Origin: Escherichia phage Ge15
DNA length: 64,000 nt
Sequence record: PP359696.1
Strand: one strand, 5' to 3'
Shown here: piece by piece, positions 1 through 64,000 of the stretch
Numbering within the stretch: position 1 is the stretch's first letter
Layout of the letters: every line of letters starts with the position of its first letter
Translations under genes and position numbers: made by a program
The notes under the pieces: generated by a model
Database searches by the model: none
What the model saw: only the letters and a program-made list of their open reading frames with translations
Told to the model about the DNA's origin: nothing

Positions 1-1
1 A

Positions 2-1297
2 GATAATGTTCCACAAGATGGAGCTGAAGCAACTTTTGATTATGTATTAAAAGGACCTGCTGGACAAAAGACTATTAAAGTAGTTGCAACAAATACACTT
101 TCTGAAGGAGGCCCGGAAACGGCTGAAGCGACAACAACTATCACAGTTCAAAATAAGACACAAACGACTACCTTAGCTGTAACTCCTGCTAGTCCTGCGG
201 CTGGAGTGATTGGAACAGCCGTTCAATTTACCGCTGCCTTAGATTCACAGCCGCCAGGTGCATCTGCTACGTATCAATGGCACGTTGACGGTTCTCCTGT
301 AAGCGAAGCAACTGACGCTACATTCAATTACACTCCTGACACAAGCGGAGTTAAAACAATTAAGTGTGTAGCTCAAGTAACCGCGACAGATTATGATACA
401 AAGGAAGTTACTTCCAATGAAGTGTCACTGACTGTTAATAAAAAGACGCAGACAACTACATTAGCCGTAACTCCTGATAGTCCTTCAGCTGGAGTAATTG
501 GAACCCCAGTTCAATTTACTGCTGCCTTGGTTTCTCAACCTGTTGGAGCGTCTGCTACATATAAATGGTATGTAGATGATTCACAAGTTGGTGGAGAAAC
601 TAACTCTACATTTAACTATACTCCAACTACAAGTGGAGTAAAAAGAATTAAATGCGTAGCGCAAGTAACGGCAGAAAATTACAATGAAAAGGAAGTTACT
701 TCTAATGAAGTATCATTGACAGTTAATAAGAAGACAATGAATCCACAAGTTACATTGACTCCTCCTTCTATTAACGTTCAGCAAGATGCTTCGGCTACAT
801 TTACGGCTAATGTCACTGATGCTCCAGAAGAAGCACAAATCGAATATTCATGGAAGAAAGATTCTTCTCCTGTAGAAGAATCAACTAATGTATACACCGT
901 TGATACATCATCTATCGGAAGTCAAACTATTGAAGTTACTGCCACTGTTACTGTCACTGATTATGATAGCAAAACTATCACAGCAGAAGGTCAAGTTCAG
1001 GTAACTGATAAAGTTGCTCCAGAACCAGAAGGTGAATTGCCTTATGTTCATCCTCTTCCACATCGTACTTCAGCTTATATCTGGTGCGGTTGGTGGGTTA
1101 TGGATGAAATCCAAAAAATGACAGAAGAAGGTAAAGATTGGAAAACTGAAGATCCAGATAGTAAATACTACCTGCATCGTTACACCCTTCAGAAGATGAT
1201 GAAAGACTATCCAGAAGTTGATGTTCAAGAATCACGTAATGGATACATCATTCATAAAACTGCTTTAGAAACTGGTATCATCTATACCTATCCATAA
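2..1297 (+). CDS. hoc: Hoc outer capsid decoration protein, 5'-partial (frame open to window start)
   Basis: Tandem Ig-like repeats (TLAVTP.SP.AGVIGT.VQFTAAL) and C-terminus ...HKTALETGIIYTYP as I recall for T4 Hoc; position next to rnlB/gene 24. Confidence 0.85.
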   Translation, partial: DNVPQDGAEATFDYVLKGPAGQKTIKVVATNTLSEGGPETAEATTTITVQNKTQTTTLAVTPASPAAGVIGTAVQFTAALDSQPPGASATYQWHVDGSPVSEATDATFNYTPDTSGVKTIKCVAQVTATDYDTKEVTSNEVSLTVNKKTQTTTLAVTPDSPSAGVIGTPVQFTAALVSQPVGASATYKWYVDDSQVGGETNSTFNYTPTTSGVKRIKCVAQVTAENYNEKEVTSNEVSLTVNKKTMNPQVTLTPPSINVQQDASATFTANVTDAPEEAQIEYSWKKDSSPVEESTNVYTVDTSSIGSQTIEVTATVTVTDYDSKTITAEGQVQVTDKVAPEPEGELPYVHPLPHRTSAYIWCGWWVMDEIQKMTEEGKDWKTEDPDSKYYLHRYTLQKMMKDYPEVDVQESRNGYIIHKTALETGIIYTYP

Positions 1298-1302
1298 TCA
1301 TA

Positions 1303-1324
1303 AGGGGCTTCGGCCCCTTTCTTC
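1303..1324 (+). terminator. Hairpin GGGGC-TTCG-GCCCC plus T-run after hoc
   Basis: Stem-loop with UUCG tetraloop followed by TTTCTT. Confidence 0.6.
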
Positions 1325-1386
1325 ATTTTGAAAGCACACAAAACACAATCAGAAAATGATGTATATAATGGCACCAACTCGATAAC

Positions 1387-1602
1387 ATGAGATTGATTAT
1401 GAGAACTGAGGTTGTGGTGTTTACTCTTCATGAGTCTGGAAAGTCATTCATTGAAATTGCTCGTGAATTAAACTTACAGGCGAAAGAAGTGGCTGTATTA
1501 TGGGCTCGAGCTATGACTGCTAAGAATAAATTTGAAACTCGAGAAAAAGTTGTCTATAGAAAAAGACATATCAATAAAAAGGTGAAAAATGGAACAGTAT
1601 GA
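1387..1602 (+). CDS. Small hypothetical protein (T4 24.3 position), possible HTH
   Basis: ORF between hoc and rnlB; basic, helix-rich. Confidence 0.45.
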   Translation: MRLIMRTEVVVFTLHESGKSFIEIARELNLQAKEVAVLWARAMTAKNKFETREKVVYRKRHINKKVKNGTV

Positions 1603-1867
1603 TCTTTATGAAAATGAATCTTTTGCTAATCAATTACGTGAAAAAGCATTAAAAAGTAAACAGTTTAAGCTAGAGTGTTTTATTAAAGATTTTTCAGAAC
1701 TTGCTAATAAAGCAGCTGAACAAGGTAAAACATATTTTAGTTATTATTGCACTGCTCGCGATAAATTGATTACTGAAGAAATTGGTGATTGGCTGAGAAA
1801 AGAAGGATTCAGCTTTAAAGTCAATAGTGATCAGCGTGATGGTGATTGGTTAGAAATTACATTTTGA
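1589..1867 (+). CDS. Hypothetical protein (T4 24.2 position)
   Basis: ORF overlapping upstream gene end; synteny. Confidence 0.45.
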   Translation: MEQYDLYENESFANQLREKALKSKQFKLECFIKDFSELANKAAEQGKTYFSYYCTARDKLITEEIGDWLRKEGFSFKVNSDQRDGDWLEITF

Positions 1868-1876
1868 GGATTAATT

Positions 1877-2881
1877 ATGTTTAAAAAGTATAGCAGTCTT
1901 GAAAATCATTACAACTCTAAATTTATTGAAAAACTTTATAGCTTAGGATTGACTGGCGGCGAATGGGTAGCTCGTGAAAAGATTCACGGCACAAACTTTT
2001 CTTTGATTATTGAGCGTGATAAAGTAACTTGCGCTAAACGTACTGGACCGATTCTTCCTGCTGAAGATTTCTTTGGGTATGAAATTATTCTAAAGAATTA
2101 CGCTGATTCCATTAAAGCAGTACAAGATATTATGGAAACTTCAGCTGTTGTGACTTATCAAGTTTTTGGCGAATTCGCTGGACCTGGCATTCAGAAGAAT
2201 GTTGATTATGGTGATAAAGATTTTTATGTATTTGACATTATTGTCACTACAGAAAGTGGCGATGTAACTTATGTTGATGATTACATGATGGAATCGTTTT
2301 GTAATTCATTTGGGTTTAAAATCGCTCCACTTTTGGGTCGTGGTAAATTTGAAGAACTTATTAAATTGCCAAATGATTTGGATTCTGTTGTTCCGTCTTA
2401 TAATTTTACCGTAGATAATGCAGGTTTAATTGACGCTAACAAATGTGTTTGGAAAGCTGAAGCCAAAGGCGAAGTATTTACCGCTGAAGGATATGTATTG
2501 AAACCTTGTTATCCTTCTTGGCTGCCTAATCGCAATCGTGTAGCCATCAAATGCAAGAATTCTAAATTTAGTGAAAAGAAAAAGTCTGATAAGCCTATTA
2601 AAGCTAAAGTTGAACTGTCAGAAGCTGATAACAAATTGGTGGGGATTTTAGCTTGTTACGTTACACTAAACCGAGTAAATAACGTTATTTCTAAAATTGG
2701 CGAAATTGGTCCAAAAGATTTTGGAAAGGTGATGGGACTAACTGTTCAAGATATTTTGGAAGAAACTTCTCGTGAAGGTATTACTCTAACTCAAGCGGAT
2801 AATCCTTCTTTGATTAAAAAGGAATTAGTTAAAATGGTACAAGATGTACTTCGTCCGGCTTGGATTGAATTGGTAAGTTAA
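1877..2881 (+). CDS. rnlB: RNA ligase 2
   Basis: 334 aa; KIHGTN lysine-nucleotidyltransferase motif I; near-identical to T4 Rnl2 as I recall. Confidence 0.95.
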
Positions 2882-2882
2882 A

Positions 2883-2911
2883 TAAAAAGGGACCGAAAGG
2901 TCCCTTTGTTT
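2883..2911. terminator. Bidirectional hairpin GGGACC-GAAA-GGTCCC between convergent rnlB and gene 24
   Basis: Perfect stem-loop flanked by A-run and T-run. Confidence 0.65.
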
Positions 2912-4194
2912 TATTCATCAATGATAATTTTTGGTAGCTTAACACCTAATAAAACAGACAAATCTGAACGACCCGCCATTTTATCCATGTCTCCACCGTC
3001 AATTACTCTTGCTTCTTTTTCATCTTTTGCTACAGTGTAAGGATTTGCAGATAAAGCATATCTAACTAATAAACCGATAGATGGCTGCAAACTTTCTGGA
3101 TCAACTACAACTTTAAATGCACCTACATGTTCAGGGTCATCTAAGTCAAGACCTTCTGTATACGGAGCATAGAAAATTGACCCAACAATTTCTTTTTCAC
3201 CAATATTTTCTACTACGCCAACGATTACATAATCTAATGGGCTGTTGGTATCGCAATAAAGCGGTAAACCATTAGCTAAGAACCCATAGGCATTTTGTGA
3301 AAGATATTTGTCATCTTCTGGTTTATGTTTTAACCAACCTGATGCAGCAAGAATCGCAGCAGCACGAGCTGAAGCAACACAGAACGTTGCTGTATAAGTT
3401 GATTCTTTCTGGATATGTGAAACCATTTCACACACCATTCGGTATAATGAACGACCGGCTTCAGGTGCAGATGCATAACTCAAATCAATGAATCCAGTAT
3501 CAGTAATTCCTGTAACTTTATAGCGTTTTGACACTGTAATCAAAGACTGCAGAATATCTTTATTGATTTCATCTGCCATTTCGGTTGCAAGCAAATCTTC
3601 CAAGAAATTAGGAGCATCGAATCCATTTGCTTCTAAATCTTGTGCTAATTCAACTGTAATGCCAGTTTTAAGTTTACGAGATTTAACTGCGGTTTGCCAT
3701 TTATTAATCTGGAATCTAGCATCCGCAATTTCACTATCAGAGCTTTCAAATTTGCTTGTTACTGCAGCATCAGAAAATAGACGAACCTTTAAAAGAACAA
3801 TTGCAATCTGAAGAGCTAATTCTAAATCACTTTCTTCAATATCAGCAAATGGTGTATTTTCTAATACTTTATAAACGATATTATTATATTTGAATAAATC
3901 ACCTTTATTGAGAGTTAATTTAGACTCTTCTGTTAATTCTGTGATTTGTTCTCGGTCTACATACCCAGCTTCGCCAGCGTAAGTAGCACCAGTTTTAAAT
4001 GTAAATTCATTGTCTGGGTTAAGGTATTTGATACCATAAAAAGCAGCAACAGGTTGATTAGTTCTTTGCGTTGCTACAATGTCAGAATATATTAATTTAG
4101 TGGTAGCGCGAGTCAAAGCAACGAGATTTGGGCGACCGATTGAGTTGCTATTCGTTGTGGTTGATTCGCGCAGAAGTTCGTTGATTTTAGCCAT
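2911..4194 (-). CDS. 24: Head vertex protein gp24
   Basis: 427 aa; paralog of gp23; adjacent to gene 23. Confidence 0.9.
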   Translation of the reverse strand: MAKINELLRESTTTNSNSIGRPNLVALTRATTKLIYSDIVATQRTNQPVAAFYGIKYLNPDNEFTFKTGATYAGEAGYVDREQITELTEESKLTLNKGDLFKYNNIVYKVLENTPFADIEESDLELALQIAIVLLKVRLFSDAAVTSKFESSDSEIADARFQINKWQTAVKSRKLKTGITVELAQDLEANGFDAPNFLEDLLATEMADEINKDILQSLITVSKRYKVTGITDTGFIDLSYASAPEAGRSLYRMVCEMVSHIQKESTYTATFCVASARAAAILAASGWLKHKPEDDKYLSQNAYGFLANGLPLYCDTNSPLDYVIVGVVENIGEKEIVGSIFYAPYTEGLDLDDPEHVGAFKVVVDPESLQPSIGLLVRYALSANPYTVAKDEKEARVIDGGDMDKMAGRSDLSVLLGVKLPKIIIDE

Positions 4195-4222
4195 TGCGCT
4201 TTCCTTTTGGTTTATATGATTT

Positions 4223-4230
4223 ATTTATAC
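4223..4230 (-). promoter_or_regulatory. Late promoter TATAAATA upstream of gene 24
   Basis: Reverse complement of tatttata in the 23-24 intergenic gap. Confidence 0.55.
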
Positions 4231-4245
4231 CATAAAAACAACTAA

Positions 4246-4263
4246 AGGGACCCGAAGGTCCCT
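4246..4263 (-). terminator. Hairpin AGGGACC-CGAA-GGTCCCT downstream of gene 23
   Basis: Stem-loop immediately 3' of the gp23 stop. Confidence 0.5.
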
Positions 4264-4277
4264 TAAATCGTCAAAGA

Positions 4278-5843
4278 TTAGATACCTTTAACATATACAC
4301 GGCGGAAGTAAGCGTTTTTACCAAGGCTATTCAGAATAGAAGGCATACCGCTCTGGATGCGAGAAGCCGGAGCCTGAGCAGCGGATTCTGCAAATGGGTT
4401 GATACCGATACCGTAACGAGTTTTGAATCCCATTACTGGTTGGAAGTTCTTCGGATCGGAACCACGCAGCGGAGTCAGAGCTACATATGGAGCGTAGTAA
4501 ATACCAGCATCCATTTCGTTCGGACCTTTATAACCTACAGTGAAATAATCCTGTTTAGCATACTGGTCGATATATACACGGTATTTACCACCCAGAACAC
4601 CAGCAAATACTGACTTGGTAGTATCAGTGTTAAAGCCGGTAGCCAGACCCTGTGCAGCATAAGAAATGCCAGTATCAACTGAAGCCAGAACGTTAACTAC
4701 GTTACGGGAAGCGATAATGAAGTTACCTTCACCGCGACCGGTCTGACGAGCAATTTCAACTGCTTCTTTGTCAATCTGGAACAACAGAGCTTTAAAGGAT
4801 TCACCCGCCCAGCGAGCACCACGAATATCAATCGGATCCTGGAAGTCAAATACGCCAGCTTTAGAACCCGGAGTCAGGGTCATACCAGATTTACCAACCT
4901 GAGCTGAGTAATTAATCCAATCAACAACTTCGCGGTTGATTTCCAGCATGATTTCGGTAGCCAGAATACCAGACAGTTCAGCATCAGCATCCATACCGTG
5001 AACAGCGCGGAGGTCTTGTGCTAATTCGATAGAGTAAGCAGCTTTCAGCTGACGAGATTTAGCTTCGATAACTTGTTTATCGATACGGAAGCCCATTTCA
5101 TTCCATGGGTTATCGGTAGAACCGTTGAAACCTTCCTGAAGTTCAGCGATAGAAGTAGCCATACCTTCAGCGATTTCTACCAGTACACCAGCTTCCATTT
5201 GTTTCTTAACTTCGGCATCTAATTTAGTTGCATCAGTCGCGCCAGAATCAAGTGTTACGATAGCAGAAGCTTGCAGATATACAGTACCAGTTTCCTGGAA
5301 GAAGTGAGAATAGATGTCACCTACAACTGTAGTAGTATTAGCAGCCAAAGCTGGGAATTTCTTAGCAGCACCCTGACCAGAGAACATTGCATCTGGACCA
5401 TACATTGGGTGGAATGCTTCTTTAGCACCGGAAGCGATTGGGTCTTTACCATATACTGCGCGCAGTGCGAATACCTGACCAGTCGGGCTGTTCATCGGCT
5501 GAACACCGCAAATACCGAAAGCAATCAGGTTAGGAATAGCACGACGTACCATACCCATAACAGCTGGGCCAATCTGAGTTACTGCGCCAGAAGTCTGACC
5601 AGCAGCGATGTTAGTAGCGTTGTAACCGTGGTCACCACCGATTTCAGCTTCTGTTAAGAAAGAACCGAACGCCTGAGCGATTTTTTCGTCTTTGTACTCT
5701 GGAGCTGTCTGGAAATCTTTTTCCTGGTTTTCAAAGATTTTAGCGATAATCGCTTGTTTGCTATTAGCAATTTCCGGTAAACCTTCACCTTCCAGTAATG
5801 GTTTCCATTTGTTCAAAAGTTCAGCTTTAGTTTTGATAGTCAT
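4278..5843 (-). CDS. 23: Major capsid protein gp23
   Basis: 521 aa; sequence recognised as T4 gp23; host-like codon usage typical of a highly expressed late gene. Confidence 0.97.
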   Translation of the reverse strand: MTIKTKAELLNKWKPLLEGEGLPEIANSKQAIIAKIFENQEKDFQTAPEYKDEKIAQAFGSFLTEAEIGGDHGYNATNIAAGQTSGAVTQIGPAVMGMVRRAIPNLIAFGICGVQPMNSPTGQVFALRAVYGKDPIASGAKEAFHPMYGPDAMFSGQGAAKKFPALAANTTTVVGDIYSHFFQETGTVYLQASAIVTLDSGATDATKLDAEVKKQMEAGVLVEIAEGMATSIAELQEGFNGSTDNPWNEMGFRIDKQVIEAKSRQLKAAYSIELAQDLRAVHGMDADAELSGILATEIMLEINREVVDWINYSAQVGKSGMTLTPGSKAGVFDFQDPIDIRGARWAGESFKALLFQIDKEAVEIARQTGRGEGNFIIASRNVVNVLASVDTGISYAAQGLATGFNTDTTKSVFAGVLGGKYRVYIDQYAKQDYFTVGYKGPNEMDAGIYYAPYVALTPLRGSDPKNFQPVMGFKTRYGIGINPFAESAAQAPASRIQSGMPSILNSLGKNAYFRRVYVKGI

Positions 5844-5861
5844 TTGTGTTAACCTTTAAAA

Positions 5862-6671
5862 TTAGAAACGAGATGCGACTTTCGCATATACACTTACAAT
5901 ATCTTCTGCACCAGGTGCAGCTTTATCTTCTACAGCTTCAGTGACGAAATTCAGTCCGGCTGCTTCAGTATCAGGAGTATTTATACCCTCAGTAATAGTG
6001 CTTTCATCTTTATTAGACTTCTTCACCATTTCTACGATGGCACTCAATTTACTTGAGAATTCATCTGAATAATCCATACCTTCGACCAGAGCAGAGACTT
6101 TTTCTTTTTGAGACTCAGTCAGATCTTTAGTACTTTCGCTCAATGCCACTTCACGCTGCACATAATTGATATATGCGTCACGCTTATTGAGTTCTTCGAA
6201 CAGACGAGCTGATTCTTCTTTATGTTCTTGCAGCTCTTCTTCCATTTCAGCTACAACATCAACTGATTCTTCTGGAACAACAACGTTGTGTTCAACAAAG
6301 AGCTCTTTTAATCCACCAAGCATGGATTCAAACAGTTCGGCTTTGATGCCTTTATCAACTGCTAATTTATTTTCAGCGAGCCATTCTTTCGCAAGATGGT
6401 CGATGAATTTAGAAGCTTGCTCAGCGATTTTCTTCTCAGCTTTTTCTTCGGCTTCTTCTTTATTTTTTTCTACTTCTTCTTCTGCTTTTTCAGCAATTTT
6501 AGCGATATGAGATTCAGCTAATTTAACGGCGTGCTGCTTGACGGTAGCTTCGAATACAGTGCCGAAAGTTTCTTTTGCTTCCGGAGAAATATTAACTGAT
6601 TCGAAAATACTATCAAGAGCAACGGAAGCATCAATTTTCTGCGCTTCGGCAATCAGTTGTTCTTTAAGCAT
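5862..6671 (-). CDS. 22: Prohead core scaffolding protein gp22
   Basis: 269 aa, acidic coiled-coil; synteny. Confidence 0.88.
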   Translation of the reverse strand: MLKEQLIAEAQKIDASVALDSIFESVNISPEAKETFGTVFEATVKQHAVKLAESHIAKIAEKAEEEVEKNKEEAEEKAEKKIAEQASKFIDHLAKEWLAENKLAVDKGIKAELFESMLGGLKELFVEHNVVVPEESVDVVAEMEEELQEHKEESARLFEELNKRDAYINYVQREVALSESTKDLTESQKEKVSALVEGMDYSDEFSSKLSAIVEMVKKSNKDESTITEGINTPDTEAAGLNFVTEAVEDKAAPGAEDIVSVYAKVASRF

Positions 6672-6701
6672 TTTGTAGTCCTGTTGTTTAGATAATAATA
6701 T

Positions 6702-7340
6702 TTATAACGCTTTTTTCATGGCCTCTGCGAGAGCCATATAGGCGTCATCGGCACTTGTATCGGCTTCCGCCGTCTGTGATTCGGTAATTTCCTTAGGAGT
6801 TACCCATGCATCTGGAGCACTTGGACCCCATACTGCATCAACACCTACAGTTAATTTGAATCCTTCGTTTACGATACGATAACCTTTATTTGTGTCAGTC
6901 AATGAACCTAATCCACGAGAAGAAACTCCTGGAATCCATCCGGCACGAATATTAGCTGCTAATTTATCTCCAGGACCATGGTCACCTTCAATAACACGAG
7001 CTCGTCCGTATACGTCATTTCCTTTCCACCACATATCTTCTATAATGATAGCGGCTTGCATCGGGTCAACATTAGCGCGTGGAGGATGATTTAATTCTCC
7101 GAGAGCTTGTTTAGTTAAAACTTGCTCATTAATATAGTCTTTTACCGCTTTTTCTAATATACGTTTTGGATAAAGACGTTTATTTCTATTGACGACTTCT
7201 GCTTGCATGAATATTCCTTCGATGTATAAACCAGGTTTTAAACCTAAGTCTTTCCCATCATGGGATTCAAGCATTGGCACACCATCAATAATTTCGCCAG
7301 GTTGACCCCAAGTTTCAATTAGCAATTGGGGTTCATTCAT
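6702..7340 (-). CDS. 21: Prohead core protease gp21
   Basis: 212 aa; synteny 20-67-68-21-22-23. Confidence 0.9.
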   Translation of the reverse strand: MNEPQLLIETWGQPGEIIDGVPMLESHDGKDLGLKPGLYIEGIFMQAEVVNRNKRLYPKRILEKAVKDYINEQVLTKQALGELNHPPRANVDPMQAAIIIEDMWWKGNDVYGRARVIEGDHGPGDKLAANIRAGWIPGVSSRGLGSLTDTNKGYRIVNEGFKLTVGVDAVWGPSAPDAWVTPKEITESQTAEADTSADDAYMALAEAMKKAL

Positions 7341-7765
7341 TAGCTTAATCCTAATGCTTTACGGCGTTTAAGAGCTTTTTTACGCTTACGCTGAGCACGA
7401 GATTGACCTGCTGGATTGGCAATCTTCGTTTTGGTAGCTTTACGAGCAATTTGTCTACGTTTTGCTTTAGACAACCCGGTAGTTTGAAATGCATTACGTT
7501 CGCGGGTTTTGCGATCTTTAGTGCGAGTAATTTCACCACGGGCAGAAACATGTTTAACGATAAATTCATTTAACGGCATATTTTCATTAATAGAAGCTAA
7601 TGCAACCGCTAAATCAGTTTCATCATCAAGCATATTCTCGATAATTTTATTTATATCGTCTTTATTTAAAGCAGAAGACAACTCGTCAAAGCGACCCTGT
7701 GCTTCAGGAATAAGTGCTTCGACATTCTCGAGAACTAATTCATGAGTTTCAGGGATTAGAATCAT
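7340..7765 (-). CDS. 68: Prohead core protein gp68
   Basis: 141 aa; synteny. Confidence 0.75.
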
Positions 7766-8003
7766 TATTCATCATCCTCGTCTTCGTCAGAGTCTTTGTC
7801 TTTTTTGTCGTCTTTATCATCACTATCTTCATCCTCGTCTTCATCCTCGTCTTCAGGTTCTTCACCCTCGATTAAGAAATTACGAGCGATAGTGATTTTT
7901 TCTTCTTTGATTAAATCAGTCGTTCTTGCAGCCATGGCTTCAGCAAATAATTTACGAGCGGCTACGAGGTCGTTTGATTTAATAGCTTCAATTAAACCTT
8001 CCA

Positions 8004-8004
<1 letters not shown>
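7765..8004 (-). CDS. 67: Prohead core protein gp67 (acidic tail)
   Basis: 79 aa with poly-Asp/Glu C-terminus; synteny. Confidence 0.75.
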
Positions 8005-9629
<1,625 letters not shown>

Positions 9630-9661
9630 TTAAGCAGGATGGGGATTTCTCCCCATTCATT

Positions 9662-10153
9662 TTATTCCCAATAATCGAGAGCAAGAGTTACTTCAAAGGT
9701 TTGGATTTCATTGTTTGAATCCCAATCTAATTGAAGTTCACCCACGTTAGTAGGCCACAGGCCTTTAATTTCGACTTCTTTTGTTACAGTTTTAGCATCA
9801 CGAGCATATTGGCGAACAACAGCGCTCTTTTTATATTCTGCTGGTTTTCCACCAGTAATTTCGTTCCCTTGCCCAGCAGCAATGCTTTGCCAATCAACAA
9901 ACTTCTGGCGAGCATCATGTGCCTCATCGTTCATTACTGTAACAGTCCAGTCATCGAATGTACGATCGCCTGCTACGTTAATTTTACGGTTCATGAATCC
10001 GACTGGAATTTTTTCTACAATACCAGCTGGTAAAGCAGTGGCTTTACATTGAAACGTAAAATTTTGTCCAAGATAAGAAATTTCTACTTGGAATAAGTTA
10101 GGTCGAGCAAAATCACCAGATTCAAACGCTCGTGTTACATCATCTACAAACAT
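9662..10153 (-). CDS. 19: Tail tube protein gp19
   Basis: 163 aa; synteny. Confidence 0.9.
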   Translation of the reverse strand: MFVDDVTRAFESGDFARPNLFQVEISYLGQNFTFQCKATALPAGIVEKIPVGFMNRKINVAGDRTFDDWTVTVMNDEAHDARQKFVDWQSIAAGQGNEITGGKPAEYKKSAVVRQYARDAKTVTKEVEIKGLWPTNVGELQLDWDSNNEIQTFEVTLALDYWE

Positions 10154-10167
10154 ATTAGCCTCTGTAG

Positions 10168-10175
10168 TATTTATA
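10168..10175 (-). promoter_or_regulatory. Late promoter TATAAATA upstream of gene 19
   Basis: Reverse complement of tatttata. Confidence 0.55.
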
Positions 10176-10226
10176 TCCCTATGTTTAACCTAGGGCATAT
10201 AGAATTAAAGAATTAAGGATATAGTG

Positions 10227-10234
10227 TATTTATA
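10227..10234 (-). promoter_or_regulatory. Second late promoter TATAAATA upstream of gene 19
   Basis: Reverse complement of tatttata. Confidence 0.55.
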
Positions 10235-10235
10235 T

Positions 10236-10253
10236 GGCCTGCCGAAACAGGCC
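10236..10253 (-). terminator. Hairpin GGCCTG-CCGAAA-CAGGCC downstream of gene 18
   Basis: Stem-loop 3' of gp18 stop. Confidence 0.45.
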
Positions 10254-10269
10254 TTTAGAATGCACCGTA

Positions 10270-12249
10270 TTAACCTGCAAGACCAGTTAACTCATCGAAA
10301 TCTGCACCAGTAGCAGTTGCTACGAAGTTTAAGGTAATGTAGTTAATGCTTCTAGCCGGTTGGATGTAGAATGTTGCAACAAACTCATTTCTATCAATTA
10401 CTGACGGAGTGTTATTTGTTGTATCGCAAACTACACGATATTCATAAATTCCACCGAGAGCTTTAATTCCCTGTAAGTACTGGGCAGTTTCTGTGCGGAA
10501 TGATGAACGAGTAAACGCGTTGTTTAATTCGAACAAACGATATTTTGAACTACGTCCGATATTCGTTTTCAACATATTAAACAGACGACGAACGTTAATA
10601 CGATCAAATGGAGAAGGAACAGAAGTAGCTGTTTTATCACCATACAATACGTAACCATCACCACCTGTACCAGTTACCGGGTTGATAGCTTCTTGGTATA
10701 AACGGTCGCGCTGAGCCTGGCGAGTTTCAATAGCAAGTTTAATAACGTTAAGAATCTGGCCACGATTATAACCAGCTGGAGACATCCAAGTCTGAGATAC
10801 GTTATCAGTTCTTGCGCATAAACCAGCAATATCAGCTGCTAATGGAACCCAACGATTCACATCATTATATTTGTCATACTGATATTTGTAGTTGCCGTCA
10901 ATTGCTGCATAGGTTGAACTGATATTAAAGTTATTATCAGTGTATGAACCTGCTGCAGTTCTCCAGTTAACTAAATTATCTACTGCACGAGTTACAGGAA
11001 TTCCAACTACAGTTTCACGTGGTGGTGAGCACAATACTAAGCAATCTTGACGAGCATCACCAATTGAAACAACATGTTTTTGGACAGTAGATGCTGTTTC
11101 AAGAGATTCACCGGCACAAGAACCCGCAATAAACAGTTGAACGTCAACAGATTCGCGGTCAGCAAAGAAGTCCCAAGCTTCCATCAAATCTCCTGCTGTT
11201 ACTTCAGCATTTGATGATAATCCACCAGACAGAGTTAAAATTCCAGAGAAGCCTTCTGGCCAGTTTTGTGCAGTTGCAAAAATATATTCTGAACCACCTT
11301 TTGCGAAAAAGTCATCGATATAGATGTTACTATCGTAAATATCTTTTTCACCACGCTTAGTTGAAAGAACAACGCTTTGAACAATAGCATCATTACGACG
11401 AACTATAATAGCGTACTGTGAATCAGTTTGTGGTCCATATCCAAACACTGCTTTAGCAGTAGATGCACGAGTACCACCACCTGGATAAATTGGGAGTAAT
11501 GCAGAAGCTCCTTTTGCATAGTCAGCTTTAGATACGATTTCAATTTCAATTTTATCGCCTAATTCGCCTGGATAAAGAGCTACTACTCCTGGAATTCCGT
11601 ATTTTTCGAGATTTGCTTGAAAGTCAACCGCTGTCATAGCAGCTTCAGCATTTTCAATTTCAGCTAATAAAATACCAGAATCAGTAATAATTTTTCCGAG
11701 AGTTATTACTGCAGCTAAACCAGAGGAAGATGAAGAAATTTCCGCAGTCCAGTTAGAACCTAGTGTTGGATATTCACCGACTTCTTTCGCTTTAGCGATA
11801 ATTTTTGCAGTAGGAATATTAATTTTCTTGATTTTTCCATCTGCGTCTACTTCAGTAATTTTACCTTCAGTTTCAATATCATCTGAAACATATTTGACCG
11901 TGATTTTATCTCCAACTGCATAGTTACTACCTGGGGTAGAAATTGTGTATTCAATATTACCAGCAATCGGAGATGAGTTTTTAGCGGTATCTCTATCAAC
12001 AGCACGAACTACTCGTAAGTCATTTCCGTACTGCAAGAAATTCATCGCAGACATAAAATAGTCAGCAGTTTCAGCTGTTGGTTGACCAAAAGTATTAACT
12101 AAATCTACTTCATTTGTAACCTGTTTAATCTGAAAAGCAGGACCCCACTGGAATTTACCGGCCAAAGCTGCTGTACCAGTAGAGTTATTAACCACGGTGC
12201 TTTGAACCGTAGTTTCTTTGAGCTCAATGCCCGGAGATAATAAAGTCAT
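10270..12249 (-). CDS. 18: Tail sheath protein gp18
   Basis: 659 aa; synteny. Confidence 0.95.
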   Translation of the reverse strand: MTLLSPGIELKETTVQSTVVNNSTGTAALAGKFQWGPAFQIKQVTNEVDLVNTFGQPTAETADYFMSAMNFLQYGNDLRVVRAVDRDTAKNSSPIAGNIEYTISTPGSNYAVGDKITVKYVSDDIETEGKITEVDADGKIKKINIPTAKIIAKAKEVGEYPTLGSNWTAEISSSSSGLAAVITLGKIITDSGILLAEIENAEAAMTAVDFQANLEKYGIPGVVALYPGELGDKIEIEIVSKADYAKGASALLPIYPGGGTRASTAKAVFGYGPQTDSQYAIIVRRNDAIVQSVVLSTKRGEKDIYDSNIYIDDFFAKGGSEYIFATAQNWPEGFSGILTLSGGLSSNAEVTAGDLMEAWDFFADRESVDVQLFIAGSCAGESLETASTVQKHVVSIGDARQDCLVLCSPPRETVVGIPVTRAVDNLVNWRTAAGSYTDNNFNISSTYAAIDGNYKYQYDKYNDVNRWVPLAADIAGLCARTDNVSQTWMSPAGYNRGQILNVIKLAIETRQAQRDRLYQEAINPVTGTGGDGYVLYGDKTATSVPSPFDRINVRRLFNMLKTNIGRSSKYRLFELNNAFTRSSFRTETAQYLQGIKALGGIYEYRVVCDTTNNTPSVIDRNEFVATFYIQPARSINYITLNFVATATGADFDELTGLAG

Positions 12250-12280
12250 TTTTAATCCTCTTTAATATGCTTTAATATAT

Positions 12281-15418
<3,138 letters not shown>

Positions 15419-15459
15419 GATTTCTCCTAATCTGGGCTTTAATTAGTTTATAATATTTA

Positions 15460-17161
<1,702 letters not shown>

Positions 17162-17173
17162 TTAAAATCCTTT

Positions 17174-17189
17174 GGGGCCTTGCGGCCCC
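17174..17189 (-). terminator. Hairpin GGGGCC-TTGC-GGCCCC between wac and gene 13
   Basis: Perfect 6-bp GC stem. Confidence 0.4.
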
Positions 17190-17192
17190 ATG

Positions 17193-18656
17193 TTATGCTG
17201 GTGATAAAAAGGTAGAAAGTAATACCCATTTGCCGTCTTTACGAACGTAAGCTTGGCCATCTTTTGGAGCTTCAGGAATATAACCGGCTTCTTGGAGAGC
17301 TTGAACATCGTCTTGTAAAGAAGATATATTGCCTTTAGCTGTATTCACTTCTTGTGTAACTGATGCAATGTTAGTTTCGTTAGCTTTTATTGAATTGGTT
17401 AATCCGCGTTCTTCAACAGTTGAACCGTTTGGATTAGTTCCATTTACTAAAGTATTTAACGCTACAACTTGTCCTTTAATTCCTGTGCTGTTATTACCAA
17501 TCTCTACTTGTAGGTTTTGAACATCGTTATTCAAGCCTGAAACAGAAGTTTCAATTGTAGAAACTCGGTTTAAAAGAGACCCAGGAGGAGAAGGTTGTCC
17601 ACCGCTAGAATCAGTTCCAACAATTTGGTTTAACCACGAAACATTCGCTCTTAAACCAGATGAAGTGTTTTCACCGACGATTCCATTTAAAGATTCGATT
17701 GAAGTTGTATTATCTTTGATTTGGCCTTTAATACTCGAAGGAATATCATCTGAACCAATAGAAGTTTCAATAACGGTTAAACGCTGTTTAATACCTCCAC
17801 TTTGATTTAGCTCTAAATTAATAGATGCAATATTATCAGTGTTTGTATTAACACTCGTAATAATCGAATTATTTCCTGGATATCCTATTGAGGTCTTAAT
17901 AGCACTAATGTCAGACTCAACTGTTGTCTGTTTAGTGTCAATTTCATTTAAGCGGCTGTAAATGTTTTGTGAAAAAGACGGTGGTTTCGGTCCAAGCTCT
18001 TCGCGAAGATTACCAACTTCAATGGTCAAAGAACCTACATCAGATTCAATAAATTTTGTTTCTAATTCACTTAAACGTATTCCCTGTGAAGTAATGACAT
18101 CAGTATTATTAATAATGCGATGCTTCATTCCACTACTAGGATTTCCTACAACAGGAAGACCATTAATATCTTGACCGGTGTATTGTCCAAGTTCACGCTT
18201 TATCCACAGTAAATCATTTCTGATCGTTCTGTATACAGAGTTGGCCTCGGAGTTAAATGGACCAATATCAGCAAGAATGCTGTCAACCGTACTATTAGTT
18301 CCATTTAATATTTCTGTATGTTCACTGGTTAGCGTTTTAAGGTCAGAAATATCCTTTTTATTGATACTTATTTGTGCTAAAGCTTCTATATCACCAGATA
18401 CATCTAAGATGCCCTGGATGGTTTTAATATCACTATTTGCGGTTTCTAAAGATGTTTTAAGTATTCCAATGTTTTTATCAAGAACTTCAACATTTCTTAG
18501 TACAGAAACTGTAGGTCTATTCATTGAACCTTCACTTCCATACTGTGTATCAGCTCCTAAAATTTCTTCGCCGTTTTTAATCCAGGAAATGCGGCTCTGG
18601 CCCTCTGCAGGAGGGCCGTCAACGAATGGTAAGTCATTCAGTACAATATCTGTCAT
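17193..18656 (-). CDS. wac: Fibritin (whisker antigen control)
   Basis: 487 aa, long coiled-coil; C-terminal foldon-like [27 protein letters not shown]. Confidence 0.9.
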
Positions 18657-20236
18657 TCTTTTACCTTAATTATGTAGTTTAAAGAAATGTTCCATGGACG
18701 TGTTTCATTTCCAATTAATTCAGGACGATTTAATGTATATTTGGAATTTCGTTGTGATGCCGGGTCAATTTCATATCCATCATTGGTGAAGTATGAACGG
18801 TTATCCCAGTCAAGTCCTTTACGTGTACCAACAAAATTTGATCTACGGGTATTACCGAATGCCCCAGAATCATCATGCTCACCAAATCCACCAGCATGTT
18901 TATGATAAGACATCTGTTGTTTCTGTACTTCACCAACATATCCACCAGTACAACCTACACCTAATCTAGGTTTACCAAATTGGTCATTACCATTAACATT
19001 TGGATTTGTTAAGTGAGAGCCACGACCAGAGCCACGAACAAAAAGACCACGCATGTCAGGCAATCCAGGATTTGATGAGCTTCCGCCATATCTTGTTCCA
19101 ATTCTAGAAGCATATAATGGGCAATCTGACGCTGAAACAGTTCCACCGTGGCAAAAACGCCAAGCATCACTAGGAAGACTATCAGCGGCCCACATCATAA
19201 TAGCTCCGACAGGAATAGTTCTATCAATTTCATTTTGTGTTACGACACGCTTACCTTGAATATAACCACCGGTCATGTTAACTGTTCCGGTAATATTTGC
19301 TCCACCTGAAGCTATCGTGAGCGTATTATTAATGCGAAGTGTTCCATTAATAGTTTGACCACCTCTTTGGTGGATAACATCAGCATTCCAAGCTAGTGCT
19401 GATGAAGCATCACCTCCACTCTGTGAGCCGGCGGTTGTAGTTAATTTAACTACGCCTCTCATTGACGTTGTAGAACCACGACCATTAAGAGTTGCACCAG
19501 TAACAGCAACAGAAGCATTATTCGAGTTAACTTCTGACTGTGTTCCTAATTTAATTACGCCTTTATATTCTTCAGTAGCAGATGAATTCATAAACGTATA
19601 AGGAGAAATTGCATAGCCTTCTCTTAAAGTTCCCTGGCGAACCTGCGCTACTGTTGCTAATTGAACAACACCTTGGTCCGATTCGGTAGCTGTGGTTTCA
19701 GAAGGAGCAATTTGCGCAATTAGTTTAATAGCTAACTGTTGAGTTTTTAACGGAGTCATTGCAGTAGTATCATCTGCACCAGCTAATGCTTGCGGTAGAG
19801 ATGAAATTTTAATAACACCATTCGAGGATTCAGTTGAAACACGAGTTTCAAACGCATTATTAAGAGCAACAGTAAATTTAGCTGGAGTTATAGAAGATTC
19901 ATTATTAACTCCGGCAATGGCTTCATCATTGGTTGAATATCTTGTTAATCCATAAACAGTTTCAGTTGCGTTTGGATAAGATAATCTTGTTGCCAGCGTT
20001 GCTGGTGTAACTGCTTTGGTATTATTAGTTCCATCTATAACTTCCTGTTCAGTGGCAAGAAATAAAATTCCCTTTGTTGTTGACGATGCATCAGGAACTC
20101 CATTTACGCCAGCAGGAGAAATGGCTGCTATAGCAGCCTGAACATCAGTAATCTCTGCCGGAAAATTTGTACCAGTTGGATCAAATTTTACATAACGAGA
20201 TTCATTAGAAACGTGTTGATATGTATTATTACTCAT
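18653..20236 (-). CDS. 12: Short tail fiber gp12
   Basis: 527 aa; synteny. Confidence 0.88.
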
Positions 20237-20892
20237 GCTGTTCTCTCAAAATGATAAAATACTGTAGGAGTCTGCTGATTATCTAAAGTTACAGTTTGTG
20301 CGCCTAATAAATTCCATGTACCGTAGCCAGGTTTAGACTCAGAAATAATTTCCTGCGAAATAGTTATTCCATATGTAGAATATGTGCTTAATACATGTTT
20401 TTGATTATCTAAATAAGTAACTTCTAATTTACTACCATCTGTTGGATGGTCTTTATATGAGTTGATAGCAGTAAATGACGCAATAGCTTCTTGTAGCGCA
20501 ACGCGAACTTTTGCAACAAACTCGATAGCTGTCATTCCGGTTGTTGCTGAAACTGGAAGACCAAATACTAATACAGTAACAGGAGAACCAGGAGGAAGCG
20601 AATCATCTGTCACAGTTCCTGAAAATGCCCAATAATCAGTTTGAGAAACACCCTCAGGAGAAACACCAGTTTTATTAGTAATAATTGTACCAACGTCTTT
20701 TATAGAAAAATTATGAACATCATTAATAGCTGATTCTACGTTTGGTTCATAAAATCCTTTCGCTAATTGAGAAATTGTCACTGACCCAACCGATTGACGA
20801 TTCATTACATCGATGTCGCCAGTTTTAGGTCTAAAACCAAGAAAATCGGCTAAGCGGGAAATAACTCCCGCTTTATTATTAAGTAAACTCAT
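20233..20892 (-). CDS. 11: Baseplate wedge / short-tail-fibre attachment protein gp11
   Basis: Start trimmed to [13 protein letters not shown] (219 aa) as in T4. Confidence 0.88.
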
Positions 20893-22700
20893 TATGCAAT
20901 CCTTATCCAACGATAAACTGTAATATATGGTTGAATGTTAGTTATTGATGTTGGCGGAGTGTGAGTAGAGTTAGTAGATGCTTTAGCTTCACGGTATTTC
21001 GTGTAAACTGGACCAGATTCATCTGGATCGTATTGACATCCACCAACAATGACTGATCCATTTTCATCAACTATTAGAACTTCTTCATCTGTTTCAGTTG
21101 CAGGAAGATTAGCATTTTCCAATGTAACAGAAGTAGAACCACCTGTTCCACCTGCAGTATGCGAAGGATTTCCGCCAGAATCTAAATCGTTGTTATTTAG
21201 AGCAAAATTCGGATCCGAAATATCTTCATTCCATCCAACTAAAACTTTTCCTTGCCCAAATAATTTCCATGAGCCGAATCCCATATATGTAACAGGGTTG
21301 TTTGGATTAACAGCGTTTTCATATATAGTTCCAATAGGATAAATCGTATCGAAAATATTTGAAACAGCATTAAATTCGCGTTGATAAGATTGAACTGCTT
21401 CTACATTTGGCCAACCAATTTTATCGAAGTCTGTTAAATTTACATCACCAGAAATATCTACTCCCGGTCCTTGCGATACATAGAGATTATCAGTTTCATC
21501 AATAATCTCATCTTTTGTTAATAATGTACCCAAATCATTATTAAACCAGGTGATATTGATAATGTCACCATGCTCAAATACTCTATCAAAATGTAAAATT
21601 TCCGGTATGCCGTTTTCATCAGTTTCAACTGAATAGTCGGTATGAGACTGTTCCCAAGTTCCACCTAAAACAGAGCATTCTACTTCATCGTCTGAATCGG
21701 CACCAACACAATGAAATAATGGCATTCCAACTGTTCCAGCCAATTCTTGTAAAATTCCATTAAAACGGACCTCGAGAGAATTAGGATTAATAGGTTCACC
21801 TGGAATTAATCCAAAAGCTGAAAACGGAATTGATTTCATTGTTGATAAATCAGTAACGTAAATGCTTCCTTCTAAAGAAGTCTTTGACGTTAATTTTGAA
21901 TCTAACACTCTAATTTGACGTCTTGTATATGAACTTCTCCACTGTGATACGCCATCCATAAATGTTTCAATTTGAACAGTATCACCAATATTACAAGGCT
22001 GTCTTAATCGAATATTAAATCCATCAAGAGGAACTAGTTCTCCTTCATTTTCGCCCGGAGAGCCAAAATCACTGTTTTCGCTAAATACATCGCCATAATA
22101 TAATTCGTTACCACGATGTTTTACTCTGATGTTATTTACATTATAACTGGTTCCACGGAAAACATCTAAAAAGTCTGTTTGTCCTTGAACTTCGACTAAA
22201 AATTCTTTACGAGCTACATTACTAATGTCTGAACTGGTAATTTTGTCAATTTGTTTATTTTTGACATATTCCCAACGTCCTGGGGCACAATACACTAGTT
22301 CTAAATCGCTGAATTGAACATTAATTTCAACTGGTACTGCAGACCCTTTAATCGTATCACCGGAAGCAGCTACCAGTGTAACTGGATTAACGTTCCATGT
22401 AGCAAATACGTCTCTGGCTCTAATTACCTTGTTGTAATCATTAACTGTACCCTTTGGAAGATTTATAGTCACTCTTCCAGAAGATGTATTAATAGCGTAT
22501 GATTTTCCCCATTCAGCTTTTAATGTTTGTCCTGATGAAGCATTATAAGTTTTCCAGGCACCGGCTGAATATGGAACATCACCATCACCGAGTTCATAAT
22601 AAAGCTCATCAAAGTTTTCATTTATTTTTATACCACCTTTACGCAGGTAGTCACCGGTACCATCATCTACAACATTACCGATATTAATATTTTGTTTCAT
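20892..22700 (-). CDS. 10: Baseplate wedge / tail pin gp10
   Basis: 602 aa; synteny. Confidence 0.88.
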
Positions 22701-23566
22701 TATTGAGCCACCCCGATTTTCTGCGTAGCGATAACTTTAACTGCTGCTCTCATACCGACAGTTGAAGAACTTATAGTCGCCGTTACATAATTTTCTTTAA
22801 TACTAAATGCAATATTAGCGATTTCGTCTTCTTCGGTTTCATTCCCAACTCGCATGACAGCATATTCAGAAGAAATGACCTCTGAATTAACAGTATCCAC
22901 AAGAATATTTATTTCTGCTGTTTTAATTTTTCTTCCATCTATCGATTGGCATGTAACTAGTAATTTAGCCATATTGTATTCAGTGCGATGAAATAATGGA
23001 ATGTCAACTGATCCAGATGTAGAAATATTCCATGTACCTTCAGCTGGTGATTCCTTTTGTCCAAACATACTTTCAATAGAATAATTCCAAACCGATGTAG
23101 AATTATCAGATGAAATACAGCGTAAAGTTACTTTACTATATGGACTAGTTACTACTAAATTACCTGAAACACCTTTAATTGAATCAATAGCTTGAATTGT
23201 CAAAGGATTAGTAACTGATATTGATCCATTAGAGTTAATGAATTCAACACAATCGCCGAGTTCGCCTCTTTCAATGATAACTTTAACACCTACAGTAGAG
23301 GTATCAATATCATGCCTAGTGCCAACTTTTACTGGAGTTGCATACTCTGCAATAGAGTGTTTTTGATAATATCCAGTAGCATGGATAATTTGACCATCAG
23401 CTCCGGTGCCATTTGCTACTGCCATTTTACGTTGATCGCCAAACGCATTATAAATTGCGTTAAAATCACTATTAATTTTATTACCACCGTCGAATAAGAT
23501 ATCACCAGTAGAAGCGTTACCAATTTCGCCGGTATCAATCAATTTCTTTGGTTCTTGAATGAACAT
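22700..23566 (-). CDS. 9: Baseplate wedge, long-tail-fibre socket gp9
   Basis: 288 aa; synteny. Confidence 0.88.
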   Translation of the reverse strand: MFIQEPKKLIDTGEIGNASTGDILFDGGNKINSDFNAIYNAFGDQRKMAVANGTGADGQIIHATGYYQKHSIAEYATPVKVGTRHDIDTSTVGVKVIIERGELGDCVEFINSNGSISVTNPLTIQAIDSIKGVSGNLVVTSPYSKVTLRCISSDNSTSVWNYSIESMFGQKESPAEGTWNISTSGSVDIPLFHRTEYNMAKLLVTCQSIDGRKIKTAEINILVDTVNSEVISSEYAVMRVGNETEEDEIANIAFSIKENYVTATISSSTVGMRAAVKVIATQKIGVAQ

Positions 23567-23591
23567 AGCGGTTTCCTTATGAGTTTATAGT

Positions 23592-23599
23592 ATTTATAA
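23592..23599 (-). promoter_or_regulatory. Late promoter TATAAATA upstream of gene 9
   Basis: Reverse complement of tatttata. Confidence 0.5.
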
Positions 23600-23606
23600 A
23601 GAAAAA

Positions 23607-23624
23607 GGGAGCCCATGGGCTCCC
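23607..23624 (-). terminator. Hairpin GGGAGCCC-ATG-GGCTCCC downstream of gene 8
   Basis: Perfect palindrome. Confidence 0.45.
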
Positions 23625-23629
23625 TTAAG

Positions 23630-24634
23630 TTAAAATGTAAACAGAATATTGATTTCTTCTGTTTGATCCATTGCCATGATAATAGGTGGCCTATTTTCCA
23701 TATAAATCATTTCGCCCGAATGCCTCATTAAATCTTCCGGATCATAATAATCCTTTTCAGCTTTAACGTTTGGGTCATTTGGATGAGCTTTAGCTTCAAG
23801 AGGATTCGTGATTATTGATATTTGTCTAAATCCTTTATTTCCTGGCAATGCAGCTTCAGGAAAATAAACTGAATCTAAATATGCTTTAAAACGGATAGTA
23901 TTTGCCTTAACACGGTAAATTAATCCAAAATCATCTTGTTGCCAAGTGAGATTATCTTCATATCCCCATCTAGTCGGGTCTTCTTTTAATTCCTCAGGCC
24001 AAGGAACCACGATGTATTCATTCGTACATCTATTTATAGATACATCAGGCGGAATCTCAAATAGATATTCCCAAACATATCCGTCCCCAGGTTCAATTGT
24101 TCCTTCAGCATCTCCTCGGCCTTCAGGCGGAGTCATTGACCTAGCAGAAGGAGTCCATTTTCCACCTAACTTAAGGCATTCATCCTTATCAGTTAAAGAT
24201 GCGATTGAACACATTCCGGTATCAGGAACATCTAAACAACGATATACTAACCAGCCTGCGCCAGATTCAGTAGCATTGTAAGGAGCTGAGTTACACACTA
24301 CAATATCGTTAATTCTAAATGTATATGGATCCGGATATCTAGTATCTCCCCAATCTCGACGAGGAATAACTGCATCAAGCATAGATGGAAGAACCTTCAC
24401 GGTTCCCATCATATGAGTCCACATGTCAGTTACACCTAATACGGAATCGGTAGGATAAGGTGGAGCAAAGCCCACCTCATTTTCATTTGATGACCACGGT
24501 TCTGATCTTCCAAATGTGATAAAGATAGTGTTTTTATCCGGACCACTTCCAATTGAATTATAAAAATTCAACATTTTTTCTGTTCTAAATTTTGAAGTAA
24601 CTATCGCACGATAGATAACACTTGAATCATTCAT
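23630..24634 (-). CDS. 8: Baseplate wedge gp8
   Basis: 334 aa; synteny. Confidence 0.88.
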   Translation of the reverse strand: MNDSSVIYRAIVTSKFRTEKMLNFYNSIGSGPDKNTIFITFGRSEPWSSNENEVGFAPPYPTDSVLGVTDMWTHMMGTVKVLPSMLDAVIPRRDWGDTRYPDPYTFRINDIVVCNSAPYNATESGAGWLVYRCLDVPDTGMCSIASLTDKDECLKLGGKWTPSARSMTPPEGRGDAEGTIEPGDGYVWEYLFEIPPDVSINRCTNEYIVVPWPEELKEDPTRWGYEDNLTWQQDDFGLIYRVKANTIRFKAYLDSVYFPEAALPGNKGFRQISIITNPLEAKAHPNDPNVKAEKDYYDPEDLMRHSGEMIYMENRPPIIMAMDQTEEINILFTF

Positions 24635-27600
24635 CTATTTTAACCTGTGTTGGATTTTCAGGGTCTCTTGGATTTCCTATATTATCTTTTAGACGTTTAT
24701 TAACTAAATCCCTAAATTGTGCAAATGTTGTTCCAGATGCATCGAATAAAGGACTCATTAATTTACGTCGTTCAGACGGCAATTGACCTTGAAATATTGA
24801 ATTGTTATTTTCAGCATTATAGTCATCAGGAAGAGGATATTCTACGCCAGCCATTGGGCCAGGCTCATAAATTGCTTCGCCTGTTACCGAATCATGCTCA
24901 ATTTCACCGGTTGGAGTTAATTTAGCTACTCTATCAGCATATTCAGTAGGCAATCCAGAATCCCATTTGTAGTTTTTGTATTTATTAATTATAGTCTCTG
25001 TATGTTTAAGAGTTAAACCAACATTAATAAACATTGTTAAAAGGGTAATTGCTATAAATCCAAATCCTACTGGATGAACAAAACGAATAACGTCAGATTT
25101 CCAGCGGGAAGAAGGTAAATTGGATTTAATTTTCATTACATAATATGATCGACTTCTATTAATATAGTCTATATTATTTTGAAGCAAATCCTTTCCTTTA
25201 ACCCCACGAATAATTTCGCCTTCAAAACTAGGAAGTCTTTCTGCTTTAACTTCTTGACCGGCAATCAATCTTCCCAAAAGATTATGAATAGTTACGGTCC
25301 ATTGCAATTTACCATTAGAATAGCTTCTTTCTATATAAGTAACATTACATCTTCCTGTAGCTGTATAAATCGTTTGTCCTACTAAGTCTTCAGTCAAAGA
25401 ATCAGATTGAACGATTATATCATATTCAGTACCAGCCCCAGATTCAATTTCAATTTCAACTTCTTCATTATAAAGAACTTTAAAAAGAAATTTGTATGAT
25501 GCTTCAATTCCTTTAGTAGAATAAAAATCATAGCTACGTGATTCGAAAAATCTTGTAACAGCATCACGTTTGTCAGCATTTAAATAAATGTTTCTTTTAT
25601 ATATCTCTGACCACAAATATTCCCATGCATGCTCTTCTCGTGGATATTTGTTACGAATTAAATTTCGTAAATTGTTATACTGAGTTCCATATCCATCAGA
25701 AAGATACTGAATATATGCTTCGCAAAATGCCTCAAAATTCGAATCCTGCAACAAATAAGAATCAGGCATCATTGTGCCAATCAATGGTCTTAAATCAGGG
25801 TCAGCTAATCCACGCTCTTCTTCGGGCGACCAAGGAGTTTCATGCTCTTGGTTTTGTAAAAATGCTTTTAAAAATACTTCAGTTGGCTTCCAAATAATTT
25901 CGACAGTGTCTCTAACACGATAGTTAAAATCATAGTAAGAAATTATTTCACCAGAGGCTTTATAGAAAAGCATCCCAGATGCATATTTTTTAAATCCAGT
26001 GAATTTAACATTTGGCATTACTATAGTACAATCGCCATCATCCCAGTATTCATGAACTAATCTATCTGGTGATGTTTCCGGAATATTTTCTATAACTTTA
26101 GTGTATTTTAAATCAGCATAAACTACTACAACCCTATCGGAGTTGTTTATCCAACAACGTGTGTTAGATTTTTTAGACCAGTTAAAGAACGGTTCTGCGT
26201 AGTATTTCATCGGCTGAGGCGTAAAAGTTTCCCAATCAGACTTTTCATCTGCTATAAATGCCATCATATGATAATGCTTATCAGCTAACCATTCACGAGG
26301 AAATTCATATTTAACAGCACCGATTAACTGATATTTTGCTGCAGTTTCAGGGTCATTAACAACATTATCACTTAAAAATTTAAAATTACTCGATGATAGA
26401 GAAACTAATTTACCATCAGTTGACATATTCGCATACCCCGGTTGAATACGTCTTCTTTCTTCTTCAGTGTTGCCAAAAACTCTTTTCCACGTTTTTGTGT
26501 CGTGATTTAAAACATATATTCCTTTATCAGCAGAATCAATTATTTTTGATGTTCTAGGATTAGCATTTAATGTTTCAACTTCACCGATAATAAGAGCAAA
26601 AACTTTATCACCAATAGAATCCATTTTATAGCATACTGCTTTAGGATTTCCGGTTATAGTCATTGTATCAGGTTCAAAAAGCCTTTCCGAATATGTTGGA
26701 GATAATGGATCAGAATCTATAGGTGCATTACTCGTTTTTATGTATCTAACTTTGTCTCTGGCAACAACGTAAATGTAATCATCGGTGCAAGTAATAGCTT
26801 CTGCAATGCGATATACATTCGCTGGTAAAGTCGCGTAAGTGGCAAAAATTTCTACATCAAATCCTAAATGTAATTGGTCGCCAAGTTTAGCGAATGTTAT
26901 ATCCTGAGAACTAAATCTGACATCGTCAGCTGACCATCTAACATCAGTCGATTTGCGGCCATAGAAAATCTTGTCGTATCCTAGAACGTATGTTGTGTTC
27001 GCAGATTGGTAATATACTGTCTTAGATAAAGGATATCCTACGCGGTCATTGAAGAGCTTTACAGCTTTCCAAGTTTGTCCTTTATCATTGGATACTTTAA
27101 CTACAGGTTGATAACGCTCAAAAAGGTATAAAATCCCTTCTGATTCCATCAAATAAACTCGGTTAATATCCTTACATACTTGCTGAATAGAACCTTGTAT
27201 TTCATGATATTCATTTTCACCAATAATAAAATTACTTATTGATGAAACGTCAACATATGATGGGCTGAATTGAAATGATTCATTCATCAATGCAGCCATT
27301 ATAGTGTCATTATTAAAATTAACATAATCAGAATTATTAAGAGTAAATTTTTCCTGAATGAATTTATTAGCTAATTGCATTTCAATCATGTTTTGAAATG
27401 TATAAGCATTTGTAGCAAAAGTTTCAAACTCTTCGGTATAAATCCAATCAGACTGCTCAAAATCTTGTGCAGCTGTAGCTACTCTGATAATGTATGATGT
27501 CAATGGGTCAGCATCATCAAAAAAGAAGCTGTTATTTGCAGTATATCCTAAGTTAATCCATCTGTATTGATTACTCGGGAGATTTTCCCCCGAGTTTGTT

Positions 27601-27725
27601 TTTGTCTCAGCGATTTCTACAAAATAGTAGAAATTAGCACCAACGTCATCCCAGCGTACTTGCACCTGATTTGCGGATAACTTGGAAATTCTGAGACTAG
27701 TGACTGAAGGTGCTTTTACTGTCAT
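24627..27725 (-). CDS. 7: Baseplate wedge initiator gp7
   Basis: 1032 aa; synteny. Confidence 0.92.
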   Translation of the reverse strand: MTVKAPSVTSLRISKLSANQVQVRWDDVGANFYYFVEIAETKTNSGENLPSNQYRWINLGYTANNSFFFDDADPLTSYIIRVATAAQDFEQSDWIYTEEFETFATNAYTFQNMIEMQLANKFIQEKFTLNNSDYVNFNNDTIMAALMNESFQFSPSYVDVSSISNFIIGENEYHEIQGSIQQVCKDINRVYLMESEGILYLFERYQPVVKVSNDKGQTWKAVKLFNDRVGYPLSKTVYYQSANTTYVLGYDKIFYGRKSTDVRWSADDVRFSSQDITFAKLGDQLHLGFDVEIFATYATLPANVYRIAEAITCTDDYIYVVARDKVRYIKTSNAPIDSDPLSPTYSERLFEPDTMTITGNPKAVCYKMDSIGDKVFALIIGEVETLNANPRTSKIIDSADKGIYVLNHDTKTWKRVFGNTEEERRRIQPGYANMSTDGKLVSLSSSNFKFLSDNVVNDPETAAKYQLIGAVKYEFPREWLADKHYHMMAFIADEKSDWETFTPQPMKYYAEPFFNWSKKSNTRCWINNSDRVVVVYADLKYTKVIENIPETSPDRLVHEYWDDGDCTIVMPNVKFTGFKKYASGMLFYKASGEIISYYDFNYRVRDTVEIIWKPTEVFLKAFLQNQEHETPWSPEEERGLADPDLRPLIGTMMPDSYLLQDSNFEAFCEAYIQYLSDGYGTQYNNLRNLIRNKYPREEHAWEYLWSEIYKRNIYLNADKRDAVTRFFESRSYDFYSTKGIEASYKFLFKVLYNEEVEIEIESGAGTEYDIIVQSDSLTEDLVGQTIYTATGRCNVTYIERSYSNGKLQWTVTIHNLLGRLIAGQEVKAERLPSFEGEIIRGVKGKDLLQNNIDYINRSRSYYVMKIKSNLPSSRWKSDVIRFVHPVGFGFIAITLLTMFINVGLTLKHTETIINKYKNYKWDSGLPTEYADRVAKLTPTGEIEHDSVTGEAIYEPGPMAGVEYPLPDDYNAENNNSIFQGQLPSERRKLMSPLFDASGTTFAQFRDLVNKRLKDNIGNPRDPENPTQVKIDE

Positions 27726-29704
27726 TGTGATATAGGCTCCAAATCGATAGTTAAGTATTGTGGACGTAAGTCATTTTCAAATACAATCAGTGAACCGTCG
27801 CGAGTAAAAATAACATCATCGGTTGGGTCAGAATATAATTCGATGGTCTGAACTTCAAATTTTTCAGATGTTAAATTAATTTTAGCGATATTCCAATAAA
27901 TCACATCAGCTGGATAATTTATTTCACCGATAACATAGTATTTGTCGCGTCCATCAGAATTTGCTAATTTGTTAAAATCGTTGCCTGTATACGGCTGAAT
28001 GTTTTCATTTTCTGTAACATCGCCAGAAGCAAATGGACCAATAATAACTTTACCAATTCCTTTAGAATCTCGGTCTGTTGATACTATACGAACGTCATAT
28101 AATACATCTTCTTCTAAACCAGTATCAGGATTTACAACCTTTCGTCCAGAATTAAATGAAAACGTATTAGATTCCATAGAACGATCTTTTATTTGATTAT
28201 TGTATTTAATACCTGCTTCAGGCGTTTTATAGAAGTTTTGTACTTCACGAACAATTTGAATTGTCGCTGATGAGCCAATGATAGAGTGATCTGCATCATC
28301 TACATATGTCAACATCTTAGATTTAGCGAAAGATGAGTTAAAAATTTCTACGTCTTCGGTATAATAACGATCAATTTTATCAATTATTTGACCTTCGAGC
28401 CACTGTTCGGATTCTTGTAGCTTATTTAAAGCATATGTGACTTTTAAATTAGTCTTAATAAAAAGATAATTAGGAGAAATAATTGATGGCGTAATAGGAG
28501 CTAAATTATAGTCTTTGAGATAATTTTTAATATCTTCGCGCTGTACAGTAGTTAAATATAGCCCTGATTTAGGTTTAGCAGCAATAAATGCATAACCAGG
28601 TTTAGTAGAATCAGTGAACGTCTGAACTGCTTGAATAATAGAACCAAATCTCTCTGAAACGAATGTATCATAGTCAGTCGCAGTTACGCAGCGTTGCTGG
28701 GTTTCGCGTTTAATAGTACCCAATTCGCGAATACGTTCAATATCTTCTGGATCGCCGCCGCCATCTGCCCCAACAAAATCTGGGTCATCGTTTGGATTTT
28801 CATTAATGTTGATGACAGTTATATTTGTCAATGTATCTGCATATGAAAATCCGACTGCGCCATTCGCATCTGCGCCGTTAGTACTGATGTACTCAATAAC
28901 AATCGTAGAGTTCTGGGTAGGTTTAAGACCCCCAATATAATTAGCAGTCAATGCTCCTTCTGCCGCATTAACAGAAATCTCACCTTCACCAAAATAAAAC
29001 TCAGTATTTCCATCAATAGTTTCACGCATGTAGTAAATTGTTGATGTAGAACCAGCATGAACCATTGACTTTCTTGTCCAGTTAATCCATTCTGCTCCAT
29101 CAACGTACAGTTTAACTTGGTTTCTATCTATATTTTTGTCATAAATGATAATAGGTGTTAATTTATCATAAATGATTTCAGTTCTTACTATACGCCCCTG
29201 GGCTAATTTTAAACGCGGAAAATATTGGTTATTTTTATCGCGAATAGCAATAACATCTTCGGTAGATACAAAGTTATAAGGATTAACGGAAGTATCTTTT
29301 GCATATGCTAAAAAGCGAGTACCACGAGGAATAGTAATGTAATTTCTATTCAATGCATCTGTACAAGTTAGCATAATTTCAGTTTGAGCAGCTGATTTTG
29401 AAGTAGGTAAATATCCATTATCTTGTGCAGCTTGAACTACTGAACTACGCAAATTAGCAGTACGCATAAAGCTTTCATACAAGGCAGCATTACCAAACTG
29501 CTGAATGTACAATGTATTATAAGCCAAAAGGTCGCACAGAACGTTTAATCTTGAGCCTTCAAAATCATAATCCAAAAATTCATTTTGGCCATTAAGCCAT
29601 TCAATGAGGTTTTGTTTTATTTCAGCAAATGTACCCCCGACGAATATCTCGGGAATAGCATTTGCTGTTCTTGTTAATTGATAATTTACAGGGGTATTTG
29701 CCAT
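27722..29704 (-). CDS. 6: Baseplate wedge gp6
   Basis: 660 aa; synteny. Confidence 0.92.
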   Translation of the reverse strand: MANTPVNYQLTRTANAIPEIFVGGTFAEIKQNLIEWLNGQNEFLDYDFEGSRLNVLCDLLAYNTLYIQQFGNAALYESFMRTANLRSSVVQAAQDNGYLPTSKSAAQTEIMLTCTDALNRNYITIPRGTRFLAYAKDTSVNPYNFVSTEDVIAIRDKNNQYFPRLKLAQGRIVRTEIIYDKLTPIIIYDKNIDRNQVKLYVDGAEWINWTRKSMVHAGSTSTIYYMRETIDGNTEFYFGEGEISVNAAEGALTANYIGGLKPTQNSTIVIEYISTNGADANGAVGFSYADTLTNITVININENPNDDPDFVGADGGGDPEDIERIRELGTIKRETQQRCVTATDYDTFVSERFGSIIQAVQTFTDSTKPGYAFIAAKPKSGLYLTTVQREDIKNYLKDYNLAPITPSIISPNYLFIKTNLKVTYALNKLQESEQWLEGQIIDKIDRYYTEDVEIFNSSFAKSKMLTYVDDADHSIIGSSATIQIVREVQNFYKTPEAGIKYNNQIKDRSMESNTFSFNSGRKVVNPDTGLEEDVLYDVRIVSTDRDSKGIGKVIIGPFASGDVTENENIQPYTGNDFNKLANSDGRDKYYVIGEINYPADVIYWNIAKINLTSEKFEVQTIELYSDPTDDVIFTRDGSLIVFENDLRPQYLTIDLEPISQ

Positions 29705-29712
29705 TTTAAATC

Positions 29713-30006
29713 CTATTTAATGAATACTTTAGATGATGCCTGAGCCACAGTATCACCGCATGATATTGGATCAGCCATTTGAACAGCTTTCTTTCCAGTG
29801 ACATATACCTTAGAAGTTCTAGGTTGTGTCACTCCGCCATGTGTTTCATATGGCTTTTTAATTTCTGTATGTTCTGTAATTGGATCACCTGCTACGAGAA
29901 CAGCAATTCCTCCAGTGAATACTTTACTTTGTGTAGCATTCACAACTGTTGGAGGCCATGCTTCATGGCCGGCAGTAACACACTTATCATAACTTAATCC
30001 TGACAT
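29713..30006 (-). CDS. 5.4: PAAR-repeat spike tip protein gp5.4
   Basis: 97 aa; synteny between genes 5 and 6. Confidence 0.8.
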
Positions 30007-30561
30007 TTATGGCCTCTCATACACATAGCTTCTCAATTTATTAGCCCAACGACTCCAATTTCCAACTATAGTTTTTGTGTAATTTTTAACAAGAGTTTTT
30101 CTTATTGGAGCTGGAGGATTCGTTGGTTCAGTAGTATCAGAAGATGACCTAGAATTACTGCCAGAACCTCCAGATTCACTTTGTTCTTGGTAGTCATATA
30201 TTAATGTTACTTCGTAAGTGAATGTCTTCTGGAGGTTTTGAGGAGCTTTCCATAAATATAACTGAGTATTAGAATCAGTTGGAAGGTCTTCCCATGAAGC
30301 AGCAGTTTTAAATTCATCGCCTAAACGATATTTCAACGCATCATTTCCAAATCCAAATACAGATTCATACGTTCCATATAAACGATTTTCTTCTACTAAA
30401 ACCCCAGGAGTTTCTTCGTAACTAGTTATATTTATAGATACTAACGTTTCACCTGTTTCTAATTGAGCAGTAAAGGTGACGTCGATAGAAGAACCTTCCA
30501 TGGATTCTCCTAAATCAGCGCTCATTGGAAGTATATTAGCCAATGTCAATCCTCGATCCAT
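30007..30561 (-). CDS. Hypothetical protein (gene 5.1 position); start uncertain (ATG 30561 or 30525)
   Basis: ORF between gp5 and gp5.4; first track codon is TTG. Confidence 0.5.
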
Positions 30562-32263
30562 CAATTGTGTATTGACCAGATGAAATAGAACTCATAGATG
30601 CCATTTTTTCTGTCCAATCACCACCAACGTCCCAATCAACTGTCCCAGCAACTTTCCAAGAAAGATTTCCATTTACTGTATTAGTCTGATTTCCTTCAAC
30701 TAAAGTGGTAGCATCTCCTTTAACTGTAATGTCAGCATTACCTTCAACTACAATAGTAACATTACCTTTGACTAGGAGAGTTCCATTACCTTCAACCGTC
30801 TTAGTTTCATCGCCACGCACAAATATCGTATTGCTTCCATCTATTTGGTGAAGACGATTATCCATGTTGTAATAAATTTCTGATCCACCGACGTTAGTCT
30901 TTTTATCACCGGCTACCAAAAAATTACCATCAGCGTTGGTTATATCATACAAATTATCAACAGTTTTTCTTGTTCTTCTCCCTGACGGTGATACTTCTTC
31001 ATAAGTTCCAGTTGGATGAACTAATCTATATCGTTCTTGCCCAGGGGTATCATCAAATTCCTGAATATGTCCACTTTCAGTTTCCATTGTATGCACATAA
31101 GGATATTCGCCTTTATATGAAGAAACTGGTTCTTTGAATAAAATTCTCGAGTCATTTGGAATAGGAGGGTCAGCAGGGTCAGAAGATTTAGTTACAGTCG
31201 CAGCCATTGCCGATAAAGACCTAGCCGGAGTTTTCACTTCAACACCATATGATTCCAAATTCCCCGTAAGAATAATCATGGTAACACGGGATGCACGGCC
31301 TTTTGTTTGTTGATACCACAATGAATCACGACCGGCTTTATATGCTTTTTCCCAATCTCCTGCTAACATAGCAGTTAACATTGTGTTAAATTTAGCTACA
31401 CCGCCAACACCCATCTGAAATGCCATATTTTCTAATGCCATTTGGCGAGAACGGTTGACAGCTTGCCAGACTGGTCCTACTTTAGAATGTGATTTAATAT
31501 CACGTTGCATATCAGCCAAATCACGCTCAAATAAAGTCGTCGCTTCTTCCATTGTAATAGAACCTGGATTTCCTGTAATTTCACGACCAACTTGTTTTGA
31601 TAAAACTTTATTAATTTGAGCCATATCACGAACTGGCTGCTTCATGATAAGATGACCAATTCCAATTGTCGGATATCCTTCGGTATCCCAATAAACTTTT
31701 AGTCTTAATCCTTCATCACGGCGAAGCATTTCAGCCATTGACATATTTGGATTATCATCAGTTGGAATCTCTGATAGTGGTCTATCATCAGGATTTATTG
31801 CAGTGTCTAAGTTACTATCTTGGATAACGTTAGAAGACGAATCATATCCTACTTCTCCGCCTTGGTTTAGTACGTTAGTATCATTTCCTAGACGTCTAGG
31901 ATACTGTCCAGTTGGGTCAGAAAATCCTTCAAGTCTATTAGGTTTTTCGCGAACTATTCCGCCATATGTACCAAGGACAATTCCGTTAGTTTTCCATTTG
32001 TCTAAAAAATGACCATAAACTCTAGTTCCTTCTACCGGACCAGTAACGGAGCCTCCAATTCCAGACATTGCTGCAGAAGTTATAGGTTGAATAACTGACA
32101 TCCATGGTAATTTATCAGTTGGAATACCCATTACATCGCCTTGGGCTCTTTGAGGTGGATGCAAACCAACCACACGAACACGAACACGACCTAATTTTAA
32201 TGGGTCCATTCTATCTTCAACAACACCAACAAACCAATTAAGGTTATTACTTATCATTTCCAT
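30536..32263 (-). CDS. 5: Baseplate hub and tail lysozyme gp5 (cell-puncturing device)
   Basis: 575 aa; internal lysozyme domain EMLRRDEGLRLKVYWDTEGYPTIGIGHL related to e; C-terminal beta-helix VEGN repeats. Confidence 0.95.
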   Translation of the reverse strand: MEMISNNLNWFVGVVEDRMDPLKLGRVRVRVVGLHPPQRAQGDVMGIPTDKLPWMSVIQPITSAAMSGIGGSVTGPVEGTRVYGHFLDKWKTNGIVLGTYGGIVREKPNRLEGFSDPTGQYPRRLGNDTNVLNQGGEVGYDSSSNVIQDSNLDTAINPDDRPLSEIPTDDNPNMSMAEMLRRDEGLRLKVYWDTEGYPTIGIGHLIMKQPVRDMAQINKVLSKQVGREITGNPGSITMEEATTLFERDLADMQRDIKSHSKVGPVWQAVNRSRQMALENMAFQMGVGGVAKFNTMLTAMLAGDWEKAYKAGRDSLWYQQTKGRASRVTMIILTGNLESYGVEVKTPARSLSAMAATVTKSSDPADPPIPNDSRILFKEPVSSYKGEYPYVHTMETESGHIQEFDDTPGQERYRLVHPTGTYEEVSPSGRRTRKTVDNLYDITNADGNFLVAGDKKTNVGGSEIYYNMDNRLHQIDGSNTIFVRGDETKTVEGNGTLLVKGNVTIVVEGNADITVKGDATTLVEGNQTNTVNGNLSWKVAGTVDWDVGGDWTEKMASMSSISSGQYTIDGSRIDIG

Positions 32264-32837
32264 AAGATTTCTCCATTATACGTATAAGGTCGTTCATAAA
32301 TGAATTGATGTCTGATTTTGCTATTATTTTTATTTGACGAAGTTTTTCATTTTCAAGAACAGCAGCTTCATACGTATCTACCGCAGCAAGTGCTCCTTCA
32401 TATTGAGGATATTTTCTAGCTTTATCGCCTTTGTCATACCAAACATATGGATTATCATCATATGATATTAAATTATAAAATTTTTCACCGTTCTCATTCA
32501 CATGATATACTATTTGGTCTCCACCTACGTTTTTGTATTTTTGTATAGATGCTTGATAAGCAGCTTCTTGCGAAGTAATCCATCCATAATACGGATCATA
32601 ATTATCATTACACATCAATAAAACCCAATACAACTGCGGATTTCCATATATAGCATTTGCTAATTCTTCAGGGCGTGGTGAACCTTTAATATAATAAGTA
32701 CGTAAGCGGTATCCCGCAAGAGCACGTTTGAAATAGTCTTTATAGTTTCTAAAAATATCTGTCATAGGAATAGTCGGCGCGTTTTTATTCACCGTTTTGG
32801 CCGCATATTCAATCGGATCAAAAAATGTAAAGAGCAT
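32247..32837 (-). CDS. 53: Baseplate wedge gp53
   Basis: 196 aa; synteny. Confidence 0.85.
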   Translation of the reverse strand: MLFTFFDPIEYAAKTVNKNAPTIPMTDIFRNYKDYFKRALAGYRLRTYYIKGSPRPEELANAIYGNPQLYWVLLMCNDNYDPYYGWITSQEAAYQASIQKYKNVGGDQIVYHVNENGEKFYNLISYDDNPYVWYDKGDKARKYPQYEGALAAVDTYEAAVLENEKLRQIKIIAKSDINSFMNDLIRIMEKSYGNDK

Positions 32838-32851
32838 GGGCCCTCCTGTTT

Positions 32852-32873
32852 ATAAATATATTATCTATTTATA
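32852..32873. promoter_or_regulatory. Divergent late promoters (TATAAATA on both strands) between gene 53 and gene 4
   Basis: tttataaatatattatctatttataagg carries TATAAATA on + and on - strand. Confidence 0.55.
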
Positions 32874-32884
32874 AGGAGAATCCA

Positions 32885-33337
32885 ATGGCATATTCTGGAA
32901 AATGGGTTCCTAAAAATATATCAAAATATAGAGGTGACCCTAAAAAAATTACGTATAGATCAAATTGGGAAAAATTCTTTTTTGAATGGTTAGATAAAAA
33001 TCCAGAAATTATTGCATGGGGTAGTGAAACAGCAGTAATTCCTTATTTTTGTAATGCAGAAGGGAAAAAACGTAGATACTTCATGGATATTTGGATGAAA
33101 GATTCTTCTGGACAAGAATTTTTTATTGAAATAAAACCTAAAAAAGAAACACAACCACCAGTTAAACCGGCACATCTAACAACCGCAGCGAAGAAAAGAT
33201 TTATGAATGAAATTTATACATATTCCGTTAATACTGATAAATGGAAAGCAGCGCAAGCTTTAGCTGAAAAGCGTGGAATAAAATTTAGAATTCTAACAGA
33301 AGATGGATTAAGAGCTCTTGGCTTTAAGGGGGCATAA
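32885..33337 (+). CDS. 4: Head completion protein gp4
   Basis: 150 aa; synteny 4-2-3-1-57A-57B. Confidence 0.85.
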
Positions 33338-34161
33338 TGGCTATTTTTCAAATAATTAATGAAAGCACTCCCCAAGTTCCAAAGGTTAAGCAATCATTAA
33401 ACGAAAAGAAATGGATTCAGATAGGTCTTGAATACAGAAAGGCCAAAGCAAAAGGAATGACAGGAAAGCAATTTGCTGAAGAAAGAGGAATCAAATACTC
33501 TACGTTTACTTCGGCAATGTCAAAATATGCTTCAGGAATTAAAACGGCTGAAAAGATTCAAAAGCTTGAATCAAAACCAATGAATAAACTCAATAAGCAA
33601 GAAAGACAACTGCTTATGATAAATTCATTCAGGCAAACATTGCGTGATAAAATTCGTAATGAAGGTGCAGCAATTAATAATAAAACCAGAAAGTGGTTTG
33701 CTGAAACTATTAAGCAAGTAAAAGGACATAAAGTTGTTCGCCCGCAGCCGGGACGAATATATGCTTTTGCTTATGATGCTAAACACAAGGAAACTCTTCC
33801 TTATTGGGATAAATTTCCTTTGATAATTTACCTTGGTTTAGGTAAACATAATTTAATGTACGGATTGAACTTGCACTATATTCCACCTAAAGCTCGTCAG
33901 CAATTTCTAGAAGAGCTTTTAAAGCAATATTCAAATACACCTACTATTACTAATAAAACGAAATTAAAAATTGATTGGAGTCAAGTGAAAGGATTTAGGG
34001 GTGCAGACCAAATGATTAAGGCATATATACCTGGTAATATTATGGGTAGCCTCGTTGAAATCGCCCCGAAAGACTGGGCGAACGTTGTGTTAATGCCACT
34101 TCAGCAGTTCGTTTCAAAAGGAAAACGTTTCTCTGCAAACAAAGTCTGGTCAAATATCTAA
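33337..34161 (+). CDS. 2: DNA end protector gp2
   Basis: 274 aa; synteny. Confidence 0.85.
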
Positions 34162-34267
34162 TTCTATTATCTTCCATTCTTTTCTATTGTTTGTTCTAAT
34201 TGGAATTGAATGGAAGGGACTTAGACCCATTATACCACCAACATTTATGAAGCATTATGAGGAATAT

Positions 34268-34798
34268 ATGTCGCAAGCACTACAACAAATTTTTAACCAA
34301 GCAAATACAACTAACTTTGTAGTATCAATACCGCATAGTAATACTACATCCGCTTTTACTTTAAATGCTCAGTCAGTTCCTATTCCGGGAATTAGGATAC
34401 CTGTTACTGATACCGTGACTGGGCCGTTTGGACTAGGCCGAGCACAACGTCCAGGTGTTACATTTGAGTACGACCCACTCATCGTGAGATTTATAGTTGA
34501 TGAAGAGCTTAAGTCGTGGATAGGAATGTATGAATGGATGCTAGGAACTAGTAACTATCTTACAGGCGAAAATACTGCCCAAAAAACAGGTCCTGAATAC
34601 ATTACGCTTTACATTTTAGATAATAGTAAAACTGAAATCGTGATGTCAATAAATTTTTATAAGCCCTGGGTTTCTGACCTGTCTGAAGTAGAATTTAGCT
34701 ACACAGAAGATTCAGACCCAGCCTTAGTATGCACAGCAACGATTCCTTATACGTATTTTCAAGTAGAAAAAGATGGAAAAATTATAGCAGAAGTTTAA
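34268..34798 (+). CDS. 3: Tail completion / sheath stabiliser gp3
   Basis: Start trimmed to MSQALQQ giving 176 aa as in T4. Confidence 0.8.
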   Translation: MSQALQQIFNQANTTNFVVSIPHSNTTSAFTLNAQSVPIPGIRIPVTDTVTGPFGLGRAQRPGVTFEYDPLIVRFIVDEELKSWIGMYEWMLGTSNYLTGENTAQKTGPEYITLYILDNSKTEIVMSINFYKPWVSDLSEVEFSYTEDSDPALVCTATIPYTYFQVEKDGKIIAEV

Positions 34799-34847
34799 TG
34801 CTTCAGTTTCATGTGTTATAATCTTAACTAAATTTGAGGAGAAACAT

Positions 34848-35560
34848 ATGAAACTAATCTTTTTAAGTGGTGTAAAGCGTAGTGGAAAAGATACTACTGC
34901 AGATTTTATTATGAATAATTATTCTGCAGTTAAATATCAACTTGCTGGTCCTATTAAGGATGCATTGGCTTATGCATGGGGTGTATTTGCAGCAAACACT
35001 GACTATCCTTGTTTAACTCGTAAAGAGTTTGAAGGAATTGACTATGATCGTGAAACTAATTTAAATCTGACTAAATTAGAAGTAATTACGATTATGGAAC
35101 AAGCATTTTGCTATCTTAATAGTAAAAGCCCAATTAAAGGTGTGTTTGTTTTTGATGACGCAGTTAATTTCGTAGCATTTAACAAGATTGCTGACGTTAT
35201 AAATAATATTGAAGATCAATGGTCAGTCCGTCGTCTGATGCAAGCCCTAGGTACGGATTTGATTGTTAATAACTTCGACCGCATGTATTGGGTAAAATTA
35301 TTTGCTTTAGATTATCTTGATAAATTTAACTCAGGTTATGATTATTATATCGTTCCTGATACTCGTCAAGATCATGAAATGGATGCGGCTAGGGCGATGG
35401 GTGCTACAGTAATTCATGTAGTTCGTCCTGGTCAAAAATCCAATGATACACATATTACAGAAGCTGGATTGCCAATTCATGATGGCGATTTAGTAATTAC
35501 AAACGATGGTTCTCTTGAAGAACTTTTTTCTAAAATTAAAAATACACTAAAGGTACTATA

Positions 35561-35561
<1 letters not shown>
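34848..35561 (+). CDS. 1: dNMP kinase gp1
   Basis: 237 aa; N-terminal P-loop-like GVKRSGKDT; synteny. Confidence 0.88.
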
Positions 35562-36258
<697 letters not shown>

Positions 36259-36270
36259 TTTCACAAAGTT

Positions 36271-36300
36271 GTTTACATACTGATGAGGTAGTGATACTAT
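36271..36300 (+). promoter_or_regulatory. T4-type early promoter (GTTTAC -35, GATACTAT -10) with inverted repeat flanking the -10
   Basis: gtttacatactgatgaggtagtgatactattacctcatca. Confidence 0.7.
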
Positions 36301-36330
36301 TACCTCATCAAAATTAATTAGGAAAATAAA

Positions 36331-36588
36331 ATGAAAACTTTCAAAGAGTTTGCTACAAAAACTACTATCACTGAATCTTCCCACGGTATGGAAGTAAAGC
36401 TTGGAATGGCTTTAGCTGAAGCTGAGCGTCTTTTCTCTCGTATTAAAGAACTTGCTGCTGCAGTCGATCCTTCATCTTTTAAAGGAGACCAAACTAAAGT
36501 TAAAGCACTTTTAGCATTATGCTCAGATGCAGGAGAAATTGCTAAAAATGGTTCTAAGATGAAGAAACGATTAGAAGATTTAAAATAA
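36331..36588 (+). CDS. Internal-protein-like ORF with capsid targeting sequence (MKTFKEF...TE)
   Basis: N-terminal CTS consensus; IPI locus position after 57B. Confidence 0.65.
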   Translation: MKTFKEFATKTTITESSHGMEVKLGMALAEAERLFSRIKELAAAVDPSSFKGDQTKVKALLALCSDAGEIAKNGSKMKKRLEDLK

Positions 36589-36600
36589 TTTCACAAAGTT

Positions 36601-36630
36601 GTTTACACAGGGTTTTAGTAGTGATACTAT
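36601..36630 (+). promoter_or_regulatory. T4-type early promoter
   Basis: gtttacacagggttttagtagtgatactat. Confidence 0.65.
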
Positions 36631-36664
36631 TACTCTATCAAAACAAAACCAAATGGAAATCAAA

Positions 36665-36898
36665 ATGAAAACTTTCAAAGAGTTTATCGCTGAATCTTCT
36701 GATGTAAAAGTTGAGTTTATTTACACCGGCAAGAAAGATAAAATGGGTGAAATGCCTCATGGAGTTCTTCGTGATGCATTAGATAATTTCGGTCAACTCG
36801 CCGCAGAAGATTACGGTGATAAAATTGTTGTTACTGGTCCTGCTGCAGTTATTGAAAAATGGGCAGCAGAAAATAAATCAATTTTTCGTAAAAAATAA
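36665..36898 (+). CDS. Internal-protein-like ORF with CTS (MKTFKEFIAE)
   Basis: Start trimmed to MKTFKEFIAESS; CTS consensus. Confidence 0.6.
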   Translation: MKTFKEFIAESSDVKVEFIYTGKKDKMGEMPHGVLRDALDNFGQLAAEDYGDKIVVTGPAAVIEKWAAENKSIFRKK

Positions 36899-36928
36899 GT
36901 TTACTTTTAGATAGGGTAGTGATACTAT
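36899..36928 (+). promoter_or_regulatory. T4-type early promoter with inverted repeat (GATAGGGTA / TACCCTATC) around the -10
   Basis: gtttacttttagatagggtagtgatactattaccctatc. Confidence 0.7.
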
Positions 36929-36956
36929 TACCCTATCAACTACCGAGGAGAATAAA

Positions 36957-37142
36957 ATGAAACGTTGTGAATTAATTCGAAATGTTGCTATTGCAATTTC
37001 TGCTTCCGCTTTTAGTTTTTCAATGTTTGTTGGATTTATATGCGGATTATTGACTACAGCAGAAAATGTGTTTTCACTTGTAGTAGCATTTTTAATTGGT
37101 TTAATTGCTATCGTTATGGATAAAATTTCTAAAGGTGAATAG
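36957..37142 (+). CDS. Small two-TM membrane protein
   Basis: 61 aa, two hydrophobic helices. Confidence 0.5.
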   Translation: MKRCELIRNVAIAISASAFSFSMFVGFICGLLTTAENVFSLVVAFLIGLIAIVMDKISKGE

Positions 37143-37143
37143 A

Positions 37144-37524
37144 ATGTACAAAGTGTATGCGGATTATCAGGCTAATCCATCTGAAAAGCCAGGTTGTCAA
37201 ATTGGATGGGCTCATGATACTTTGCTTGAAGCAGTAGATGCTGCTCAAAAATTGGGATATAAATATGTAGAGATTGTTCAACCGTCAGGAAAGGTTATTA
37301 CTCTTGAAGAGTTCAATAACATTAAACCAAACTTTTTACTTTTTGCAGGTGATAATTATTATCCTCGTGGTGGATATGCTGATTTAATCGCGAAAGCCGC
37401 TACCGAAGATGAACTCCGTGATATTATCAAAGAAAATGAAAACAAACCAGATTATGGTTCTAATCGCTTTGATTGGTGGCAAATTGTAAATGCCAATACG
37501 CATACTATTGTTGATGAAGGTTGA
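37144..37524 (+). CDS. Hypothetical protein
   Basis: Start trimmed to MYKVYADYQ. Confidence 0.5.
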   Translation: MYKVYADYQANPSEKPGCQIGWAHDTLLEAVDAAQKLGYKYVEIVQPSGKVITLEEFNNIKPNFLLFAGDNYYPRGGYADLIAKAATEDELRDIIKENENKPDYGSNRFDWWQIVNANTHTIVDEG

Positions 37525-37814
37525 TAATGATTCTTTACGCGAAAGTATCATCCATTGAAAATGGATATAAATATGATCAAGACGCGGCTAAAGCCTTGAT
37601 TGATGATTATGGCATTTTAACATATTTTGAAGTTGAAAAGGTTTACATTGACCGTTCATCTTCACAAGTTAAATTAGTGAAGGAAGACCGTAAATTTAAT
37701 ACAGTAAATTTTGATTTCTTTATCGAAACAGAAAAAGGTCCTCTTGAATATGATATTTTCAAGAATCCTTTGGGTCTTGAATGTATCGTAAATATGTATC
37801 ATCATAAATGGTAA
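37521..37814 (+). CDS. Hypothetical protein
   Basis: ORF with overlapping start. Confidence 0.45.
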   Translation: MIMILYAKVSSIENGYKYDQDAAKALIDDYGILTYFEVEKVYIDRSSSQVKLVKEDRKFNTVNFDFFIETEKGPLEYDIFKNPLGLECIVNMYHHKW

Positions 37815-37911
37815 ATATGCTTTAAGAATTATTTGTTATTATTAATTCATACCGCACTGATTAATACCCTCTATCATCAAGGGTTCTTGTTTGAGAGCCT
37901 TTGTTAATAAT

Positions 37912-37984
37912 TGGGAATTAGCCAAGTTGGTAAGGCACTGGATTTTGATTCCAGGATGCAAAGGTTCGAGTCCTTTATTCCCAG
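37912..37984 (+). tRNA. tRNA-Gln (UUG)
   Basis: Cloverleaf by eye; anticodon loop ttTTGat; T-arm aaaggTTCGAGTccttt. Confidence 0.8.
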
Positions 37985-37985
37985 C

Positions 37986-38072
37986 GCGAGAATGGTCAAA
38001 TTGGTAAAGGCACAGCACTTAAAATGCTGCGGAATTATTTCCTTGTGGGTTCGAGTCCCACTTCTCGCACCA
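37986..38072 (+). tRNA. tRNA-Leu (UAA), long variable arm, CCA encoded
   Basis: Acceptor gcgagaa/ttctcgc; anticodon loop ctTAAaa. Confidence 0.8.
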
Positions 38073-38077
38073 AATTT

Positions 38078-38151
<74 letters not shown>

Positions 38152-38197
38152 ATTTATGACTCGTCGTGAGACGCTCAGTTCTTTATTAGGGACTGAT

Positions 38198-38806
38198 ATG
38201 CATTTTTATCTTTATAAAATAACAAATAAAATTAATAATAAAATTTATATTGGTGTGCATTCTACCGAAAATTTAGATGATGGATATATGGGTTCTGGTA
38301 AATTATTAAAAAGAGCCCAAGATAAATATGGTATAGAAAATTTTTCTAAAGAAATATTAGAGTATTTTGATGATAAAGAATCTATGCTTGAAGCCGAGAA
38401 AAATATTGTCACAGAAGAGTTTTTAAATAGACCAGATGTGTATAATTTAAAACTTGGAGGTGAAGGTGGATGGGACCATATAAATAATTATCCTATGACA
38501 GATCAGCAACGCGAATTAATTTCATTGGGTGTTAAAAAGGCACATTCTAACGGAAAATTAAAAGGATGGTCTTCAAATGGATTAATGAAGAATGGCTTTA
38601 CTGGTAAAACTCATTCTCAAGAAGCTAAACGTAAAATAGCAAAAGCAAACGAAGCAAAAGTTTCTGCGGATGAAAGAAAAAGAAGAATAGAAATTTCTAA
38701 ATTATATGATTTTTCTAAGCGTGGTGAATTATCTAAATATGCTAAGCATATTGGCGTAAGTCATACTCAAGCAAAAAGAATTCTAAATCAAATTAACAAT
38801 ATATAA
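38198..38806 (+). mobile_element. segB: GIY-YIG homing endonuclease (SegB-like) inside the tRNA array
   Basis: N-terminal FYLYKITNKINNKIYIGVHS GIY-YIG motif; basic C-terminal DNA-binding region; T4 segB sits in the tRNA region. Confidence 0.8.
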
Positions 38807-38812
38807 ATATTT

Positions 38813-38902
38813 GGAGGCGTGGCAGAGTGGTTTAATGCACCGGTCTTGAAAACCGGCAGTCGCTCCGGCGACTCATAGGTTCAAATCCTATCGCCTCCGC
38901 CA
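38813..38902 (+). tRNA. tRNA-Ser (UGA), long variable arm, CCA encoded
   Basis: Acceptor ggaggcg/cgcctcc; anticodon loop ctTGAaa. Confidence 0.8.
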
Positions 38903-38908
38903 GTTTTT

Positions 38909-38984
38909 GCTGATTTAGCTCAGTAGGTAGAGCAACTCACTTGTAATGAGAAGGTCGGCGGTTCGATTCCGTCAATCAGCACCA
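38909..38984 (+). tRNA. tRNA-Thr (UGU), CCA encoded
   Basis: Anticodon loop ctTGTaa; T-arm GGTTCGATTCC. Confidence 0.75.
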
Positions 38985-38985
38985 A

Positions 38986-39060
38986 GGCCCTGTAGCTGGA
39001 AGGTTCAAGCAAGCGACTCATAATCGCCAGATGGTGGTTCAATTCCACCCAGGGCCACCA
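38986..39060 (+). tRNA. tRNA-Ile/Met (CAU), CCA encoded
   Basis: Acceptor ggccctg/cagggcc; anticodon loop ctCATaa; T4 has a CAU tRNA read as Ile. Confidence 0.7.
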
Positions 39061-39066
39061 AATTAA

Positions 39067-39153
39067 GGGGAGTTATCCCGTAGAGGTAGCGGTGTGGACT
39101 GTAAATTCATTGTCATTGCGACTCGGGTGGTTCGACTCCACCACTCCCCACCA
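39067..39153 (+). tRNA. tRNA-Tyr (GUA), type II, CCA encoded
   Basis: Acceptor ggggagt/actcccc; anticodon stem with G-U pairs, loop ctGTAaa; long variable arm. Confidence 0.6.
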
Positions 39154-39157
39154 ATTT

Positions 39158-39232
39158 GGATGTGTAGCTCAATGGCAGAGCGATCGCCTGTTAAGCGATT
39201 GGTTATAGGTTCGAATCCTATCACGTCCGCCA
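39158..39232 (+). tRNA. tRNA-Asn (GUU), CCA encoded
   Basis: Anticodon arm atcgc-ctGTTaa-gcgat; T-arm GGTTCGAATCC. Confidence 0.75.
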
Positions 39233-39346
39233 AATTTGTGACAACTGTCACATTAATATCTACTTGACGCGATTATAGGGGTTGAACTGATCACTCTTCT
39301 CTTAATTTCGTGTGAAGACATCTTGATTGTTGGAGTAGGTATTAAT

Positions 39347-39422
39347 GTGGCCGTAGTTCAGTTGGTAGAACTCGAGATTGTGATTCTCGTAGTCATGGGT
39401 TCGACTCCCATCGGTCACCCCA
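39347..39422 (+). tRNA. tRNA-His (GUG), CCA encoded
   Basis: Anticodon arm cgaga-ttGTGat-tctcg; T-arm GGTTCGACTCC. Confidence 0.7.
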
Positions 39423-39426
39423 ATTA

Positions 39427-39502
39427 CGGGGCATAGCTCAGAAGGAAGAGCAAGGACCTTCTAAGTCCTAGGTCGTAGGTTCGATCCCTACTGCCTCGAC
39501 CA
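39427..39502 (+). tRNA. tRNA-Arg (UCU), CCA encoded
   Basis: Anticodon arm aggac-ctTCTaa-gtcct; T-arm GGTTCGATCCC. Confidence 0.8.
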
Positions 39503-39520
39503 ATTATAAGTGAGGAAAAT

Positions 39521-39871
39521 ATGAAAGGTAATGTTTATTTAGTAGTTCATGATTTAACATTTTACTTCAATGAATATGAAAAACATATCTCATTTCGTGA
39601 AATTAATTTACTTTATCAACATGCGGATTATATTTATATTCAAAACGAATTTGGTCATTGGCAATTTCTCAAAAATCGTTCATTTGGCTTAGATGGTTAC
39701 GAATACTTTGAACGTAAAGACCTTTTAGATAAAATTCCGTTATCTACGCAATATCAAAATCACAAATCTTTATATAAATGCCGTCCAATTCGAAATGTTG
39801 AATCCGCGTATGAAGCAATTGATTTATGGCGTGAACGCCGTAAACAGATTGATGCTTTAAAAGAATATTAA
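39521..39871 (+). CDS. Hypothetical protein
   Basis: 116-aa ORF immediately after tRNA-Arg. Confidence 0.5.
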   Translation: MKGNVYLVVHDLTFYFNEYEKHISFREINLLYQHADYIYIQNEFGHWQFLKNRSFGLDGYEYFERKDLLDKIPLSTQYQNHKSLYKCRPIRNVESAYEAIDLWRERRKQIDALKEY

Positions 39872-39879
39872 GAAACCGG

Positions 39880-40175
39880 GTCGCTACCGGTAAGTCGTCG
39901 GACTGATGTTCCCTGAGTAAGGAATTGCGTTAATAATCTTTGCGTTTATTGATGCCCTCTTACATCACAGCAGAAACGGCGCACCGAATTATCGATTCGA
40001 GGAAATATCTTTGCCGTAAGCCGAGTAGCGTTTTTGACGGAACGTTCGGATATGGTCGAGATATGGCCTTTTAAAAATATTGAGTAGCGTCAACTGCTTA
40101 ATAACCGGGTTCGAATCCCGGCGTTTCGTACAAACACTTGCCTTAGCAGGTGGAACCCCGACAAGGTTGCCGCAA
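39880..40175 (+). ncRNA. Candidate structured stable RNA region (possibly the T4 species 1/2 RNA equivalent)
   Basis: About 300 nt with no convincing + strand ORF; T-arm-like CCGGGTTCGAATCCCGG; ends at a terminator. Confidence 0.3.
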
Positions 40176-40205
40176 GGCTTAGCCCCAGCCGAAAGGTTGG
40201 GGCTT
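40176..40205 (+). terminator. Rho-independent terminator GCCCCAGCC-GAAA-GGTTGGGGC plus T-run
   Basis: GNRA hairpin and TTTTT. Confidence 0.75.
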
Positions 40206-40210
40206 TTTAG

Positions 40211-40218
40211 TATAAATA
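40211..40218 (+). promoter_or_regulatory. Late promoter TATAAATA upstream of the CTS ORF at 40255
   Basis: Exact TATAAATA 37 bp before the ATG. Confidence 0.6.
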
Positions 40219-40254
40219 AGTATATTAAAACCACGAATTAAAACAGGAAATAAG

Positions 40255-40728
40255 ATGAAATCATATGCTCAATTTTTAAATGAAGCGGTGTTAAATGAAG
40301 CATCTAGCACCGAAATTCAAGCTGTCGCAAAAGCTGCCATTGCCGCGGGTAAATATTCCTATAAAGATGCTTCCGATGAATCACGATTCCAATTTGCTCG
40401 TGATATGAAAGCCGAAGGATTTACAGGGAATGCAGTTAGTATGGCTTGGAAAAGTTTAGTTGCTACTGGAGCTGCTTTTGCAAAGGCTTCAGGTAAACCT
40501 GCTCCTAAGGCTGACCCTAAAGCAGCACAAGAGAAAAATATTGTTAAAGGAATTATCTCCAAATATGAAGCTATCCTTAAAGAGCTTTTAGTAATCAAAA
40601 CTGAAGGCCAAAAACTAGCTCGTGCTTATAGTTTCAAAGATAACCCACATGCTCACTCTCTTGAGTATGTTGAAGACATTCAAAAAATTATTAAAGACCG
40701 CATTTGGTCTGCTAAACAAATCAAATAA
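40255..40728 (+). CDS. Internal-protein-like ORF with CTS-like N-terminus (MKSYAQFLNEA)
   Basis: CTS-like start; late promoter; flanked by repeated terminator. Confidence 0.55.
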   Translation: MKSYAQFLNEAVLNEASSTEIQAVAKAAIAAGKYSYKDASDESRFQFARDMKAEGFTGNAVSMAWKSLVATGAAFAKASGKPAPKADPKAAQEKNIVKGIISKYEAILKELLVIKTEGQKLARAYSFKDNPHAHSLEYVEDIQKIIKDRIWSAKQIK

Positions 40729-40734
40729 CATTCT

Positions 40735-40764
40735 TAGCCCTAGCCGAAAGGTTGGGGCTTTTTG
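40735..40764 (+). terminator. Rho-independent terminator, near-identical copy of the one at 40176
   Basis: cttagccctagccgaaaggttggggcttttt. Confidence 0.75.
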
Positions 40765-40898
40765 GTATCTAGGCCTTTCCAGGCCTCTCTAGACATCATT
40801 TAGTTTCTACCCTTTATAATATATTATCCTATCCTTTGATTTCCCCTCCCTGCCCTAGAATTCCCCAAAACTTTTTAAAAATTTTTTTTCACAAAACG

Positions 40899-40937
40899 GT
40901 TTACATCCTTGTCCTTCCATGGTACTATACAACTATC
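40899..40937 (+). promoter_or_regulatory. T4-type early promoter (GTTTAC ... GGTACTATACAACTATC)
   Basis: One of four copies of an identical 17-bp -10 cassette. Confidence 0.7.
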
Positions 40938-40971
40938 AACTACTGATACAGAAAACAACTTGGAGAATGAA

Positions 40972-41235
40972 ATGGATAATTACGGCGAACTGTTCAACTT
41001 CTTTATGAAATGTGTTTCAGAAGATTTTGGTCGTACAGTGAATGATATTAAAGTTATCGGTCCTGATCATCCGATGTTTGAAACTTATGCAGTAATGGGT
41101 AATGAAGATGGTCAGTGGTATACTGTAAAGGTTGTAATTAATATGTTCACGGCAGAAGGTTATGTTAAACTGTCTTCTAAAGTTTACCATGATAACGACG
41201 AAATCGCAGAAGAATATTTCAATAATATGAAATAA
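40972..41235 (+). CDS. Hypothetical protein
   Basis: Start trimmed to MDNYGELF after RBS GGAG; the upstream track extension is translated promoter. Confidence 0.55.
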   Translation: MDNYGELFNFFMKCVSEDFGRTVNDIKVIGPDHPMFETYAVMGNEDGQWYTVKVVINMFTAEGYVKLSSKVYHDNDEIAEEYFNNMK

Positions 41236-41265
41236 GTTTACACAGGCTCATGATTGAGATATTAT
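41236..41265 (+). promoter_or_regulatory. T4-type early promoter with inverted repeat
   Basis: gtttacacaggctcatgattgagatattatgagcc. Confidence 0.55.
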
Positions 41266-41291
41266 GAGCCTATAACTTTGAGGAGAACATT

Positions 41292-41627
41292 ATGAAACGT
41301 AACTTTAGTAAAGCTTTTTGTAATAGAAATTATTATCCTGAAGAGCTTTTTGAATCTAAGGACTTTAAAGAGTTTAACGAACGTTCTCAAAACATGCCTG
41401 TACAATGGGTGTTAGATTATGCCAAACGTATCTTTGAAGGTGTACGTTGGTTCAGTCCTGATGATGAAGCCCCATATTTTCAAAGGGCATGGTCTATAGT
41501 CAATCAAGCTTATATTGATGCTTTAGAAAATATTAATATTATGGATGATGATGATGCTTTGTTAATCATCGATGAGTCTATTAATAGTAGTATCGATAAA
41601 TTTATTGATGAATTGGACGAAGAATAA
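41292..41627 (+). CDS. Hypothetical acidic protein
   Basis: 111-aa ORF with RBS. Confidence 0.5.
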   Translation: MKRNFSKAFCNRNYYPEELFESKDFKEFNERSQNMPVQWVLDYAKRIFEGVRWFSPDDEAPYFQRAWSIVNQAYIDALENINIMDDDDALLIIDESINSSIDKFIDELDEE

Positions 41628-41663
41628 GTTTACAAACTCTTGGGAGTAGAGTATAATACTCCC
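41628..41663 (+). promoter_or_regulatory. T4-type early promoter with inverted repeat GGGAGTA / TACTCCC around GAGTATAAT
   Basis: gtttacaaactcttgggagtagagtataatactccc. Confidence 0.7.
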
Positions 41664-41701
41664 ACGGATTATAAAACCCTTAATTAACTAAAGGAAATGC
41701 T

Positions 41702-42295
41702 ATGAACATGCTGAAGAAAATTGTTGAGTTTATTCGCACTAAACTTGGTTCTGCTATGGCTAAAAATTTATCTGTTGAAGAACAGTATACTGCTGCGGCA
41801 GCAAAACTACTTGATAAGATTAAAGATCTAAAAACTGCTTCTGTTAAATCTATTAATGAAGAAAAACGTATTCGTGAACTTATTGTCGAAAAGAATCGAC
41901 AGGCCGAATCAAAAGAGCGTGAAATTCGCAAGCTTCTTTCTGAAGGTCAAGATGTAACAATGCATGCTAAACTCGGCTTGCTATATCGTCGAACAGCTGA
42001 ACAGTTGACTACTAAAGCTGATGGTTATGCTGAAATGCGAATTGAAATCGCCAAGAAAGTAGTTGAATTGGATGATGCTCGCCAAGAACTTGCAGTTAAA
42101 TTGGAATATATCCGTGAAACTCGTGCAGCAAATGCCCTTGGAATTAGTACTGCTGATGATGTAGTTGAAATTGCAGCGCTAACTAAAGTTGATATTGAAG
42201 ATACTCTCGCCCGAGTTGAAACCTTTAATGGTAATATTTCTGGGGTTGAAACTACCTCTGCCGATGTTCAGGAATATATTAATTCTCTGAAATAA
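41702..42295 (+). CDS. Coiled-coil protein, possibly PspA/IM30-like
   Basis: 197 aa; N-terminal amphipathic helix then long heptad-repeat helices; similarity to PspA judged by eye only. Confidence 0.35.
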
Positions 42296-42300
42296 TGATA

Positions 42301-42316
42301 AGGGGCTTCGGCCCCT
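42301..42316 (+). terminator. Hairpin AGGGGC-TTCG-GCCCCT
   Basis: UUCG stem-loop after the ORF; weak U-tract. Confidence 0.4.
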
Positions 42317-42336
42317 ATTACTTGGAGTAAGTAGGA

Positions 42337-42942
42337 ATGAAAATGCAAAGTGATTTCAATTCAATGTTTGAAGAGTTCCAAAGACAGGTTGATGTTCCAG
42401 ACCAATTACTAAATGCTCTTAAACGCATGGCAGAAGGACGTAATTACTATTGGGGGTCTTCATATGAAACTGATGAAAGTCTTTCTGGATTTTATAAAGG
42501 TAAAAAGTCTTTAATACGTCCTGGAATACTTATTAACAGTATTGAATCAATTCATTCATTGACATGTGATTTTGATGTTGAATTTACTGATTTCATTTCT
42601 CCTGAATGGACGGTTTGTTATTTAAACGACGATTATGATTATCTTGGCGTTTATAGTTTAAGTGACGCATGGTTTAAACGTAATTTACAAAAGTCAAATT
42701 TATTCTATATTGATACTACTGTAAAATTTCAGGGCAAGAAATATTTCTTTACTCTTATAGTTGATTCTGAAACGAAGCATGAAAATAAACGTATTCTTAG
42801 TAAAAAGAATATCTTAACTATTGTCGATGATCTTTTTGATAAATTCGTAGAAAATCCTAATTTTGAAAGCGATTTATTATTAGAAAAATTTGTTAAGGAA
42901 TGTAGAGAATATGTCAAAGCCATCACTATACCTTCCAAGTGA
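42337..42942 (+). CDS. Hypothetical protein; near-C-terminal KFVKECREY motif
   Basis: 201-aa ORF; shares motif with the next three ORFs. Confidence 0.5.
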   Translation: MKMQSDFNSMFEEFQRQVDVPDQLLNALKRMAEGRNYYWGSSYETDESLSGFYKGKKSLIRPGILINSIESIHSLTCDFDVEFTDFISPEWTVCYLNDDYDYLGVYSLSDAWFKRNLQKSNLFYIDTTVKFQGKKYFFTLIVDSETKHENKRILSKKNILTIVDDLFDKFVENPNFESDLLLEKFVKECREYVKAITIPSK

Positions 42943-43303
42943 ACCTGTGAAGTATGAACTAAAGCGTCAGCTAATTCCTACTGATGTATTAATAGGTCCT
43001 GTGACAGCTATATCATTTGTAATTCTATTGATTGTTGGAATGGTTATAGACTTTATGACTGATATTGAATCTGACGTAATATTTTTGTTAGTATTAATTC
43101 TTCCATTAGTAGTTCCATTTTTATTGGTACCTGTAAATTGGGTAGGATATTGGTATCAAGGAAGGCATTATCGTAAACGTGTACGTGAATGGAAAGCTCA
43201 GTGTAAAAAGATTAAAAAGGAACACCAGCTTAAACTAAATATGTATGAATTTAATGAAATTATGAAATTTGTTAAGGAATCACGATGCAAAAGCCAAAAC
43301 TAA
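42911..43303 (+). CDS. Membrane protein (2-3 TM), C-terminal KFVKESRCK motif
   Basis: Start trimmed to MSKPSLYLP; hydrophobic helices. Confidence 0.5.
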   Translation: MSKPSLYLPSEPVKYELKRQLIPTDVLIGPVTAISFVILLIVGMVIDFMTDIESDVIFLLVLILPLVVPFLLVPVNWVGYWYQGRHYRKRVREWKAQCKKIKKEHQLKLNMYEFNEIMKFVKESRCKSQN

Positions 43304-43659
43304 ATAAAGTCAAATATTCTTTTTCTGAGTCATTTTTAATTTTTGCTGTGGCGTTGGCTGCAGCTCTTGCTGGTAGTCTTATTGGATTAATGATTGACTG
43401 TATTATTTTAAACATCCGCAGTAACGTCAGCGGTATAGTAGATATAATAGAAGTTTGGAGTGAACTTCATTATACTATAGCAATTTCATTATTTTCATTC
43501 TTTAGTATCATTTTATATTTTCATTATGATAATTTTAAAATAAATTGGCAAAGAAAAAAGGATTACAAAATACAATTAAAAGAATATAATAACTACATGT
43601 CTTATATTGAAAATGAATCAATGAAAGAATTCGTGAATGATTGTAGGAAAATCAAATGA
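43285..43659 (+). CDS. Membrane protein (2 TM), C-terminal EFVNDCRKIK motif
   Basis: Hydrophobic helices; overlaps neighbours. Confidence 0.5.
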   Translation: MQKPKLNKVKYSFSESFLIFAVALAAALAGSLIGLMIDCIILNIRSNVSGIVDIIEVWSELHYTIAISLFSFFSIILYFHYDNFKINWQRKKDYKIQLKEYNNYMSYIENESMKEFVNDCRKIK

Positions 43660-44144
43660 TTTTAAAAACTCGCTGGTATGATTTAGATGATGGGGACGAT
43701 GGCATTTCAGTCGATAGAGTTGACTGGAGCGGCTGTTCTGAAGATACAAAGAAACGATTAATTAGGGAGTTTAGAATGGGATATCAAGCAGTTAAGCCAT
43801 CTACTGTAACAGATGATAAATTCGTGTGTATTCAAAATGGTCGTGCTAAGTTAACGAACGCTGATTGGTTCACAGATAAGAAGGTTATTCTGTGGTATAT
43901 TATTAGTTTTCCTGTGACATCATTTGTATTTTGCTTCTTTGGAGAAAGTCCAGTAGGCAGAACGGAAGATTGGATTCTTTTAATTATACTTGTTAATATT
44001 TTTACAGCAGCAGTACTATCAGGAATATGGTGCGTGTTCATTGAAATGCCATGGCGGTTACGTAGGCAGCAAAAGATTTTTGATGAAAAGAAATATACTC
44101 AAAATTTAAATAATTTTATCACTGAATGCAGGAAATTAAAATGA
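43656..44144 (+). CDS. Membrane protein (2 TM), C-terminal NFITECRKLK motif
   Basis: Hydrophobic helices; ATGA overlaps on both sides. Confidence 0.5.
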   Translation: MILKTRWYDLDDGDDGISVDRVDWSGCSEDTKKRLIREFRMGYQAVKPSTVTDDKFVCIQNGRAKLTNADWFTDKKVILWYIISFPVTSFVFCFFGESPVGRTEDWILLIILVNIFTAAVLSGIWCVFIEMPWRLRRQQKIFDEKKYTQNLNNFITECRKLK

Positions 44145-44581
44145 AAACATTATCAGCTGGTATTATCTTTATGACAGAAGATAAAGATTTATTTATGGGA
44201 CGAGTTACTGGTTCTCGTAAGCCTGGAATGATGGCACATCGCTGGGATATTCCAAAGGGGCGTGTAGAAAATTCTGATTTAAGCGCATTAGATGCAGCAC
44301 GAAGAGAATGCTCAGAAGAGACTGGTTTTAACAATTATAATCCAGACCTTCTAGAAGACCTAGGTGTATTTAAATATTCTAGTAATAAAGACTTACAGTT
44401 ATTTTATTATACGATTCCAGTAGAGCATGAGATGTTCAGAAATTGCCATTGCGAGTCTTATTTTGAAAATAAAGATGGTGTTATGATTCCAGAGATGGAT
44501 GCTTTTGCCCTTATTCCTCGTACTCAGTGGCAATATGTGATGGGTCCTTCACTTTACCGAATAATGAACAGCCTCTTTTAA
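44126..44581 (+). CDS. nudE: Nudix hydrolase NudE
   Basis: 151 aa; Nudix box region RECSEETGF; directly upstream of e. Confidence 0.8.
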   Translation: MQEIKMKTLSAGIIFMTEDKDLFMGRVTGSRKPGMMAHRWDIPKGRVENSDLSALDAARRECSEETGFNNYNPDLLEDLGVFKYSSNKDLQLFYYTIPVEHEMFRNCHCESYFENKDGVMIPEMDAFALIPRTQWQYVMGPSLYRIMNSLF

Positions 44582-45112
<531 letters not shown>

Positions 45113-45116
45113 AGTT

Positions 45117-45157
45117 GTTTACTTTCTCCTAGAACTGTGATAGTATATTCACAGTTA
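45117..45157 (+). promoter_or_regulatory. T4-type early promoter with inverted repeat GAACTGTGA / TCACAGTT
   Basis: gtttactttctcctagaactgtgatagtatattcacagtt. Confidence 0.65.
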
Positions 45158-45171
45158 CTTGGAGGGATAAA

Positions 45172-45588
45172 ATGACTCGTATTAATTTGACTTTAGTATC
45201 TGAACTTGCTGATCAGCATTTAATCGCAGAATACCGTGAATTGCCACGTGTTTTTGGTATAGTTCGTAAACACGTGGCAAATGGTAAGCGGGTTAAAGAT
45301 TTTAAAATATCTTCCGAGTTTATTTTAGGTTCTGGTCATGTTACGTTCTTTTACGATAAGTTAGAATTTTTGCGAAAGCGTCAATCAGACATTATAACGG
45401 AATGCTTAAAACGTGGGTTTAGTATAAAAGATACTGAAGTTCCTGACATCAGTGATATTCCAGCAGAATGGAAAAATGATTATAATCCATGCAAATCAGC
45501 TATTAAATTGAGTCAACAACGACTCGATGAAAAAATTTTAATGAAGCCACACTGGTACAAGTATTACGGCAAAAATATTTACATTTAA
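45172..45588 (+). CDS. denV: Endonuclease V (pyrimidine dimer DNA glycosylase)
   Basis: 138 aa; [17 protein letters not shown]...[10 protein letters not shown] matches T4 DenV but is clearly diverged. Confidence 0.92.
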
Positions 45589-45597
45589 AGGAAACAT

Positions 45598-45915
45598 ATG
45601 AAAACGTATAAAGAATTTATTGCAGAATCTGCCGCAGGACAACGTGTAGAAGGCGGTTATATTTGGATTGAAGAAGTTGAGCCACCTAGTCGTACTTCTA
45701 CTGGTAAATGGAAAATTACTGTCGATGGTCCTGGCGGAAAACGCAGAACTTTAAAAGAAATTAATGGATATTATAGTGAAGCTCTTTCAGACGCGGGCAC
45801 TTATATGATGCAAATTATGATTAAAAATCCAGAAAATCGTTTTGCAGCTAGAGTTTTCCGCCGCATTGGAAATAAACTTTACGATGCATATTCTAAAAAT
45901 TTTCCTAAAGCATAA
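45598..45915 (+). CDS. Internal protein with CTS (IPII-like)
   Basis: MKTYKEFIAES CTS; 105 aa basic protein. Confidence 0.7.
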   Translation: MKTYKEFIAESAAGQRVEGGYIWIEEVEPPSRTSTGKWKITVDGPGGKRRTLKEINGYYSEALSDAGTYMMQIMIKNPENRFAARVFRRIGNKLYDAYSKNFPKA

Positions 45916-45931
45916 AAATTAAAGGAAACAT

Positions 45932-46405
45932 ATGAAAACATATCAAGAATTTATTACTGAAGCAGCTATTAATTCTCAAATTATTGCTGAATCTTTTACT
46001 GATCTTTTGAAATTTAAAAAAGGTCAAAAAATCACTGCTGTATTGGATGATGGTACAGAAGTTGAGATGGATGTACAGGGATATAATTATGCAGTAGATG
46101 GAAAACTGTATAATAAATCTCATGCTAAATTTGATTCATTTGACGACTTTGTTAATACAGTTGAAGATGAAAAAACTCGTAGATCCATTGCAACTGGTGA
46201 TGCTAAGGTTCTTATGGCACACGGCCATGAACGCATTCGCGCTAAGCAGAATAAAATGGGCGAAGATAATTTCGCATTAGTTGGTTATCAATCTGGTAAA
46301 CAAACTTATGGTTATCAGCGTACTGCTACCATGTATAACAAAAATGGTAAAATCGCTTTCGTGAATAGTAAAGGTTCTGTTCAGTACGTTAAATCGTTCA
46401 AATAA
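45932..46405 (+). CDS. Internal protein with CTS (IPIII-like)
   Basis: MKTYQEFITEAA CTS; 157 aa. Confidence 0.7.
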   Translation: MKTYQEFITEAAINSQIIAESFTDLLKFKKGQKITAVLDDGTEVEMDVQGYNYAVDGKLYNKSHAKFDSFDDFVNTVEDEKTRRSIATGDAKVLMAHGHERIRAKQNKMGEDNFALVGYQSGKQTYGYQRTATMYNKNGKIAFVNSKGSVQYVKSFK

Positions 46406-46540
46406 TATGGGAACAGCCTGGACCTCATTTGAGGTATTCCCGCCAACCTGTGATAAGGTCGAGCCAAAGCGCGGTAATGGGTAATGCAGGAATGGACAAC
46501 TCATGTGCCATGGAATGGCCCAAAAATTAAGAGAGAAAAT

Positions 46541-47083
46541 ATGAAAACATTTTTAACTGGCCCGTATCTATCCCTGATGAATGCTTTTACACACCATTCT
46601 GATGCTAGAGTAGAAGAAATTTGTAAAAACGAATATATCCCGCCATTTGAAGAATTACTTAAACAGTACTGTACACTTCGTATAGATGGTGGACGTCAAT
46701 CCGGTAAATCACTTGCTGTGACTAACTTTGCTGCTAATTGGCTGTATGATGGCGGAACAGTTATTGTTCTATCTAATACTTCAGCTTACGCTAAAATTTC
46801 TGCAAATAACATTAAAAAGGAATTTTCGCGTTATTCTAATGATGATATACGTTTTCGTTTATTTACTGATTCTGTGCGCAGTTTTATTGGTAATAGAGGT
46901 AGCAAGTTCAGAGGTTTATCGCTTTCACGAATTTTGTATATAATTGATGAGCCTGTTAAATCTCCTGATATGGATAAAATTTACGATATTCATATTGAAA
47001 CTGTGCAACACTGTTGTCGAAGCTATAATGCTGAAACAGGTGAAACAGTTCGTCCTCAATTTTTTGTGATTGGAATGCAATGA
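46541..47083 (+). CDS. Small P-loop NTPase
   Basis: Start trimmed to MKTFLTGPY; Walker A GGRQSGKS and Walker B-like ILYIIDEP. Confidence 0.55.
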   Translation: MKTFLTGPYLSLMNAFTHHSDARVEEICKNEYIPPFEELLKQYCTLRIDGGRQSGKSLAVTNFAANWLYDGGTVIVLSNTSAYAKISANNIKKEFSRYSNDDIRFRLFTDSVRSFIGNRGSKFRGLSLSRILYIIDEPVKSPDMDKIYDIHIETVQHCCRSYNAETGETVRPQFFVIGMQ

Positions 47084-47409
47084 TGACAGACACACAGCTT
47101 TTCGAATATCTTTATTTTTCGCCAAAAACTATTAAAAATAAATTGGTGAATCATTTTGAAATTTTGGCAAATAACAACGTCTTGAGCGAATTTTATCCTA
47201 AGCAATACAAATTACAAAAAGGCGTATTCAAAGGATGCAGAGTTTTGTGTACTGCTCCTAACGCGCAGTTAATGAATAAAATTCCATATTTTACCATGGA
47301 ATTTATTGATGGACCTTTTAAAGGACTAATCACCCAAAGTTTAATGGCATATGATTCTGAGCCATTTTTAATTAAAGAACAATCTTGGATAAATTTATTT
47401 TCTAATTGA
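47080..47409 (+). CDS. Hypothetical protein translationally coupled to the P-loop NTPase
   Basis: ATGA start/stop overlap. Confidence 0.5.
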
Positions 47410-47416
47410 GGTTTAT

Positions 47417-47779
47417 ATGAAAGCATATCAAATTCTTGAAGGCACACATAAAGGTACTATTTATTTTGAAGATGGTATTCAAGCACGAATTATTGTCTCT
47501 AAAACCTTTAAAGAGGACTCTTTTGTAGACCCAGAAATTTTCTATGGTTTGCATGCCCGTGAAATTGAAATTGAGCAACAGCCTACAGTTAAAATTGAAG
47601 GTGGTCAACACCTGAACGTTAACGTTCTGCGTCGCGAAACTTTGGAAGATGCAGTTAAGCATCCGGAAAAATATCCGCAGCTGACCATCCGTGTATCCGG
47701 TTATGCAGTTCGCTTTAACTCTCTGACTCCGGAACAGCAGCGCGACGTTATTGCTCGTACCTTTACTGAGAGTTTGTAA
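47417..47779 (+). CDS. Autonomous glycyl-radical cofactor (GrcA/YfiD-like)
   Basis: C-terminal ~60 aa ([60 protein letters not shown]) matches E. coli GrcA glycyl-radical domain as I recall it; N-terminus is phage-specific. Confidence 0.9.
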
Positions 47780-48000
47780 TGGCAAAGATAATTATTGAAG
47801 GTTCTAAAGATGTGCTAAATGCTTTCGCCGAGTGGTTTAGTAATTCAGGCGAACAGCAATTTAATGAAGCCTGGAATATGGGTGATATTGATGGAATTTA
47901 TCCTACGACAGAAATTTCTGTTCAAGGATATGGCATTCATGAACCTATTCGTTTAGTTGAATATGATTTATGTACTGGTGAGGAAGTCAAATATGATTGA
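47779..48000 (+). CDS. Hypothetical small protein
   Basis: 73-aa ORF, coupled start. Confidence 0.45.
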   Translation: MAKIIIEGSKDVLNAFAEWFSNSGEQQFNEAWNMGDIDGIYPTTEISVQGYGIHEPIRLVEYDLCTGEEVKYD

Positions 48001-48259
48001 AGACATTAAAGGTTATAAGCCGCATACTGAAGAGAAAATCGGTAAAGTGAATGCTATTAAAGACGCTGAAGTTCGTTTAGGACTTATCTTTGACGCTTTA
48101 TACGATGAATTCTGGGAAGCACTAGATAATTGTGAAGATGATGAACTCGCGAAGAATTATGCTGAAAGCCTCGATCAGTTAACTATTGCTAAAACGAAAC
48201 TCAAAGAAGCCAGTATGTGGGCTTGTCGTGCAGTGTTCCAACCAGAGGAAAAATACTAA
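47993..48259 (+). CDS. Hypothetical small protein
   Basis: Start trimmed to MIEDIKGY. Confidence 0.45.
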
Positions 48260-48537
48260 TGGCTCAATTAAGTGCAGGGTTTGGTTATGAGTATTATACT
48301 GCACCTCGTCGTGTATCTGCCGCTCCTAAGAAAATTCAAAGTCTTGATGACTTCCAGGAAGTAGTCCGTAAAGCTTTTCAGGACTATGCACGTTATCTTA
48401 AAGAAGATTCACAGGACTGTCTCGAAGAAGATGAAATTGCTTACTATGAGCAGCGTCTTGAACAGCTTAAAAACTTACATGAGGTTCGTGCAGAAGTTTC
48501 AAAGTCTATGAATAAATTGATTAGATTTAAAGAATAA
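48259..48537 (+). CDS. Hypothetical small protein
   Basis: Start trimmed to MAQLSAGF. Confidence 0.45.
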
Positions 48538-48539
48538 CT

Positions 48540-48589
48540 GTTTACTTTTCCTCTTGACTGTGGTATAATTTTTCTATCAGTTAAGAGGA
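48540..48589 (+). promoter_or_regulatory. T4-type early promoter (GTTTAC, TGGTATAAT) with flanking inverted repeat
   Basis: gtttacttttcctcttgactgtggtataatttttctatcagttaagagg. Confidence 0.7.
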
Positions 48590-48596
48590 GAATAAC

Positions 48597-49058
48597 ATGA
48601 CTATCAACACAGAAGTTTTTATCCGTCGAAATAAGCTCCGTCGTCACTTTGAGTCGGAGTTTCGTCAAATTAACAATGAGATTCGTGAGGCATCAAAAGC
48701 AGCAGGGGTCTCATCGTTTCATCTAAAATATTCTCAGCATCTTCTTGATCGTGCAATTCAACGGGAGATTGATGAGACATATGTTTTTGAATTATTCCAT
48801 AAAATAAAAGATCATGTTTTAGAAGTTAATGAATTCCTGAGTATGCCTCCGCGTCCTGACATTGACGAGGATTTTATTGATGGGGTTGAATATCGTCCTG
48901 GACGTTTAGAAATCACAGATGGAAATCTTTGGCTTGGATTTACAGTTTGTAAGCCTAATGAGAAGTTCAAAAACCCGTCACTTCAATGCAGGATGGCAAT
49001 TATCAACAGTCGTCGTTTACCAGGAAAGGCTTCTAAAGCAGTAATTAAAACTCAATGA
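48597..49058 (+). CDS. regB: Endoribonuclease RegB
   Basis: 153 aa; sequence recognised as T4 RegB. Confidence 0.9.
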   Translation: MTINTEVFIRRNKLRRHFESEFRQINNEIREASKAAGVSSFHLKYSQHLLDRAIQREIDETYVFELFHKIKDHVLEVNEFLSMPPRPDIDEDFIDGVEYRPGRLEITDGNLWLGFTVCKPNEKFKNPSLQCRMAIINSRRLPGKASKAVIKTQ

Positions 49059-49065
49059 GGTAAAC

Positions 49066-49611
49066 ATGAGAAAAGCACTACTCGCTGGTCTATTGGCCAT
49101 TTCAATGATGGCACATAGCTCCGAGCATACTTTCAGTAATGTCCAACTCGATAACATGCGTTACGCGTATCAATTCGGGGAACAATTTTCTAAGGATGGA
49201 AAATATAAAACACACAAAAATATCCACAAGAGCGGATTAGGTCATATAATGGCTGCCATTTTATGGCAAGAAAGCTCTGGCGGAGTTAATTTAAAATCTA
49301 AACCAAAGCATCACGCCTACGGAATGTTCCAAAATTATTTGCCTACTATGCGAGCAAGAGTTAAGGAACTTGGTTATAATATGACCGATGCTGAAATAAA
49401 AAGAATGTTGAATAAACGGTCCAATTCAGCTTCCTGGGCGTACATTGAACTTTCTTATTGGTTAAATATACATAAGGGCGATATAAGAAAAGCAATATCC
49501 TCTTATAATTCGGGATGGAATGTTAAAGCAGGTTCTAAATATGCTTCTGAAGTCCTAGAAAAGGCTAATTACCTTAAAAATAATAAACTTTTGGAAATAG
49601 TAAATGACTAA
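49066..49611 (+). CDS. Secreted protein with lytic-transglycosylase-like motif (vs.1 position)
   Basis: Signal peptide MRKALLAGLLAISMMAHS; WQESSGG...YGMFQ resembles the ES...G..Q transglycosylase motif. Confidence 0.45.
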   Translation: MRKALLAGLLAISMMAHSSEHTFSNVQLDNMRYAYQFGEQFSKDGKYKTHKNIHKSGLGHIMAAILWQESSGGVNLKSKPKHHAYGMFQNYLPTMRARVKELGYNMTDAEIKRMLNKRSNSASWAYIELSYWLNIHKGDIRKAISSYNSGWNVKAGSKYASEVLEKANYLKNNKLLEIVND

Positions 49612-49945
49612 AATTTTGGTTTTATGTATAGGATTAATTTCATTTTCTGCGTTAGCAGATACATCATATACTGAAATTAGAGAGTATGTAAACCGTACTG
49701 CAGCGGATTATTGCGGGAAAAATAAAGCATGCCAAGCTGAATTTGCGCAGAAATTAATATATGCATATAAAGACGGAGAAAGAGATAAATCAAGCAGATA
49801 CAAAAATGATACATTGTTAAAACGATATGCTAAAAAGTGGAATACCTTAGAATGTTCAGTTGCGGAGGAGAAAGATAAAGCCGCTTGTCATTCAATGGTT
49901 GACCGTTTGGTAGATTCTTATAATCGAGGATTGAGTACTAGATGA
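49604..49945 (+). CDS. Secreted cysteine-containing small protein
   Basis: Signal peptide with ALA cleavage site; four Cys. Confidence 0.45.
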   Translation: MTKILVLCIGLISFSALADTSYTEIREYVNRTAADYCGKNKACQAEFAQKLIYAYKDGERDKSSRYKNDTLLKRYAKKWNTLECSVAEEKDKAACHSMVDRLVDSYNRGLSTR

Positions 49946-50421
49946 TTGTAAAATATATCAAGGGCGATATTGTCGCCCTCTTTCTTGAAGGTAATATTAT
50001 TGCGCACGGGTGCAATTGTTTTCATACAATGGGCAGTGGTGTAGCTGGTCAATTAGCAAGAGCCTATCCCAAAATTTTAGAAATAGATAAGACCACAACT
50101 GAATATGGTTCGCGTGAAAAACTCGGTGATATGTCTATTGTTTTTAAACATAAACCTAATGGTTTTGGCATATGTTATAACTTGTATACGCAATACGAAC
50201 CAGGTCCTAATCTTGATTATGGTGCTTTAGTAAACTGCATGATAGAATTAAATCTACAGGCAGAAACCCTTTTGTTTAAACCGGTAATTTACATTCCACG
50301 CATAGGTTGTGGTATTGCTGGCGGCGATTGGGATAAGGTTTCTAAATTAATCGACATGTTTACTCCTGATATTGATTTAATAGTGGTGGATTATGAAAGT
50401 GCATTACCCGCATCCGTTTGA
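49942..50421 (+). CDS. Macro domain protein (ADP-ribose binding/processing fold)
   Basis: KGDIVAL...IAHGCNCFHTMGSGVAGQLARAYP and IPRIGCGIAGGDWD match the two glycine-rich macro-domain motifs. Confidence 0.7.
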   Translation: MIVKYIKGDIVALFLEGNIIAHGCNCFHTMGSGVAGQLARAYPKILEIDKTTTEYGSREKLGDMSIVFKHKPNGFGICYNLYTQYEPGPNLDYGALVNCMIELNLQAETLLFKPVIYIPRIGCGIAGGDWDKVSKLIDMFTPDIDLIVVDYESALPASV

Positions 50422-50605
50422 TCCTAAAAACAAAGCAGTAATTATTCGTCAATGGGAACGCATTTGCCGTACTAAATGTCCAATTAATAGTCCACATGAT
50501 GTAGATAAAGACTACATTGGAACATTCGTTGAATATACCTTTATTGATAAGAAAGGTCGTAAACAACATGTAGAAGAATATTGCTTAAAGGTTACATGGT
50601 TATGA
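50393..50605 (+). CDS. Hypothetical small protein
   Basis: 70-aa ORF. Confidence 0.4.
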   Translation: MKVHYPHPFDPKNKAVIIRQWERICRTKCPINSPHDVDKDYIGTFVEYTFIDKKGRKQHVEEYCLKVTWL

Positions 50606-50626
50606 GCCAAACTAGTATTCTTAAAA

Positions 50627-50809
50627 ATGCCCACTGTGAAAAGTGTAAGTGGCCGGTTGTTTTTTGCTTTATGCAACGATGAAATGGCTTGTGATTTCGA
50701 TTATTGGTGCTATTGTTCTAATAAAGGATGCATCAATCATAAAGGTGAAGGATTTTATTCAGGATTTTACCCTTATCCTGATTTCGTTAAAGAAGGTAAA
50801 CCAAAATGA
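50627..50809 (+). CDS. Cysteine-rich small protein
   Basis: 60 aa with eight Cys. Confidence 0.4.
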   Translation: MPTVKSVSGRLFFALCNDEMACDFDYWCYCSNKGCINHKGEGFYSGFYPYPDFVKEGKPK

Positions 50810-50982
50810 ATGATGATTTAAAATATCAATTATTACGTGAACTTGATGTTTTGATTGAACTTTCTGCACAAAAAGGATTTATAATTGGATCGGGTCAAAA
50901 AGACCCCAACGGTCATTCAATCGTAGCGGTTATGAATCAGAAACGAGTCATTTTAAAACTTTTGGGGATTGACATACTGTGA
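50806..50982 (+). CDS. Hypothetical small protein (58 aa, below ORF-track cutoff)
   Basis: ATG after RBS, open to TGA at 50980-50982, ATGA overlap upstream. Confidence 0.4.
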   Translation: MNDDLKYQLLRELDVLIELSAQKGFIIGSGQKDPNGHSIVAVMNQKRVILKLLGIDIL

Positions 50983-51164
50983 GCCTAAGCAAAGAACAAA
51001 AAGATAAATTGTTTGAGCTTATCCATGAACTTCTAGATGAGCATGCAGAAGCAAACACCTTTTATGATGAATACGGCCCGCTATCTCCCGAACAGCAGGA
51101 AGAATTTGCTGATCGGTTTGATAAGAAAGAAAATGAATTAATAGCTTATGTGAATACGCTTTAA
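50979..51164 (+). CDS. Hypothetical acidic small protein (GTG start)
   Basis: 61-aa ORF overlapping upstream stop. Confidence 0.4.
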   Translation: MSLSKEQKDKLFELIHELLDEHAEANTFYDEYGPLSPEQQEEFADRFDKKENELIAYVNTL

Positions 51165-51173
51165 GAAGGTGAT

Positions 51174-51755
51174 ATGGCGAGTTTAATTTTTACTTATGCA
51201 GCAATGAATGCTGGAAAATCTGCTTCTCTTTTGACTGCTGCACATAATTATAAAGAACGTGGAATGAGTGTATTAGTTCTTAAGCCTGCTATTGATACTC
51301 GCGATTCTGTCTGTGAAGTTGTTTCTCGCATTGGAATTAAACAGGAAGCGAATATTATTACAGATGATATGGATATTTTCGAGTTCTATAAATGGGCTGA
51401 AGCACAAAAAGATATTCATTGCGTATTTGTAGATGAAGCTCAGTTTTTAAAAACTGAACAGGTGCACCAATTAAGCCGAATTGTTGATACATATAATGTT
51501 CCTGTTATGGCTTATGGATTAAGGACTGATTTCGCTGGAAAATTGTTTGAAGGTTCTAAAGAACTTTTAGCGATTGCAGATAAACTTATTGAACTAAAGG
51601 CAGTTTGTCATTGCGGCAAAAAAGCGATTATGACAGCTCGATTAATGGAAGATGGAACACCAGTTAAAGAAGGTAATCAAATCTGTATTGGTGATGAAAT
51701 TTATGTTTCTTTGTGCAGAAAACATTGGAATGAATTAACTAAAAAGCTTGGTTAG
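51174..51755 (+). CDS. tk: Thymidine kinase
   Basis: 193 aa; P-loop NAGKSASLL, VDEAQF and C-terminal Cys zinc motif. Confidence 0.92.
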   Translation: MASLIFTYAAMNAGKSASLLTAAHNYKERGMSVLVLKPAIDTRDSVCEVVSRIGIKQEANIITDDMDIFEFYKWAEAQKDIHCVFVDEAQFLKTEQVHQLSRIVDTYNVPVMAYGLRTDFAGKLFEGSKELLAIADKLIELKAVCHCGKKAIMTARLMEDGTPVKEGNQICIGDEIYVSLCRKHWNELTKKLG

Positions 51756-51797
51756 TGCAAAAGTTATAAATAGGTTTATCTAACTAAAGGGGTATAT

Positions 51798-52010
51798 ATG
51801 CTACAATTAACTGAAAAGCAACTTCGCAATCTTACTGTGCTTCAATTAGATGAAATTCGTAGGGAAGTTGGAAATATCATTTCAGCTTTGCGTCGAGAAG
51901 TATCACTCAACCAATCTCCGGCAGACTATACTAGATTGCGAAATTTTGAAAAATACCTTGATAAAGTTAAGGCCGTGCATCGGCATAAAGTAAATACAGG
52001 ACAAAAATGA
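51798..52010 (+). CDS. Hypothetical small protein (rI.-1 position)
   Basis: 70-aa ORF between tk and rI. Confidence 0.5.
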
Positions 52011-52022
52011 TAGGAGGCCTTT

Positions 52023-52316
52023 ATGGCCTTAAAAGCAACGGCACTATTTGCCATGCTAGGATTGTCATTTGTTTTATCTCCATCGATTGAAGCGAATGTC
52101 GATCCTCATTTTGATAAATTTATGGAATCTGGTATTAGGCACGTTTATATGCTTTTTGAAAATAAAAGCGTAGAATCGTCTGAACAATTCTATAGTTTTA
52201 TGAGAACGACCTATAAAAATGACCCGTGCTCTTCTGATTTTGAATGTATAGAACGAGGCGCGGAGATGGCACAATCATACGCTAGAATTATGAACATTAA
52301 ATTGGAGACTGAATGA
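52023..52316 (+). CDS. rI: Lysis inhibition regulator RI
   Basis: 97 aa; N-terminal signal-anchor MALKATALFAMLGLSFVLSPS; recognised as T4 RI. Confidence 0.88.
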   Translation: MALKATALFAMLGLSFVLSPSIEANVDPHFDKFMESGIRHVYMLFENKSVESSEQFYSFMRTTYKNDPCSSDFECIERGAEMAQSYARIMNIKLETE

Positions 52317-52699
52317 AATTCAGCGACTTTTCACAAAGTGGAAAACCTTCAAAGGCAGATGAATACTTAGGTTTATTAATGGCTGCACAAGCTTATTTTC
52401 ATTCTGCACATTTTGAAACTAAAAGTTATGCTAGACACAAAGCATACGATTTTATTTTCTCCGAGTTGCCAGATTTGATTGATAAATTTGGTGAGCAATA
52501 TTTGGGGTATTCTGGTAGAAAATACACACCTTCAATTCCAGATGCCAGTAAACTTCCTACCGACACAATTAAAATGATTGATCACATACTAGACCAATCT
52601 AACAGCATTTATAAAGAAATGCCTCCAGCCATCCAAAGCACGATAGATGATATTACTGGAATGTTTTACCAGAGTAAGTATCTTCTTTCCCTCGAATAA
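52313..52699 (+). CDS. Hypothetical protein (rI.1 position)
   Basis: 128-aa ORF overlapping rI stop. Confidence 0.5.
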
Positions 52700-52703
52700 C
52701 ATT

Positions 52704-52727
52704 AGTCTCCTTCGGGAGACTTTTTTC
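52704..52727 (+). terminator. Rho-independent terminator AGTCTCC-TTCG-GGAGACT plus T6
   Basis: Perfect UUCG hairpin and TTTTTT. Confidence 0.8.
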
Positions 52728-52736
52728 ATTTTACCG

Positions 52737-52775
52737 GTTTACTTTCCGTTTGAGCTGTGGTACTATACAACTATC
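52737..52775 (+). promoter_or_regulatory. T4-type early promoter (GTTTAC ... GGTACTATACAACTATC)
   Basis: Second copy of the identical -10 cassette. Confidence 0.7.
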
Positions 52776-52794
52776 GGATAAAGAGGAGAACATC

Positions 52795-52983
52795 ATGAAA
52801 ATTGAAGCACTCAATCAAGAAGGAAATATCTACGTCATCATTAATGGTGATTTTTTCGTCGACATGGATGAAGTTACTAGTGAAGAACTTGTAGAATTTC
52901 TTAAGAAACGTTATAATATGTGTGATGAAGTTGCAACTCACATGGCGTGTGCAATATTCTCTCTTTCATATGTGGTGGAATAA
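52795..52983 (+). CDS. Hypothetical small protein
   Basis: Start trimmed to MKIEALNQ after RBS GAGGAG. Confidence 0.5.
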
Positions 52984-53186
52984 TGATTAGTATCGAACAA
53001 GCGGATAAAATTAAGGAATTGGTAGCTTTAATTCGTAAAGCAGATGAGGAACTTAGTGACTTTGCTTGGTTTTCGTCAGGCATTGCAAATAAAAGTATTG
53101 AAGAACTTGAAGCTAAAGTTGATAATGCTTTAGAAGCGTTAGATATGTTTCTTGATGAAATTATCGATCATAATACGAGAGTTTAA
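52983..53186 (+). CDS. Small helical protein (tandem family member 1)
   Basis: Start trimmed to [13 protein letters not shown]. Confidence 0.45.
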   Translation: MISIEQADKIKELVALIRKADEELSDFAWFSSGIANKSIEELEAKVDNALEALDMFLDEIIDHNTRV

Positions 53187-53188
53187 TT

Positions 53189-53383
53189 ATGCTAACACGT
53201 GAACAGTTTGAAAAAATCATTAAATTAGCACGTGATATTGAAATAGATTCATATCAATTAGCAGTTGAGCATTGTGAAGGATATTCATACGACGGTATAG
53301 AAGCAGCTAAAAGAGATTTGGATAAATCCAAAGCTAAGTTAGTTCAATATCTTGAAATGATTAGGTGGAATAATGAAAACTGA
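53189..53383 (+). CDS. Small helical protein (tandem family member 2)
   Basis: 64 aa; MLTREQFEKIIKL. Confidence 0.45.
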   Translation: MLTREQFEKIIKLARDIEIDSYQLAVEHCEGYSYDGIEAAKRDLDKSKAKLVQYLEMIRWNNEN

Positions 53384-53546
53384 AAAGCAGATGTTTTTAA
53401 TGAAGCTAATTGAAGAATATGCTAATGCAGTTTCTGACTATGAGTATTCTGCTCGGGAAAGAGGTACAGCTTTCGCAAAAGAAGAAATGAAAATCATGGT
53501 TGATGCTCACACAAAGCTTCAGAATTTTATTGAAAACGTCATTTAA
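53373..53546 (+). CDS. Small helical protein (tandem family member 3; 57 aa, below track cutoff)
   Basis: ATG after RBS AGGTGG, open to TAA at 53544-53546. Confidence 0.4.
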   Translation: MKTEKQMFLMKLIEEYANAVSDYEYSARERGTAFAKEEMKIMVDAHTKLQNFIENVI

Positions 53547-53548
53547 TG

Positions 53549-53579
53549 GTTTACAAGTTGGCAAGGTTATGGTATAGTA
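53549..53579 (+). promoter_or_regulatory. T4-type early promoter
   Basis: gtttacaagttggcaaggttatggtatagta. Confidence 0.6.
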
Positions 53580-53710
53580 ATCTTGTCAACTGCCAAGGAG
53601 AAGAGAATGAAAGTTTTGTTTGTTGTGTATGTGGTGATTCAATATAATTACCCAATGTTTACTTATAATCTGGTGAACAACATTATTGATATGATTCAGA
53701 GGAGTATGTA

Positions 53711-54256
53711 ATGACGGTAGCGGCGAAACGATTAGTATTAGAAGTTAGTTCACTTTTTGGTGAATTGGCTATAGAAAAAGTAAATAATATGTATCGTTTG
53801 ACACAAGAAGACGATATGCTGTATTTTACGCCTAGTGAAATCATTCATTTAACCAAAATTGAAAATCCTTATACTGATAAAATTGTAAGCATTAATGATG
53901 AGCATAAAATTCATTTTTATTCTTCATGCCCAGGATTTAATATTGAAAGCGAGTCAATATGCTTATCAGTTATCCATTGGGATAGTTTTATAGATAAGAT
54001 TAAATATTTTTATTATTCTAATGAAAGAAAACATAGTTTAAAATGGTTTAAAAATTGCAATGCTATTATTACTAACGCTTGCAATCAGAATGATGAAACT
54101 GTTTTAAACGTATCAAAATGTTATGAAGATGGAGATGTCTTAACTATTCGTCAAATTGATGATTTTCGAGCACATATTGTCACATTTACCAAAGACGAAG
54201 CTATTGCACTAAAGACTTATCTTGATTCTGTCATTCCAACTATGATTTCAAAGTGA
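53711..54256 (+). CDS. Hypothetical protein (paralog pair member A)
   Basis: 181 aa; shares GFNIE and C-terminal A.LK.YL..V.P.M motifs with next ORF. Confidence 0.5.
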   Translation: MTVAAKRLVLEVSSLFGELAIEKVNNMYRLTQEDDMLYFTPSEIIHLTKIENPYTDKIVSINDEHKIHFYSSCPGFNIESESICLSVIHWDSFIDKIKYFYYSNERKHSLKWFKNCNAIITNACNQNDETVLNVSKCYEDGDVLTIRQIDDFRAHIVTFTKDEAIALKTYLDSVIPTMISK

Positions 54257-54262
54257 GGAAAT

Positions 54263-54784
54263 ATGTTTATTTCAAGTGAAAGTGGTTTAATTCGTGTTGA
54301 ATTTAAAAATGACATCTTTCTTATTCAAGGAGATGATATTATTAAAATGAGTTATGACGAAATCAAGAAAATTTGTCATGCTCTTGAAAGTCATGGAAAA
54401 GTGAACGCTGTTATTGATATTGGCGATTTATGGGTGACACTTTATGAAGTATCCGAAGGATTTAACATTGAAGATGAAAATAACATTTTAGCTATTGATA
54501 AAAGAACTGATTTGCTTGATGTGTTAAAAGTTTATGAACAGTCAAACGGTGGAAGAAAAGCTGTATTGATTTATCAAAAACCGCATTCATGTGGAACTGC
54601 TTCAATCATTTCAAATATTGAAGGCGAAGTTGATACTTATATGTGTGTTTTAAAAGCTGGTGGTGACCGTCATCCGGATTTTATTTCTATTCGTCAAAAC
54701 AATGGAGAAATTTCATTATCAAAATCAGAAGCTGAAGCTATGATTAAGTATTTAACAACCGTTACGCCTTCAATGAAAGGATAA
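54263..54784 (+). CDS. Hypothetical protein (paralog pair member B)
   Basis: 173 aa; see member A. Confidence 0.5.
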   Translation: MFISSESGLIRVEFKNDIFLIQGDDIIKMSYDEIKKICHALESHGKVNAVIDIGDLWVTLYEVSEGFNIEDENNILAIDKRTDLLDVLKVYEQSNGGRKAVLIYQKPHSCGTASIISNIEGEVDTYMCVLKAGGDRHPDFISIRQNNGEISLSKSEAEAMIKYLTTVTPSMKG

Positions 54785-54786
54785 TT

Positions 54787-55248
54787 ATGATTATTAATGA
54801 AAACTCTTGGCACTATAAATTATTCAAATTGTTTAACGATGAATGGCAACGACCTAAGACATTATGCGCATATTTTTGGTCTATTGCCATTCCTACATTT
54901 TTCGTTTCTATTTTTGGATGTGTTATACTCGTAGGGCTAACAATTATTTGTGCAGAAAGCCTACAACGTTGGCTTATTTTCGGTAGTTTATGGACTCTTC
55001 TTCCATCGGCATTTATACTTGCACTTTTGGTTGTTTTACTTATTATCGGTTCATTTGTTATTCCTGCACATTTGCGTGAAAAATATAAAGATTATAAATG
55101 GAAAAAGGATTATGCTTTACACGTAGAAAATATTGATAGGGCGTATAAAGGTTTACCTCCTATTCAACCCAAGAAATCGGTTATCGTTGAATTTTTAAAA
55201 GCTCGTAAAGCTAAAGTATGTCCTGTTATTGAATATAAGGCTGAATGA
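54787..55248 (+). CDS. Multi-TM membrane protein
   Basis: 153 aa with 3-4 hydrophobic helices; stop overlaps the NTase start. Confidence 0.5.
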   Translation: MIINENSWHYKLFKLFNDEWQRPKTLCAYFWSIAIPTFFVSIFGCVILVGLTIICAESLQRWLIFGSLWTLLPSAFILALLVVLLIIGSFVIPAHLREKYKDYKWKKDYALHVENIDRAYKGLPPIQPKKSVIVEFLKARKAKVCPVIEYKAE

Positions 55249-56258
55249 TGAAAACAGTAATGAAAAGCTATTTTGGTAGTCATCTTTATGGAACTTCTAC
55301 CCCAGAATCTGATGTAGATTTTAAAGAAATCTTTGTTCCTCCTGCTCGTGATATTCTTATCGGAAATGTTAAAGAGCATATGAGTAAAAATACCAACAAC
55401 ACATCATCTAAAAACACTAAAGATGATATTGACCACGAATTGTATAGTCTTAAGTATTTCTTTAAATTAGCAGCAGATGGTGAAACTGTAGCATTAGATA
55501 TGCTTCACACTCCACCTGAACTAGTGGTTAAATCTGATTTGCCTGATGTGTGGAAGTTTATTCAAGACAACCGTTCTCGTTTTTATACGACTAACATGAA
55601 ATCCTATTTAGGATATGTCCGCAAGCAAGCTTCTAAATACGGTGTCAAGGGTTCTCGTTTGGCTGCATTACGCGATGTATTGAAAGTAGTTAATCAAATC
55701 CCTGAGCAATGGGTTGATTACCAAGAAGACGGTTCCATTAAGCAGCGTCGTACTAAAGTTGAAGATATTAAGCATCGTCTTCCAGAAAACGAATTCTGTG
55801 AATGGGTGTTCCATAATCATGAGAAAACAGGTCCACAAACGTTCTATACAGTGCTGGGTCGTAAATATCAGACAACGCTTTCTCTTATTGAGCTTAAGCA
55901 GTCACTGAACAAATTAGATGCTGAATATGGTGAACGTGCTCGTAAAGCCGAAGCTAATGAAGGTATTGATTGGAAAGCACTAAGTCATGCTTGTCGTGGT
56001 GGACTTCAACTATTGGAAATTTACAAAACTGGCGACTTGATTTATCCACTCCAAGATGCTCCATTTATTCTCGACGTGAAGTTGGGTAAACATCCATTTA
56101 AAACAGTTCAAGAGTTTTTGGAAGATGTGGTCGATCAAGTAGAAGCAGCATCTACTGAAGCTTCTAAGAACGGTATGCAGCAAAAAGTAGACATGGGTTT
56201 CTGGGATGACTTCCTTGAGAAGGTCTATCTTGAAAACCACCGAAGTTATTATAAATGA
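55245..56258 (+). CDS. Predicted nucleotidyltransferase (Pol-beta superfamily signature)
   Basis: N-terminal GSHLYGTSTPESDVDF fits hG[GS]x9-13Dh[DE]h; 337 aa with helical C-terminal region. Confidence 0.55.
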   Translation: MMKTVMKSYFGSHLYGTSTPESDVDFKEIFVPPARDILIGNVKEHMSKNTNNTSSKNTKDDIDHELYSLKYFFKLAADGETVALDMLHTPPELVVKSDLPDVWKFIQDNRSRFYTTNMKSYLGYVRKQASKYGVKGSRLAALRDVLKVVNQIPEQWVDYQEDGSIKQRRTKVEDIKHRLPENEFCEWVFHNHEKTGPQTFYTVLGRKYQTTLSLIELKQSLNKLDAEYGERARKAEANEGIDWKALSHACRGGLQLLEIYKTGDLIYPLQDAPFILDVKLGKHPFKTVQEFLEDVVDQVEAASTEASKNGMQQKVDMGFWDDFLEKVYLENHRSYYK

Positions 56259-56260
56259 TA

Positions 56261-56286
56261 GGGAGCCTTCGGGCTCCCTTTTTTAT
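56261..56286 (+). terminator. Rho-independent terminator GGGAGCC-TTCG-GGCTCCC plus T-run
   Basis: Perfect UUCG hairpin followed by TTTTTTATTT. Confidence 0.8.
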
Positions 56287-56308
56287 TTCAAAAATTTTTC
56301 ACAAAGTT

Positions 56309-56347
56309 GTTTACAAGCATAAAGCTTTATGGTACTATACAACTATC
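56309..56347 (+). promoter_or_regulatory. T4-type early promoter (GTTTAC ... GGTACTATACAACTATC)
   Basis: Third copy of the identical -10 cassette. Confidence 0.7.
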
Positions 56348-56376
56348 AAAACAAATGAGTAAATTGGAGATACAAA

Positions 56377-56577
56377 ATGACTACTTTGAATAAACGTTTC
56401 GGTAAAGCTAAATCTGGGTGTGCAGCTGAACGTCGTTATGTTTTCGCTCAGTTAGAAGATGTAGAGTATCAGATTAATCAAGTTCACATTACTGGTATCG
56501 AGCCTATGTGTGGCCTTGAAGCTCTTCGTGAAGTTCGTGACGGGTATCGTCGTGACATCGAAGAAATGTCAAAATAA
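56377..56577 (+). CDS. Hypothetical small protein
   Basis: 66-aa ORF with own promoter. Confidence 0.45.
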   Translation: MTTLNKRFGKAKSGCAAERRYVFAQLEDVEYQINQVHITGIEPMCGLEALREVRDGYRRDIEEMSK

Positions 56578-56616
56578 GTATACAAACTGATAGGACTATG
56601 TTATAGTAGTCCTATC
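56578..56616 (+). promoter_or_regulatory. T4-type early promoter variant (GTATAC) with inverted repeat GATAGGACTA / TAGTCCTATC
   Basis: gtatacaaactgataggactatgttatagtagtcctatc. Confidence 0.6.
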
Positions 56617-56634
56617 AAATCAAAGGAGAATAAA

Positions 56635-57603
56635 ATGAAAACTGTAACTATCAATAAGGGTATCTACTTTGGCAAAGAAATCTCTGGAACTTTTGAGCTC
56701 TTAGGCGAATGGTTCCCAGATAATGCTCCGGTAGATGCACAAGGAGATGGTAAAGTTTTTGTTGAAATTGACGGTAAACGTCGCGGTGTTTGGGTTTACA
56801 AATCAGATATTTCATATGATGGTGTAAAAGTTGAAGAAGTTAAAGAATCGTATGAAGATATGAAAACCCGCATTAATAAAAGATTTAATGTTATGGGAAT
56901 GATGACGAATGGTATTATTAATGGAAATATTCGTTCATTAATTATCTCTGGCGCAGCAGGTATTGGTAAAACGTATTCTTTAGATAAAGCTTTAAATAAA
57001 GCAAATGATATTGGATACATTGAATATAAAAGCATTAATGGTAAAATCTCTGGTATCGGTCTTTATGAACAGCTTTGGAATAATCGTGAAGAGAATTCTG
57101 TCCTTTTGATTGATGATGTGGATGTTTTCTCTGATATGGACATTCTTAATCTTCTGAAAGCTGCTCTGGACACCGGAGAGACCCGCAAAGTCTGCTGGAG
57201 CACTGCATCTTCTTACTTAGAAGAAAAAGGCATTGAGCGTGAGTTTGAATTTAAAGGAACGATTGTTTTTATCACAAACGTTGACATTGACCGCGAATTA
57301 GACCGTGGTACTAAACTTGCTCCACATTTACAAGCATTAGTTTCCCGCTCGGTTTATTTAGATTTGGGTGTTCACACTAATGAAGAAATTATGGTCAGGG
57401 TTGAAGATGTTATTCTTTCAACTGACATGATGCAAAAACGCGGTCTTTCTGATGAAGAAACTTATAAAGCATTATCATGGATGAAAGTCAATGTTAATCG
57501 TTTACGCAATGTTTCACTGCGTACTGCACTTTATCTTGCTGACTTTATTATGACCGACAAAAACGGTTGGGAAGAAATCGCTGAGGTTACTCTTCTGAAA
57601 TAA
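56635..57603 (+). CDS. AAA+-type ATPase with N-terminal extra domain
   Basis: Walker A GAAGIGKT, Walker B VLLIDDVD, sensor-1-like VFITN; 322 aa. Confidence 0.6.
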   Translation: MKTVTINKGIYFGKEISGTFELLGEWFPDNAPVDAQGDGKVFVEIDGKRRGVWVYKSDISYDGVKVEEVKESYEDMKTRINKRFNVMGMMTNGIINGNIRSLIISGAAGIGKTYSLDKALNKANDIGYIEYKSINGKISGIGLYEQLWNNREENSVLLIDDVDVFSDMDILNLLKAALDTGETRKVCWSTASSYLEEKGIEREFEFKGTIVFITNVDIDRELDRGTKLAPHLQALVSRSVYLDLGVHTNEEIMVRVEDVILSTDMMQKRGLSDEETYKALSWMKVNVNRLRNVSLRTALYLADFIMTDKNGWEEIAEVTLLK

Positions 57604-57701
57604 TTCATAAGAGGCCTTCTATGACAAAAAGGCAGTTCAGAAATAGATTATATGGACTGCCATCAAAAAGATGACTAGAATTAAACTAGTAAATGGAGGT
57701 A

Positions 57702-58007
57702 ATGATGTTATACTCAAAGGCTCGTGAAATTTACGAAACTAAAATTAAAGAAGCAGTATTTCAGTTCGCAACAACGATGCGATGGACAAATGACTGGGAG
57801 TATTCAAAAAATCATAAGAAGCCCTTGGTGACAAGAAAGGCTCATATGTTAGTGTTAATAGACCGTGAGCAGATTAAAGCCCGAGAAGCCCTCCAGAATC
57901 ATAAAAAGGCTGCCTTTGAATGGTTTATGGATAATACTGCTCCTGAGACTAAGAAAGCGGTCAGCGCATGGTTCAGTGGAAAAAATTGTGAAAGAAGTTT
58001 CTTTTAG
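57702..58007 (+). CDS. Hypothetical protein
   Basis: Start after GGAGG RBS. Confidence 0.45.
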   Translation: MMLYSKAREIYETKIKEAVFQFATTMRWTNDWEYSKNHKKPLVTRKAHMLVLIDREQIKAREALQNHKKAAFEWFMDNTAPETKKAVSAWFSGKNCERSFF

Positions 58008-58009
58008 TT

Positions 58010-58048
58010 GTTTACAAGACCGTTCCTCTGTGGTACTATACAACTATC
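58010..58048 (+). promoter_or_regulatory. T4-type early promoter (GTTTAC ... GGTACTATACAACTATC) with flanking inverted repeat
   Basis: Fourth copy of the identical -10 cassette. Confidence 0.7.
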
Positions 58049-58067
58049 AACTACGGAGGAACACAAA

Positions 58068-58595
58068 ATGAACGCTAAAGATATTTTCAACCTGGTAAAT
58101 TACAACGATGGTAAATTTAAATCAGAAGCACAAAGCAAGTTCTTTAATGACATCTCAATCGGAGGTGAAATCACGGTTGATGGAGGACAAATTTACAAAT
58201 CCCGTTGGAATTGGATCGTTATTATTGATGAGATTGGTATCGTAGAAATTTATAAAAATACGAATAAAAATCGTACATTACACTGGTCTCGTGATACTAA
58301 CGAACAGTACAAAAAGGATAAAGCATCTAAATTATCTCGTGTAACTCAAGAAGATATTGAGTTCATCAAGAAAGATATTTTGATGTATGATAACTTAATT
58401 GCTGAAGAGCAAGCTGTTATTGATAAATTTGACGAGATTAAAGCTTCTCGTGAAATTCCTGATTTTATGAAAGAATCAGTAAATGAACGATACACTCTCA
58501 TTTCAGAGCGTATTGAAACTTACAAAAAGCAAAGAGCTGAACGCCAGAATACTCTTCGGAAGTTTGAAGAACGGTTAAAGACGGTACTCGCATAA
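58068..58595 (+). CDS. Hypothetical protein
   Basis: Start trimmed to MNAKDIFNL after RBS GGAGG. Confidence 0.5.
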   Translation: MNAKDIFNLVNYNDGKFKSEAQSKFFNDISIGGEITVDGGQIYKSRWNWIVIIDEIGIVEIYKNTNKNRTLHWSRDTNEQYKKDKASKLSRVTQEDIEFIKKDILMYDNLIAEEQAVIDKFDEIKASREIPDFMKESVNERYTLISERIETYKKQRAERQNTLRKFEERLKTVLA

Positions 58596-58650
58596 CCGCT
58601 TTATACCAAGGATGGTATAATGGTTCTAAGCCCTTTTAATTGAGATTATT

Positions 58651-59052
58651 ATGAAACAGTTGATAATTAAAAGATTGAATTTATTGATATGTTGTTTATG
58701 TATAGTAATTGCATATGGTTATTACGTAATTAATGATTATATGCATTATAAAGATTATGATGTTACTGTAGTTAATACCATTACAGGAACACAAGGAAAA
58801 GGGTCTAGTTTATCGTTTATTGCTGTATATGAACTCAAAGACGGTTATAGATTTAGTGAATATATTTCCCCAGAGATGTATTCTTCAATAGAAAAAGGTG
58901 ATAATATTACTGTAAGTTTACGTCCTTTCGACGTAAAACAGACATGGTTTGATAATATTGTTTGGTTCTTTGGAATGGCATTAGTTCAGTCTATATGTGG
59001 TACTTATATAGTTTGTTCAATCTTATTCCGCGTAATTAATAAAATTGAGTGA
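58651..59052 (+). CDS. Membrane protein (N- and C-terminal TM helices)
   Basis: 133 aa; hydrophobic segments at both ends. Confidence 0.45.
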   Translation: MKQLIIKRLNLLICCLCIVIAYGYYVINDYMHYKDYDVTVVNTITGTQGKGSSLSFIAVYELKDGYRFSEYISPEMYSSIEKGDNITVSLRPFDVKQTWFDNIVWFFGMALVQSICGTYIVCSILFRVINKIE

Positions 59053-59059
59053 GGAAAAT

Positions 59060-59947
59060 ATGTCAGTAGTAATTAATAATGTCAATGCAGTAATTAAATC
59101 TTTAGTTAATAAAAAATTGAATGAATGGACTGTACTTCGTCGTGGAGAGCCAGATAAATTTTTTCATAGATTTAACCCAACTTTGGATTTGAATGTTATT
59201 GACAGAGATGTTCATGCTGAAATTTTAGATAAATTTAAAGTTGATATTGGGTTTGGATTAGATAAACATTTACAACGAACAAACGGGTCTGGAATGGGTT
59301 TATCTAATCGCATTATGAAAGCCCTTAATAAAATTGGAGCATTGTCTCGTATTAACGCGAGTGAAATCCTTCGTAATTATAATAAAGGATATGACCTTTA
59401 CGGTCGACTAATGCCGAAATTATCATTTGACCAAATGATCGCAGATTTGTGGGAAAATCAACGACGATTATTAGCATTAGGCGCTAGATTAGCTAAAGGT
59501 CTAGATAAACAAATGATTTTTAAGACCAATAATACAGAAGACCTTAAATGCTTTAAATTTAGTATTCGCGGCGATGATTATTACGTCAGAGCTCGCTCTA
59601 CAGATTATGTTAATATGGGGCATCATCTCTGTTTAGCTTTTGAAGTTTTAAAAGAAGCCGGAACATTAGAATATGTGTCTGGTGCTAAATGCCCGATTGG
59701 TTCAAGTTGTATTTTAATTTATCGCCCGGATGAATCCAGTTTAACTAAATTGCCTACAAAACCTGTACCAGTTCGTAGTAATGAAAAATATTCCGAGCAA
59801 ATTGATTATTTTAATAAGCAAATTGAAGAGCTGAATATTTCTATTCAACAGTATGACGATGAAATTTTCAGACTATCTGGATTGAGTAGTAAAGCTAAAT
59901 CTGAGCGTGAAAAATTAATTAAAATTGTTGATTTACTTAAATCTTAA
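59060..59947 (+). CDS. Hypothetical protein with C-terminal coiled coil (array member 1)
   Basis: Start trimmed to MSVVINNV after RBS GAGG. Confidence 0.5.
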   Translation: MSVVINNVNAVIKSLVNKKLNEWTVLRRGEPDKFFHRFNPTLDLNVIDRDVHAEILDKFKVDIGFGLDKHLQRTNGSGMGLSNRIMKALNKIGALSRINASEILRNYNKGYDLYGRLMPKLSFDQMIADLWENQRRLLALGARLAKGLDKQMIFKTNNTEDLKCFKFSIRGDDYYVRARSTDYVNMGHHLCLAFEVLKEAGTLEYVSGAKCPIGSSCILIYRPDESSLTKLPTKPVPVRSNEKYSEQIDYFNKQIEELNISIQQYDDEIFRLSGLSSKAKSEREKLIKIVDLLKS

Positions 59948-59955
59948 GGAACACT

Positions 59956-60981
59956 ATGAAAACTCGTTCTCAAATTGAAGATATGGTTCGTAATGCCAGC
60001 TATACCCGTAATGTTATGACATTTTTGTGCCAAAATAATTTAGACCCTGATAAAGTTAATCGTGATATTCACTTTAAGTATATGAATAGCAGTGAATGGT
60101 TACGTCATTTTAATGAAGCAGGGTATATTACTCAAATGACTGCTCGTGAGCAGCTCACCGATTTCTGTAAAACTATTGATTATAAAAATCCTCTATTTGT
60201 TCAAGGCGTTGGTCAAAGTAAGGTCGATTTATCATCTGGATTTTTCAATCCGAATCATTATCGTATTGAATGGAGATTTATTGCTCTGTTCCGTAGACAA
60301 TTAAAGCAAATTTTGTCTACTGCTAGTCGATTAAAAGGCTCTGATATTAACTTAAAGAACCTGAAATTTGATGGTTATACTCTTCAGATGGAAGTAAGAC
60401 CATTAAAAGAAAATAATAGAACTGCACGAATTAGCTTTAAACCTAATACAAAAAATTCTCTTTCAATTTGTGAATGCCTTAAATCACAGTTGACAGAAGC
60501 ATTTAAGTATATGGATGTTGTTGCTGCTGTTCAATCTAAGATTTTACCTCGTTTTGAACGATTTAAGTTAGATACAACATCATATGAACTTGATATGATC
60601 GTTTCATTTAAATACGATTTTTTGAGAAAGGACGAAGTCCCGCAAGAGAAAAAGCAGGAAGTACAAGATAACTTAAATTTAAATTTATCCAATTACTTAT
60701 CAAACGATCCTAAATTTTGGATGTATAGTTCAGGTAATAAAGATGCATGGAAATTTAATAAAGTGAATTTTCTTCCTATTGAAAATCCGAGTCTTAAACC
60801 TGTTGAAAAATGGCATGCAGATGCAATTGAGAAGTCTATCAAGGCAGTAGATGATGAACTCGTTAAAGCAACTAATGAAGTGCTAGAAGCTGAAAAGATG
60901 TTGGAAAAAGCTCAAGAAAAAGTCAAAAATCTTACGAAGCAACGTTCTAAACTGAACAATGCACTAAATGCACTGAACTAG
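59956..60981 (+). CDS. Hypothetical protein with C-terminal coiled coil (array member 2)
   Basis: 341 aa; MKTR start; C-terminal heptad repeats. Confidence 0.5.
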   Translation: MKTRSQIEDMVRNASYTRNVMTFLCQNNLDPDKVNRDIHFKYMNSSEWLRHFNEAGYITQMTAREQLTDFCKTIDYKNPLFVQGVGQSKVDLSSGFFNPNHYRIEWRFIALFRRQLKQILSTASRLKGSDINLKNLKFDGYTLQMEVRPLKENNRTARISFKPNTKNSLSICECLKSQLTEAFKYMDVVAAVQSKILPRFERFKLDTTSYELDMIVSFKYDFLRKDEVPQEKKQEVQDNLNLNLSNYLSNDPKFWMYSSGNKDAWKFNKVNFLPIENPSLKPVEKWHADAIEKSIKAVDDELVKATNEVLEAEKMLEKAQEKVKNLTKQRSKLNNALNALN

Positions 60982-61010
60982 TTTACATTGCCACAAGGAT
61001 GTGGTATAAT
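60981..61010 (+). promoter_or_regulatory. T4-type early promoter (GTTTAC, TGGTATAAT)
   Basis: gtttacattgccacaaggatgtggtataat. Confidence 0.7.
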
Positions 61011-61038
61011 GTTCTTACTTTCTACTGAGGAGATTATT

Positions 61039-62040
61039 ATGACTCGTAACGAATATATCAAATCATTCAATAGCGTTATTGATGATAAAGCTATACCGAT
61101 GTTTGGTCAAAATATCATTCTTTCTATTATCAATCAATGGCTCAATAGTGTTGATGCAAGTATTGTTTCTTCTGCTAAATTTATTCATGAAATTCGTAAA
61201 ATTTCTAGCCGTGTAGATAAAGATGTTATCAAGAAAACTTTTAAAGAGTCTCGTCTTCTTTCATATTTGGTTAATCGGGATATTCTTGGTAATTTTGGGA
61301 AAGAAATTAAACGAACCAAAGATGTAGTAGGATATAATTGGTTCGGTGATGTTAATTCTTATCATCTTAATAATAAAGAAGACCCTGAGAATATTTTTAC
61401 TCGTCGTTGGATTAGTAATTTCAGACTTTTCAAAGGACAAATTCTAAAATCAGCTTCTAAATTATGTTATGGCGATTATCGTCAAATTCATCCTTTGGCT
61501 TCTGATATGATTATCGTAAAAGAATATGAGCTTGATGAAAATAAAGTAGCTATTTTTGTGAATTATGGATTTTTTACACCAAACGCTAACCAAAAGAATA
61601 TTAATAAATTTTTCTCAATTGCTAGCACTATAACTCGTCAGTTAGAGACTGCATTACTTTGTATGGAAACAGTAGAAAATATTCATACATATCCTTTTAA
61701 GAATATATGCGGATGGGAAGGATATAAAATTATAATTAGCCTTCGTGAAGTGAAACGTACGTACTCACCGACTGATAAAGAAATTTACCAACAAAAATGT
61801 GATGAAATTGTGAATACTCCTAAAGAAGAAACTACCCTTGAAGAACTAATGGAATGTCTTGACGATTCGCCTGAACCGATAGAAATTCGTCCAGAAGTTA
61901 TTGCACTAGAAAAAGCTTATAAAGAAGTTCTAGAAATTTCTAATAAAGCGCAGAAAGAATATGAGAAGGCTAAAAGGATTTGGGAAGAATCTGTTAATCG
62001 CCTTGATCGTTTGGAACAAGCTTTACAGTTAATTAAGTAA
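61039..62040 (+). CDS. Hypothetical protein with C-terminal coiled coil (array member 3)
   Basis: Start trimmed to MTRNEYIKSF after RBS GAGGAG. Confidence 0.5.
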   Translation: MTRNEYIKSFNSVIDDKAIPMFGQNIILSIINQWLNSVDASIVSSAKFIHEIRKISSRVDKDVIKKTFKESRLLSYLVNRDILGNFGKEIKRTKDVVGYNWFGDVNSYHLNNKEDPENIFTRRWISNFRLFKGQILKSASKLCYGDYRQIHPLASDMIIVKEYELDENKVAIFVNYGFFTPNANQKNINKFFSIASTITRQLETALLCMETVENIHTYPFKNICGWEGYKIIISLREVKRTYSPTDKEIYQQKCDEIVNTPKEETTLEELMECLDDSPEPIEIRPEVIALEKAYKEVLEISNKAQKEYEKAKRIWEESVNRLDRLEQALQLIK

Positions 62041-62092
62041 TTTAAAGCCAAGGATGGCTCGGAGTATAAATCATTAACCAAGTGAGAAGAAC

Positions 62093-63022
62093 ATGAAAAC
62101 TCGTAAACATTATATTGATTATTTTGACAGTCTTATTATTAAACACCGTAATTATCAGATCGGACACAGAGCAGTAATCAATAATATTCTTCGTGATTTC
62201 CTTCAATATGTTGGCCAGGAAAATCATATCTGTAAAGATACTCAAAACGCTTATTCTCATTCGTTGGGCAATTTGCTTCAATGGTTTAAACGTTCTCGTA
62301 TGTTATCTTCTACTGTAGCTCGCGATAACATTAAAAACTTTATGAAGCCGAGCTTTATTAAATCTGAGACATCTATAACTGATTTGGTTGAATTTACTAT
62401 TGTTAACGATGTTAAAAAGACCCATTTGGCTGATTGGTTATCTACCATTCCTGAAACTAAATTTGCTGATAAATTTGCTTGTCAATTCAATGACCAAGTG
62501 AATATGCTTTTTAAGCATGCTCGCAAACTATTTACCGCGGGCGATGACCGTACAAATACAGTTCATGTTAAGGACTGGGTTATTGCTGATGAAGTAACAC
62601 ACAAGCCAGGTGGTTCATCAGTATTAATTAATATCCAGGTTCCTTATTATTACTCACGTAATCTCGGCACCATGAACTCTAGAGAAATTAATAAGCACAA
62701 CAAAACTATTCGTTCGTTATCTTATAAACTCCGCATGATGTTAAAAATCATGGACGTAGTAGAAATGTATGACGAAACCGAAGATAATGGTTCAATGTTA
62801 TACAGTTCACGCATTTTAATTAAACTGAAGAACCCTAATACATATAAGACAGTTGTAAAAGAGCCTAAAGTAGAAAAGATTGATAACTTGAGCGAAGAAC
62901 GTGAATACCTCAAATCTCGACTAGTTGAAGTTGAAGCTCAGATTGCCGAACACACTAAATTGTTAAAAGCTCTTAATGCAAAAGCAAATGGTTTACGTAA
63001 TGCTATTGAGGTATTGAAATGA
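62093..63022 (+). CDS. Hypothetical protein with C-terminal coiled coil (array member 4)
   Basis: 309 aa; MKTRKHYIDYF start resembles members 2 and 3. Confidence 0.5.
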   Translation: MKTRKHYIDYFDSLIIKHRNYQIGHRAVINNILRDFLQYVGQENHICKDTQNAYSHSLGNLLQWFKRSRMLSSTVARDNIKNFMKPSFIKSETSITDLVEFTIVNDVKKTHLADWLSTIPETKFADKFACQFNDQVNMLFKHARKLFTAGDDRTNTVHVKDWVIADEVTHKPGGSSVLINIQVPYYYSRNLGTMNSREINKHNKTIRSLSYKLRMMLKIMDVVEMYDETEDNGSMLYSSRILIKLKNPNTYKTVVKEPKVEKIDNLSEEREYLKSRLVEVEAQIAEHTKLLKALNAKANGLRNAIEVLK

Positions 63023-63408
63023 AAAAGCGTCTATTAGAAGATATTGCAGCTTCAAGTAATTCCAGTCTAATTAAAATTATTATGGCTGGTGAAGAAGACG
63101 ATCTGGAAATGCGCGGAAAGATTCATGGTTGTGATGATTTAGATTTTAAACCTCCAGCCTGGGATGCTATTATGGTTATGGTTGAACGTCGCGAAAGGGC
63201 TTCTAAAAACGTTCCTAATTGTCCTGAATGCGGTACTGAACAAGTTCAATTGATTAACTGGCGTAAACCGGAACTTGAATATAAATGCCGTCATTGCAAA
63301 CATAAATTTAGTAAGCATGCTCCGGAAATGGTTAAATTACCTGACTCTACTGAGTTCTTTAAAGAACTTGCGAGTGTTCAACCAATGCCTAATAATATTT
63401 TGGATTAA
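63019..63408 (+). CDS. Zinc-ribbon protein
   Basis: CPECG ... CRHCKHKF four-Cys motif; ATGA-coupled start. Confidence 0.5.
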
Positions 63409-63409
63409 A

Positions 63410-63652
63410 ATGACAAAGCGTAAAGAATATATGGAGACTGCTGAAAAGGCAGTCCGTGAATTAGCAATAGCGTATTATAATGAACATGGTAAATTTCCTG
63501 ATAGATATAGCGTGCTTAAATCTGCTTTAACTCGTTCATATAAAAATATGCTATCAGAAGTAAGTGATATTATATACAAACATAAAGAACAAACAGGTCA
63601 AAGTCTTGATTACGACGAGACTTTTAAACAAGTACTAGGAATTAAGGAATAA
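63410..63652 (+). CDS. Hypothetical small protein
   Basis: Start trimmed to [10 protein letters not shown] just after the upstream stop. Confidence 0.45.
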
Positions 63653-63653
63653 T

Positions 63654-63917
63654 ATGTTTAAAGTATATGGTTATGATAGCAACATCCATAAATGTGTGTA
63701 TTGCGATAATGCAAAACGTCTCTTGACTGTGAAGAAACAGCCATTTGAATTTATCAACATTATGCCGGAAAAAGGTGTTTTTGATGATGAGAAAATCGCT
63801 GAGCTTCTGACGAAACTAGGTCGTGATACTCAAATTGGTTTGACAATGCCACAAGTATTTGCTCCTGATGGAAGTCATATTGGTGGATTTGACCAACTGC
63901 GAGAATATTTTAAATGA
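63654..63917 (+). CDS. nrdC: Glutaredoxin/thioredoxin NrdC
   Basis: 87 aa; CVYC active site; recognised as T4 NrdC. Confidence 0.93.
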   Translation: MFKVYGYDSNIHKCVYCDNAKRLLTVKKQPFEFINIMPEKGVFDDEKIAELLTKLGRDTQIGLTMPQVFAPDGSHIGGFDQLREYFK

Positions 63918-64000
63918 TGCTCGAAGGAAATGACTATATTCATGATTACCGCGGAAGCGCGGTATATGTAGGTGATGAAGTTGCAGTTTATTATGGGTAT
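63914..64000 (+). CDS. 5' end of next ORF, 3'-truncated by window end
   Basis: ATG overlapping nrdC stop (ATGA); open to window end. Confidence 0.35.
   Translation, partial: MMLEGNDYIHDYRGSAVYVGDEVAVYYGY

Follow-up and report, generated by a model that had tools for sequence, protein, structure and literature searches.

The 337-aa protein encoded in the Escherichia phage Ge15 window (the whole 64,000-nucleotide stretch of record PP359696.1 analysed here) is the Tequatrovirus ortholog of T4 NrdC.11, a divergent nucleotidyltransferase (NTase) of the RlaP branch of the Pol-beta superfamily. We consider it probable that NrdC.11 serves phage RNA repair by adding nucleotides to RNA 3' ends without a template, being produced from an early unit in which the preceding membrane-protein gene is an independent passenger. 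Since the protein is a catalogued RlaP-family ortholog and the membrane gene a removable neighbour, the finding is real but ordinary. It carries little weight as a discovery: the COG3541 NTase match of NrdC.11 has been on record since 2006 (PMC1524935), its assignment to the RlaP RNA-repair family is credited to Burroughs & Aravind in 2016 by PMC7824862 and by a preprint (10.64898/2025.12.29.696909), and the same 2025 preprint singled it out as RlaP cluster 5, of unknown function. The homolog contexts collected here also speak for dropping the "thioredoxin" labels that annotation pipelines attach to nrdC.10 and nrdC.11.

Organization of the nrdC.11 locus

The unit that contains the NTase gene comprises the following features:

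53550..53578, + strand: putative T4 early-type promoter (GTTTACA, 17 nt, TG-extended TATAGT), heading the unit
53607..53711, + strand: MobD.2-like small ORF, 34 aa, first gene of the unit, with AAGGAG before ATG 53607
53711..54256, + strand: y05I paralog A, 181 aa, ortholog of T4 MobD.1 (Pfam T4_y05I_N, E=5e-38; T4_y05I_C, E=9e-21)
54263..54784, + strand: y05I paralog B, 173 aa, absent from T4 (Pfam T4_y05I_N and T4_y05I_C)
54787-55248, + strand: membrane-protein ORF, 153 aa, from the ORF list
55245-56258, + strand: NTase ORF, 337 aa, NrdC.11 ortholog, RlaP-family (PF10127) Pol-beta nucleotidyltransferase
56260..56287, + strand: intrinsic terminator closing the unit (AGGGAGCC-TTCG-GGCTCCCT, then a T run)

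The membrane-protein and NTase ORFs, present with the lengths and coordinates given by the initial annotation, are both real genes; phage records that contain the NTase number 1517, and those with the membrane protein 854. Ge15 belongs to the Tequatrovirus genus, and the gene order tk, rI, mobD.x, nrdC.11, ..., nrdC agrees with the proposed location of the pair between tk and nrdC. The tandem paralogs announced upstream are indeed both y05I proteins; paralog A is 82% identical to T4 MobD.1, while paralog B falls in the segment that is replaced by mobD in T4. The 34-aa ORF shares length and position with T4 mobD.2. At the other end of the unit, the expected terminator is a hairpin at 56260-56279 with an 8-bp stem (six G-C pairs), a TTCG loop and a T6 run, and the annotation of phage KAW1E185 carries the same element (-18.4).

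The putative promoter is the best match of the region (10/12 with the TG) and was recognized by its consensus. No MotA-type or late promoter was found inside the unit upstream of the pair, the sole MotA-like site being located at 53124. The gene nrdC.11 would be expressed early, as the last of a five-gene unit running from this promoter through mobD.2, the two y05I paralogs and the membrane gene to nrdC.11 and the terminator.

The stop of the membrane ORF and the start of the NTase share four bases (gctgaATGAtg), which is the ATGA junction initially described. An alternative NTase start at ATG 55248 gives 336 aa and a 1-base overlap with the membrane ORF. This second ATG is the start annotated in T4 and in the RefSeq entries of close relatives, and its distance to the AAGG Shine-Dalgarno core is 7 nt, versus 4 nt for ATG 55245.

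The nucleotidyltransferase and its predicted fold

Whether T4 has a homolog had been left undecided; T4 NrdC.11 (NP_049709) is 98% identical over the full length. In UniProt it is an [quoted passage not shown] and in RefSeq a "nucleotidyltransferase". Its gene lies, like that of the window, between the mobD.1 block and nrdC.10 on the same strand. T4 differs by the HNH homing endonuclease gene mobD upstream, in place of the second y05I paralog and the membrane gene, and by the lack of the 66-aa ORF that follows the terminator in the window. The nrdC.11-mobD.3 block is dispensable in the laboratory (PMC9825161), which fits an accessory role.

The family assignment relies on a PF10127 (RlaP) match of 44.3 bits (Pfam cut-off of 23; E=2.3e-11), which aligns residues 7-135 of the NTase to positions 23-142 of the 249-position profile, and RlaP is likewise the sole family matched by 57 of 58 diverse homologs. 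The protein also matches phrog_388 (E=2e-136). No Pfam match, including to the C-terminal half of RlaP, was obtained for its C-terminal ~200-219 residues, and nothing meaningful emerged when the C-terminal half or the beta-rich insert described below was searched alone against Pfam. PADLOC and NCBIfam gave no match for the NTase, the membrane protein, NrdC.10 or a y05I paralog. Sequence searches with the single protein or with a 58-sequence profile retrieved no related solved structure from a PDB copy that lacks PfRlaP.

Three elements of the NTase are central to the interpretation:

55275..55319, + strand: catalytic motif G11-S12...D23-V24-D25, predicted nucleotide-binding turn and two metal-binding aspartates
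55431..55433, + strand: D63, probable third catalytic carboxylate, beginning strand 62-68
55707..55871, + strand: beta-rich insert, residues ~155-209, from DSSP of the AlphaFold model

The N-terminal signature reported at first reads G11-S12-x10-D23-V24-D25, and these residues map onto beta1, the helix and beta2 of the AlphaFold model. In an alignment of 58 sequences with 34-54% identity to the window NTase, the invariant positions are G11, S12, G16, S22, D23, D25, N57, D63, Y132, K244, H248, R251, P268 and K279; this set is also kept in 11 more homologs, with an acidic residue at position 63. The third acidic residue that remained to be located is probably D63, as judged from the topology of the fold. 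It is an aspartate in all 58 aligned sequences and D or E in the 11 further homologs, and it stands 38 residues after D25 in an I-D-H context that conforms to the hydrophobic-acid-hydrophobic pattern.

The AlphaFold model (pLDDT 94.3, pTM 0.82) contains an NTase domain, the beta-rich insert and a helical C-terminal domain. The insert separates a long helix (119-150) from the C-terminal bundle and is specific to the NrdC.11-type subfamily. The long helical C-terminal region noticed from the ORF corresponds to helices 214-336 of the model, with a terminal helix at 317-336, in a half of the protein that matches no Pfam model. The initial reading of a Pol-beta-type NTase with a helical C-terminal region is supported.

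A related possibility raised at the outset was a modifying enzyme, either a nucleotidylator of small molecules similar to ANT/KNTase or LinB, or an MNT-type antitoxin-like modifier of proteins. The resemblance is one of architecture: KNTase, ANT(4') and the JCSG protein 3c18 combine, as NrdC.11 does, a minimal NTase domain with a helical (HEPN/KNTase_C-like) bundle. However, no ANT or MNT family is matched by sequence, and the Foldseek search of the model against the PDB returned only weak generic NTase matches with TM-scores of 0.25-0.37, leaving the aminoglycoside and lincosamide enzymes (KNTase, ANT(4'), LinB, AadA) with neither a family nor a close fold match. The PF01909 score is 13.6 bits, below the cut-off of 21, and the protein is multi-domain versus a minimal MNT of ~100-150 aa; no HEPN gene was found beside the NTase at the locus. 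With its 337 aa and beta insert, with RNA-repair enzymes as neighbors in other phages, and with bacterial RlaPs that left proteins unmodified (preprint 10.64898/2025.12.29.696909), NrdC.11 is most improbable as an enzyme of this kind.

The membrane protein, a separable neighbor

The membrane protein matches phrog_944 ("membrane protein", E=8e-50); no Pfam family at threshold and no solved chain was matched. It displays N-terminal SWH and LCxYFW motifs and a C-terminal KxKxCP motif, and residues M1, I3, S7, W8, H9, L26, C27, Y29, K143 and C145 are invariant among 11 divergent homologs. Its hydrophobic stretches are predicted at ~27-56 and 62-94, followed by a basic tail (net charge +7) predicted to be cytoplasmic. 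An AlphaFold model from a shallow alignment (pLDDT 62), which was used for helix boundaries only in view of its low confidence, places helices at 26-65 and 68-120. As there are two hydrophobic stretches and two long modelled helices, the protein is most likely a small inner-membrane hairpin with two transmembrane helices, instead of the three or four first predicted.

The idea that this protein is the functional partner of the NTase was not borne out. The membrane gene is absent from T4, where mobD stands in its place, and from another locus (L006). Many genera have one to three soluble genes interposed between the membrane and NTase genes, and these carry the same 4-nt overlap; in Ceceduovirus phages of Aeromonas the pair is apparently split by ~50 kb. 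Among 31 NTase loci, the membrane gene is directly upstream in 13, separated by other ORFs in 12 (these ORFs sharing the 4-nt overlap with the NTase), missing in five and unassessable in one; the overlap is therefore not specific to the NTase and membrane genes. It is the commonest type of gene junction in the region: in KAW1E185, the closest annotated relative, unrelated genes overlap by 4 nt at 7 of the 27 junctions that the surrounding 12 kb contains. Given its absence from T4, the intervening or distant genes elsewhere and the frequency of such overlaps, the membrane protein is a removable syntenic neighbor, independent of the NTase and no obligate partner of it, and the start/stop overlap is generic gene packing.

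The same data bear on a two-gene module in which the NTase would make a nucleotide or oligonucleotide signal that controls the membrane protein, in a CBASS- or Hailong-like manner or as a decoy. The decoy version has the phage supplying or mimicking an oligonucleotide that keeps a HalA-type channel of the host shut; the module version has T4 losing the membrane half secondarily through mobD insertion. A precedent is Hailong, in which HalB makes a tyrosine-primed oligodeoxyadenylate that gates HalA. HalB (PDB 9dbh; 217 aa) is 16% identical to the NTase, which is assigned to a different sequence family, and the Ge15 membrane protein is no obligately paired HalA-like effector, being small, unrelated to solved chains, dispensable and unlinked in several lineages. 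The NTase matches no CD-NTase or SMODS family either, and the CBASS-like signal synthase envisaged initially is not supported. We regard a signaling module as very unlikely, and just as little credit can be given to a membrane-linked Hailong-like arrangement in which the NTase or its oligonucleotide controls, or is anchored by, the membrane protein.

Probable role in RNA repair and comparison with known systems

The function favored here, that of an RNA or tRNA 3'-end modifier, was one of the options listed initially, and it is the one preferred by the RlaP match, the catalytic residues and the company kept by homologs. The latter was examined with full-length homologs from unrelated phage contigs (35-40% identical, E 1e-66 to 1e-82), whose neighborhoods are as follows:

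L082: Pnkp, a 99-aa gene, RlaP and a T4-type Rnl1, all overlapping
L083: RlaP followed by Pnkp, plus a downstream RNA ligase at a distance of 4.5 kb
L086: RNA ligase, HD_4 and RlaP, overlapping
L087: RlaP, HD_4 and a metallophosphatase, with RtcB nearby
L080, L081, L084 and L085: RlaP adjoining HD_4
L079: RlaP::HD_4 fusion

The Pnkp of these cassettes is T4-type, their ligases are of the Rnl1 or Rnl2 type, or RtcB, and the HD_4 proteins are phosphohydrolases. HD_4 is downstream of or C-terminal to the NTase in L079, L080, L081, L085 and L087 and upstream in L084 and L086, and fusions of the RlaP::HD_4 type account for 12 of 120 among the matches listed. The ligase or end-healing neighborhood was seen for full-length homologs (L082, L083, L086 and L087) and not in the Ge15 window. 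In T4-like genomes, pseT/rnlA are not adjacent to nrdC.11 and pnk and rnlA lie ~80 kb away; in the closest complete relative, polynucleotide kinase and Rnl1 are encoded at other sites of the genome.

Biochemical precedent comes from the P. fluorescens and P. aeruginosa RlaPs, which add one or two NMPs to RNA 3'-OH ends, prefer Mn2+, favor nicked-tRNA mimics and do not use DNA, protein or 3'-phosphorylated RNA (preprint 10.64898/2025.12.29.696909). RlaP was proposed there as an antidote to nucleotide-excising ribotoxins such as RloC, and the same prediction has been made for phages (PMC7824862). In the scheme that we infer, including the substrate, the nucleotides added, the order of steps and the host toxin countered, host anticodon nucleases (RloC) or related ribotoxins would cleave a tRNA and remove one nucleotide from it, the broken end would be turned into a 3'-OH by the phage Pnkp, NrdC.11 would restore one or two NMPs through a two-metal site made of G11-S12, D23-D25 and D63, and Rnl1 would then seal the break. 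If NrdC.11 does restore the nucleotides excised by RloC, it would complete the classic Pnkp/Rnl1 tRNA-repair pathway of T4 and explain the T-even answer to a host counter-measure reported more than a decade ago. The Pnkp-RlaP-Rnl1 cassettes and HD_4 fusions of homologs motivate an in vivo test of this role.

The presence of HD_4 and CCA-adding enzymes could instead point to repair of the acceptor end and not of the anticodon loop. NrdC.11 would then rebuild the 3'-CCA end of tRNA after a phosphohydrolase had cleared a 3' end that was blocked or trimmed, the damage arising for instance from acceptor-end-targeting toxins. HD_4, a RelA/SpoT-hydrolase-type HD domain, is the most frequent neighbor or fusion partner of NrdC.11-type NTases, seen in 7 of the 10 distinct contexts outside T4. 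Within this HD family, small alarmone hydrolases can strip from tRNA the 3'-pyrophosphate that toxins of the toxSAS/CapRel type add. CCA-adding enzymes are found near the NTase in Barbavirus and Ceceduovirus phages, two genes off in Barba31A and ~4 kb off in AS-szw. Moreover, the Class II CCA-adding enzyme is itself a Pol-beta NTase acting on tRNA 3' ends, and its NTase and HD pairing recalls the RlaP::HD_4 fusions and adjacencies; NrdC.11 differs from it in lacking any PF01743 or PolyA_pol match, in the HD_4 family of the associated domain and, in T4-like phages, in being without an HD. Against this reading, these cassettes also contain Pnkp and ligases of the 5'-P/3'-OH type (Rnl1, PF09414), which implies the sealing of an internal break. 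In addition, no HD_4 gene adjoins nrdC.11 in T4-like phages, and bacterial RlaP worked preferentially on the 5' tRNA half, at its 3' end, and less on the acceptor end (preprint 10.64898/2025.12.29.696909). On balance, acceptor-end repair seems rather unlikely.

Tailing of host or phage RNAs by a poly(A)- or poly(U)-polymerase-like activity, for decay or regulation during early takeover, would suit the putative early-type promoter and the labelling of rRNA- and tRNA-sized species with all four NTPs by bacterial RlaP (preprint 10.64898/2025.12.29.696909). The characterized RlaPs nevertheless stop at one or two nucleotides (same preprint), the homolog contexts are repair cassettes and not decay machinery, and no poly(A)-polymerase family is matched by the NTase, which makes tailing improbable.

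A further comparison is with bacterial RlaP, encoded for example in the rtcB-rlaP-rtcA operons of P. fluorescens and P. aeruginosa (preprint 10.64898/2025.12.29.696909). The window NTase is ~90 residues longer than the ~250-aa bacterial protein and contains the beta-rich insert at 155-209. NrdC.11 sits apart from bacterial RlaP in the similarity network, in its own cluster 5, and unlike it is not beside a ligase in T4-like genomes. As only residues 7-135 align with the RlaP Pfam model, the C-terminal half being unalignable by sequence, the transfer of function from the bacterial enzyme is an extrapolation. Both proteins share the G-S, DxD and third-acid set, and the NrdC.11 model, like the bacterial protein, joins an N-terminal NTase domain to a C-terminal helical domain. 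In the PfRlaP crystal structure, the helical domain forms a cleft with the NTase domain, on which the last helix packs back. Finally, the neighbors of bacterial RlaP are RNA ligases and end-healing enzymes, as are those of NrdC.11-type homologs in other phages.

Locus layout and its turnover among T-even phages

The two ORFs with their ATGA junction, the paralog pair upstream of them and the strong terminator that closes the unit were all found where the initial annotation had placed them. The unit runs from an early-type promoter through a mobD.2-like ORF, y05I-A, y05I-B, the membrane protein and the nucleotidyltransferase (NTase) to the terminator.

Features of the unit
53550-53578, early-type promoter (GTTTACA, 17 nt, TG-TATAGT)
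53711-54784, y05I-A and y05I-B, 181 and 173 aa
54787-55248, + strand, membrane protein ORF, 153 aa
55245-56258, + strand, NTase ORF, 337 aa
56260-56279, strong terminator after the NTase stop (8-bp stem with 6 G-C pairs, TTCG loop, T run)

At the junction (gctgaATGAtgaaa), the stop of the membrane ORF and the first NTase ATG have four bases in common. An alternative ATG at 55248, which gives a 1-base overlap, is the start in T4 and in the RefSeq annotation of close relatives, and its distance from the AAGG Shine-Dalgarno core is 7 nt, versus 4 nt for the first ATG. The y05I ORFs are tandem paralogs since both match Pfam T4_y05I_N and T4_y05I_C, domains that Pfam calls 'putative transcription factor'. 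MobD.1 is the T4 ortholog of y05I-A (82% identical), y05I-B has no T4 ortholog, and genera further away have just one y05I gene, 25-47% identical to y05I-A.

Many Tequatrovirus genomes match the 4.2 kb surrounding the pair at 96-98% identity, vB_EcoM_KAW1E185 best of all, and the + strand of the window corresponds to the T4 minus strand. Because the gene order runs tk, rI.1, rI, rI.-1, mobD.5...mobD.1 and then nrdC.11, nrdC.10 ... nrdC, the placement of the pair in the tk-to-nrdC interval was correct. In place of window 54282-55243 (y05I-B and the membrane gene), T4 carries ~808 bp with the HNH homing endonuclease mobD (NC_000866 56450-57257; 4551-5358 of the T4 locus, L003), a presence/absence polymorphism that leaves the NTase gene untouched. 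In another comparison locus (L010), an inserted 254-aa ORF separates the membrane gene from nrdC.11, with nothing deleted, and its N-terminal sequence suggests an HNH/mobD-like protein; a further locus (L006) has lost the entire mobD.2-to-membrane block. The site next to nrdC.11 looks like a hotspot of homing-endonuclease turnover.

Beyond the terminator, another early-type promoter (GTTTACA, 17 nt, TG-TACTAT, 56310-56338) drives a 66-aa ORF (56377-56577; phrog_6200, without Pfam match) that is absent from T4, which has no counterpart of window 56350-56624. A 12-bp inverted repeat (TTGATAGGACTA...TAGTCCTATCAG, 56587-56618) lies just 5' of the nrdC.10 start, and the terminator scan flags only a minus-strand terminator-like site there. 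The NrdC.10 ortholog (56635-57603, 322 aa) has P-loop/AAA/STAND matches that are all sub-threshold (AAA_14 E=6e-5, nSTAND3 E=5e-4); it is 70-80% conserved and comes after nrdC.11 in almost every Tevenvirinae-like locus, as well as in Acinetobacter phage AM101. Ten tRNA genes are found ~16 kb from nrdC.11 (37912-39502), in a Gln, Leu, Gly cluster and a Ser, Thr, Met, Tyr, Asn, His, Arg cluster; T4 has eight. Misannotation has propagated through phage records: 'thioredoxin' labels nrdC.10 and nrdC.11 in many GenBank/RefSeq entries, y05I/MobD.1 proteins appear as 'molybdopterin-guanine dinucleotide biosynthesis protein MobD', and one NrdC.11 record reads 'putative HNH homing endonuclease'.

A nucleotidyltransferase of the RlaP family

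Whether T4 encodes a homolog had been left undecided; it does, as NrdC.11 is 98% identical to the NTase over its full length, and a COG3541 NTase match of nrdC.11 was reported as early as 2006 (PMC1524935). The N-terminal nucleotidyltransferase motif proposed initially was borne out and reads G11-S12-x10-D23-V24-D25. The protein matches phrog_388 'nucleotidyltransferase' (E=2e-136) and, over residues 7-135 only, PF10127 'RlaP, RNA repair pathway DNA polymerase beta family' (44.3 bits; gathering score 23). Of 50,697 phage records, 1517 encode it; they span Tequatrovirus, Mosigvirus, Straboviridae of Klebsiella, Enterobacter, Acinetobacter, Aeromonas and Vibrio, Barbavirus and jumbo phages. An exhaustive HMMER search returned 3414 clusters (50% identity) at E<=1e-3 and 826 at E<=1e-30, and full-length proteins (310-350 aa, 36-58% identical) make up most of the top 150. 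In a 58-sequence alignment, where RlaP is the sole family matched by 57 homologs, G11, S12, G16, S22, D23, D25, N57, D63, Y132, K244, H248, R251, P268 and K279 are invariant.

An AlphaFold model built on this alignment (pLDDT 94.3, pTM 0.82) comprises four parts.

Parts of the modelled NTase
1-113, alpha/beta NTase domain
119-150, long helix
155-209, beta-rich insert
214-336, helical bundle

G11-S12 sit on the beta1-helix turn, D23 and D25 open beta2, and D63 opens strand 62-68. The third acidic residue that remained to be located is thus probably D63, which from fold topology occupies the expected place of the third carboxylate and may act in catalysis. Since the C-terminal 219 residues match no Pfam model, NrdC.11 is a divergent, longer RlaP subfamily; a similarity network likewise puts it into a separate cluster 5 (preprint 10.64898/2025.12.29.696909). 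A BFVD search matched numerous 'nucleotidyltransferase' models from phages, giant viruses and baculoviruses, among them baculovirus HE65. Two functions entertained at the outset did not hold up. An ANT/KNTase/MNT-like enzyme finds only a generic 'NTase plus helical bundle' resemblance. For a CBASS-like synthase, neither PADLOC, Pfam nor NCBIfam gives a match, the fold search brings up no CD-NTase, and the neighbouring protein has no sensor domain.

The membrane protein as a neighbour

Instead of the 3-4 predicted transmembrane helices, the membrane protein shows a pair of long hydrophobic segments (about 27-56 and 62-94) with only ESLQR between them, and a low-confidence AlphaFold model (pLDDT 62) has helices at 26-65 and 68-120. 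With a basic tail of net charge +7, the likeliest topology is two transmembrane helices with both ends cytoplasmic. The protein belongs to a phage-only family, phrog_944 (23 clusters only, by word-indexed search), and reached no family threshold in Pfam. Its conserved residues (M1, I3, S7, W8, H9, L26, C27, Y29, K143, C145) sit at the cytoplasmic ends, where one His and two Cys are conceivable ligands or partners of a metal or redox site. The S-W-H, L-C-x-Y-F-W and K-x-K-x-C-P motifs (residues 7-9, 26-31, 143-146) are invariant from E. coli to Klebsiella phages and largely kept in Acinetobacter phage AM101, while the transmembrane core varies freely.

A functional partnership with the NTase, as first proposed, was rejected: the gene is absent from T4, its linkage is variable, it evolves faster and the overlap is generic. 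Among 31 IMG/VR loci anchored on the NTase, the membrane gene lies directly upstream with a 4-nt overlap in 13 and 0.4-1.7 kb upstream, behind 1-3 soluble ORFs or an HNH gene, in 12; it is missing from five, and one is not assessable. Where ORFs could be called in those 12, the abutting gene overlaps the NTase start, mostly by the same 4 nt. Conversely, the NTase is absent within 3.5 kb in 7-8 of 36 membrane-anchored loci (the downstream sequence of one, L067, is too short to judge). The membrane gene of Aeromonas phage AS-zj lies at 144.6 kb and the NTase of its sister isolate AS-szw at 194.9 kb, a 50-kb separation if the two are assumed collinear. Faster evolution follows from 24-50% identity of the membrane protein where the NTase is 64-85% identical. 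The 4-nt overlap is generic to the region: KAW1E185 has 27 junctions in the 12 kb surrounding the pair, and 7 of them are of this kind and join unrelated genes (e.g. vs, tk.4, tk.x, rI, rI.-1). The order membrane gene ... nrdC.11 ... nrdC.10 does reach Acinetobacter phages, which we read as family-wide collinearity because the rest of the early region is equally conserved in order. A HalB match together with the membrane neighbour is the sole thread towards something unusual, and a HalB-type reading is unlikely since the membrane gene is separable and the NTase is RlaP by sequence.

RNA-repair contexts and a proposed role

The contigs of eleven full-length homologs (35-40% identical over residues 2-328, E 1e-66 to 1e-82), which keep all invariant residues with D or E at position 63, provided ten distinct contexts.

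Gene contexts of RlaP homologs, by contig
L082: Pnkp (HAD_PNKP + AAA_33), 99-aa ORF, RlaP, RNA_lig_T4_1 (Rnl1 family), all overlapping
L083: RlaP followed by an overlapping Pnkp, with an RNA_ligase (PF09414) 4.5 kb downstream
L086: RNA_ligase, HD_4, RlaP, overlapping
L087: RtcB 2 kb upstream; RlaP, HD_4, metallophosphatase
L080 (6001-7559) and L085: RlaP then HD_4
L084: HD_4 then RlaP
L081: RlaP, 86-aa ORF, HD_4
L079 (6001-7530): single polypeptide, RlaP (1-330) and HD_4 (334-468)
L076-L078: neighbours all without a Pfam match

In these non-T4 phages, an HD_4 (RelA/SpoT-hydrolase-type) phosphohydrolase is repeatedly fused to or overlaps RlaP (seven of ten contexts), and 12 of 120 among the matches listed are RlaP::HD_4 fusions. 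This suggests a two-step module, in which the 3' end is cleaned and then extended. The toolkit is present but dispersed in the window's genome, judged on its closest complete relative, because the latter carries polynucleotide kinase and Rnl1 ('RNA ligase and tail fiber attachment catalyst') ~80 kb from the NTase gene.

PF10127 was named RlaP by Burroughs and Aravind in 2016 after its RNA ligase association and, according to the account in PMC7824862, is predicted to restore nucleotides missing at RNA ends before ligation, e.g. after RloC. In a recent preprint (10.64898/2025.12.29.696909), two Pseudomonas RlaPs put 1-2 NMPs (or dNMPs) on RNA 3'-OH ends with a preference for Mn2+, were inactive on DNA, protein and 3'-phosphorylated RNA, preferred the 3' end of the 5' half of nicked tRNA, and partly restored aminoacylation of a tRNA lacking one nucleotide.

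We consider it rather probable that NrdC.11 acts in phage tRNA repair, a mechanism for which we infer the activity, the substrate and the host toxin. A phosphatase (Pnkp or HD) would make the 3'-OH required by the NTase, NrdC.11 would add 1-2 nucleotides to the healed RNA end between the Pnkp and Rnl1 steps, and the break would then be sealed by 5'-P/3'-OH ligases. The main rival is acceptor-end repair by NrdC.11; in Rheinheimera phage Barba31A a CCA-adding enzyme is encoded two genes off the NTase, and Aeromonas phage AS-szw has one at a distance of ~4 kb.

The role of NrdC.11 during infection has been raised in earlier work. The T4 protein is marked as an RlaP 'of unknown function' (10.64898/2025.12.29.696909), and the T4 nrdC.11-mobD.3 block was found to be deletable (PMC9825161). 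From the original interpretation, the nucleotidyltransferase stands, as a known RlaP-type enzyme, and the membrane protein is a separable neighbour only. The feature is the known T4 gene for NrdC.11 (RlaP), set in a T2-like arrangement which in T4 gave way to mobD.

Follow-up and report, generated by a model that had tools for sequence, protein, structure and literature searches.

Gene content of the nrdC region

The DNA analysed here, a stretch of 64,000 nucleotides from Escherichia phage Ge15 (PP359696.1; referred to as the window), represents the nrdC region of a Tequatrovirus (T4-like) phage and shows 97.6% identity to Tequatrovirus genomes such as vB_EcoM_Lutter. The four consecutive plus-strand genes named in the original prediction are present (Table 1). 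Each has an ATG start preceded by a GAGG/GGA-type ribosome-binding site, and the gene calls are identical in 97.6%-identical phages, e.g. vB_EcoM_Lutter. By tblastn against T4, genes 1 to 4 matched nrdC.6 (96% identity), nrdC.5 (94%), nrdC.4 (95%) and nrdC.3 (60%) respectively. These orthologies extend over the full length of all four genes, which are collinear with T4 and keep their order between nrdC.7 and nrdC.2. Among the neighbours in the window, nrdC.10 encodes an AAA-type ATPase and nrdC.11 an RlaP-type nucleotidyltransferase. A candidate sigma-70/T4-early-type promoter directly upstream of gene 3 agrees with the consensus at 11 of 12 positions, the top score in the region; it is defined by consensus match only, and the annotation of phage Lutter also places a promoter at this site.

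Table 1. Genes, predicted domains and other features of the four-gene array (positions in the window; aa, amino acid residues)
Feature	Position	Strand	Remarks
Gene 1, T4 nrdC.6 orthologue	59060..59947	+	295 aa; PHROG 2257; Pfam PF26899 on homologues
Gene 1 central alpha/beta domain	59378..59725	+	aa ~107-222; AF2 model
Gene 1 heptad helix	59783..59944	+	aa 242-295
Gene 2, T4 nrdC.5 orthologue	59956..60981	+	341 aa; Pfam DUF7235 (PF23882); PHROG 2351
Gene 2 central domain	60115..60570	+	aa 54-205; homologous segment in gene 3 at aa 70-228 (hhalign)
Gene 2 heptad helix	60802..60978	+	aa 283-341
Promoter match, sigma-70/T4-early type	60982..61010	+	TTTACA-17-TATAAT with extended TG; directly upstream of gene 3
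Gene 3, T4 nrdC.4 orthologue	61039..62040	+	333 aa; PHROG 1435; Pfam PF26897 on homologues
Gene 3 central alpha/beta domain	61291..61746	+	aa ~85-236
Gene 3 heptad helix	61891..62037	+	aa 285-333
Gene 4, nrdC.3 orthologue and paralogue of gene 3	62093..63022	+	309 aa; PHROG 1435
Gene 4 hypervariable block	62243..62940	+	54-71% nucleotide identity to T4 vs 95-99% in flanks
Gene 4 heptad helix	62876..63019	+	aa 262-309

Each protein fits one family end-to-end (PHROG 1435, 2351 or 2257; Pfam DUF7235, PF26897 or PF26899), and all of these families are annotated as 'unknown function'. DUF7235 covered gene 2 over model positions 1-307 of 307 with 405 bits (gathering threshold 30 bits) and did not match genes 1, 3 and 4. 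The PHROG 1435 HMM aligned end-to-end with gene 3 (E 1.4e-166) and gene 4 (E 2.6e-115). NCBIfam and Pfam searches were uninformative for genes 1, 3 and 4, and sub-threshold matches to PHL, integrase SAM-like and BipA_C were discarded. Sequence searches of the PDB with gene 2 and with profiles of genes 3 and 1 returned designed helical repeats or noise only.

Relatedness of the four proteins

BLASTP between the four proteins gave a significant match for genes 3 and 4 (E 4e-8) and nothing significant in the other five of the six pairs. Pfam and PHROGs likewise hold nrdC.6, nrdC.5 and nrdC.4/.3 as separate families, with nrdC.4 and nrdC.3 merged in PHROG 1435. Both results would suit a view in which four unrelated nrdC.x neighbours, each with a generic coiled-coil end, stand side by side by chance. 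Profile-profile comparison argues against it. hhalign joined genes 3 and 4 with a probability of 97.6% and gene 2 to the combined nrdC.4 and nrdC.3 profile with 94.4% (E 9.5e-8). These matches lie outside the coiled coil, that of gene 2 in the central domain, and phrog_26858 touches gene 2 as well as genes 3 and 4. At the level of sequence profiles, nrdC.5, nrdC.4 and nrdC.3 are homologous to one another, and chance juxtaposition is already largely refuted for genes 2 to 4. An exhaustive HMMER search with gene 2 yielded 12 representatives only and no bridge to other families.

For gene 1, the hhalign alignment with the nrdC.4 and nrdC.3 profile was weak and non-significant (E 0.02). In a column-shuffle control with 80 shuffles it had a z of 3.5, and a single shuffle scored as high. 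The alignment is collinear, in register with the AF2 structures, and pairs the motifs LSR..A.EIL.NYNK with SRLLS.LV..DIL.NFGK and ARLAKG.D with ASKL..GD. In the AF2 models of genes 1 and 3, the two genes modelled (pLDDT 79 and 83), the secondary-structure elements follow in identical order. Foldseek searches of BFVD with the gene 3 model retrieved NrdC.6 of JS10 (E 2.7e-5, probability 1.0), and the two models share five BFVD matches, to proteins of PM2, IME523, fHyAci03, Acj61 and Acj9. Gene 1 would thus join the family only through predicted structure and the weak collinear alignment, as its most divergent member. The wider link, to nrdC.5 by profile and to nrdC.6 by fold, is absent from existing PHROG and Pfam entries. 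Of the candidates from distant Straboviridae, only a Jiaodavirus protein was significant by single-sequence hhalign (93%), so that Foldseek carries the evidence for the wider family.

The original prediction of a related, diversifying family thus holds on profile comparison for genes 2 to 4 and, with fold likeness to gene 3 in place of a significant alignment, more tentatively for gene 1. It had named as refuting evidence that each gene be a known but unrelated T4 nrdC.x orthologue; each is a known nrdC.x orthologue, but the four are not unrelated.

Predicted domain architecture

The explanation that fits best includes a shared design made up of an N-terminal helical bundle, a central alpha/beta domain of approximately 120-150 residues whose topology would be tail-terminator-like, a flexible linker and a C-terminal heptad helix of approximately 50 residues. 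According to the AF2 model, the central domain of gene 1 runs from a long helix (123-144) through a short helix, a beta-hairpin (165-178) and a helix (186-199) to a second beta-hairpin (204-221). That of gene 3 contains three strands, a long helix (119-142), a hairpin, a helix (185-208) and a hairpin. Among solved structures, tail terminator and tail completion proteins come nearest to this predicted fold, at approximately 8% identity; the comparison included lambda gpU (3fz2), T5 p142 (8bcp), a GTA protein (6tba_4A), the DUF3168 protein of SaPI1 (9mu2_D) and a Mu protein (9khy). The nrdC proteins differ from these by an extra N-terminal bundle and by the coiled-coil tail. The M(K)TR..Y(I) start proposed for genes 2 to 4 is real: T2, R3, Y6, I7 and F10 are invariant throughout the nrdC.4 and nrdC.3 alignment, and distant nrdC.5 orthologues begin with MNIKTRKEYS.

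A heptad-repeat helix ends each protein, as had been proposed. A Fourier test of hydrophobicity at period 3.5 gave p <= 0.002 for genes 1 to 3 and p = 0.017 for gene 4, and each of the four tails keeps a single unbroken register over 48-59 residues with 79-88% hydrophobic a/d positions. AF2 places a long solvent-exposed C-terminal helix at 285-332 in gene 3 and at 242-271 plus 277-294 in gene 1. The last residues of the four tails share one heptad phase, L(d)-x-x-[A/I](g)-[L/I/V](a)-x-x-[L/I](d)-[K/N](e), which again speaks against unrelated neighbours. This terminal motif serves as a description only, since it was derived from these very sequences; as the regular expression L..[AIV][LIV]..L[KN] at the C-terminus, it occurred among the 121 ORFs of the window in genes 1, 2 and 4 only.

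Tail-only HMMs built for each family did not find the other three proteins above background among these 121 ORFs (E 0.3-2), a result that chance juxtaposition would also predict. The tails alone therefore show at most generic coiled-coil similarity, and a C-terminal module recognizable by sequence was dropped. In this respect the original picture, in which a common C-terminal helix carries variable N-terminal domains, has to be revised, because detectable relatedness resides in the central domain and in the general layout of the proteins. The C-terminal strings listed with that prediction are in fact in the order gene 2, 3, 4, 1 rather than 1 to 4. Conservation within each orthologue group is highest in the C-terminal helix; for gene 1, distant orthologues agree best there (65% identity). 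Most likely, this helix drives homo-oligomerization.

One metagenomic protein (P0222) seemed to carry a foreign N-terminus on an nrdC.5 tail, which would have favoured module swapping. Its source is an 803-bp contig whose initial 479 bases matched no phage, and the protein was set aside as an assembly chimera.

Divergence, copy number and alleles

Compared with the surrounding genes, the four evolve much faster, gene 1 being an exception within the genus. Identity between T-even genera is 45-51% for nrdC.6, 23-28% for nrdC.5 and 42-51% for nrdC.4, compared with 67-87% for the conserved neighbours nrdC.11, nrdC.10, nrdC.8, nrdC.1 and nrdC. The dN/dS ratios are 0.15-0.31 for genes 2 to 4 and 0-0.08 for the same neighbours. 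Gene 1 has a dN/dS of just ~0.06-0.07 within the genus and therefore resembles a conserved gene at this level. Since the gene-wide ratio is below 1 in all four genes, positive selection is not demonstrated. In the hypervariable block of gene 4, dS reaches approximately 1.0-1.2, compared with 0.1-0.2 for neighbouring genes, and three deeply diverged, mosaic allele classes of nrdC.3 were found among 653 phage records.

Copy number, which the original prediction had proposed to compare among related phages, does vary: the array holds one, three or four copies across Straboviridae. T4-like phages carry nrdC.6/.5/.4/.3, RB69 carries.6/.5/.3 and the JS98/VR phages carry.6/.5/.4. Jiaodavirus and Acinetobacter phages have a single supported copy adjoining nrdC, and Moonvirus has a single candidate at this place that matches solely in its tail. 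nrdC.3 is not specific to Tequatrovirus, as it is present in RB69-group Mosigviruses. Gene order and the place beside nrdC are kept across genera. Together with the profile matches, the common predicted fold and Foldseek matches of genes 1 and 3 and the common heptad phase, this makes a chance assembly of four unrelated genes very improbable.

A proposed anti-defence role and its alternatives

On an E. coli host with Dsr1, a deletion mutant regained the ability to form plaques when T4 nrdC.5 was expressed (Srikant, Guegler & Laub, eLife 2022, PMC9391042). Gene 2 is the orthologue of this gene, with 94% identity, the same position and the same DUF7235 family, and the central domain of genes 3 and 4 shows homology to T4 NrdC.5. 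That study treats nrdC.5 as a lone uncharacterized gene without mechanism, structure or paralogues. Within the literature library searched, queries on nrdC.3, nrdC.4 and nrdC.6, on the Pfam accessions and on later mechanistic work on nrdC.5 returned PMC9391042 alone. The anti-defence locus of the original prediction is thus known for one member, the T4 nrdC.5 allele; for genes 1, 3 and 4 we infer such a role. As T4 nrdC.5 counteracts Dsr1, its three sister genes are candidate immune blockers. In our reading, the four genes are paralogues that diverged from one early, non-essential T-even accessory protein, and their products would act as early, oligomeric anti-defence binders; we estimate the probability of this reading at about 0.55.

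Most likely, these proteins would block host immune sensors by stoichiometric binding. Each paralogue would be tuned to its own target by fast-evolving central and N-terminal surfaces, and the conserved coiled coil would be the source of oligomer avidity. Early synthesis would allow the nrdC.5 protein (gene 2) to occupy or lock the SIR2 NADase of Dsr1 ahead of the late major capsid protein, the Dsr1 trigger; the TPR sensor of Dsr1 is activated by this capsid protein (PMC12803255). Direct binding of nrdC.5 to Dsr1 is thereby presumed, the effect reported in PMC9391042 being genetic suppression, not binding.

Alternatively, the four genes might be true paralogues without a role in immune evasion. 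Their products could serve early in host takeover, regulation or assembly, for example as scaffolds whose terminator-like domain binds proteins of the host or the phage, and the effect of nrdC.5 on Dsr1 might be indirect. The apparent similarity of the central domain to tail terminator and completion proteins, the neighbouring nrdC.10 ATPase and nrdC.11 nucleotidyltransferase, the strong purifying selection on nrdC.6 within the genus and the fact that PMC9391042 left the anti-Dsr1 mechanism undetermined are consistent with this. However, the nrdC.5 locus is dispensable in the laboratory, where evolved T4 clones lost these genes without a defect on MG1655, and nrdC.5 expressed alone suffices for rescue on the Dsr1 host (PMC9391042). 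Divergence of the genes is far faster than that of nearby housekeeping genes, and both copy number and alleles differ between phages. Moreover, they belong to an early transcription unit, not to the tail module: their location is the early nrdC accessory region, an early-type promoter match precedes gene 3, and the locus can be deleted in T4, whereas terminators such as gpU are late tail/neck proteins required for assembly. We therefore regard a purely non-immune role as rather unlikely.

A further possibility, less probable still, is that the proteins are early decoys of virion folds. Ahead of the late structural proteins, a terminator-like domain attached to a coiled coil would fill the ligand clefts in TPR sensors of the Dsr1/Avs type. 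Occupancy would be inert, the coiled-coil tail blocking the productive assembly that the real structural protein would trigger, and every paralogue and allele would be paired with a different sensor. Bacterial sensors do detect tail terminator, head-tail connector, tail tube and capsid folds (PMC12803255), and Dsr1, neutralized by nrdC.5, belongs to that class; its trigger, however, is the major capsid protein and not a terminator.

The binder family that we favour has counterparts among known systems. DSAD1 of SPbeta-group phages (PMC10981675, PMC11087589) is a phage protein that neutralizes a SIR2-NADase sensor-effector otherwise activated by a virion protein. It comes from another phage group, and its target is DSR2, triggered by the tail tube protein. 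DSAD1 is a functional analogue, and a parallel in mechanism, by binding of the sensor region, would be conceivable. The T4 'anti-TA island' dmd-tifA-adfA likewise clusters small early non-essential genes, each directed against a different host defence, and genes of this type are easily amplified or deleted (PMC9391042). The island genes are mutually unrelated, whereas the four nrdC neighbours would be paralogues of one fold.

T4 is the reference phage, yet nrdC.3, nrdC.4 and nrdC.6 are without an assigned function and nrdC.5 has an anti-Dsr1 phenotype without a known mechanism. The common architecture places a hitherto isolated anti-defence gene in a family whose domain boundaries are clear and testable, and nominates three further genes and three nrdC.3 alleles for defence-system screens. 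It suggests that specificity resides in the fast-evolving centre and a common function in the conserved coiled-coil tail. The family extends to T4-like phages of Acinetobacter, Klebsiella, Serratia, Erwinia and Aeromonas and could therefore help to explain differences in host range among therapeutic Straboviridae.

Organization of the nrdC accessory region

The last 9 kb of the window represent the nrdC accessory region of a Tequatrovirus. The interval 58600-63700 is 97.6% identical over its full length to vB_Eco_Geo, slur03, Lutter and similar phages, with 687 phage records matching. Read against T4 (NC_000866), the gene order on the + strand is nrdC.11,.10,.9,.8,.7,.6,.5,.4,.3,.2,.1 and nrdC, and the four tandem genes analysed here (genes 1–4) are therefore the orthologs of nrdC.6, nrdC.5, nrdC.4 and nrdC.3. 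These are long-known T4 ORFs, one of which has a published phenotype. Every ATG of genes 1–4 is preceded by a Shine-Dalgarno-like GAGG/GGA, and in the Lutter record a promoter is annotated at the position equivalent to the best promoter match of the region.

Features of the nrdC region (window positions)
Feature	Position	Strand	Length	Remark
nrdC.11 and nrdC.10 (joint entry)	55245-56258/56635-57603	+		
Hairpin 3′ of nrdC.11	56260-56279	both		perfect, 8 bp, GC-rich; terminator-like
nrdC.8	58068-58595	+	175 aa	
Gene 1, nrdC.6 ortholog	59060-59947	+	295 aa	
Gene 2, nrdC.5 ortholog	59956-60981	+	341 aa	
Promoter match	60982-61010			TTTACA-17-TATAAT, extended TG; top match in region; immediately upstream of gene 3
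Gene 3, nrdC.4 ortholog	61039-62040	+	333 aa	
Gene 4, nrdC.3 ortholog	62093-63022	+	309 aa	
nrdC.3 divergent segment	~62243-62940			
nrdC.2	63019-63408	+	129 aa	
nrdC.2 divergent patch	63140-63440			3′ part of nrdC.2

Among the neighbouring genes, nrdC.11 gives a match to the RlaP family of nucleotidyltransferases (E 2e-11), nrdC.10 encodes an ATPase that has a Walker-A motif and weak matches of AAA/STAND type, and NrdC.8 carries a K/E/R-rich helical C-terminal tail (...ERIETYKKQRAERQNTLRKFEERLKTVLA) that is conserved in other T-even genera. NrdC.2 of the window is longer than the 104-aa product annotated in T4 (CDS of 315 nt) and gives sub-threshold zinc-ribbon matches. Many GenBank records, including Lutter, and UniRef names label all of nrdC.1–nrdC.11 as ‘thioredoxin’, evidently propagated from the gene-name prefix; the only thioredoxin/glutaredoxin of the region is nrdC itself.

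Relatedness of the four proteins

The original prediction regarded the four proteins as a related, diversifying family, which was supported by hhalign for genes 2–4 and, with probability rather than certainty, by the predicted fold for gene 1. BLASTP among the four linked only gene 3 and gene 4 (28% over 160 residues, E 4e-8), which PHROGs already places in one family. Using family alignments of database homologs and of the neighbouring loci of other T-even phages, hhalign paired gene 3 with gene 4 at a probability of 97.6% and gene 2 with the merged gene 3+4 profile at 94.4% (E 9.5e-8). Residues 54–205 of gene 2 correspond to residues 70–228 of gene 3, i.e. to the central domain with the coiled coil excluded. 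We are highly confident that genes 2, 3 and 4 are homologs.

For gene 1 the profile–profile search by hhalign yielded nothing significant (best E 0.02). The score of this best alignment was reached by one of 80 column shuffles (z = 3.5); the alignment is full-length and collinear, agrees in register with the predicted structures and pairs LSRINASEILRNYNK with SRLLSYLVNRDILGNFGK and ARLAKGLD with ASKLCYGD. Gene 1 is tied to the family by (i) an element order common to the predicted structures of genes 1 and 3 (helical bundle, short strands, long and short helix, beta-hairpin, helix, beta-hairpin, linker, terminal helix), (ii) the match of the gene 3 model to JS10 NrdC.6 in BFVD (E 2.7e-5, probability 1.0) and (iii) matches of both models to the same uncharacterized proteins of ~300–335 aa from Pectobacterium PM2, Enterobacter IME523 and Acinetobacter fHyAci03, Acj61 and Acj9. 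Judged from these models, gene 1 probably belongs to the same fold family, at a greater distance than the other three. That genes 1–4 are unrelated neighbours is at odds with the homology of genes 2–4, and we consider it very improbable.

C-terminal helices

A long terminal heptad helix was confirmed in all four proteins by a Fourier test of hydrophobicity and by the heptad register, and AlphaFold2 models of genes 1 and 3 agree. Against 2000 shuffles per segment, the period of 3.5 gave p ≤ 0.002 for genes 1–3 and p = 0.017 for gene 4, and 79–88% of the a/d positions are hydrophobic in one unbroken register of 48–59 residues. The terminal helix spans residues 285–332 in the gene 3 model (pLDDT 83) and is split into 242–271 and 277–294 in the gene 1 model (pLDDT 79); in both, a low-confidence linker precedes each terminal helix. 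At their ends the four tails share the heptad phase L(d)xx[A/I](g)[L/I/V](a)xx[L/I](d)[K/N](e). When the tail HMM of each family was run against the 121 ORFs of the window, none of the other tails scored above background (E 0.3–2); the tails are therefore only generically alike on sequence alone. The notion of a common portable C-terminal helix thus has to be given up, as what the proteins have in common is their entire architecture. The original prediction gave the four C-terminal strings in the order gene 2, 3, 4, 1; the M(K)TR..Y(I) start that it described for genes 2–4 was found and is conserved in the orthologs.

Divergence, alleles and copy number

Protein identity to the loci of Gaprivervirus and Dhakavirus amounts to 45–51% for nrdC.6, 23–28% for nrdC.5 and 42–51% for nrdC.4, and to 67–87% for the neighbours nrdC.11,.10,.8,.1 and nrdC. 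Within Tequatrovirus, dN/dS is 0.15–0.31 for genes 2–4, ~0.06–0.07 for gene 1 and 0.00–0.08 for the same neighbours, which shows faster protein evolution and does not indicate gene-wide positive selection. In every ortholog group the tail is the best-conserved segment (65, 33, 60 and 74% identity for genes 1–4; central domain 48, 25, 37 and 47%), and the most variable one is the central domain or the N-terminus.

nrdC.3 is a mosaic, in which nucleotide identity to T4 drops from 95–99% to 54–71% (dS ~1.0–1.2). Three allele classes occur among 653 phage records: at least 90% (357 records), the RB69 type at 75–80% (~190) and the T4/T2 type at ~60% (~100). A second patch divergent from T4, with 35–77% nucleotide identity and indels, lies in nrdC.2.

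T4-like phages possess members.6/.5/.4/.3, RB69.6/.5/.3, and JS98- and VR-type phages.6/.5/.4. One supported copy adjoins nrdC in Jiaodavirus and in Acinetobacter T4-likes, where it shares 97.6% identity with the fHyAci03 protein matched by both structural models; Moonvirus has one candidate adjoining nrdC, whose match is confined to its tail. A search of 1.84 billion proteins yielded 12 representatives of the nrdC.5 family, which makes it a very narrow one.

Rearranged and truncated copies

Database protein P0111, 299 aa long and encoded on contigs of up to 167 kb, is an in-frame nrdC.5–nrdC.3 hybrid with nrdC.4 deleted. It joins nrdC.5 aa 145–273 (97% identity) to nrdC.3 aa ~136–309 (compare window 60388-60774 and 62498-63019) at a shared FN.(K/Q)VN micro-homology. 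In phage ACG-C40, nrdC.3 is reduced to its last 72 residues. The hybrid and this remnant suggest recombination between paralogs. NrdC.6 of Shigella phage Sf25 (P0113, 378 aa) contains an internal tandem duplication of residues 176–258 (compare window 59585-59833), spanning part of the central domain and the linker.

In the T4 reference (NC_000866, 10008-10894; compare window 59060-59947), the final 37 nrdC.6 codons lie out of frame with the first 258, and the annotated 275-aa protein therefore lacks the conserved coiled-coil end; this is either a real laboratory-strain frameshift or a sequencing error. The annotated RB69 NrdC.5 (AY303349, 3473-4375; 300 aa) also lacks the conserved tail (...NWTRHKLSSVMLKVL), suggesting a frameshift or truncation in this record, and in RB69 nrdC.7 is located downstream of nrdC.2 instead of upstream of nrdC.6. 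A 173-aa ORF (P0222) on the 803-bp ENA contig k141_89665 combines an unknown N-terminus with the last 55 NrdC.5 residues; because the first 479 bases of the contig had no match in the phage collection, we rejected it as a real hybrid, and it is probably an assembly chimera.

Function of the family

A T4 clone without this region is unable to infect ECOR17, and deletion of dsr1 restores infection; plasmid-borne dsr1 protects MG1655, and expression of nrdC.5 on its own brings back plaquing (PMC9391042). The gene 2 product is 94% identical to the T4 nrdC.5 protein, whose phenotype is the sole experimental handle on family function. In the literature searched, nrdC.3,.4 and.6 have no assigned function and the Pfam families are uncited. 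The predicted anti-defence locus is thus supported for nrdC.5 through its T4 ortholog, and we infer it for the other three genes. Alternatively, the genes may be true paralogs whose task lies outside defence and which affect Dsr1 only indirectly; this fits less readily with the rescue by nrdC.5 alone and appears unlikely.

According to a 2026 preprint (PMC12803255), the phage major capsid protein triggers the TPR sensor that Dsr1 of E. coli (WP_029488749.1), a SIR2 NADase immune protein, shares with Avs7, and other Avs families sense tail terminator, connector and tail tube folds. Weaker Foldseek matches of the gene 3 model include one tail terminator and one tail completion protein. The model matches structures from phage 812, P74-26, Pa193, Mu and T5 p142 over 83–119 aligned residues, which fit its sole alpha/beta region (~85–236). 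Nitroreductases and ribosomal proteins scored nearly equally, and we therefore describe this region as a putative ‘terminator-like two-layer alpha/beta domain’, short of family membership. Functionally, these genes differ from tail terminators in being early, outside the tail module and dispensable. The new sensor data make it attractive to regard this domain as a decoy mimicking a virion fold; however, the sensing of the capsid protein by Dsr1 and the modest fold scores weaken this idea, which we judge quite improbable.

Overall, the original picture is partly right: the proteins form a diversifying family of relatives with a link to anti-defence, and they share the complete architecture in place of a portable helix. 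We favour, at a probability of roughly 55%, the view that the family consists of stoichiometric blockers of host immune sensors that are made early and act as oligomers. Oligomerisation would be mediated by the conserved coiled coil, and target specificity would reside in the fast-evolving surfaces of the centre and the N-terminus. nrdC.5 would neutralise Dsr1, presumably by direct binding, ahead of the appearance of the late capsid protein, and genes 1, 3 and 4 may have a role of this kind as well.
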